Below, piece by piece: positions 1 through 34,519 of a DNA stretch of 34,519 nucleotides. The stretch covers positions 1 to 34,519 of IMG/VR virus record IMGVR_UViG_3300022936_000022. One strand, given 5' to 3'. Numbering within the stretch: the stretch's first letter is position 1; each line of letters starts with the position of its first letter. The DNA is from a virus. Lineage: Duplodnaviria; Caudoviricetes. The translations under genes and the position numbers were made by a program. Below the pieces are notes generated by a model, which saw only the letters and a list, made by a program, of their open reading frames with translations, was not told the DNA's origin and did no database searches.

Positions 1-84
1 CGCCGACGCCGCCGCCTCCGCCGCCTACGCCTACGCCTGCGCCGCCGACGCCGCCGCCTCCGCCGCCTACGCCGACGCCGCCAC
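1..84. repeat. Low-complexity GCC/GAC/TAC/TCC coding repeat
   Basis: GCCGACGCCGCCGCCTCCGCCGCCTACGCC occurs twice; it encodes A/D/S/Y repeats. Confidence 0.85.
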
Positions 85-184
85 CCGTGACGGAGTGCTG
101 TCAAAAGCCGCTGAAATTGGCGTCCAGGCCCTTAAAAAGCTCGGGTCAAAGGGCGTTGAATGGCTCGATCTGTGCGACGAGTGA
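2..184 (+). CDS. Partial (5'-truncated) Ala-rich repeat phage protein
   Basis: Frame 2 is open from the window edge: ADAAASAAYAYACAADAAASAAYADAATRDGVLSKAAEIGVQALKKLGSKGVEWLDLCDE*; TGA at 182-184 overlaps the next GTG. Confidence 0.75.
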   Translation, partial: ADAAASAAYAYACAADAAASAAYADAATRDGVLSKAAEIGVQALKKLGSKGVEWLDLCDE

Positions 185-351
185 CCCCTGACTTTGAGAA
201 GTCGCGCAGGGTGAATATCTCGCTGCGCAGCCTTGCTCAAAAACAGAAACTGGCGCGGCTTGGCGGGTCGCGGTTCGTCCAGTGGGCGATTGAGTCGGCA
301 CCTGAGCCGTGCAAACTCCTGGCCCCAAAGCGAGCCAAGGAAAAGAAATGA
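181..351 (+). CDS. Small basic hypothetical protein, possibly DNA-binding
   Basis: GTGA coupling to the upstream stop and ATGA coupling downstream; part of ORF 160..351. Confidence 0.6.
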   Translation: MTPDFEKSRRVNISLRSLAQKQKLARLGGSRFVQWAIESAPEPCKLLAPKRAKEKK

Positions 352-464
352 ACGCCCACATCCTCAAATGGTATCGCTGGCGTATCTGGTGCGCCAAGAT
401 GGACGGCAGGCTATTTGCGCAAACGGTCTTGATCCAGTGGCATAACGAGGAATTGGCGAAGTGA
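348..464 (+). CDS. Hypothetical 38-aa protein (not in ORF track)
   Basis: MNAHILKWYRWRIWCAKMDGRLFAQTVLIQWHNEELAK*; 4-nt overlaps with both neighbours, AAGGA upstream. Confidence 0.55.
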   Translation: MNAHILKWYRWRIWCAKMDGRLFAQTVLIQWHNEELAK

Positions 465-865
465 CCGGCCCCTTCCGTCTAGTACATCAGACAGCCCGCA
501 ACCTAGCCATAGAAGCGGTTAGGACGGCTCCTGATGGCTATATCTGCACGATCAAGCCGCCTACTCGTAGTTTGGAGGCAAATGCACGCATGTGGGTCTT
601 GCTGGGCGAGCTATCCGAGCAGCTTGAATGGTATGGCCGCAAACTCTCGCCGGAAAGCTGGAAGCACGTTTTGTCTTCCTCGTTGAAGAAGCTAGAGGTT
701 GTGCCAAACATCGAAGGAACAGGATTTGTCGCTTTGGGCCTGTCCACAAGCAAGATGACCCGCCAAGAGATGAGCGACATGATGACGCTGATCGAGGCTT
801 TTGGGGTTGAGCGCGGGGTAATTTTTAAGGAGCCTGACGGCCCTCCTTCTGGCCGTCAAAACTGA
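461..865 (+). CDS. ninB: NinB (lambda Orf) family recombination protein
   Basis: TRSLEANARMW, WYGRKLSPESWK, VPNIEGTGFVALGLSTSKM motifs typical of NinB/YbcN; GAGGA RBS. Confidence 0.9.
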   Translation: MTGPFRLVHQTARNLAIEAVRTAPDGYICTIKPPTRSLEANARMWVLLGELSEQLEWYGRKLSPESWKHVLSSSLKKLEVVPNIEGTGFVALGLSTSKMTRQEMSDMMTLIEAFGVERGVIFKEPDGPPSGRQN

Positions 866-874
866 AAGAGAACC

Positions 875-1123
875 ATGAATTTCGGACAAGCATTGGATGC
901 CATCAAGACGGGGAACTTTGTGCAACGCGCCGGTTGGAACGGCAAGGGTCTTGTGCTGGCGCTTCAAAAACCAGACGCCGGGAGTTTCATGACGCTCCCC
1001 TACATTTACATGGAATACCCCGATAACGCCATCAACACTCCTGGTGCTCGCGTTCCTTGGTTGGCTAGCCAAACTGATTTGCTCGCTGAAGATTGGCGGC
1101 TTGTTACGGAAGATAAAGTGTAA
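875..1123 (+). CDS. DUF2829 / Tad2-like anti-defence sponge protein
   Basis: MNFGQAL..K.G..VQRAGWNGKG ... PYIY ... VPWLASQTDLLAEDW is the DUF2829 signature. Confidence 0.85.
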   Translation: MNFGQALDAIKTGNFVQRAGWNGKGLVLALQKPDAGSFMTLPYIYMEYPDNAINTPGARVPWLASQTDLLAEDWRLVTEDKV

Positions 1124-1129
1124 CCCAAA

Positions 1130-1696
1130 ATGCTCTCCACCAAGCCCGGCAAATGCCGCCACTGCAAGCAAAGGCTCGACAAGATCGGCCAGAAGCTGCA
1201 CGACGACTGCGTTTCGGCTTGGTGGGCAGCTAATCAGGCCAAGATAAGGGCGAAGGTCGTCAAAGCGGACAAAGTGGCTACAAAGGGCAAGCTGGAAAAG
1301 CTCAAGACACCTTCAAAATGGGAAGACGAATGCCGCCAGATCGTCCAGAAGTACGCCCGTATCCGGGACAGGAATGACGGTTGCATCTCTTGTGAGCTTC
1401 CGGCTAATTGGGATGGGCAGTGGCATGGATCGCACTTCAGAAGCCATGGCGCGGCCTCGGCGGTGCAATTCAACCTCTGGAACATTCACAAGTCCTGCTG
1501 GATATGCAACAAGATCTATTCGGGTCGAATTGACGGCTACGAGCCAAGGCTGGTTGCCAAGATTGGGCAAGACAAGGTGGACTGGCTCAAGTCACAAAAC
1601 CAGATCGTGCGGCATGACGTGGACTACTACAAACGGTTTAAGGCTGTCATGGGCAAAAAACTCAGGCGGCTGGAGAAAAGGATAAAGAATGACTGA
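1130..1696 (+). CDS. ninG: NinG (Rap) family endonuclease
   Basis: N-terminal CxxC, then RIRDRNDGCISC, H-G-S-H-F-R-S, NIHKSCWICN, Y...L..KIG: NinG HNH-like pattern; nin-region context. Confidence 0.88.
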   Translation: MLSTKPGKCRHCKQRLDKIGQKLHDDCVSAWWAANQAKIRAKVVKADKVATKGKLEKLKTPSKWEDECRQIVQKYARIRDRNDGCISCELPANWDGQWHGSHFRSHGAASAVQFNLWNIHKSCWICNKIYSGRIDGYEPRLVAKIGQDKVDWLKSQNQIVRHDVDYYKRFKAVMGKKLRRLEKRIKND

Positions 1697-1880
1697 CGGC
1701 TGCGATCCTTGGTTTAACCCAGACCAAAGCGACCCCAACAAGGTAACGGTATTTGCCAAGCTAAGAAACGGCATCATCGCCCGCTTTGAGGTTCCTGCTG
1801 ACAAGCACTCAGATGCTATCTGGTGGGTCAGCAAAGAAGTCGAGGCTAGGCCCGTGCTGGCGCTGATTCAAGGTGGCTAG
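1689..1880 (+). CDS. Hypothetical protein
   Basis: 63-aa ORF overlapping both neighbours, AAGGA upstream. Confidence 0.55.
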   Translation: MTDGCDPWFNPDQSDPNKVTVFAKLRNGIIARFEVPADKHSDAIWWVSKEVEARPVLALIQGG

Positions 1881-2148
1881 TCCTACCGGCTCCAGCGCAA
1901 AGATATGGCTCTACCTAGCCTCAATCACTCCAACAAGCCTCACAGCCCCTCAGATCGGCAAAGCCCTGCCTGAACTACCAAGGGCCAGCGTACACAGTCT
2001 GATGCAAGGATTAGGCCGTAGAGGTGCTGTGCTGGTGCAGGAGTTCGGAGGGAAGTCGTCCTTCTCGGTCAATCTTCAATGTGAAGTGCCGCAGGGGATA
2101 ACGGTGGAAGAGGTTCAGGGTGCTTTTAAGGCTTGCAATCTCCCGTAA
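1873..2148 (+). CDS. Putative winged-HTH DNA-binding protein at the Q-equivalent position
   Basis: LTAPQIGKALPELPRASVHSLMQGLGRRGAV resembles a wHTH; last gene before the candidate late promoter. Confidence 0.6.
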   Translation: MASPTGSSAKIWLYLASITPTSLTAPQIGKALPELPRASVHSLMQGLGRRGAVLVQEFGGKSSFSVNLQCEVPQGITVEEVQGAFKACNLP

Positions 2149-2160
2149 GTTGTCCATAAT
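2133..2160 (+). promoter_or_regulatory. Candidate sigma70 late promoter (pR'-like)
   Basis: TTGCAA (2133-2138), 16 nt, CATAAT (2155-2160), followed by a structured leader. Confidence 0.55.
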
Positions 2161-2227
2161 CGGCACTGCGCTTCCTCATCTGAGCGCAGTTGTCTTCTAT
2201 CCTCCTTTGGCGTACCTGACGCCATTA

Positions 2228-2261
2228 GCCCTCGCTGTTCGATAGCAGCGGGGGCACTTTT
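2228..2261 (+). terminator. Intrinsic terminator/attenuator (tR'-like)
   Basis: 12-bp stem GCCCTCGCTGTT/AGCAGCGGGGGC (with G-U pairs) followed by ACTTTT. Confidence 0.65.
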
Positions 2262-2265
2262 AACG

Positions 2266-2490
2266 ATGACCGCTGAACAACTCCACACCGCCGCCCTGAC
2301 TCAGTTTGCCGCCCTAACCCGGCACAAACCAGAATCGCTCGCAGATCAGTTCAAAACTGAAATCAGCGCAACCACGGTAAAGCTCAGGTTTGGCAAGAGA
2401 AGCCACACAGCAGACCTCCCTGCAGGCTGGCAGGACGCAGACACCCTAGATTTGAGCGGCGCTGTCATGGCGCTGTATAAGAGCGTATGA
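2266..2490 (+). CDS. Hypothetical protein
   Basis: 74-aa ORF starting just after the terminator; ATGA overlap with the next ORF. Confidence 0.6.
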   Translation: MTAEQLHTAALTQFAALTRHKPESLADQFKTEISATTVKLRFGKRSHTADLPAGWQDADTLDLSGAVMALYKSV

Positions 2491-2618
2491 ACTTCACCAT
2501 CCTAGCCATTGCCTGCGGACACGTGTGCAACGGCATCCGCCCACCCAAGGTTAAAACCATCGCGTGGAAGCTCCTGGCTCCGCTTTGGATGGAGCCGGTC
2601 AGGGTGGTTCGCAGGTGA
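2487..2618 (+). CDS. Hypothetical 43-aa protein (not in ORF track)
   Basis: MNFTILAIACGHVCNGIRPPKVKTIAWKLLAPLWMEPVRVVRR*; ATGA coupling. Confidence 0.45.
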   Translation: MNFTILAIACGHVCNGIRPPKVKTIAWKLLAPLWMEPVRVVRR

Positions 2619-2670
2619 CGTTACTTTCCGCACACTTGGGCGTCTAAAGTGGAACGGAATAGAATTCACC

Positions 2671-2991
2671 ATGGCTAAAGGAATCAAAACAGGCGGCAGG
2701 CAGGCAGGAACGCCAAATAAGGCGACTTCCGAGTTCCGCCAGACCATTACTGCCTTGCTAGAGAAAAACGCGGCAAACGTCGATCTATGGCTTCAGCGTG
2801 TGGCGGACGGCGAAGGTGATGTAAAGCCAGACCCGGCCAAAGCTCTTGATCTGCTTGCTAAATTGGCTGAATTTGGAGCGCCAAAACTAGGCAGGACTGA
2901 ATTGGTTGGGGATGGCGGTGGCCCCATCGAGTTCGTGACCAAAGAGCAGCGGGACGCCGCAGTCCTGGCCGCTTCCCGCGCTGACAAATGA
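2671..2991 (+). CDS. terS: Terminase small subunit
   Basis: MAKGIKTGGRQAGTPNKAT N-terminal motif and APKL..TEL.G..GGPI C-terminal motif; upstream of TerL. Start moved to ATG 2671. Confidence 0.8.
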   Translation: MAKGIKTGGRQAGTPNKATSEFRQTITALLEKNAANVDLWLQRVADGEGDVKPDPAKALDLLAKLAEFGAPKLGRTELVGDGGGPIEFVTKEQRDAAVLAASRADK

Positions 2992-3155
2992 AAATACGTG
3001 TTGCTCTGATGGATATGGGGACGCAACTTGCGGTGTGTTGGTCTGTAAGGGGTCGCAGATATGGGGTTCGGCTAAATATTCCATTTGCTGGCGCTTTGGC
3101 TGATTGGCGATGGAGGCAAAAGCAACGTGAGCAAGCCAAGCGCGCCAACCCCTGA
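2988..3155 (+). CDS. Hypothetical 55-aa protein between terS and terL (not in ORF track)
   Basis: ATGA coupling with terS; MKIRVALMDMGTQLAVCWSVRGRRYGVRLNIPFAGALADWRWRQKQREQAKRANP*. Confidence 0.5.
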   Translation: MKIRVALMDMGTQLAVCWSVRGRRYGVRLNIPFAGALADWRWRQKQREQAKRANP

Positions 3156-4569
3156 AGACTTCGCTTTCTCTCGCCTGATCGCATACGCAGCGTATCAATG
3201 GCCCGGCTACAAAGACGCCGCGCACCATAGGCTGATCGCCCGCAAGCTGGAGGCGGTAGAACGAGGCGAAATTGACCGTCTGATGATCTTCATGCCGCCT
3301 AGACACGGTAAATCCATGTTGGCGAGTGAGTTCTTCCCAGCATGGTATCTAGGTCGCAACCCTGATCATTACGTTGTCGCTGCCACCTATGGTCAAGAAC
3401 TGGCTGACGACTTCGGGCGCAAGGTCAAGAACCAATTAATCGAGCCTGCTTACCAAGGAATCTTCCCCGGCGTCACGCTGGCCGATGACAGCAAAAGCTC
3501 TAAGCGATTCCATGTGAACGGCTCCGAAGGCGGATTCGAGCATCAAGTTACACAAAGGGGCGCTTACTACGCTGTGGGTGTCGGTGGCCCCCTAACTGGC
3601 CGTGGCGCTCACCTGATGCTGATCGACGACCCGATCAAGAACCGTGATGACGCAGACAGCGAGATTGTCCGCAAGAAACTAAAAGACTGGTACACCTCCA
3701 CGGCTTATACCCGCCTGATGCCTGGGGGCAAGATCATCGTCATTCAGACCCGCTGGCATGAAGACGACCTAGCCGGGTGGCTGATGGATTCGCACAAAGC
3801 CGAGGGGTGGAATGTGCTGAGCCTGCCCGCTCTGGATGGTGACGAGCCATTGTGGCCTGAGCAATACGACAAAACGGCTCTTCTGCGCATCAAAGCTGCC
3901 GTTAGCCCTCGGGATTGGTCCGCGCTTTACCAGCAGTCGCCTAGCCCCGATGAGGGGACGTATTTCCTGCGGGAGTGGTTCAAGTTCTGGAAAGTGCGCC
4001 CTGCACTGAACATCTACGGCACCAGCGATTACGCCGTGACCGACAAAGGCGGGGATTACACCGTTCACCGGATATGGGGCGTGGCACCGAATGGTGATCT
4101 TTACCGGCTGGATGGGTGGAGGGGCCAGACCACGGCGGATGTGTGGATCGACAAGAAACTAGACCTGATCGACCGCTACAAGCCTTTAGCGTGGTTTGGA
4201 GAGGCTGGGGTTATCCAAAAAGCCATTGAGCCGATGCTGACCAGCCGTATGCGGGAGCGAAACATTTACTGCCGCATGGAGTGGATGAGTTCCATCACTG
4301 ACAAACCGACCCGCGCCCGAGGCTTCCAGGCCCGCGCAGCCAGCGGGAGGGTTTGGTTCGAGCAAGGGGCCGAGATTGACGAATTCCTCCGTTTCCCGGC
4401 GGGCGCGAATGATGACGATGTGGACGTAGCTGGTCTGATGGGCAGAGCTTTGGACATGGCGCACCCAGCCATCATGCCGGTCAAGGACACAAAGAAGCCG
4501 TACCAAGACCGCTGGTATGAGCAGTTCGAGAAAGAAGAACAAGACGCGAATAGCTGGAAAACCTCTTGA
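3127..4569 (+). CDS. terL: Terminase large subunit
   Basis: Walker A MPPRHGKS, GRGAHLMLIDDP Walker B, QTRWH coupling motif, C-terminal FP.GANDDDVD nuclease motif; GGAGG RBS before GTG 3127. Confidence 0.97.
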   Translation: MSKPSAPTPEDFAFSRLIAYAAYQWPGYKDAAHHRLIARKLEAVERGEIDRLMIFMPPRHGKSMLASEFFPAWYLGRNPDHYVVAATYGQELADDFGRKVKNQLIEPAYQGIFPGVTLADDSKSSKRFHVNGSEGGFEHQVTQRGAYYAVGVGGPLTGRGAHLMLIDDPIKNRDDADSEIVRKKLKDWYTSTAYTRLMPGGKIIVIQTRWHEDDLAGWLMDSHKAEGWNVLSLPALDGDEPLWPEQYDKTALLRIKAAVSPRDWSALYQQSPSPDEGTYFLREWFKFWKVRPALNIYGTSDYAVTDKGGDYTVHRIWGVAPNGDLYRLDGWRGQTTADVWIDKKLDLIDRYKPLAWFGEAGVIQKAIEPMLTSRMRERNIYCRMEWMSSITDKPTRARGFQARAASGRVWFEQGAEIDEFLRFPAGANDDDVDVAGLMGRALDMAHPAIMPVKDTKKPYQDRWYEQFEKEEQDANSWKTS

Positions 4570-4620
4570 CTGTCTGATTTCCAGACACTTATACTCGCGC
4601 CACTGTCTGATTTCCATACA
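4566..4620 (+). promoter_or_regulatory. Sigma70 promoter with two operator-like repeats upstream of the portal
   Basis: TTGACT (4566-4571), 18 nt, TATACT (4590-4595); ACTGTCTGATTTCCA(G/T)ACA at 4569-4587 and 4602-4620 with TGTCTG-N5-CAGACA dyad. Confidence 0.75.
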
Positions 4621-4632
4621 GTCTAGGGCGCA

Positions 4633-6543
4633 ATGATCGACGTACCCAACACAGCAGCAGAGAGTGGCACCGGATTCGACGATCTGGAAGACCAACTGAC
4701 GGCGTGTGTTCAGCATTTCGAGGAAGCAGAGAACTCCGGGCGCGAGGCTCGGGAACTGTCCGTCCGGGACCGCTGGTATTACGACAATGAGCAGTGGACG
4801 CCGGAAGAACTAAGCATCCTGCGCAAGCGTAAGCAGCCTCCGCTTACCATCAACTACATCAAGAAGAAGGTCGAAGTCCTGCGCGGCTATGAGCGCAAGG
4901 TACGTTCCGACCCGAAAGCTTTCCCCCGCACTCCGACAGAAGAAGCCCGCGCAGACGCAGCGACGGACAGCCTACGGTTTGTTGCCGATCAGAACGACTA
5001 CGACGAGATTCGCTCCAACATCTACGAGAACCTGCTGATTGAAGGCACGGGCGGAGTTGATGTGGTGGTCGAGCAGACCAAGATCGGCGATTACAAGATC
5101 GTCTACAAGCGCATCCCGTGGGATCGCCTGTTCTGGGACCCGCACAGCTACGAGAAAGACTTTTCCGACGCCAATTACAAGGGAATTGTGATTTGGATGG
5201 ACCGTAGCGAGGCTGAGGACAAGTGGCCTGATGCGCGGGATGCCATTGAGAACACCTGCTCTGGCGGTGGTTCTAGCGCCTTCTCCGAGGTGTACGAAGA
5301 CAAGCCGCGCTTCCAAATCTGGACCGACAGCCGCCGTAAGCGTGTGCGGATCGTGCAGATTCACTACAAGTGGCGCGGTGAATGGCTGGTGGCAACGTAC
5401 ACCAAGGGCGGTTTCCTCGAAGAACCCGTTAAGTCCCCGTATCTGGACAAAGATGGCGATTCGTGCAGTTCGCTCATCATGCGCTCTGCCTACATTGACC
5501 AGGAGAACAACCGCTACGGCGATGTTCGCAGTCTGATCAGCCTGCAAGACGAAATCAACAAGCGTCGTTCCAAGGCTCTGCACCTGATGAGCGTGCGGCA
5601 GACCTTTGGCGACAAGACCGCCATTGCCGACACTCAAGCAGCCAAGAACGAGCTTGCCAAGCCTGATGGGCACGTTGAAACCAATGCAGGCGCAGAGTTC
5701 GGGAAGAACTTCGGCATTCTCCCCACTGGCGACATGGCGCAAGGTCAAGTCCTGCTCATGCAGCAAGCAGTGCAGGAGATGCAGGCCAGCGGCCCTAACC
5801 CTGCTTTGGCTGGCAAGGACACATCCCTGCGCTCTGGCCGTGCCATCCAAGCCCAGCAGCAAGGCGGCGCGGTAGAGATTGAACCGGGCCTAGATGACCT
5901 CAAGCAGTTCTCCCGCGACATTTACGAGGCTACATGGTCGCGTATCAAACAGTTCTGGACCGCTGAAAAGTGGGTGCGCGTCACTGATGATGAACGTAAT
6001 CTAAAGTGGGTTGGCCTGAACAAGCCCGTGACGATGGAGCAGAAGATTGCCCAGCAACTGGAGCAGGTCCCGCCAGAAGCCCAAGAGCAGGCAATGGCTG
6101 AAATCATGGCGATGAACGGCATTCAAAGCCCGTATGACCCGCGTCTGAAACAAGTTGTCGAGACTGAAAACAGCGTCTCCGACTTGGATGTGGACATTGT
6201 GATCGAGGAAGGTCCGGACATTGCCAGCCTGCAAAGCGAGCAGTTCGAGATTCTTGCTGGACTGGCTCAGTCTGGAATGCAAATCCCCGCCGAAGTCATC
6301 ATCATGGCTTCCAGCCTGCGGAACAAGGATGCGCTGATCGAGAAGATCGAGAAAGCACAACAACAGCAGGCCCAAGCGCAACAGCAAGCCGCCCAACAGG
6401 CAGGCCAGCTTGCGCAAGAGAAGGCCCAATCCGAAGCGCAGAACAAGTCCGCTCAGTCGCAGAAGTACCTTGCAGAAGCTGAGGGGACCGAGATTGACAA
6501 CGCGGCCAAGGCCCAGAGTCTGCTTAACCCAATGGTGATGTAA
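4633..6543 (+). CDS. Portal protein (P22-like podovirus type)
   Basis: YYDNEQW...L..RKQPPLTINYI, QDEINKRRSK, SGRAIQAQQQGG motifs and a Gln-rich C-terminal barrel; follows terL. Confidence 0.93.
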   Translation: MIDVPNTAAESGTGFDDLEDQLTACVQHFEEAENSGREARELSVRDRWYYDNEQWTPEELSILRKRKQPPLTINYIKKKVEVLRGYERKVRSDPKAFPRTPTEEARADAATDSLRFVADQNDYDEIRSNIYENLLIEGTGGVDVVVEQTKIGDYKIVYKRIPWDRLFWDPHSYEKDFSDANYKGIVIWMDRSEAEDKWPDARDAIENTCSGGGSSAFSEVYEDKPRFQIWTDSRRKRVRIVQIHYKWRGEWLVATYTKGGFLEEPVKSPYLDKDGDSCSSLIMRSAYIDQENNRYGDVRSLISLQDEINKRRSKALHLMSVRQTFGDKTAIADTQAAKNELAKPDGHVETNAGAEFGKNFGILPTGDMAQGQVLLMQQAVQEMQASGPNPALAGKDTSLRSGRAIQAQQQGGAVEIEPGLDDLKQFSRDIYEATWSRIKQFWTAEKWVRVTDDERNLKWVGLNKPVTMEQKIAQQLEQVPPEAQEQAMAEIMAMNGIQSPYDPRLKQVVETENSVSDLDVDIVIEEGPDIASLQSEQFEILAGLAQSGMQIPAEVIIMASSLRNKDALIEKIEKAQQQQAQAQQQAAQQAGQLAQEKAQSEAQNKSAQSQKYLAEAEGTEIDNAAKAQSLLNPMVM

Positions 6544-6750
6544 ATGGCTGATGCAACTGTTCCTCTTCCTCGCCCAGGCGCTGTGCAGGGTTACACCAAA
6601 CTCAGCGATGAAAGCTACGCGCCTAACGTGGCTGTGGTGACTGCTGCGGCCACTTCGGACATTGCGATCCCGCTACCTTTCTTGGGTGGTGAGTTGGCTT
6701 ACAAGCTGCAATCTGACGGAACCTACGCTATGTGCGTGGTATCGGTGTAA
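6544..6750 (+). CDS. Small virion-associated protein made of two ~30-aa repeats
   Basis: Abuts the portal stop; internal repeat PLP..G.....L.SD.(S/T)YA..V. Confidence 0.7.
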   Translation: MADATVPLPRPGAVQGYTKLSDESYAPNVAVVTAAATSDIAIPLPFLGGELAYKLQSDGTYAMCVVSV

Positions 6751-7895
6751 TGGCTGACGGACTCGTCGCACTTCCCTTCCTTGGCGGACAGCAGGGCTTC
6801 ACGCGCCTTGCTGATGGGTCGTTTGCGATGAATGTGCGCCTGTTCACCGACCTTGCGGCCTTGATCGCACGAATCTGGAACAACGGAGCCAACGACGGCG
6901 CGGTGTACCTTGACCCCCTCAACGGTCAGGCGTACCAGGAAAACACTGGAGTGACGCTGACCACGCTGGCGGGGCAGACGGTGGGGTTCTGGGGGGATGG
7001 GAAGGCTTCGTATGCGCGGGGTGCGGAGCGGGTTACCACACCAAATATCAATGGTGTGGCAATTGGCGGGCCTGTAACGACGCTGTACCCCACGGGGGCG
7101 TCCATTCTCACCGGCCCATACTATGAGGCGAGTTACACGGTGTCTGGATACGCCGGTACGGCATCGGTGGGTTTCCAGACCTCGCGCTTAAGTCCCAACA
7201 TCACGGCGGGACTAAATGGGTTCTTCCGGGGCATCAGTGTGGGGGTGGCTACCACCACGGTGAGCATGTTCACCCGGGACACCAACACCGCAAATTTCAG
7301 CAACATCTCCATCCGCGAATACCCCGGCAACCACGCTACCCAATCAGTAGCAGGCTCCCGGCCAGTCGTGGCAGTCTTCAACGGCAAGAACTTCGTCCAG
7401 TTTGATGGCAGCGATGACAACTTAACTTCCGCTACAGGCGGAGGGGCAACCACGGGATCGTGGACGATTGCAGTACGGAAGAACGGCGGGGATGGCGTTG
7501 GGCAAGTCATCTGGTCGGACCTCGGCACCAATACCGGGCTACGCATCCGGTTCGACACCGCCAACCGGGTTGCCATCCGTGTCGGTAACGGCGCTTCCTT
7601 CATGGACTTGACGAGTGCCACAACCGTTTTGGCCGGTTCTACCTGTGTCATCAGAGTGCGCTATGACGGGGCTGTCTTGTACCTGCGCATCGACAACGGC
7701 ACAGAGGTGACCGCAGCTGCTGTACTGGCCGCCGGTACTGCGCAGATGACTGTGGGCAAGAACAATAACGTTGCTAGTGACTACCTCAACGGCGCAATCG
7801 CATCCCTGTTCTACACCAAAGATTTCGTTCCCGATTCAGCCGACCTCCAAACTCTCGCTAATCAAGCCGCAGCGTCTGCGGGCATCACCATCTAA
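6750..7895 (+). CDS. Putative head/tail appendage protein with C-terminal LamG/ConA-like domain
   Basis: TAATG coupling; NHATQ...SRP......FDGSDD motif, YDGAVLYLRIDNG and YLNGAI beta-sandwich signatures; G/T/A-rich. Confidence 0.7.
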   Translation: MADGLVALPFLGGQQGFTRLADGSFAMNVRLFTDLAALIARIWNNGANDGAVYLDPLNGQAYQENTGVTLTTLAGQTVGFWGDGKASYARGAERVTTPNINGVAIGGPVTTLYPTGASILTGPYYEASYTVSGYAGTASVGFQTSRLSPNITAGLNGFFRGISVGVATTTVSMFTRDTNTANFSNISIREYPGNHATQSVAGSRPVVAVFNGKNFVQFDGSDDNLTSATGGGATTGSWTIAVRKNGGDGVGQVIWSDLGTNTGLRIRFDTANRVAIRVGNGASFMDLTSATTVLAGSTCVIRVRYDGAVLYLRIDNGTEVTAAAVLAAGTAQMTVGKNNNVASDYLNGAIASLFYTKDFVPDSADLQTLANQAAASAGITI

Positions 7896-7905
7896 GGAAA
7901 TCCAA

Positions 7906-8202
7906 ATGCCATCCGTTTACCTTGCAGGTTGCATCACCAACGCCAATTACGCCGACATGCAGACCGCTTGTCTCGGCGAGCTGGGGTTTGTCCGTCAATG
8001 CGTATTGAAAGCCGCAGACCCCTACGGCCCTGGCTCACACCTGATGGCAGAAGGTCTCATCTCGCCGGAAGCCCAGGAAGGCGCGATCAATTCAGGGCTG
8101 CTGATGACCGGATACAGCACCACGCCGGGCGGAAACGTCTGGGGGCCTGGTGGCGTTGTCGATTCTGCCGGGCTCAAAGACAAGCTCTGGCCTGATGAAT
8201 AA
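7906..8202 (+). CDS. Hypothetical protein, possible chaperone/partner of the upstream appendage protein
   Basis: AAGGA RBS before ATG 7906 (MPSVYLAG...). Confidence 0.6.
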   Translation: MPSVYLAGCITNANYADMQTACLGELGFVRQCVLKAADPYGPGSHLMAEGLISPEAQEGAINSGLLMTGYSTTPGGNVWGPGGVVDSAGLKDKLWPDE

Positions 8203-8221
8203 GTTTCTCGCCAGCAATGGC

Positions 8222-8271
8222 ACCGTCGCCGGGTTTCGGGCGTTTACCGTCGCCGGGGTTTGATCGGGCGT
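8222..8271 (+). promoter_or_regulatory. Tandem hairpin RNA element in the scaffold leader
   Basis: ACCGTCGCCGGG...CGGGCGT twice (8222-8243, 8246-8271), ending 1 nt before the AAGGA RBS. Confidence 0.65.
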
Positions 8272-8284
8272 GAAGGAAATGAGC

Positions 8285-8974
8285 ATGGAAAACGATGTGC
8301 TAACTGGACAGCCCCGCGAACAAGAGAACGCGGACGTTGAACAGACGGTTGAAGGGCAAGAACTGGAAGGCGGGCAACCGCAAGAAGGTGAAGGCTCGGG
8401 CTCGCCAACGGAGTCCGGTACTACGCATGTTCCATTGAAGGCTTACGAAGAGGAAAGGAAAAAGCGACAGGACCACAAGGAGCGCGCCGACCGCGCTGAG
8501 GAACGCCTGCGGGTCTACGAAGAACAGCAGCGCGCAAATCAGCAAGGCCAGCAGCCCCAAGACCCTTTCGTGTCGATGCAACAACAGATCATCAATGAGC
8601 GTTTCAACACCTCGGAAATGATCGCACGCAGCAAATACCAAGACCTCGATGAGAAGTTGGAAGTATTCAAGGAGGCAGCGAAAGCCAATCCTGCGCTGGG
8701 TGCACAGATGATGCAGCAGACCAATCCTTACGACTTTGCCTACAAGGAAGCCGCACGCATTCAATTGCAACGTGAGCTTGGCGACGATCCGAATGCCTAT
8801 AAGGCCCGGCTAGAAGCTGAGATTCGTGAAAAAGTGATGGCAGAACTTGGGCAAGGTGGTACTCCGCAAGTAAAGCTCCCCGCGTCCCTAGGCGGCGCTC
8901 GGTCCAGTGCACCACGCGGCGCACCCGCGTACACCGGCCCGACGCCCTTTGATCAAGTTGTTAACACCCGATAG
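8285..8974 (+). CDS. Capsid scaffolding protein
   Basis: Acidic E/Q-rich N-terminus, VPL....EERKKRQ motif, coiled coil, P.SL C-terminus; directly before the major capsid gene. Confidence 0.85.
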   Translation: MENDVLTGQPREQENADVEQTVEGQELEGGQPQEGEGSGSPTESGTTHVPLKAYEEERKKRQDHKERADRAEERLRVYEEQQRANQQGQQPQDPFVSMQQQIINERFNTSEMIARSKYQDLDEKLEVFKEAAKANPALGAQMMQQTNPYDFAYKEAARIQLQRELGDDPNAYKARLEAEIREKVMAELGQGGTPQVKLPASLGGARSSAPRGAPAYTGPTPFDQVVNTR

Positions 8975-8983
8975 GAGCCAAAA

Positions 8984-10129
8984 ATGGCAGAAACTACCGC
9001 CCGCCCAGGGCTAACCCCCCAGCAATGGGACGACGAAGCTTTTAACGAGTGGGTCCGCGAGAATCGATTCAATGTCTACCAAGGCACTGACGAAAACGCG
9101 CTGATCCACATGAAGGAAGACCTGACCCGCAAGCCCGGCGATCGCGTCACCTTCGCTGCTGCCCGCGCAATCGGCGGCGGCGTCACGGGTAACACCGTGC
9201 TCGAAGGCAATGAGGCTGAGCTTGACCTGCGCTCGATGGCCGTGTCTGTGCGCCCGATTCGTAACGCAGTTGTCGTTACCGATTGGGATGAACAAAAGTC
9301 GGCTGTTTCGCTGCGCCGTCTGGCTCGTCCGAGCCTGATGAACTGGGCCAAGGAAAAATGGCGCGAAGACATTATCACGGCCCTCAAGTCCGTGCCGAAT
9401 GCCGCTGGTGTCATGGTGCCTTACGAGCAGGCTACCGCCGCTGAGCGTAACGCTTGGCTGGTTGCCAACTCCGACCGAGTTCAGTTCGGCTCTGCCGTCG
9501 CCAATGCATCGTCTGGCGTGATGGCAACCGCTCTGGCTACTGTGGACAACACCGCTGACAAGATGACGGGCGCAACCCTGTCGCTCGCCAAGCGTCGTGC
9601 ACAGATGGCCCGCCCGCGCTTCCGCCCGTACCGCGTCAAGGGTGGTGATCAGGAATGGTATGTGGTGTTCATGAACCCGCTGTCCTTCCGTGACTTCGCC
9701 AATGACCCGGTGGTGGTTCAAGCCAATCGCGATGCACGCGAACGCAACGTCAAGACCAACCCGCTGTTTACTGGCGGCGAACTGGTGTGGGACGGCATGA
9801 TCGTGCGCGAAATCCCGGAAATGGGCCTGCCCATCGCCGCGACCAGCGATTACATCGGCCAGACTGGCGGTATCCTGCAAGGTGTCGGCACCGCAGGCAT
9901 TGACGTTGGCTTCAACTTCATCTGTGGCGCTCAAGCCATCGGTGCAGCTTGGGCTCGCCGCTTGAAGTCTGTGGTTGACGAACGCGACTACGAGTTCCGT
10001 CATGGTCTGGGCGTCATGGAAATCCGTGGCGTTGAGAAACTGATGTTCGGCACTGGCGCGACCGATACCGCATCCCTGAAACAGAACGGTGTTTACACGC
10101 TGTTCACCGCTGCTGTCGCAGACGCCTAA
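8984..10129 (+). CDS. Major capsid protein (N4-gp56/DUF4043-like, HK97 fold)
   Basis: EDLTRKPGDRVTF, GVTGNTVLEGNE, NPLFTGG..WDGMIVRE, GAQA motifs; AGGAG RBS; strong codon bias. Confidence 0.93.
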   Translation: MAETTARPGLTPQQWDDEAFNEWVRENRFNVYQGTDENALIHMKEDLTRKPGDRVTFAAARAIGGGVTGNTVLEGNEAELDLRSMAVSVRPIRNAVVVTDWDEQKSAVSLRRLARPSLMNWAKEKWREDIITALKSVPNAAGVMVPYEQATAAERNAWLVANSDRVQFGSAVANASSGVMATALATVDNTADKMTGATLSLAKRRAQMARPRFRPYRVKGGDQEWYVVFMNPLSFRDFANDPVVVQANRDARERNVKTNPLFTGGELVWDGMIVREIPEMGLPIAATSDYIGQTGGILQGVGTAGIDVGFNFICGAQAIGAAWARRLKSVVDERDYEFRHGLGVMEIRGVEKLMFGTGATDTASLKQNGVYTLFTAAVADA

Positions 10130-10141
10130 GGAGTAATCAAC

Positions 10142-10561
10142 ATGGCAATCATCCAAGCCACCAAAACCTCCAGCGCTGCGCTCTACGCAATGGCTGGTGT
10201 TGGCGACGGTCAGTCGTCTAAAGTCACTGTGTCTCGCGTCATCACGACCGTTGCACCTCCGCTCAATGACGTAATCCAGTCCGCGCTGATCCAAGCCGGT
10301 TCCATGATTACGGATGTGACGGTGGTTCACTCCGGCCTTGGTGCATCGGGCGCGTTTGAAGTGGGCTACGGCGGCGACACGGACTATTTCGTGGTTGCTG
10401 CTGCACAGACCGCCGCAGGCGTTGTTCGTATGAGTGCAGGCACTGCTCAGCCCCTCATCCTGACGGAAAATGACACGGTGGATGTGCGTATCACTGGCCT
10501 CGGCGCTACTGCCGCAGTGACGCTGTCCATCATCGTCACATACGTCCCGCTGAATAACTAA
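10142..10561 (+). CDS. Putative capsid decoration/minor capsid protein
   Basis: Beta-rich 139-aa protein right after the MCP, AAGGAG RBS, followed by a terminator. Confidence 0.7.
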   Translation: MAIIQATKTSSAALYAMAGVGDGQSSKVTVSRVITTVAPPLNDVIQSALIQAGSMITDVTVVHSGLGASGAFEVGYGGDTDYFVVAAAQTAAGVVRMSAGTAQPLILTENDTVDVRITGLGATAAVTLSIIVTYVPLNN

Positions 10562-10567
10562 CAGGAA

Positions 10568-10593
10568 CGGGCGGGGGAAACCTCGCCCGATTT
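10568..10593 (+). terminator. Intrinsic terminator/attenuator after the capsid genes
   Basis: CGGGCGGGG-GAAA-CCTCGCCCG stem-loop then ATTT (short U tract). Confidence 0.7.
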
Positions 10594-10596
10594 ACC

Positions 10597-11145
10597 ATGA
10601 AAGCACGATTCATCGGAGTTCCGGGAGAGCAGCATCCCGGCCTGACCATGTATGGCACTTACTACCCGCTGAACAAGTGGATGCCAGTGACCGACAAGAC
10701 TGCCAAGACCAAATTGGGCAATCACCCTCATTTCGAGGCCGACGCCAAAGACGAAGACATTGAGGACGCCAAGATCAAGGGCGAACTCGAAGCCGCATTG
10801 TCGCCTGTCCTGCAAGCCGCAGAACAAGAGGCTGAGGCTCACCGGCAGGCTGAGACTGACCAAGCTGCGCGCAATGCAGAGAACGAACGCCTGCAAGACC
10901 AGATTCGCGAAGTCCAATCCATTGACACGGCAGAAGAATTCCAGCGCGTCACGCAGACCGCACCGGCTGTAGTTGCTGGCCCCGTAGAGGCTGATACTGC
11001 CCTGGAATTCCAGCAAGCCACCCAATACCCATCGGGAGCCGCATATGGCAACACTGAACGACTTGGCGATTCGGACGCTGGAGAAACTGCAAGTGCTGGG
11101 GCAGGACGAGCCCGCAAGCCCGGCAGACCTGCAAAAGGCAACTGA
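10597..11145 (+). CDS. Hypothetical virion-region protein with acidic body and basic RKPGRP tail
   Basis: N-terminal domain ending KLGNHPHFE, A/E/Q-rich middle, C-terminal RARKPGRPAK. Confidence 0.7.
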   Translation: MKARFIGVPGEQHPGLTMYGTYYPLNKWMPVTDKTAKTKLGNHPHFEADAKDEDIEDAKIKGELEAALSPVLQAAEQEAEAHRQAETDQAARNAENERLQDQIREVQSIDTAEEFQRVTQTAPAVVAGPVEADTALEFQQATQYPSGAAYGNTERLGDSDAGETASAGAGRARKPGRPAKGN

Positions 11146-11374
11146 AAAGGTTCAGTCGGTCCACGCGTTTCTGAAATCCAAGGGGATTTTGCGCTGGACC
11201 TACTCGAACATTCCAGACTTTGCCGAGGAACCTTACGTCTTGATGGCGGCATTCCTCGGTGCGCCTGATTTTCAGGTAGAGCGCGACCCGTCAGGCTGGG
11301 AAATTGGCTTGGCTTTGTTTTACACAGGCGTGAACATGCCAAAGGCTGGGCGCACGCAAGCGGAATACTTCTGA
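11045..11374 (+). CDS. Putative head-to-tail adaptor (P22 gp4-like position)
   Basis: MAT..DL..R.L.KL.VL..DE.....D helical pattern, ends in EYF; GGGAG RBS. Confidence 0.7.
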   Translation: MATLNDLAIRTLEKLQVLGQDEPASPADLQKATEKVQSVHAFLKSKGILRWTYSNIPDFAEEPYVLMAAFLGAPDFQVERDPSGWEIGLALFYTGVNMPKAGRTQAEYF

Positions 11375-13038
11375 TGGACATCATCGTCGCACTCAATGGA
11401 AGCCTAGAGCGGAATCTCACATTCGCTCCTGGCGACGACAACACGATTAACCTCGTGGTCTATGCCGTGGACGGCGATGACACGCCATTGACGGTAACTA
11501 ACCCGCAACTATCCACGGGCGGCGGAGGTCTATTCCCCATCGGGCAGGAATTCCAAGTCCGATGCCTTGGCCGCACGCCTTACCGTCTTGCTGTCGATAT
11601 TGACGGCGTAACGACTACCGTAGCCTTTGGGGTGATTGAATCATCCATCGGCTACGAGTATTTCTATAACTGCTGCTTCTGCTACAACGGCTGCATCTTC
11701 CCGCCCATCCTGCCGCGTGTTGGTTTTACCATCGCCACGGCTAACGGGTTCGCGGGTAAGTCAGATGATCAGATCATCCCCGAAGTCACGCTAAACACGA
11801 CTGTCGCCGGTCTGATTTACGGTGACGCGAATTCACTCTTGCCGGTCACTATCGGCGCAGGGCTGGAGTTCAAGGACGGCACGCTTAAGTCCATGACCGG
11901 CAGCGGCACAGTCACTAAGGTTTCTGTCGCCACGACCAACGGCTTTTCGGGAACTGTCGCCACGGACACGACGACTCCTGTTGTCACCCTGACAACCACG
12001 GTTAGCGGGCTGCTCAAAGGCTCGGGCGGCACGATGGCCGCTGCAACGAATGCCGATCTTCCGGCTATGTCATCGACGGTAGGCGGTGCTGTGCCGACCC
12101 CGCCTAACAACACGACCACGTTCCTTCGTGGCGATGGTATTTTTGCCGTGCCACCTGCATCTGGTGATGTGGTTGGTCCTGCGTCTGCCGTGAATAACCG
12201 GGTTGCATTCTTCGACGGAACCACCGGCAAGCTGATCAAGGATAGCGGCTTAACTCTGGCTGGCACGAACACGGGTGACCAAACGAACATCACGGGCAAC
12301 TCCGGGACCGCGACGAAGCTCCAGACCGCCCGCAACATCGACGGGCAGGCATTCGACGGAACGAACAACATCACCGTCATTGCGCCCGGCACCGTCGCCG
12401 CTACTGCCAAGACGACCCCTGTCGCTGCTGACGTTTTTCCGCTTGCTGACAGCGCAGCCTCAAATGTCCTGAAAAAGGTAACTTGGGCCAATATCGTCGC
12501 CACGATCCAAACGGCCCTTTCGACGGTCTTCATGGCATTTGTGTCGCCGGGAGCATCTGGCAACGTCCTGACCAGCACTGGAGCGGCGTGGGTTAGCTCT
12601 CCATCGGGGACGAACGTGGGCAATCACAATGTCAAAGTCACCACGGGGAACGGATACGGCTCGACAAACACCAAGATCCGCCGCTACACGACGACTGAAT
12701 CCAATGTAGGCACGGCCATTACCTATGCCGACTCCGCAACTCTCGGTGCTTCGTTCACCATCAACGAGGATGGACTGTATGCCGTTGGCATCTGGGATGG
12801 TGGCGCTGCTGACTACATCGGTGTTTCGGCGAACTCAGCTCAACTAACAACGAACGTTATCACGATCAACGCAGCAAATCGGGTTCTGATCGGTGCGGCA
12901 ACGACCAGCCTGACGGGCATTGCATCTACTGTTCTTCGATTGTCTGCCGGTGATGTGATCCGTCCCCACGATAACGGGACGATGACTTCGACCACGGTTT
13001 ATACAACTGGCTTCACCATTCGCAAGGTTGCGCTATGA
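11374..13038 (+). CDS. Fibre-like structural protein
   Basis: GTVTKV, GDVVGPASA..N..A.FDGTTGKLIKDS, GTNTGDQ, TATKLQTARNI.G..FDGT.NIT fibre modules; T/G/A/S-rich. Confidence 0.8.
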   Translation: MDIIVALNGSLERNLTFAPGDDNTINLVVYAVDGDDTPLTVTNPQLSTGGGGLFPIGQEFQVRCLGRTPYRLAVDIDGVTTTVAFGVIESSIGYEYFYNCCFCYNGCIFPPILPRVGFTIATANGFAGKSDDQIIPEVTLNTTVAGLIYGDANSLLPVTIGAGLEFKDGTLKSMTGSGTVTKVSVATTNGFSGTVATDTTTPVVTLTTTVSGLLKGSGGTMAAATNADLPAMSSTVGGAVPTPPNNTTTFLRGDGIFAVPPASGDVVGPASAVNNRVAFFDGTTGKLIKDSGLTLAGTNTGDQTNITGNSGTATKLQTARNIDGQAFDGTNNITVIAPGTVAATAKTTPVAADVFPLADSAASNVLKKVTWANIVATIQTALSTVFMAFVSPGASGNVLTSTGAAWVSSPSGTNVGNHNVKVTTGNGYGSTNTKIRRYTTTESNVGTAITYADSATLGASFTINEDGLYAVGIWDGGAADYIGVSANSAQLTTNVITINAANRVLIGAATTSLTGIASTVLRLSAGDVIRPHDNGTMTSTTVYTTGFTIRKVAL

Positions 13039-13472
13039 GCCTGCTACTCGTTGACACCCCTACTGGCATTCAAGCCCTGCTCAACGTCCATGTGTCGGGC
13101 GGATATTTCGACCCTGCCCGTGTTGTATGGGATGACCGCGCAGACGGCGCATTGCCAACAATCACGCTAGGCGGCATGGTTCGGGCTGCTGGGCCTGTTC
13201 TGAACTACAGCCAAGCCCGCATGAACATTCACCTCGCTGCGCTGGCTGCTGTGGCGACGGTGAGTGCCAAGCAGTTTCAGAGGGCATTGGAAAGCCTAGG
13301 ATACCTCTCGACTGCTCAGACTGCGATTGATGCCGGTACCACTGCCCAACAAATCGAATGGAACTCGCTGGACACGGTGCGCCGCGACTCCACACTGTTG
13401 GCGACACTGCTAGGCGGAGTTCTGACCAGCCCACAACTAGACGCCGTATTCACAGCGGCCAAGGGGTTCTAA
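13035..13472 (+). CDS. Putative fibre assembly/chaperone protein
   Basis: VS.KQF..AL ... IEW.....V.RDS ... QLDAVF..A pattern seen in genes downstream of fibres; ATGA coupling. Confidence 0.6.
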   Translation: MSLLLVDTPTGIQALLNVHVSGGYFDPARVVWDDRADGALPTITLGGMVRAAGPVLNYSQARMNIHLAALAAVATVSAKQFQRALESLGYLSTAQTAIDAGTTAQQIEWNSLDTVRRDSTLLATLLGGVLTSPQLDAVFTAAKGF

Positions 13473-13910
13473 ATGTCATGGTTCTGGACTCGTTTTCTGT
13501 TGAGCAACAACAATCCGCAGTCGGAAAAGATGCTGGCCCTGCCGGGCAGTGGTAGCACTGCATCACGCAACGACCATGCACACCCGCGTATCTCTAGTAC
13601 CACCGCCCATGTGCTTGGGGCGAACAATGAAGCTACAGTTGTTTTCACGCGGGAATTTGACGGCATTCCTGGTACTGATTTCATGTGGCAAGAGTTGGCC
13701 GACAACCCTCCGATCATCTTCAAGGTGAAAAGCTGGACGATCAATGGAAGCGGGAAATATACCGGCTGCGTCGTGAAAGCCTACCGCAGTCAGCCCATTC
13801 CTCAGAACCTTGTGTCTTTGTTGCTGGGCGGGGTGTTCAACATCTTCGCCGGTTCTGCTGTCGGCGTTAACTTCACTGCCATCGCTCTCCAACAATCGAC
13901 GACCCCATGA
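13473..13910 (+). CDS. Hypothetical structural protein with an SRxDHxHP fibre motif
   Basis: GSGSTASRNDHAHP; abuts both neighbours. Confidence 0.6.
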   Translation: MSWFWTRFLLSNNNPQSEKMLALPGSGSTASRNDHAHPRISSTTAHVLGANNEATVVFTREFDGIPGTDFMWQELADNPPIIFKVKSWTINGSGKYTGCVVKAYRSQPIPQNLVSLLLGGVFNIFAGSAVGVNFTAIALQQSTTP

Positions 13911-15304
13911 GAGTAGCGCCCGTCCCCCTATTTGGTCTTGGCAATTCCGGTAAGTCGGTGAATGTCAATGCACAAGAACGACTAAATCTTTACGCGGAAG
14001 TGAACGCAGACCCGGAAAAGAGCGGGATCACGCTGTTCCCGACGCCGGGCCTAGAAGTGTTCGTTGACCTCGGAGGCAATCCGATCCGTGGCCTTTGGGA
14101 GCTTCGCGGTTACATGTATGCAGTGTGCGGCCCGACCATGTACCGCATTGCCCCTGACGGCACGATGACGAATCACGGTTTGCTGCTGACCGCTTCCGGG
14201 CGAGTGTCCATCGCTGACAACGGCACGCAGATCATGATTGCCGACAACCCGAACGGCTATATTTTCAACGTCGATACGCTGGTTTTTGAGCAGATCACGG
14301 ACCCGGACTTTCCTGGCGCAGAGACCGTCACCTTCCAAAACCAGCTCTTCATCGTCAACCAGCCGGATACAGGTCGTTTCTATGTCTCCGACCTAGCCGA
14401 TGGTCTGTCGTGGGACGCGCTCAACTTTGCTACCGCTGAATCCAGCCCGGACAACCTCGTTGCAGTCATTGCCGACGCTGGGCAGCTCGTCTTGCTGGGA
14501 GACAAGACAACCGAGCTTTGGGGCGATTCTGGTTCGCTGGACTTCCCGTATGCCCGCATCGGATCGTCTGCCGTGGAATGGGGACTTGCCGCCCGCGATT
14601 CGCTGTGCAAGTTTGACGATTCCCTGATGTTTTTGCGCCAGAACCGGCTAGGCAAGGTGCAGGTTTGTCGCTTGGCGGGGTCGTCTGCAACGGTTGTATC
14701 CACGCCCGAAATCGACTTCAAGTTCGCCCGTTATGAGAACGTGGCCGACGCCACCGCATTTGCGTACATGCTGGACGGCCATCCCATGTATCAGATCAAC
14801 TTCACCACCGCTAATCGGTCTTGGTTGTATGACGGCAGGAATGGCGGCTGGTCACAAGTCGGCAGCAATGAGGAACGCCACCGCACAGACACGCACACGC
14901 AATTTAACGGGGACTTGTACGCCGGGAACTATACGAACGGCAAGGTCTACCGCGTAGACCCAGACCTGAACACTGATGACGGCGAGCAGATTGCCCGCGA
15001 ATGGACTGGACGCCATCAGAGTGCCGGGAGCTTTACGCAGTTCTCGGAACTGTGGATTGAAATGGAATCTGGTACCGGCCTGCAAGTCGGACAGGGTCAA
15101 ATGCCGCAAGTCATGATGCGCGTGAGCCGGGATGGTGGACACGAATGGGGCAACGAACTATGGCGAACCTTCGGAGCTATCGGCAGGTACAAGGCGCGGG
15201 CTACTTGGCTTAGGCTCGGCAGGTCGCGGGATTGGCTGTTTCGCTTCCGCGTGACCGACCCTGTGAAAACGGTATTTGTTGCTGCATGGGGAGTCTTTAA
15301 ATGA
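13907..15304 (+). CDS. Packaged-DNA stabilisation / tail hub protein (P22 gp10-like)
   Basis: NLY.E, TPGL, VSIADNGTQI, WDALNFATAESSPD, SRDGGHEW, W.RLGRSR motifs. Confidence 0.9.
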   Translation: MRVAPVPLFGLGNSGKSVNVNAQERLNLYAEVNADPEKSGITLFPTPGLEVFVDLGGNPIRGLWELRGYMYAVCGPTMYRIAPDGTMTNHGLLLTASGRVSIADNGTQIMIADNPNGYIFNVDTLVFEQITDPDFPGAETVTFQNQLFIVNQPDTGRFYVSDLADGLSWDALNFATAESSPDNLVAVIADAGQLVLLGDKTTELWGDSGSLDFPYARIGSSAVEWGLAARDSLCKFDDSLMFLRQNRLGKVQVCRLAGSSATVVSTPEIDFKFARYENVADATAFAYMLDGHPMYQINFTTANRSWLYDGRNGGWSQVGSNEERHRTDTHTQFNGDLYAGNYTNGKVYRVDPDLNTDDGEQIAREWTGRHQSAGSFTQFSELWIEMESGTGLQVGQGQMPQVMMRVSRDGGHEWGNELWRTFGAIGRYKARATWLRLGRSRDWLFRFRVTDPVKTVFVAAWGVFK

Positions 15305-15546
15305 GCCTGCCCGACAACTCCAAAGCAGTAGAGCCAACCGGCAAATTTACCCAGCCCTGGCTCAACTGGGCGTCTGACATTGATCGTTTTGTCACCGCTG
15401 CGAAACTATCAGGGCCAACCGCCAACAGGCCGACCGACTATCTCTATATCGGACGACCTTATTTCGACACTAGCCTAGGCTATCAAATCAACCTAAAATC
15501 GGTCATGCCAAACATCTGGGTCAATGCAATGGGTGCGCCCGTATGA
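15301..15546 (+). CDS. Small tail protein
   Basis: FT.PW..W N-terminus and GPTANRPT..YIG..YFDTSLG....WVNA.G module; follows the gp10-like gene. Confidence 0.65.
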   Translation: MSLPDNSKAVEPTGKFTQPWLNWASDIDRFVTAAKLSGPTANRPTDYLYIGRPYFDTSLGYQINLKSVMPNIWVNAMGAPV

Positions 15547-16055
15547 ACATCACATACGGCAAAGGCTTTTCAGCCTCTCGCATCGACCCTGACGCCCTGC
15601 TAGTGCGTGAGGGTGGGGAAGTGCGGTTTAACGTTCCTGACCGAACCCCTGCCGTGATTCGCCAGCGCATTCACCGCCTGACAGAACTGCTCTTGTCGCT
15701 GGACGACAAAACAGAATTCCCGGTGACGCATACATTGATCGACGGCATCTACACACGCCGTCTTTTTATCCCCAAAGGCTCCATCCTCGTCGGCAAGATT
15801 CATCTGAAAGAGTGCGTGAACATTCTTGCTGGTGAAATGTCGATCCTCACGGAAACAGGCTCAGGTCGATTTAGTTTCGGCCATGTCGCAGTCTCTGGGC
15901 CGGGGATTCAGAAAGTCGGCTATGCCCATGAGGACAGCTACTTTTTCAACGTCTTTCGCACTGACGAAACCGACATTGCGAAGATTGAGGCTGAGATTGC
16001 CTCCGAGACTTACCCCGCACTGGAGTGCAAGAAAGTAGAGGAACTATGTCTGTAG
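15543..16055 (+). CDS. Cupin-like hypothetical protein preceding the ejection genes
   Basis: H....GIY.R...IPKG..LVGKIH ... S.PG.QKVGYAHED ... ETD...IE.E pattern. Confidence 0.7.
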   Translation: MNITYGKGFSASRIDPDALLVREGGEVRFNVPDRTPAVIRQRIHRLTELLLSLDDKTEFPVTHTLIDGIYTRRLFIPKGSILVGKIHLKECVNILAGEMSILTETGSGRFSFGHVAVSGPGIQKVGYAHEDSYFFNVFRTDETDIAKIEAEIASETYPALECKKVEELCL

Positions 16056-17740
16056 CATTCGTGGGCGCGGCGGCTACGGTTGTCGGTTCGGCTATTAGCG
16101 CCAGTTCGGCCAGCAAAGCCGCCAAAGGCCAGCAAGAAGCCACCAATGCCGCCACGGCTGCACAAGCCGAAGCGGCGAAACAACAACTCGCCCTCCAGCG
16201 CGAGCAGTACGAAACCGCGCTTCGCCTGTCGCAACCCGGCATCCAAGCCGGTAATCTCGCCCGTAACAGCCTGCTCTACCAAATGGGCTTGACGCCTTAC
16301 GGAACGAGCCAACCCGCAACCTTGCAACAGCCCGGCACGAACACTGGCGCAGCCACGGGAACCGCCCCGACCGGCCAGCAAGCCTCTACGGTCAACCGTG
16401 ACGCTATCCGCCAGCAACTGCAAAGCCAATACACGCAGAGCACCCAAGGCCAGCAAGGCGGCACGATTCCGACCTATCAAGAGCGCCCGGACCTGTACAC
16501 GGCTTCCGGCTACGCAGGAGAAGGAGGTGTACAACCTACCTACATCGGCCCGCAAGGCGGCTCAACGACCACGACCAATACGCAAGGTCTGGACGCTGCT
16601 GTAGAGGCCGAATATCAGCGCCAAATGGCACGACAGAATGAGGTAGCCACGCAAGAGCAGGCGAATCTTGATGCTGAACGCGCCGCTGCTTTGCAACAGT
16701 CGCAAAACGACCCTGGCTACGGACAACTCAACCGCAACTTTGGCGCGGCTGATCTTGCGCAAGACAACCTCTACGAGAGTGATCTAGTCAACCAAGCGCG
16801 TGCCCGTGCTTCCAATGTCAACAACGACCCGTTCTATGAGCGCGGCCTAGTCGATGCTGCTCGTAGTCGGGCGTCTAGTGTTGACAATGACCCCTTCTAT
16901 CAACAGGCTCTCCCCGCGATCCAAGCCGCAGCGGCTCAGTCTGTCAGCGTCAACGATGACCCGCTTTATCAGCAGCTAAACCCTCTGCTACAGTCGGCAA
17001 TCTCGCGTGCGTCCAACTTCGAGACTTCGCCCGGTTACGCCTTCCGTCAAGCAGAAGGTCAGAAGGGCGTAGAAAACAGCGCGGCGGCTCGGGGTGGCCT
17101 GTACTCTGGCGCGGCCTTGAAGGCAATCGACCGCTTCAATCAGGACTACGCCAGCAACGAATATGGCAATTGGGTCAACCAGTCGGCCCAAGACCGTGCA
17201 TTCGTGCAAGGGGCTGGAAATGACGCATTCAACCGCCTGACCACAAACCGCAACTACGTCAGCGGACAATCTGACGCGGCTTATGGACGGATGAACACTG
17301 ACCGCAACTACGTAAGTGGGCAGAATGACGCAGCCTACGGTCGCGCAAACACTGATCGTCAGTACATTGCCAACCAGGGCGATGCGGCGTACAACCGTTT
17401 CAATACCAACAATACGAATGCGTTTAACCGTCTGTCTGCCATTGCCGGGACGGGTCAGACCGGAACCAACAACGTCATCACCGCAGGACAGAACTATGCG
17501 CAAGGTGCCGGTACTACTTATGGCAACTACGTTGCAGGACTCCAGACGAACAACGCCAACGCGCAAGGCGCGGCCACGATTGCAGGAGGCAATGCGATCA
17601 ACACCGGCATTAACAATGCCGTGCAGGGCTACCAGCAGAACCAATTCTTGCAAAGCATCCTGAACAAGAACACCAATACCGGCTCCTACGGTGCGCCGCT
17701 AAACAGTTTCTTCTTCGGCAACGGAACGAGCGGAGGCTAA
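16046..17740 (+). CDS. DNA ejection/transfer protein (P22 gp7-like) with internal repeats
   Basis: Hydrophobic Ala-rich N-terminus, SPGYAFR..EG.....NSAAARGGLYSGAALKA....QDYAS.EY motif; GAGGA RBS before ATG 16046. Confidence 0.85.
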   Translation: MSVAFVGAAATVVGSAISASSASKAAKGQQEATNAATAAQAEAAKQQLALQREQYETALRLSQPGIQAGNLARNSLLYQMGLTPYGTSQPATLQQPGTNTGAATGTAPTGQQASTVNRDAIRQQLQSQYTQSTQGQQGGTIPTYQERPDLYTASGYAGEGGVQPTYIGPQGGSTTTTNTQGLDAAVEAEYQRQMARQNEVATQEQANLDAERAAALQQSQNDPGYGQLNRNFGAADLAQDNLYESDLVNQARARASNVNNDPFYERGLVDAARSRASSVDNDPFYQQALPAIQAAAAQSVSVNDDPLYQQLNPLLQSAISRASNFETSPGYAFRQAEGQKGVENSAAARGGLYSGAALKAIDRFNQDYASNEYGNWVNQSAQDRAFVQGAGNDAFNRLTTNRNYVSGQSDAAYGRMNTDRNYVSGQNDAAYGRANTDRQYIANQGDAAYNRFNTNNTNAFNRLSAIAGTGQTGTNNVITAGQNYAQGAGTTYGNYVAGLQTNNANAQGAATIAGGNAINTGINNAVQGYQQNQFLQSILNKNTNTGSYGAPLNSFFFGNGTSGG

Positions 17741-17741
17741 A

Positions 17742-18998
17742 TTGGCTATCGACGCTAGCATTTACGGAGCAATCCAAACCCCGCAAGCGGTCAACCCGCT
17801 GGCGCAGTACGGCCAAGCCATCCAGTTGCAAAACGGTATGCAGACTGGGCAATTGAACGCGCTCAAGTTGCAAGAAGCGCAGAGCGAGAGCCAGCAGAAC
17901 GCGCTATTGCGTGACGCTGTGAGCGGATTTGGCAACGACACGGCAGCGAACTATCAGCGCATCCTTGGTACGGGCAACCTCAACGCAGCGCAAGGCTACA
18001 AGAAGTCTCTTGCTGAGCAGGAGAAGGCCGCTGCTGACGCGCAGAAATCGAAGCTGGAGAACGCTGTCAAGACGATTGAAGTCGTCGGGCAGGGGCTCGG
18101 CTGGCTGCGCAACAACCCGAGTTTGGAGAACGCCCAACGCACGATCCAAGGCTTTGTGCAGTCCGGAATCATGCCCGAGGACGTTGCCCAACAGCGCCTT
18201 GCAGACTTCCAGCGCGATCCATCGCCAGAAGGCATCGCACGGCTAGCTACGGCAGGCTTCCAAGCTGCCTTGTCTGCCAAGGATCAACTTCCCAAGAACG
18301 AAACGCAGAACCTCGGCGGAACCAGCCGCATCAGTTCGATTGACCCGGTGACGGGACAACGCCGAACGATTGACGAAGCCGCGATCACGCAAACGCAAGA
18401 CAACATTGCCAATAATGCGCGTGCCGCTGCGGAAGGTGCGGCTAACCGTGGCGTGCAGATTCGCGGCCAGAACATGACAGACGCCAGAACCCGCGAGTTC
18501 AACGCGACCAAGGTCGAGGAAAACAACATCAAGCGCGACGAGAAGAAGGCAACCACCGACCTGACAAAGAACAGTCAGGTTGCCAGCTTTGACACGATGC
18601 TGGGCACTTTGGGGCGCTTGTCGCAACACCCCGGATTGTCTAGGTCTGTCGGCATCATTGGCGCACTCCCGACGATTCCAGGGTCTGAGTCCGCCAACTT
18701 CAAGGCCGAACTTGAAACGTTCCAGTCTCAAGCGTTTATTCCGATGGTTGCCCAACTTAAGGGCATGGGAGCACTGTCTGACGCGGAAGGGCGTAAGTTG
18801 ACTGCGGCTGTAGGCGCTCTCAATCCCAACATGGGCGAAAAGGCTTTCCGCGAGTCTGTAGAGCGCATTACGCAGGACATGCAAGCAGCACGCCAGCGGG
18901 TGGCCGGAGGGGAAGGCGGCGCTACCGGATCGTTCTCGCCTACCCCCAAAGCGGCCACTACTAGCCTGCCGTCTGGCTGGAAAGTGCAGGCCCGCTAA
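17742..18998 (+). CDS. DNA ejection/transfer protein (gp20-like position)
   Basis: GGAGG RBS with TTG start; Q/A-rich helical protein, RGQNMTD motif, KGMGALSDAEG..L motif. Confidence 0.8.
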   Translation: MAIDASIYGAIQTPQAVNPLAQYGQAIQLQNGMQTGQLNALKLQEAQSESQQNALLRDAVSGFGNDTAANYQRILGTGNLNAAQGYKKSLAEQEKAAADAQKSKLENAVKTIEVVGQGLGWLRNNPSLENAQRTIQGFVQSGIMPEDVAQQRLADFQRDPSPEGIARLATAGFQAALSAKDQLPKNETQNLGGTSRISSIDPVTGQRRTIDEAAITQTQDNIANNARAAAEGAANRGVQIRGQNMTDARTREFNATKVEENNIKRDEKKATTDLTKNSQVASFDTMLGTLGRLSQHPGLSRSVGIIGALPTIPGSESANFKAELETFQSQAFIPMVAQLKGMGALSDAEGRKLTAAVGALNPNMGEKAFRESVERITQDMQAARQRVAGGEGGATGSFSPTPKAATTSLPSGWKVQAR

Positions 18999-20638
18999 TG
19001 GCTAAGTTTGAGTTCACCTCTCCCGAGGGCAAGAGCTACACTGTAGAAGGCCCAGAAGGGGCCACACAGGAGCAGGCATTTCAAATCCTGCAATCTCAAC
19101 TTGGCTCAAATCAGGCAAAGAATGAACCTTCTCGGCTCGATACCGCAATCGGCGCTGCGGGCAACCTTATGGCGGGCGCTGTTCGTGGCGCTGGCTCGAT
19201 TGGTGCCACGCTCATGGCCCCTGTTGACGCGGCTGCTCGGGCTGTGGGTGTGCAGAATGATTTCATCGGTCGTGATGACCGCCGCGCTTCGATGGATTCG
19301 GGCCTGCAAAGCATGGGCGCAGACCCGTCATCGCTTCCGTACCAAGCAGGCAAGATAGGCGCTGAGATTGCGGGGACCGCTGGTGCCGGGGGGGTGATTG
19401 CCAACGTCGCTGGTCGTGCACTTCCCGCTGCTACGCAACTTAACCCATTGCTGCAATCCATCGGCAGTTTCGGCATGAACGCAGGCGGGCGCACTGGAGC
19501 GGCGGGGGCGCTGACTCGCGCAGGCGGCGGCGCTGTCTCTGGCGCGGCGCAGGCGGGGCTAGTCAACCCGGAGGACGCTGGAGTAGGTGCTGCTATCGGC
19601 GGCGCATTCCCGCTGGCCGCTCAGGCTTTGGGCCGCACCGGGCAAGCAGTCGGTAACGTCATGCGCGGACCTCAGCCGACCTCTGAGCTTTTAAATGCCG
19701 CTCAACAGGCGCGTAATGTGGGCTATGTCATGCCGCCCACGCAAGTGCAACCGACCATGACAAACAGGCTGCTAGAAGGCTTTTCTGGGAAACTGACCAC
19801 GGCGCAGAACGCCAGCGCCCGCAACCAGCAAGTCACGAACCGGCTTGCGGCAGAGGCTGTCGGTCTTCCGGGTGACGTGGCGATCACCCCTGAGGCTCTG
19901 AATGCTGTGCGGGAACAAGCCGGATCGGCTTACAAAGCCTTGGCAGAATTGCCCGTCGCGCCGCCTGTTCCTGGCTCGTCTGTGATGAATCGTCCTTCTG
20001 TGGACGGGTTCAACCCGCGCAGCGCCTTGGAAGAACTGCGCCAAGCTCGAAACGACGCTACCCAATGGTTCGCCGCCTATGCGCGTTCGGCAAGCCCCGA
20101 TGACCAAAAGAAGGCCAAAGCTGCGGCAGGCATCGCTACAGCCATTGAATCTCAGTTCGAGAAGTACGCCAAGGAGCAGGGCCGTGCCGATCTTGTCCCG
20201 GCAATGCAAGAAGCGCGCAAACTGATCGCCAAAACTTACACGATTGAAAAGGCGCTGAACCCGACGACAGGCACTGTGGATGCGCGAAAACTCGGGAACA
20301 TGGTGACGAAGGGCAAGCCGCTGACCGACGAGCTTCGCACGGCTGGAGAGTTTGCGAACCGCTTCCCGAAGGCCGCACAGACTGTTGAGCAAATGGGGAG
20401 CCTTCCGCAAACCAGCCCGCTAGATTGGGCCGCAAGTGCAACGATGAGCGGCATTACAGCTAACCCGCTGGCAATGGCTGGCGTGATGGCTCGCCCTGCC
20501 ACACGCGCTGCAATCCTGTCGCCGTACATGCAGAACCGCCTACCTGTTGCCCAGCAAAACCAATTGCTGGACTTCTTGGGCCAAGTGCCTGTAACGGATT
20601 GGGTCAGCCGGTCAGCGCCTGTTATCGGGGCTCAGTGA
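18998..20638 (+). CDS. DNA ejection/transfer protein (gp16-like position)
   Basis: MAKF....P.G..Y.VEGPEGAT N-terminus, Gly/Ala-rich membrane-associating segments; third internal virion gene. Confidence 0.8.
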   Translation: MAKFEFTSPEGKSYTVEGPEGATQEQAFQILQSQLGSNQAKNEPSRLDTAIGAAGNLMAGAVRGAGSIGATLMAPVDAAARAVGVQNDFIGRDDRRASMDSGLQSMGADPSSLPYQAGKIGAEIAGTAGAGGVIANVAGRALPAATQLNPLLQSIGSFGMNAGGRTGAAGALTRAGGGAVSGAAQAGLVNPEDAGVGAAIGGAFPLAAQALGRTGQAVGNVMRGPQPTSELLNAAQQARNVGYVMPPTQVQPTMTNRLLEGFSGKLTTAQNASARNQQVTNRLAAEAVGLPGDVAITPEALNAVREQAGSAYKALAELPVAPPVPGSSVMNRPSVDGFNPRSALEELRQARNDATQWFAAYARSASPDDQKKAKAAAGIATAIESQFEKYAKEQGRADLVPAMQEARKLIAKTYTIEKALNPTTGTVDARKLGNMVTKGKPLTDELRTAGEFANRFPKAAQTVEQMGSLPQTSPLDWAASATMSGITANPLAMAGVMARPATRAAILSPYMQNRLPVAQQNQLLDFLGQVPVTDWVSRSAPVIGAQ

Positions 20639-20717
20639 AGCCGCGATAGACGCCATACACGAATGCCGCCACGCAAACGACGACTAGTTTCAGAATCAAG
20701 AAGTCGGTAAATTCCAT
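20622..20717 (-). CDS. 31-aa single-TM protein on the opposite strand (not in ORF track)
   Basis: MEFTDFLILKLVVVCVAAFVYGVYRGFTEPR*; fills the gap between ejection gene and fibre; TAGAAT 6 nt upstream of ATG. Confidence 0.65.
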   Translation of the reverse strand: MEFTDFLILKLVVVCVAAFVYGVYRGFTEPR

Positions 20718-20743
20718 GCCCAAATTCTAACGAGAAACCCGCC

Positions 20744-22210
20744 ATGCCCTATTTTTTTTCGCCAATCGGCAATGACCAGCAAGTTGACAACAACGGCAAG
20801 CCGCTTGTCGGCGGGAAAATCCTGACCTACGAGGCCGGTACCAGCACGCCCGCAACGACCTACACCAGTAATACAGGGTTTACCCCACATTCCAATCCGA
20901 TCGTTCTGAACGCGCTTGGCTTGCCTGCTAGCCCGATCTGGCTGGAAGGCGGTAAGTCTTACAAATTTGTCATCACGGACTCTGCCAATGTGGTGCAGCG
21001 CACCGTGGATAACGTGGTGGGCGTGAACGACCGGCAAGAAACGCTGACGCAGTGGGTGCCGTCCGGCATGACTCCAACCTACATCACAGCCAATAGCTTT
21101 TCCGTTCCTGGCGATCAAACCGCGATCCTCCAACCAAATCGCCGTCTTGAATGGACGCTGAACAGCGGGACGTTCTACGGTTACATCTTCTCGTCCGTCT
21201 TTGGCTCTGGCGTAACGACTGTCACTGTCGTGCCAGACTCCACGGGCTTGGATGTGACGTTTAGCTCCTTCCGCTACGGCTTCATCAGCGCCACGAATAC
21301 CAGCATTCCGCAACAGTTCATCATCGCCGCCGGGGACAAGTTCCCTTCGAAGTCCGCTCTGAACATCGGGGATTCTGTCAGTACAGACGGCACGGTAGGC
21401 GTATGGGTTCGCCCTTTCACTGCCGTGAATCGCGGCTCCAATACCCAGCTTGTCCGCGCCGACAACAACACCCGCATCCGATTCACGGGAGCATTCACGC
21501 AGACCATCGCAGCAGGCTCTACGCTTGGACCGGGCTGGACGGTGCAGGTCACTGGCTACGATAGTGGATTGGTTGTTCTGGATGCTGACGGTGCAGAAAC
21601 CTTCCTCACCCGCGTCGGAGCCAAGACGACGATCAATGTCTATCCTGGCGAAACCTTCCGCATTGTCTGGAATGGGGCTGCATTCGAGGTTCTAGGTCGT
21701 GCGCAGACCGTAACGCTGCAAGAGCGAATCCTCGCGGCTGTGTCCAACATCCAGCTAAAAGACGGTTGGCTAGACCCCGAGTTCAAAGCGATTCGTTTTG
21801 AATGGACAGACCTTGTAACTTCCGTGGCAAACGCTGGAATTGGTATCAAGGTGTTCAAAGGTGGCGGGGTTATCAACACCAGCACCTATGCCCAAGGTCT
21901 GCAACAGATCAACACCGGAGGCACAACGGCTGCTGGCGGTGGTACTGGTTTGGCTCAGATCAATCCTGTTGCATCGGCCACACACGGGCGCTCGCAAGGG
22001 GTGGTTGTGTTTCCCTTCCCCACATCGGCAAACCCAAACTTCGGCGGAACCATCGACGTAACGCCCGGCAGGCTCGTTACCAGCCCTATGCGTATCCTTG
22101 GTGGGTTCTTTGAGGGAACTGCTGGGGCAGTGGAAGGCATCGATATTAATGATCCTGCATCACTGGCGACTTACAGCGGAGTCATGCGCACGGTAGGCGA
22201 GCGTTTCTGA
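20744..22210 (+). CDS. Tail fibre/spike (receptor-binding protein)
   Basis: N-terminal anchor D.NGKPL.GGKI.TYEAGTSTP..TY...NPIVLN..G...IWL....YKFV..D; last gene before the lysis cassette. Confidence 0.85.
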   Translation: MPYFFSPIGNDQQVDNNGKPLVGGKILTYEAGTSTPATTYTSNTGFTPHSNPIVLNALGLPASPIWLEGGKSYKFVITDSANVVQRTVDNVVGVNDRQETLTQWVPSGMTPTYITANSFSVPGDQTAILQPNRRLEWTLNSGTFYGYIFSSVFGSGVTTVTVVPDSTGLDVTFSSFRYGFISATNTSIPQQFIIAAGDKFPSKSALNIGDSVSTDGTVGVWVRPFTAVNRGSNTQLVRADNNTRIRFTGAFTQTIAAGSTLGPGWTVQVTGYDSGLVVLDADGAETFLTRVGAKTTINVYPGETFRIVWNGAAFEVLGRAQTVTLQERILAAVSNIQLKDGWLDPEFKAIRFEWTDLVTSVANAGIGIKVFKGGGVINTSTYAQGLQQINTGGTTAAGGGTGLAQINPVASATHGRSQGVVVFPFPTSANPNFGGTIDVTPGRLVTSPMRILGGFFEGTAGAVEGIDINDPASLATYSGVMRTVGERF

Positions 22211-22252
22211 CGCAACTAGAATCGACAATAACTTACAACCGAGACAGAACCA

Positions 22253-22555
22253 ATGATCGATTATGACGTACTCGCAGTAAAAATCGCTGGCGTCATTGGC
22301 GCTTTTGTCTCGATGCAGTTCCTGCAAGGCACGTTCTGGACAAAGTTGTTTCTAGCCCTCAGTGGTGCAGCATTTAGTTACTTCGCTGCCCCCTACTTGA
22401 GTGAGAAAATCGGGATGCCGGAAGGTCTTGCTGGTTTTCTGCTCGGTTTGTTCGGTATGGCAATTATCTCTAGGGCGTGGGAGTTCGTACAAACCGCACC
22501 AATCGCCCAAATTTGGGAGCAAGTATTGGCCCGGTTTAAAAAGAAGGACGCTTGA
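22253..22555 (+). CDS. Putative holin
   Basis: Three hydrophobic segments, GFLLGLFGM, basic C-terminus RFKKKDA; lysis cassette position. Confidence 0.8.
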   Translation: MIDYDVLAVKIAGVIGAFVSMQFLQGTFWTKLFLALSGAAFSYFAAPYLSEKIGMPEGLAGFLLGLFGMAIISRAWEFVQTAPIAQIWEQVLARFKKKDA

Positions 22556-22556
22556 T

Positions 22557-22838
22557 ATGACAGGCCCTGCATTTGTTGCAATGTTCGCTTGGGCATGGGT
22601 TGCATGTGTCGCAGCGTTCGCCGTGTTCTGGCCGGGCATTGATGACACCGTAAATGAAAGAGTCGGCCTTTCTGCTGTTGCTGTCGGTTGCTTGGGCGCT
22701 TCTTGCCGTATTTGGTATGTTGGCTCTGTGAGCGATGGCGGGTTTTTTATGTCGCTGGCCTTCGGTTACTATGCGTCGGCTCTCGTCATCAAGCACTGGA
22801 AGACGAGAATCCCTTACCGAATGGAGCGCAAGGCGTGA
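22557..22838 (+). CDS. Second multi-TM lysis protein (holin/antiholin-like)
   Basis: MTGPAFVAMF..., three hydrophobic segments, basic tail; AAGGA RBS. Confidence 0.7.
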   Translation: MTGPAFVAMFAWAWVACVAAFAVFWPGIDDTVNERVGLSAVAVGCLGASCRIWYVGSVSDGGFFMSLAFGYYASALVIKHWKTRIPYRMERKA

Positions 22839-23317
22839 CACTGGACGAAATCACCAAGACCGCCATTGATCCTGCGATGGCTATGCTGCCGACCAGCATG
22901 GATAGCCCCGAGGCTCGATTACTCCTGCTAACCATTGGCCTACAAGAATCTCGATTCGTTCACCGCAAACAGATGGGCGATGGCCCCGCCCGAGGCTTCT
23001 GGCAGTTCGAGCGCGGAGGCGGGGTTAAAGGCGTCCTCAACCACAAATCCTCATCCCTTCTTGCCAAACATATTTGCACCCAGCGCAAGGTTAGCCCGAC
23101 ACAACTAGCCGTGTGGGAGGCGTTAGGTGTCGATGACGTTCTAGCCGCCGCCTTTGCCCGCCTGCTCTTGTTCACAGACCCTTTCAAACTGCCTGCGATT
23201 GGCAACATTGATGGCGCTTGGGATCTATACGCCAAGCGCTGTTGGAGGCCCGGGAAACCTCACCCTCAGACCTGGGCCGGTTACTATCAACAAGCCCGCC
23301 AGTACCTTGGCGTTTAA
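22835..23317 (+). CDS. Putative endolysin (lysozyme-like fold)
   Basis: LL.IGLQESRF..RKQ..GPARGFWQFE (ES catalytic-Glu and G.WQ motifs), WRPGKPH; GTGA coupling, GGAG RBS. Confidence 0.8.
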   Translation: MTLDEITKTAIDPAMAMLPTSMDSPEARLLLLTIGLQESRFVHRKQMGDGPARGFWQFERGGGVKGVLNHKSSSLLAKHICTQRKVSPTQLAVWEALGVDDVLAAAFARLLLFTDPFKLPAIGNIDGAWDLYAKRCWRPGKPHPQTWAGYYQQARQYLGV

Positions 23318-23327
23318 CGGAGACTCC

Positions 23328-23687
23328 ATGAAAATCCTAGCCTCAGCCCTTCTCGCCTTTGCCCTCGTTGGTTGCGCCTCTGCGCCGCAAAACCCTCAGC
23401 AAGCCGTCTACCAATCCAAGAGCGCCTATCAGGTCGCATTGACTGGCGCAGTCACCTATAAACGCCTAGCGCCCTGTAGCGCCATTGTGAAACAACCCTG
23501 CTCCGATGCAAAGGTTGTTGACCAACTGCGCAAGGCAGACAACACAGCCATCGCTGCTCTGGACGCCGCAGAAACCGCCGTCCGTACTCCGGGCTTTGGC
23601 GCTGACATTCAAAAGAGCGCCTTGGTAGCAGCACAAGCCGCCCTGAGCGCATTCACTGCCATCGTGGCTAACCTTGGAGCCAAGTAA
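23328..23687 (+). CDS. Lipoprotein, spanin candidate
   Basis: MKILASALLAFALVG-C lipobox, helical body, hydrophobic C-terminal segment; GGAGA RBS; follows the endolysin. Confidence 0.75.
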   Translation: MKILASALLAFALVGCASAPQNPQQAVYQSKSAYQVALTGAVTYKRLAPCSAIVKQPCSDAKVVDQLRKADNTAIAALDAAETAVRTPGFGADIQKSALVAAQAALSAFTAIVANLGAK

Positions 23688-23893
23688 TGAGTTACACCGC
23701 TATCGCCTATGCCCTGCAATTGCTCAACGCCCTGCCTCAGCTTGTGCAGGCAGGCATCGACATTACAGCAGCCGTCAGTTCTGCAAAGTCAAAGTTGGAA
23801 CTCATGCAGAGCGAAAACCGCAACCCTACCGAGGCCGAATGGCAAGAGTTGAACGACAGCATTTCGGCGCTGCGCAAAGAGCTTCACAGCTAG
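23687..23893 (+). CDS. Small helical protein, last gene of the lysis cassette
   Basis: TAATG coupling; amphipathic N-terminus, RNPT.AEW..L motif. Confidence 0.7.
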   Translation: MSYTAIAYALQLLNALPQLVQAGIDITAAVSSAKSKLELMQSENRNPTEAEWQELNDSISALRKELHS

Positions 23894-23910
23894 TCATCGC
23901 GTTCCTTCCT

Positions 23911-23933
23911 GGTTTGTCGGACAAACCTTATTT
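23911..23933 (+). terminator. Palindrome/terminator at the convergence of late and early-left arms
   Basis: GGTTTGT-CGG-ACAAACC followed by TTATTT. Confidence 0.55.
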
Positions 23934-23959
23934 GCAGACTGTTTCAGAAGCAACGACTC

Positions 23960-24166
23960 TTAGTAAAGAACGCTCTTCGTGATCCGATAAACGCGCATGG
24001 CTCTAATTCCGGAGCCGACACGCAGCACCATGAATATTCGCTGCGTCCTGTTATGGACCCAATCCCTACTCTTGGAAGCCACAAAATCAGGGTCGAAGCA
24101 CCGCAATTGCCTATGAGTGCGAAGCCTGCTACTCCTGCCAACTTCTGCGTGTTTACGCTCTTTCAT
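23960..24166 (-). CDS. Hypothetical basic protein
   Basis: 68 aa; ATGA coupling with the HAD gene stop. Confidence 0.45.
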   Translation of the reverse strand: MKERKHAEVGRSSRLRTHRQLRCFDPDFVASKSRDWVHNRTQRIFMVLRVGSGIRAMRVYRITKSVLY

Positions 24167-24687
24167 CGCGGTCCTTCCTGCCCGGCCTGGGCATCAGATG
24201 TGGGAGTGGTGCGGCGGCAGTCGTACTCGCTGATGTTCAGAATGCTGCAAAGCTTGGTGAACGGAGCCCATGTCAGGCCGTCAAACCCGCTGGTCTGCGC
24301 GAAGAATTCCATCTGCCCGGGCAGCATGTCGCTGTCGTCGTCCACGATGGCGTAGCTTTCCACCTCGGGATGCATGTCGAGCCATGCCTGAATCTCGCGC
24401 CCACGGCGGCAGGTGTCGGTCGGACCCTCGTAATAGCGGCCCGTCCTGTCGATGATGGGCAAACCCAGCGCGGGGCCGATGGCCTCCCAGTCGTCGTGGA
24501 GCCGCCATGTAGACGAAAGAACGATCTTCACGCGCCCATCACGGCAGAGCCCGCGCACCAGCTCCACGGCCTGCATGTCAAACAGTGCAAGCCCCTTTGG
24601 CGTCACATCGTGCGGGATGTTGCCAAGCACGGTTGCGCTCCGGACACTATTGAGCACGCCGTCAATGTCGAGGAATAGGACTTTCAC
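24163..24687 (-). CDS. HAD-superfamily phosphatase, Swiss-Army-Knife RNA-repair type (HAD_SAK-like)
   Basis: FLDIDGVLN, IVLSSTWR, RGREIQAWL, YAIVDDDSDM, GLT motifs. Confidence 0.9.
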   Translation of the reverse strand: MKVLFLDIDGVLNSVRSATVLGNIPHDVTPKGLALFDMQAVELVRGLCRDGRVKIVLSSTWRLHDDWEAIGPALGLPIIDRTGRYYEGPTDTCRRGREIQAWLDMHPEVESYAIVDDDSDMLPGQMEFFAQTSGFDGLTWAPFTKLCSILNISEYDCRRTTPTSDAQAGQEGPR

Positions 24688-25580
24688 GGCTTCACCTCAT
24701 CCCCCGCCACAGGCTGCGCTACAGCGCCTGCGGGAGGGGCGGCGGCGCGGAGCCTTGCTACAAGGTCGTCGCGATGCATGGCTGTTTCCCGGATTTCCTG
24801 CTTTGCCAGCCGCAGAGAGTTTGCGAGAAGCTGAACGCGCGCGCACTCCGGGATGCCTGCACCGCTGCACCCATCGTGGCCCATCTCTTGCAACGGATGC
24901 TGTTCGCAGTACCAAGTGCCGCACGCGGCATCGCTGCTTTCGGGTACGGGCGCTGCCTGAACGACAGGGGCGGCAACTGGATCAGGCTCAACGAACGCCA
25001 GTGCGCCGCAAACGTCCAGCACCATCATCGCCATGTTTGCCACATCGGCGCTGTGCTCCATGATGGCTGGTCCGTCGTTGTTCTTGACGGCTGCGGACAG
25101 CTTGGCAGCGTGCCAGTACACCTCCAGCAGCGCGGTGTTGGGGTGCATGGAGAGCCAGCCGGGGCGGTCACCCTTGCGGCTGTTGGCGTGCAGCTCCTTG
25201 CGCATCAGCGACAGGAACGGCAGCAGAACATCGTCGTACTTGCGTGGCTCGTTCGGCGTTGCCTGAACGACAGGGGCGGCGATTCGCTTGAGCGCTTGAG
25301 CACCACGGGAAATAATTGCCGCCCGGCTCTGCTTCTCTTGGCTCATCTCGCAGTTGCCCTCGTAGTACATATCTGAAGCAAGTTCGTCAAGTTCATCGGC
25401 TAAATCCGGCGCTGCCTTCACGCTGTCCAGGGGGATGGCGGCGAGAAGTGCGCGAGCAAAGCGGAATCGCAGCCCGATACTCGGGTCTTTGCATGCCTCA
25501 GCACGGCACTTCAACCAGATTTCGCTGACACGCTCATCGCTGAGGGCCGCTGCCCCTGTGGGTGTGGTTTCGGTGTTCAT
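24684..25580 (-). CDS. Mosaic early protein containing a MazG-like (all-alpha NTP pyrophosphatase-like) segment
   Basis: Start moved to ATG 25580 (MNTETTPT); M..EL.AN..KG...GW ... KL..AV ... EHSADVANMAMM segment bounded by AAPVVQA linkers. Confidence 0.65.
   Translation of the reverse strand: MNTETTPTGAAALSDERVSEIWLKCRAEACKDPSIGLRFRFARALLAAIPLDSVKAAPDLADELDELASDMYYEGNCEMSQEKQSRAAIISRGAQALKRIAAPVVQATPNEPRKYDDVLLPFLSLMRKELHANSRKGDRPGWLSMHPNTALLEVYWHAAKLSAAVKNNDGPAIMEHSADVANMAMMVLDVCGALAFVEPDPVAAPVVQAAPVPESSDAACGTWYCEQHPLQEMGHDGCSGAGIPECARVQLLANSLRLAKQEIRETAMHRDDLVARLRAAAPPAGAVAQPVAGDEVKP
24954..25280. repeat. 21-bp exact direct repeat flanking the MazG-like segment
   Basis: TGCCTGAACGACAGGGGCGGC at 24954-24974 and 25260-25280, 306 bp apart (in frame). 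Confidence 0.9.
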
Positions 25581-25762
25581 GGGACGACCCTCGCTTGAAT
25601 GCACATCGTGGGCTGAGTGCCGCCGCCCTCGCGCATCACGGCGCGGACACGCTGGCACTCGGTCAGATCCGCGAAGCGCGCCACAGTGACGGCCGGGACG
25701 TTGGCATTGTTGCTGCCGTAGCCCGGCAGGCTGACAAGCAGCCACACAAGAATGGTGTTCAT
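25577..25762 (-). CDS. Small exported/membrane protein
   Basis: Hydrophobic N-terminus, F.....C ... C pair; 4-nt overlaps on both sides. Confidence 0.65.
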   Translation of the reverse strand: MNTILVWLLVSLPGYGSNNANVPAVTVARFADLTECQRVRAVMREGGGTQPTMCIQARVVP

Positions 25763-26532
25763 TCGGACGCCCCTTGATCGGCCTGGGCAGAGGTAGAGCC
25801 ATCTCCCTGGCTAGCGGGAGTGGGTGCCAGAGCAGCGCTGTCGCCCTTGGCAGGCGGGATATTGGCGAGAGCGGCGCGGGCTGCTCTGATAATTTCGGAC
25901 GCTCGGACGTTTCCTTCGTCAATTGAACCAGTTGGGTCAGTGACTCCGTTGGAGAAATCCCCGTGCACTTCGCACATTTCAACTAACTGGGCGAGCGCGT
26001 CAACGTCCAGCACCTTGCGCACATCCCCGCTGGGTGCGGTAGGCGGTGTAGTGGCGAGGCTGGACAGCCACTGAGCGCCACGATTGAACGCGATGCACTC
26101 TTTCGTGCCTTGCCTGTAGCCGTAGTTCGCAAAGCCGTATTCGATTCCCTTGCGAACATCCACGCCACCCACTAAGGGCGCATCCCCGCAGCCAGCCATA
26201 GCAGGCAATGGAGTAGCTGCGAGGGCGCGTCCTTCGAGCATGATCGAGCCTTCACCGGGGTATTCCTCCAGCCAGCAGTAAGTGCCACGCGGAGCGGGTG
26301 CGCCGTCTGCATCTTGGCCTTCATCGCGTAGGGCGATGCACACCTCTTGCTCCATCTGGTCGGCGGTGCGATCCGGCGCGACAAACTCCAGCGCCTCCAG
26401 CAATTGCGAGCCTGACAGCACCATCGGCGGAAGGTCGTATTTCAAGCCGAAGGGGCGGCAGTTTTCCATTGGGTTGCGGGGCACGCTGGGCGCATCCACA
26501 GGAGCGGCTACACGGTTGGTTTCAGTGGTCAT
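25759..26532 (-). CDS. Mosaic hypothetical early protein
   Basis: 257 aa with several domains joined by A/P-rich linkers; coupled to neighbours. Confidence 0.7.
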   Translation of the reverse strand: MTTETNRVAAPVDAPSVPRNPMENCRPFGLKYDLPPMVLSGSQLLEALEFVAPDRTADQMEQEVCIALRDEGQDADGAPAPRGTYCWLEEYPGEGSIMLEGRALAATPLPAMAGCGDAPLVGGVDVRKGIEYGFANYGYRQGTKECIAFNRGAQWLSSLATTPPTAPSGDVRKVLDVDALAQLVEMCEVHGDFSNGVTDPTGSIDEGNVRASEIIRAARAALANIPPAKGDSAALAPTPASQGDGSTSAQADQGASE

Positions 26533-26903
26533 GGCATGGCCTTCCCGATTTCAGAGGCTGCGCGGACGATTGCGCGGCGGGTGGCTGCGGCTTGATCCTG
26601 TCCGGCATACAGCGACCCCACGCAAAAAGCGGCTGGCACGTCCGGCTCATGCCAAGCGCGGGCGATTACAACGTCATTTGCGGTTTCGGGGTGCGCATTT
26701 TTGAATGCGAGCGAGATCCTGAGGCTCACAGCCAGCCGCAGCGCATCGCCGTCATCGGTGAGCGGATTCCAGCCTTCCCCGGAAATTGGGCTCTGGCCGC
26801 GCAGAGCGAAGTAGCCCGGCTCATCGCCTAGCGTCACCCATGCGTCAATGTCAACGCCAGCAGCCTTCGCCGCCAACTCCAGCAATTCACGGTCAGTGGT
26901 CAT
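26529..26903 (-). CDS. Hypothetical protein, TDRELLE/WNPL.DDGDALRLAV family, copy 1
   Basis: AAGGA RBS before ATG 26903; paralog of 31588..31932. Confidence 0.8.
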   Translation of the reverse strand: MTTDRELLELAAKAAGVDIDAWVTLGDEPGYFALRGQSPISGEGWNPLTDDGDALRLAVSLRISLAFKNAHPETANDVVIARAWHEPDVPAAFCVGSLYAGQDQAAATRRAIVRAASEIGKAMP

Positions 26904-27387
26904 GGTTTGCATCCTTCATTGCAGCGATCTTTCGTTCGAGATACTTGCGCAGCGGCATGGGGGCGTGATCAACATCGACATGACCTGCCCACCAGTCGGC
27001 CTCATCCAGAAGCTCGTTGATAAATTCCGGAGTTGCCCCCATAGGAGCGGCTGGCTGTGGTGGGGTGGCGTAGAGCGGGCGCACGGTCAAGGCGGCCTGA
27101 TCGCACTCTGCGTACATGCTCTTGTCGGCCTCTGCCGATTGCAGCGACTCGCTGACCGGGAATTGAAGACTTTCGGTCCCGTCGATCTGCCAGAAAACGC
27201 CGAACGCTACCGGCTCCGCTCCCCCTGCCCCTTGAGCAGCTAGGCGCTCTACTTCTGCGCGGAGGGCTTCCAACGCCGCTACATCACGGCTCCGTCCTGA
27301 CTTGTGGGCGCGCTCGATCAGCGGCTTGATGATGCGAACCACGCTATCAACGGAGGCTTCCCCCGAAGTGCTGTTTTCGTTGCTCAT
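26893..27387 (-). CDS. Hypothetical early protein (EPVA...RPLY module)
   Basis: AAGGA RBS before ATG 27387; AEPVA and VRPLYATPPQP motifs common in lambdoid Ea-region proteins. Confidence 0.7.
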   Translation of the reverse strand: MSNENSTSGEASVDSVVRIIKPLIERAHKSGRSRDVAALEALRAEVERLAAQGAGGAEPVAFGVFWQIDGTESLQFPVSESLQSAEADKSMYAECDQAALTVRPLYATPPQPAAPMGATPEFINELLDEADWWAGHVDVDHAPMPLRKYLERKIAAMKDANHDH

Positions 27388-27818
27388 TTCTGGTCCTTTG
27401 TAGGGGCGGAGGGAAGGGGCGTGCATTTGGCTGCCGCCTCGGCAATGGCCTCAGGAAGCGTTGCGCCCTCGCCGCTGACAAACAACGCGACGGCCTCCTT
27501 TTCTTCGTCAGACAGTGACTTTTGCCATCTCCGCGAATCGTCGGCATCGCGGACCAGCATTGCGCTTCCGTACTTCGACATGCCAGCCGCATGCAGCGAG
27601 AAGTCCACCATGTAAAGTTTCCAACCCTCAGGCACCGCCCCTACAGCTTGGGTCTGCGCAACAGCGGAGAGAGCGGATTCGATTGCGCGTGCGAATGCGA
27701 TGCTGTCAGCGTAGGGCTTGCTGGCATCGACGTTACCGAAGCGGCCCACTTGTTCTTTGCGAATGGCGATGATCTGTTCGTCGGTCATCGCTGCGCGCTC
27801 ACTGCTGTTCTCCATCAT
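27384..27818 (-). CDS. Hypothetical early protein
   Basis: MTDEQI...FARAIE and VPEGWKL modules; AAGGAG RBS; exact start uncertain (27821/27818/27815). Confidence 0.7.
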   Translation of the reverse strand: MMENSSERAAMTDEQIIAIRKEQVGRFGNVDASKPYADSIAFARAIESALSAVAQTQAVGAVPEGWKLYMVDFSLHAAGMSKYGSAMLVRDADDSRRWQKSLSDEEKEAVALFVSGEGATLPEAIAEAAAKCTPLPSAPTKDQK

Positions 27819-27970
27819 CACTCTCCTTGTTGGTTACGAAGCCGAGCCAGCAGCCCATCTGCCTCGGCGAACTCTTGCGCTGCATGGCGCTTTACACCCT
27901 CTGGCGTGTACTTGTCCGCATAGTCCAGCATGAGCAGGAGTAGGCGGATTTCGTCTTGGGTCAGTGGCAT
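27818..27970 (-). CDS. Hypothetical 50-aa protein (not in ORF track)
   Basis: MPLTQDEIRLLLLMLDYADKYTPEGVKRHAAQEFAEADGLLARLRNQQGE*; fills the gap and overlaps the next start. Confidence 0.6.
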   Translation of the reverse strand: MPLTQDEIRLLLLMLDYADKYTPEGVKRHAAQEFAEADGLLARLRNQQGE

Positions 27971-28004
27971 GGCTGGATACTGCGCCAGTTAACTTACGAG
28001 CGGC

Positions 28005-28874
28005 TTACTTCACGTTAACAAAAGGGACTGGCGCAGAGCCAAGCATTTGCTGTGGCAACTTGCCATCCCACTTTGCGATTGCTTGCAGTTGGACGTAGCC
28101 AACACCGCCTTGCTTTTCGACGGCAGCCGCTTGGATGGCGATGGCCTTTGCCTCCCCCTCAGCCTGCGCAACCCGTGCTTCCGCCTCAAACTTCGCCTTT
28201 TCTAGATTGCGCTTGGCAGTTTCCGCCTTCTGGCTGGCTGTCACCTTTTCTTCAATGGCGGCATCAAAAGATTTGCTGAATCCGAAGTTGACAAGGTTCA
28301 CCGATTGAACCGTCAGGTGGAACGGGGCCAGTTTGGAATTCAGCGTCTTGCTGATGGTGTCGCTTACCTCTTGGCGTTTGGTAATCAACTCTTCCGCCGT
28401 GTAGTGTGAAACAACGCTCTTGAATACCTCGTATGCAGCGGGCACCACATAGGCGGCCTCGTACTGCAAAGATGGATTGAGGATGAAGATTTCCTTCGCC
28501 TTTCCGGGGTCGGTGCGATAGTTGACCGTCAGCGTCGAATGAACGGATTGCAGATCGCGGCTACCAGCTTCCGCTTTGTTTGCAGCGGCCACATCGACGC
28601 CGGTAAACACTTGGTGGACATTGGACACGGGAAGGATGAAATGCGCTCCTTCGCTAAGCGTCTTGCCACTGATCTTGCCAAACGTGGTGACGATGCCAAT
28701 ATGGGACGGCGCTACCTGCGTGAAGCTGGCGAATGCCACACAGACGACCGCTAACACCAAGGCCGTCAGAGCGCCGAATCGTGGCAGTTTGCGTTCCTCT
28801 GGCGCAAAGACGATTGGGACCACAGCGAATGCCAGCACAGCCAGCGCGAACAGAAAAATTGCAGTTGTCAGCAT
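28005..28874 (-). CDS. SPFH/Band-7 (prohibitin-like) membrane protein
   Basis: Two N-terminal TM segments, V...H.GIV..FG, SRDLQ.V, YTAEELITKR, AIE.KV.A.Q.A, A.GEA.A, KWDGKLP; GGAGA RBS. Confidence 0.93.
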   Translation of the reverse strand: MLTTAIFLFALAVLAFAVVPIVFAPEERKLPRFGALTALVLAVVCVAFASFTQVAPSHIGIVTTFGKISGKTLSEGAHFILPVSNVHQVFTGVDVAAANKAEAGSRDLQSVHSTLTVNYRTDPGKAKEIFILNPSLQYEAAYVVPAAYEVFKSVVSHYTAEELITKRQEVSDTISKTLNSKLAPFHLTVQSVNLVNFGFSKSFDAAIEEKVTASQKAETAKRNLEKAKFEAEARVAQAEGEAKAIAIQAAAVEKQGGVGYVQLQAIAKWDGKLPQQMLGSAPVPFVNVK

Positions 28875-28960
28875 CAGAATCTCCAGTTGTTGAGTTTTTA
28901 TGTTGCGCCTGTAGGCTTTCGAGAAACTTACAAACGCATCGCATAGGGTTTGTCCCTATC

Positions 28961-29034
28961 AAAAAGGTGGGCAGGTCGGCTTGCCACTTGGCCGAGTCTT
29001 TCGCGGGGAGATGGACTTCCGACACTTCCTGCCC
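28961..29034 (-). ncRNA. Candidate three-way-junction RNA (c4-antisense-like shape) followed by a U tract
   Basis: Minus strand: GGGCAG(G)..GTCGG / CCGAC-CTGCCC outer stem, inner AGTC/GACT and GCC/GGC stems, then ACC TTTTT. Confidence 0.5.
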
Positions 29035-29041
29035 GTATTCT

Positions 29042-29245
29042 TTATGCCTCTAGGCGCTTCCTGATTAGCCACGCCCTGCGAGACTCTGCATTCGTTCTGG
29101 GGCGCACGCCAAGTTGCTTCAAAGCGGTTCTGACGGCAGAGCGGCTATGCCCCACGGCTGCGGCTATCTGAGGCTGAGAGTAGCCCGCCGTGTACATCTG
29201 AACGGCCACCTTAGCTTGCGGCATCTTCATTACGCTAGCGGGCAT
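29042..29245 (-). CDS. HTH DNA-binding protein
   Basis: MY.AGYSQPQIAAAVGHSRSAVRTALKQLGV.PR classic HTH; start uncertain (29245, 29230 or 29224). Confidence 0.75.
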   Translation of the reverse strand: MPASVMKMPQAKVAVQMYTAGYSQPQIAAAVGHSRSAVRTALKQLGVRPRTNAESRRAWLIRKRLEA

Positions 29246-29882
29246 CGGGAACCCCGCAGCGGTTTTTAATGTTGAGCAGCGTTGCGTCAACCAAGGTCAG
29301 AAATTCGCTGCGCCGCTGGTTAAGCATTCGTATTTCCTCGGCGTAGTCGTGCAGCCAGAGCCGGAATGTAAAAAGCTGATGATCTTGCGGGAAGTCGGAG
29401 CAGTAGCTACAGAAGTCCACCCAATCACGGCCAGTACAGTCAAGATGCCCGATTAGTTGCCACTTGTAGGCCGGGTCATAGCTGTTGCGCAGAATGCTGG
29501 CATAGTGCGTGCTGGCGATAACGGCCTTTACCTCCAGCGCCCCATCTTTGTCTACCAGACCATCGGGGGAGTCACCCCAATCGCCGCAGTCAAAGAATCC
29601 GCCGTTAGTAACCGTGCAGAATCTCTCGTCTGCGTACAACATCTTCGCTACCGGCTCCTGCTCATGGCCGCGCTCAGTATGGTCGTTGGAGAAACTGAAC
29701 TCAGCCTTCTTACCTGTCAGTCGTTCAAGGGCCAGTTGTAGGGCGTACCGCTTGGCGGGCTCTCCAAAGGCAGAGCCATAGTTAGCCATGAAGCATCCGA
29801 AGCTGGACGCAGTAGGCTTGCCAAGGCGCAACGCAGCCCACTCGTCGCTATTCTGCTCAACATCATAGAACTTAGTCGGCAT
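29235..29882 (-). CDS. YqaJ / lambda-exonuclease family recombination nuclease
   Basis: VEQNSDEW..LRLGK.TAS, G.EQEP.A, SPDGLV, LEVK, Y.WQ..G.L..TGR.W.DF.SY. Confidence 0.93.
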   Translation of the reverse strand: MPTKFYDVEQNSDEWAALRLGKPTASSFGCFMANYGSAFGEPAKRYALQLALERLTGKKAEFSFSNDHTERGHEQEPVAKMLYADERFCTVTNGGFFDCGDWGDSPDGLVDKDGALEVKAVIASTHYASILRNSYDPAYKWQLIGHLDCTGRDWVDFCSYCSDFPQDHQLFTFRLWLHDYAEEIRMLNQRRSEFLTLVDATLLNIKNRCGVPDAR

Positions 29883-30420
29883 TCGGTTCCTCCGGCACAG
29901 CGGGCCGCTCAGGCGGCAACGTACACTCAGCGATCAACTGCGCTTCGTGGTCTTCGGACAGATCCATCCGGGCCAGGATCGCGTCAAGATTGCCATCGCG
30001 CTTATAGGCCGCTTTGGCGTTGTCCCATGCCTTCGCGTTGTCAGGCGTAAGAAGTCGTCGCGTAGGGGCTTGAGGGCTGATGCGCAGACCTTCCATCGTC
30101 TCTTTGCCGAACTTGACGTTCTTGTCAACGTAGACCGTAATCGCCACGTTGTTCCAATCATCAATGAATGCCGATCCGGTAAGCGACTTCATGGTCTTAC
30201 TGTTGGTGGCGTTAAGAATCATGGGCTTCAATGGCTCGCCTGGGCGAATCTCACGCTGAACAAAGAATGCGGTGTTGAATCGGTCCTTCGTTTTTTTCGT
30301 CTTGTCGCCCTCAAGCCTGACAAACTTCACGGTCAGGACGGTCGGCTCAACAATGTCGGCGCTTGATAGATAAGGCGAATCGAACGCCTTGCGGAAGTGG
30401 GTTTTTCCTTCGTCGCTCAC
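29872..30420 (-). CDS. Putative ssDNA-binding/annealing partner of the exonuclease
   Basis: KTHFRK..DSPYL, KPMILNATN.K, IDDW....IT.Y, GLRI; sits at the bet/erf position directly upstream of the exonuclease. Confidence 0.65.
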   Translation of the reverse strand: MSDEGKTHFRKAFDSPYLSSADIVEPTVLTVKFVRLEGDKTKKTKDRFNTAFFVQREIRPGEPLKPMILNATNSKTMKSLTGSAFIDDWNNVAITVYVDKNVKFGKETMEGLRISPQAPTRRLLTPDNAKAWDNAKAAYKRDGNLDAILARMDLSEDHEAQLIAECTLPPERPAVPEEPNAD

Positions 30421-30707
30421 GGATAGCTCCTTTGCGTCCGCGCATCCAACTCCACCGGCTCACTGAAACTTCCCGGCAATCCTTCCTCCGGCGCATCGTC
30501 TGCCATGTCGTCGTCCATTGAACACAGCGCACCGTCTAGCGGCTCGCACCATGCTTTCAGGCGTTGATCGGTGCTGTTTGAATCGACGGCTGAGCGCACG
30601 CAACACAGAATCGAGTAAAGCTCGTTTGCCTCATGGATGCGTAAGGCGTGGATTTGGCGGCGAACGTCGTCTAGGGCGGATTGGCGGTTTGTGCGGGTCA
30701 TCTTCAT
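30417..30707 (-). CDS. Hypothetical protein with acidic C-terminus
   Basis: AAGGAG RBS; GTGA coupling to the downstream gene. Confidence 0.7.
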   Translation of the reverse strand: MKMTRTNRQSALDDVRRQIHALRIHEANELYSILCCVRSAVDSNSTDQRLKAWCEPLDGALCSMDDDMADDAPEEGLPGSFSEPVELDARTQRSYP

Positions 30708-30743
30708 TCTCCTTAGTTTCGTTTAGACATTTAAGGCAAGTGC

Positions 30744-30986
30744 CTACAAGGCGGTCATTCTGCGGATTCTTTCCGCGCAATCTCGTGCCGCAAGAGTTCC
30801 GCTAGGCCGATACCCGGCGTAGTTGCTGGCCTCGATATCGTCTGCGATCAATGCGCAGCGTTCACGCTCGTTCGCCAGTTGCTTGTCAAACCAAGTCTCC
30901 AATGCGTCCCACGCAACTTGCACTTCTTGCGGATGTACGGCCAGCCGGTAGTTCAGAGCATGCAGGTGAAGATCACTATCATCCAT
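30744..30986 (-). CDS. Hypothetical protein (ERERCA...A..IR motif)
   Basis: AGGAG RBS; common small phage protein motif. Confidence 0.7.
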   Translation of the reverse strand: MDDSDLHLHALNYRLAVHPQEVQVAWDALETWFDKQLANERERCALIADDIEASNYAGYRPSGTLAARDCAERIRRMTAL

Positions 30987-31009
30987 GTATAACTCCTGTT
31001 TTAATAAAG

Positions 31010-31368
31010 AATGCTTCTTGGTGAACGGCGGAGTGGGCGGAGCAAAGCCAACCCTGTTAAGGGTTAACTAGCTTCAATGCTTCCCGGAGCCACAGCATCA
31101 GGGCATCGCTGGAGTCGATCTAAGGCGCTCCAGTTGGAATCCTTCTGCCGTCCTTGAACGACACCCACGGGCGATTCCATTACGCCAAAACCCGTCACGC
31201 TCCATGTGCCTGTTGGAGCCTTGATACCGCTGCACAGTCGTCCCACAGCGGCCAGAATGCAGAAAGCCCGTTAGGTTTTCTACTCTCTGCTTGGCGGCGT
31301 GACCCATTTCTGGGCCAGAGAGTAGAAGCCTAACGGGCCTCTTACCGTCACGCCGCCAAGCGATGACA
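31010..31368 (-). ncRNA. Candidate large structured ncRNA / regulatory leader
   Basis: Crossed 15-bp and ~20-bp complementarities followed by at least six further hairpins; no convincing ORF; own promoter. Ends approximate. Confidence 0.65.
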
Positions 31369-31374
31369 GGAGAA

Positions 31375-31402
31375 ATATTAGCACAGCCAACGAGGTTTGC
31401 AA
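31375..31402 (-). promoter_or_regulatory. Sigma70 promoter heading the structured RNA
   Basis: Minus strand TTGCAA, 16 nt ending in TGTGC (extended -10 TGn), TAATAT; predicted +1 near 31368. Confidence 0.6.
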
Positions 31403-31408
31403 GACCGT

Positions 31409-31591
31409 TCATCGGAGCCACATCACAGCTTCATCCAGAACCACCCAAGCCCCAAGCAGAGCAAGGCCGCCTACAACGAGAATTCCTAGCAGTCCAGCAA
31501 GCCCAGCCCATAGACCGCTAGTGTTCTCTTCCTCTGGCAGGCAGCAAGCAGCAGGAGCAGGGCATTTGTTGCGGCAGGTGGAGCAGGTCAT
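31409..31591 (-). CDS. Small Cys-rich protein with C-terminal TM helix
   Basis: MTCSTCRNKCPAPAACC...LWAGLAGLLGILVVGGLALLGAWVVL; ATGA coupling. Confidence 0.7.
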   Translation of the reverse strand: MTCSTCRNKCPAPAACCLPEEENTSGLWAGLAGLLGILVVGGLALLGAWVVLDEAVMWLR

Positions 31592-31932
31592 GGCATGGCC
31601 TTTCCGATTTCTACGGCGGTCCGGACGATAGCGCGGCGCGTTGCGGCGTAGGCGTCGCCATCGCCCCACTCGCCCAAGCTGTGGGTTTTATTCAACCAAG
31701 AAGCGCGAGCAAGCGACTTCCCGACCACGTCCGGAAGTTCAGGTCCAACGCTGATCCCCAGCTTCACAGCCAGCCGCAGCGCATCGCCGTCATCGCGCAA
31801 CGGATTCCACACGCCGCCATCGGGATCGTCGTTGCGAATTCCCCATACGTCAGGCGTTATGTCCCACTCGTGCCAAACGGGATTCATGCCGATGGCTCTT
31901 GCCGCAGCTTCCAGCAATTCACGATCAGTCAT
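31588..31932 (-). CDS. Hypothetical protein, TDRELLE/WNPL.DDGDALRLAV family, copy 2
   Basis: Paralog of 26529..26903; ATGA coupling. Confidence 0.8.
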   Translation of the reverse strand: MTDRELLEAAARAIGMNPVWHEWDITPDVWGIRNDDPDGGVWNPLRDDGDALRLAVKLGISVGPELPDVVGKSLARASWLNKTHSLGEWGDGDAYAATRRAIVRTAVEIGKAMP

Positions 31933-32090
31933 TGCAACACCCCCGCAACAACAGCAGCAATGAAGCCAGCAGCACAACCCCACCAGAAAGAGGCAGGGTA
32001 GGGCCTAGCAGGACGCTCCAGAGCGCAGGCATAGTCGCAGTGCTTGGGGAACGCCAAGACGCTAGAACGGTTGTAGCAGCGGGTTTGCAT
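31929..32090 (-). CDS. Small protein with C-terminal TM helix
   Basis: MQTRCYNRS...AF....YACALER...FWWGCAAGFIAAVVAGVLQ; AAGGA RBS. Confidence 0.65.
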   Translation of the reverse strand: MQTRCYNRSSVLAFPKHCDYACALERPARPYPASFWWGCAAGFIAAVVAGVLQ

Positions 32091-32118
32091 TAGGATTCCT
32101 TTGGTTGGTGTTTGGCGG

Positions 32119-32433
32119 TCATGGCTGGGCTCCAGTGGCCTTGGCGATGGCCGCCAGTGCTTTGCGGTGCAGATACGGGACGACATTGGAATGCACGCCG
32201 TCTGCAGCGATCTCGTGCAGGACCTCCAGCAGGTCAGGAGCGGCGGCGATCAATTTTGCGTTGGCTCGCGTCTCGACTGCTTCCCTAGCGTGCACGCCTT
32301 CGTGATCCGGCGTCAACACGTTGGCGACTTTGTAACGCCCGCCCAGGCGAGTTCCTCGGATGCGGATGTATGGCCTATCAACTTCCTCCGGCATCGTGGC
32401 CCACGGCCCCGGCGTATGCTTGTTTTCGCTCAT
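32119..32433 (-). CDS. KHTPGPW...ANA.LIAAAPDLLE family protein, first gene of the left arm
   Basis: Characteristic motifs; AGGAG RBS before ATG 32433. Confidence 0.8.
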   Translation of the reverse strand: MSENKHTPGPWATMPEEVDRPYIRIRGTRLGGRYKVANVLTPDHEGVHAREAVETRANAKLIAAAPDLLEVLHEIAADGVHSNVVPYLHRKALAAIAKATGAQP

Positions 32434-32566
32434 CTTCACTCCTGTTAGTTAATCATCGTCTCCAGCATCAGTACAAAGCACCTCAAGCGCCCTAGGCCGT
32501 CCCTTTGGGCTTATCGCGGCTGGTATCGGTAGCTGCGGCTCGTATCGCTGGAGTGGCGATGTGGTT

Positions 32567-32595
32567 AATGTAGTCGTAACCCCGAACTATTGCAA
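32567..32595 (-). promoter_or_regulatory. Leftward early promoter (PL-like) with operator in the spacer
   Basis: Minus strand TTGCAA, 17 nt, TACATT; spacer holds AGTCG-N6-CGAAC (32572-32587). Confidence 0.75.
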
Positions 32596-32632
32596 GCGAT
32601 ATTCGCAGCGTAGGTGTAAACGATATGTGTAG

Positions 32633-32661
32633 TTGACTTGTTCACAAAGCCGAACTATTAT
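32633..32661 (+). promoter_or_regulatory. Rightward early promoter (PR-like) with operator in the spacer
   Basis: TTGACT, 17 nt, TATTAT; spacer holds GTTCA-N6-CGAAC (32640-32655); ATG 6 nt downstream. Confidence 0.8.
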
Positions 32662-32667
32662 GGCGGC

Positions 32668-32871
32668 ATGAACTGGAAAACACTTCTGTCTGAGCTTAGC
32701 GAGCGGATGACATTGCAGGAAATCGCTGACGGCTGTGGCCTCGCCTCTAAGGGCCACGTTCACGACTTGAAGACGGGGCGACAGAAGACGGTCGCCTTTG
32801 AAGCTGGTCAATCAATCGTGGCGCTGCACAAGAAGATGATGCGCCGCAAACACAAAGGAGATAAGACATGA
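32668..32871 (+). CDS. Cro-like XRE/HTH regulator, probably leaderless
   Basis: MNWKTLLSEL...MTLQEIADGCGLASKGHVHDLKTGR....FEAG..IVALH; no RBS, start at the predicted +1. Confidence 0.85.
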   Translation: MNWKTLLSELSERMTLQEIADGCGLASKGHVHDLKTGRQKTVAFEAGQSIVALHKKMMRRKHKGDKT

Positions 32872-33119
32872 AAAAGGTAAGCGCAGGCGTCGATGTTGAG
32901 CGCATCGTCTGGCATACGGATGGCGAGAATTTGCACGTTACGCCGTGGCCTGAAGATCCGGGATATGTCCACCTATGCACCCGCACCCCTGAGCAAGAGA
33001 CCTATTGGGGAAAGGTTAGCCTCCCGATGCCGCCTGAGCTGGCCCGCACTCTCGGCAAGGCGCTGATCGCCTGCGCTGATGAGCAAGAAGCCGAACAACA
33101 ACCCAAGGAGCCCCAATGA
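32868..33119 (+). CDS. Hypothetical protein
   Basis: AAGGAG RBS; ATGA coupling. Confidence 0.75.
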   Translation: MKKVSAGVDVERIVWHTDGENLHVTPWPEDPGYVHLCTRTPEQETYWGKVSLPMPPELARTLGKALIACADEQEAEQQPKEPQ

Positions 33120-33439
33120 CAACCCGACACCCGCAAGCAGACATTCTTGAGGCGATTGCCGCTGGTAAGCAGTGCCAATATGTGCACCGATCCTCCCTCT
33201 TAGGCTGGGTAGACGGCGGCGCTCCAGAGATTCTGCCCCTCTTGGTTGGGGACACAGATTATTACGTTCGCGTAAAGCCTGACCGGGAGCCTGATGTTGT
33301 GATGTACACGCCGATCAGTATGCAAACGGCCTATGACGATAACGTGTACTTTGAGGCGCACCAGACGTCCCGGGATTCACTGAAGCTCACCTTCGACGCC
33401 GAAACCGGCAAGCTCATCTCTGCTGAGGTGATCGAATGA
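33116..33439 (+). CDS. Hypothetical protein
   Basis: H..A....A.A.G...Q ... Y.VKP ... LKLTFD.ETGKL.SAEV pattern; AAGGAG RBS. Confidence 0.75.
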   Translation: MTTRHPQADILEAIAAGKQCQYVHRSSLLGWVDGGAPEILPLLVGDTDYYVRVKPDREPDVVMYTPISMQTAYDDNVYFEAHQTSRDSLKLTFDAETGKLISAEVIE

Positions 33440-33657
33440 ACATCCAAGACTTGACGCCGGATCAGCCTGACGATGCAAGGGATGCGGCGCGGTATCGCAA
33501 GCTTCGCGGGTGGATGAGCAGCAATGTAGAGCAAGGATGGTCCAAGGTGGAGGAACTTGGCGCTATTGCCGCCTGGATGGGCTGGGACGACTTCGATGAA
33601 AGTTTGGATTCGCTGGGCGAGTGCAATTGCGGCTTGATGGAGGAATCCCCCCAATGA
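33436..33657 (+). CDS. Hypothetical protein (DAARYR.LR motif)
   Basis: GAGGTG RBS; ATGA coupling. Confidence 0.7.
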   Translation: MNIQDLTPDQPDDARDAARYRKLRGWMSSNVEQGWSKVEELGAIAAWMGWDDFDESLDSLGECNCGLMEESPQ

Positions 33658-33878
33658 GCGCCTTCGATTACTCCGGCCCCTCAACCATTGGGGCAAGCGA
33701 TCACTACAAGCCACGCGGCAAACGAGGTCAATCCCGTAGCCAGCTAGCAGCGAATCTCCCCTCGCTTGTCGGCTTGGTGACTCCAGTTAACCACCGTAGA
33801 AGCATCTCCTTCGGCAAGGCCGAGGATGCAATCAAGACGGCGAAGATTCTTGGTAAACCACTTAAGGAGGTGAGATGA
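33654..33878 (+). CDS. Hypothetical protein
   Basis: GGAGG RBS before ATG 33654 (MSAFDY...). Confidence 0.65.
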   Translation: MSAFDYSGPSTIGASDHYKPRGKRGQSRSQLAANLPSLVGLVTPVNHRRSISFGKAEDAIKTAKILGKPLKEVR

Positions 33879-34144
33879 ACTGCAAGCCTGGAGATTTGGC
33901 TATTACTGTCTGCAGTACGAACAACAACCAGGGCAAGATTGTGACTGTGGGTCGATGGCTTGGAAAAGTGCGCGGATGGGTTGGCGATGACCGTTGGGAA
34001 ATAAACGTTGAACTACCAGGGAGGCTAGGCGGTAGTGGGGCGCATTACAGAGACTCTTATATGCGGCCAATCACGCCGCCTCCCGGCTCCGTCACCGAAT
34101 CCGAAGTAACCGCCCTGTACAACCCAACGAAGGAGACAGCATGA
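33875..34144 (+). CDS. Hypothetical SH3/KOW-like small beta-barrel protein
   Basis: MNCKPGDLA.......N.GKIV.V ... D...RPI pattern; AGGAGG RBS. Confidence 0.75.
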   Translation: MNCKPGDLAITVCSTNNNQGKIVTVGRWLGKVRGWVGDDRWEINVELPGRLGGSGAHYRDSYMRPITPPPGSVTESEVTALYNPTKETA

Positions 34145-34413
34145 CAGACATCCCCATCACAGACGAAACACCGCAGCCAGACGCTAATGGATGGTTTTCG
34201 ATTGATAGCGCTCCAAAAGGCGCCGATCTTTTGTTATACGGCCCCGCCGTTATTTGGCAAGGCTCCATGGAATTTATGACATTGGGGCAAGGCGGCTGGG
34301 ACCCAGACGAAAAAAGATGGATGCTGTGTATGTATGACGATTCCGGCAAAACCATTTACTTCGACCCGAGCCACTGGCAGCCGCTACCCAACTCTCCTGA
34401 AAGCGCAAAATGA
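34141..34413 (+). CDS. DUF551-like protein
   Basis: W..IDSAPK.G..LL ... PSHWQPLP..P motifs; AAGGAG RBS. Confidence 0.8.
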   Translation: MTDIPITDETPQPDANGWFSIDSAPKGADLLLYGPAVIWQGSMEFMTLGQGGWDPDEKRWMLCMYDDSGKTIYFDPSHWQPLPNSPESAK

Positions 34414-34519
34414 CCAAAACCGACCGCCTCAAGAAGCTGCTACGCCGTGGCTGCACGGCATACGAAATATGCACGGTGATGGGCACGGTAAGCCCACATC
34501 GGCGCATGTTCGAGTTAAA
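34410..34519 (+). CDS. Partial (3'-truncated) putative HTH protein
   Basis: MTKTDRLKKLLRRGCTAYEICTVMGTVSPHRRMFEL..., ATGA coupling, open to the window edge. Confidence 0.6.
   Translation, partial: MTKTDRLKKLLRRGCTAYEICTVMGTVSPHRRMFEL

Follow-up and report, generated by a model that had tools for sequence, protein, structure and literature searches.

The window, a stretch of 34,519 nt, belongs to a podovirus-like phage record in which gene calls and family profiles gave a lambdoid gene order, with terminase, portal, capsid and ejection genes and NinB/NinG. A single Cro-like gene was located at the divergent control region, and domain profiles revealed neither a CI nor an integrase gene in the window. 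A 12,908-nt contig of run X1 begins at window position 31766, and a record of equal length and depth to this contig meets window position 89 at record base 6054. From these overlaps the genome is likely a circle; the 3,211 nt outside the window would fall between ninB and the last HTH-like frame, a place at which replication genes are expected. Window positions 1–88 comprise short repeats coding for an Ala/Tyr-rich C-terminus, and the assembly breaks there. The early operon includes a phrog_5086 paralogue pair (31588–31983 and 26529–26912), the first of which is where the X1 contigs break, and it also encodes an SPFH/Band-7 protein (28005–28874) and a HAD_SAK_2 RNA-repair-type phosphatase (24163–24687).

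The element described here (the cassette) was located on the minus strand, in an intergenic gap of 422 nt that lies ~1.2 kb from the start of the leftward early operon. It was flanked by the following features:

31409..31591, minus strand: 60-aa early gene upstream of the element, with 7 nt between its stop and the -35 box
30997-30993, minus strand: ribosome-binding site AGGAG before the 80-aa gene (sequence)
30744..30986, minus strand: first gene downstream of the element, 80 aa, of no family (ORF list and profiles)
29872..30420, minus strand: conserved 182-aa protein, phrog_21613, function not annotated (profile match)
29235..29882, minus strand: YqaJ-like exonuclease (domain profile match)

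The initial annotation had taken these genes for an exonuclease/annealing operon; the YqaJ exonuclease was confirmed, whereas the neighbouring 182-aa protein carries no functional assignment. In a contig of run X2, the same 60-aa gene is followed by a different, TTGACA-containing promoter-like sequence, which makes the cassette look portable.

The feature is an RNA element of ~110 nt with two mutually exclusive pairings, and it belongs to no catalogued RNA family. It was composed of the following parts:

31397..31402, minus strand: predicted -35 box TTGCAA (sequence; scored below the promoter-scan threshold)
31375..31383, minus strand: predicted extended -10 box TGnTAATAT (sequence; TAnnnT enrichment in the family)
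31347..31367, minus strand: H1, the 5' target hairpin, which includes A (folding; its stem covaries at 4/5 pairs in type I)
31359-31354, minus strand: H1 loop UUGGCG (folding)
31361-31347, minus strand: segment A within H1 (inverted repeat)
31316..31338, minus strand: B, the 5' strand of stem P1 (repeat search and folding)
31302..31315, minus strand: P2 hairpin with GAAA tetraloop at 31310-31307 (folding)
31289..31303, minus strand: A', the antisense segment (repeat and folding)
31296-31291, minus strand: CGCCAA within A', single-stranded in the finished fold, opening cost 0.1–1.3 kcal/mol
31266..31289, minus strand: B', the 3' strand of P1, 10+12 bp with a G/C-rich base (repeat and folding)
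31261..31265, minus strand: weak U run TTTCT after P1, a predicted leaky termination point (sequence)

A and A' form a perfect 15-nt inverted repeat (31347–31361 and 31289–31303), as first annotated. It is the sole 15-mer inverted repeat within 100 nt anywhere in the window, and none appeared in 100 Markov-1 resamples (0/100). The segment 31255–31368 folded with z = −7.3 against shuffles; therefore, neither A/A' nor B/B' is a product of chance. The B/B' stem, described at first as 10+10 pairs, is real and consists of 10 bp and 12 bp around a 1×2 internal loop, and A' and B' overlap by one base (31289). A itself forms the hairpin H1 with a UUGGCG loop, which begins at the predicted transcription start (31368/31367), and P1 surrounds the GAAA hairpin and the unpaired CGCCAA. 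The crossing of the two pairings had been read as either exclusion or one very large pseudoknot. The exclusion held, but a pseudoknot with both helices in full would be sterically implausible because 0 nt separate A' from B' and 8 nt separate A from B. Across the whole window, TTGGCGG occurred in 17 copies against 8.1 expected, mostly in coding frames and with no hairpin.

Downstream of the cassette, a second RNA domain was found:

31109..31251, minus strand: second RNA domain, five hairpins colinear with locus L500 (comparison with one relative)
31251-31227, 31219-31199, 31195-31167, 31163-31146 and 31133-31109, minus strand: its hairpins (folding)
31135..31179, minus strand: predicted pseudoknot of loop 31179-31173 with 31141-31135 (L500 altered on both sides)
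31050..31065, minus strand: last hairpin before the ribosome-binding site (a part that no relative covers)

The chain of hairpins reported initially does exist, but its fold is no better than that of shuffled sequence: the 263 nt downstream of the cassette alone gave z = −1.1, and sub-blocks of the region gave +0.55 and −1.0. L500, whose cassette is the closest to that of the window, keeps all five hairpins in the corresponding places although their letters differ, and it shares the loop words and the pseudoknot with a two-sided change; its contig stops before the last hairpins. This single comparison supports the second domain as a real structure. Pattern scans for relatives of the second domain listed 18 matches, and L500 was the only relative among them. 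The single RNA of ~360 nt proposed at first was replaced by two units: the switch occupies the first ~110 nt and occurs with or without a downstream RNA. A replication-primer role for the second RNA was considered and dropped, since primase and helicase genes were present in one complete type II genome; the 3,211 nt missing from the window also sit where replication genes are expected.

Pattern scans and a Watson-Crick filter for P1 yielded at least 68 distinct elements, and over three sets the RNA family comprised at least 120 distinct phage sequences, many of them closely related. The duplex-energy filter did not discriminate in GC-rich DNA, and a Watson-Crick alignment score, whose values were bimodal, was used instead. 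Nine GC-rich coding matches, two window copies, one second match and one reverse reading were removed by hand, and L414, L003, L207 and L045 are doubtful members. The common anatomy is a promoter-like site, a 5' UUGGCG-loop hairpin, a long stem with single-stranded CGCCAA, and a U run. The 68 elements comprise 51 of type I, in the order P1, P2 hairpin, UCCGCCAAC, tetraloop hairpin P3, P1' and U run, and 17 of type II. The window cassette belongs to this rarer type II; its U run is weak, and another RNA of ~250 nt follows it. A type I model built with the window left out found the window element as its best match in the window (23.4 bits, E 0.001) and also matched six type II loci (26–36 bits). 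It matched 28/29 carrier records and 0/22 controls, the controls having been picked for sharing the 182-aa gene of the window.

The sigma70-like promoter annotated at first is a prediction from the letters: TTGCAA and TGnTAATAT stand 16 nt apart, share 8/12 consensus letters and together score below the scan threshold. The position of the box is nevertheless enriched in the family, a TAnnnT box being present there in 39/51 and 14/17 members against 25% and 18% in shuffles. The terminator claimed earlier is likewise a terminator-like stem, but with the weak run TTTCT; the run holds 4–7 T in 8 nt in type II and 7–8 T in 43/51 type I members.

The initial annotation could assign no named family, and searches outside these sets gave none either. 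Rfam gave no match to the window at the gathering threshold; around the element at E≤5, and for 20 member loci at E≤1, it gave chance matches to microRNAs and snoRNAs only. BLAST of the window element and of the L397, L500 and L457 elements against annotated phages and plasmids returned no match. None of the 120 loci listed by a pattern scan of genome contigs qualified as a member, and model R1 matched 1, 1 and 0 of 151 sampled bacterial genomes. Among 80 loci retrieved through the 182-aa neighbour, a copy within 4 kb was present in L148 only. A literature survey, mostly at the level of abstracts and with subscription papers and the PMC5737381 supplement outside its scope, found no description of the family, and the passages of PMC5737381 and PMC2864571, together with some supplement matches, did not describe it either. 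The element is thus real, conserved and uncatalogued, and it would fuse target, antisense RNA and terminator in one cassette of the C4/CI kind.

The patterns and filter of the first set demanded a TTGGCGG/CCGCCAA core and P1; therefore, only free positions and unselected helices count as evidence of covariation. Once near-duplicates and L414 were excluded, 43 of the 51 type I sequences remained, and among these 34/38 pairs changed on both sides: 17/18 in P1, 4/5 in H1, 4/5 in P2 and 3/4 in P3. Paired cells made up 94.9% in the true register and 34–44% in slid registers, and P2 and P3 were 99–100% paired and covarying. An invariant G-U pair and the GNRA loops in type I point to the strand read here as the RNA strand. 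For the type II stems, MAFFT/RNAalifold produced no alignment, and the members were checked singly. Each had its own P1 of 20–26 bp, with a mean of −39 kcal/mol versus −23 kcal/mol for cross pairs.

A second scan left positions 5 and 6 of the loop free, along with the bases opposite them, and excluded CG. Among the 86 distinct matches listed, 52 had P1, and the hexamers were Watson-Crick complementary at the free positions in 51 of these 52 against 5 of the 34 matches with no P1; the 52nd P1-bearing match pairs its hexamer by G-U. The 51 loop codes were UUGGAG (17), UUGGUC (16), UUGGUG (10), UUGGAA (5), UUGGUA (2) and UUGGAC (1). A second contact joins the loop of P2 to the linker that follows H1; it was unselected and yet complementary in 26/33 members against 6.6% of cross pairs (0/2000 permutations), and in the variant set from the second scan in 45/52 against 27%. 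The A:A' extension in type II measured 12.5 bp versus 11.1 bp in cross pairs (2/5000 permutations). The complementarity at free positions and the covarying second contact indicate, at the level of sequence, that both exclusive pairings are under selection and that the family carries a sequence code. One genome harbours two cassettes of differing loop code, the second at L710:14059-14180. This covariation is equally compatible with pairing in cis and in trans.

Every type I cassette was followed by a start codon 7–35 nt after P1 (51/51 rows). The products encoded there, from 38 profile-scanned frames, were DUF1376 initiators, DNA polymerase A, AntA, NUMOD4-HNH and HTH_39. A NUMOD4-HNH endonuclease lay directly after the type I cassette in L343, L356, L358, L359, L374, L396 and L397; homing by these endonucleases may disperse the cassette, or the cassette may hold their expression down. 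Most type II cassettes preceded 230–450 nt with no gene. One ran straight into a DUF1376 initiator, L484 and L468 had recombination genes downstream as in the window, and others faced a convergent gene. The RNAs downstream of type II cassettes fell into several unrelated sequence groups. In L483 the cassette was followed by a Betaproteobacteria-1 RNA (L483:4212-4341, 86.5 bits), divergent from the terminase genes; the 24 matches listed by Betaproteobacteria-1 pattern scans were all chance, and a chromosomal copy of this RNA had no cassette upstream. An uncatalogued conserved non-coding family of ~270 nt also occurred after type II cassettes (L457:1060-1340, L482, L507, L475, L496, L214 and L468); in many cases a convergent gene stood opposite, with lysis or integrase genes close by.

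Cultured phages with type I copies were Pseudomonas phage AH02 and Lbo-JY16. L477 (PP438408.1) is a phage of lambdoid layout whose host is recorded, perhaps wrongly, as a cyanobacterium; its cassette resembles one of proteobacterial type at 89%. A Peptidase_S24 domain was present in 0/29 carrier records versus 15/22 controls, a contrast that ignores kinship and habitat, counts S24-type repressors only and does not extend to the 3,211 nt outside the window. With kinship and habitat likewise ignored, an integrase was present in 4/29 carrier records versus 19/22 controls. Eight integrase-bearing or prophage-like carriers were found among loci and records; therefore, the element also occurs outside the non-integrating phages.

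As the window RNA grows, it was predicted to fold into H1, then A:A' as the best structure at 78–100 nt, then H1 with P1 from 104 nt. A:A' formed in the predicted nascent chains of 40/51 type I, 40/52 variant-set and 17/17 type II members, and full-length folds lacked it in 50/51, 52/52 and 11/17, respectively; the full-length minimum kept A:A' in the remaining 6/17 type II members. The last dozen bases of a transcript sit inside the polymerase, and because of this A:A' would remain paired at the moment of U-run synthesis; the default would therefore be read-through. With A blocked, P1 formed in the predicted window folding. Pairing of a finished RNA with nascent H1 in the window came to a net of about −13 kcal/mol, a rough estimate. 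A nested cofold model showed no gain for the core RNA on its target, and such a model cannot represent this type of pairing.

Here, we propose that the cassette is a self-targeting transcription attenuator in which the terminated RNA represses new transcripts, a reading to which we assign a probability of roughly 0.6. It rests on two pairings that covary, on the location of the cassette ahead of start codons and on the computed energies of its folds. It has the makings of an intrinsic attenuator, namely a G/C-based stem, a U run (weak in the window) and a competing upstream pairing. In the growing RNA, the UUGGCG loop would find its partner in the CGCCAA of the same chain, and transcription would read through. 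Finished short RNAs with the terminator-like stem formed would accumulate, exposing CGCCAA at almost no opening cost. New transcripts could be bound by them at H1 within the ~55-nt interval that precedes the appearance of a CGCCAA in the new chain itself. With H1 blocked, the terminator-like P1 would form and the operon would be shut off. We infer a functional promoter, termination at the U run and action in trans, and the outcome would be a burst of early genes followed by shut-off, with no protein involved. Superinfecting phages with the same loop code would likewise be blocked. In the window, where the U run is weak, the ~250-nt second RNA and the exonuclease operon may be gated only partly. 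The switch on the early operon suggested in the initial annotation thus gains from the covariation, the folding order, the lack of a conserved frame and the absence of CI-type repressors from the carrier records, although the switch itself measures only ~110 nt.

Other explanations could account for parts of these data. The first is a purely cis-acting attenuator, with the same folds, in which polymerase speed, pausing or an H1-binding protein of phage or host decides and the terminated RNA has no job. Cis pairing alone accounts for all the covariation, and no target was found outside the cassette. However, P2 and P3, so consistently paired and covarying, are the hairpins that present the antisense segments once folding is complete, the loop codes diversify to the point of differing between two copies in one genome, and passages of PMC4705826 describe trans kissing through the same loop in ColIb-P9; we consider this explanation unlikely. 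The second, which we regard as rather more doubtful, concerns the window subtype: P1 would not terminate, and the cassette would be the 5' module, serving in folding or processing, of a ~370-nt RNA whose pseudoknotted 3' domain acts, for example as a put-like antiterminator of the long early operon. The weak U run, the gene-free stretch after most type II cassettes, the Betaproteobacteria-1 RNA after one of them, the convergent genes that leave the RNA as the only product of some, and the hairpin chain and pseudoknot kept in L500 all fit such an RNA. Against it, the downstream RNAs belong to several unrelated groups, one type II cassette leads directly to a DUF1376 initiator, and the downstream block alone folds like shuffles.

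A C4-like small RNA, cut out (e.g., by RNase P) and repressing other phage or host messages, would make H1 a relic target. Passages of PMC5320573 present C4 as RNase P-processed and trans-acting, and two 10-nt complements to A'B' lie inside upstream early genes of the same operon (31819–31810 and 31461–31452, minus strand); two such matches arose in 6/500 shuffles, and they are either possible extra targets or chance. This explanation is nonetheless very improbable: no systematic distal target hairpins were found in 24 genomes, H1 and the linker covary with their own antisense segments, and the U run and start codon come directly after P1. Finally, a protein-coding frame with incidental stems can largely be dismissed, since the frames 31098–31421 and 31064–31246, although both open, have no family match, and the longer one begins upstream of the predicted promoter. 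The loop-to-antiloop distance is spread over three frames (7/5/4 and 18/18/15), and even the most often open frame is uninterrupted in at most 23/51 or 7/16 members; homologues conserve base pairs at both pairings and no reading frame. In L500, two of the frames are broken by stops and the remaining one encodes no comparable peptide.

Judging by gene content, the cassette may replace CI or N. More tentatively, and as a possibility that we would not call probable, a widespread group of lambdoid-layout phages with no CI might use it as their whole immunity and copy-control device, in which the terminated transcript is its own repressor, the hexamer and the second loop form a plasmid-like incompatibility code, and in the window subtype the switch licenses a pseudoknotted orphan RNA. 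For early-gene timing or the carrier state in phages of lambda-like order with no CI or N, the cassette offers a 110-nt candidate answer, and Pseudomonas phage AH02, a cultured carrier, makes it directly testable. Synthetic biology might draw on the natural loop codes, at least seven, as RNA attenuators that are already orthogonal to one another, and orphan RNAs such as Betaproteobacteria-1 gain a regulatory context.

Among known RNAs, the C4 antisense RNA (RF01695, clan CL00128) shares with the cassette a long closing stem with inner hairpins and a GCCAAC-type segment that stays single-stranded; in both, a target with a UUGGC loop lies upstream within one transcript. The complementarity between the GCCAAC-type segment (b' in C4) and the upstream UUGGC loop is found in the cassette, and the loop itself occurs in the C4 consensus and upstream in two C4 members. 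The parallel with P1 c4 and P4 CI drawn initially is therefore closer than claimed, the hexamer being shared with the C4 consensus. With the C4 (RF01695) and c4-a1b1 models, however, the window and the members scored below the Rfam gathering threshold, and true C4 loci in the same search scored 63–75 bits. The helix order in C4 is tetraloop hairpin, a' hairpin, b', whereas in type I it is a' hairpin, b', tetraloop hairpin, which puts the tetraloop hairpin 3' of the hexamer rather than 5'. The window subtype has one inner hairpin and a 15-bp single contact in place of the three-stem junction of C4. The variable a' loop with its a1 target is present in type I and absent in the window, which has a GAAA loop. 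Compared with the target leaders of C4 (c4-a1b1/IsrK-type) and phage P4 CI (seqA/seqC), the cassette target is one hairpin with no terminator of its own, and the closing stem carries the U run. The second downstream target of C4 and P4 CI (a2b2, seqC) has no counterpart: such a target appeared in 2/46 and 0/14 members, near chance, and the window has a single bare TTGGCG (31187–31182) with only 6–7 possible pairs. According to passages of PMC5320573, the variable a' loop gives C4 its specificity, RNase P cuts the RNA and it acts in trans; according to those of PMC4825925, P4 CI terminates transcription by pairing with seqA and seqC, and termination is also the predicted output of the cassette. 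The processed C4 RNA is stable and ~77 nt long.

c4-2 (RF02944), which passages of PMC5737381 describe among 224 motifs, is a phage C4 relative of similar size with a 3' U run; it differs in its consensus single strand, AGGA, and in a hairpin order like that of C4. Its model gave no match at E≤1 in five type I records and none at E≤0.01 in the window, and weak matches elsewhere. In ColIb-P9 (IncI), according to passages of PMC4705826, intramolecular GGCG:CGCC pairing turns repZ on, and the Inc RNA competes in trans for the loop; the UUGGCG loop motif is named in a reference title within that paper. The same target loop and a competition between cis and trans pairing (trans being predicted for the cassette) link the two. 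ColIb-P9 Inc, however, is an opposite-strand transcript controlling translation with a leader peptide, whereas the cassette carries its antisense segment in the same transcript with termination as the predicted output. No plus-strand promoter-like site near the element was found in a scan that could miss a weak one. Betaproteobacteria-1 (RF02932) is a multi-hairpin orphan RNA at the position of the second domain of the window, and its model gave no match to the window or L500 at E≤5. HK022 put, a two-hairpin element, likewise governs early transcription of a lambdoid phage through RNA alone, but it is not known to include an antisense switch; Rfam gave no match for the cassette. The phage C4/CI immunity RNAs are thus linked through the same loop to plasmid kissing-loop control, and the cassette would work like C4, P4 CI and ColIb-P9 yet stands outside C4 and c4-2 by model, helix order and second target.
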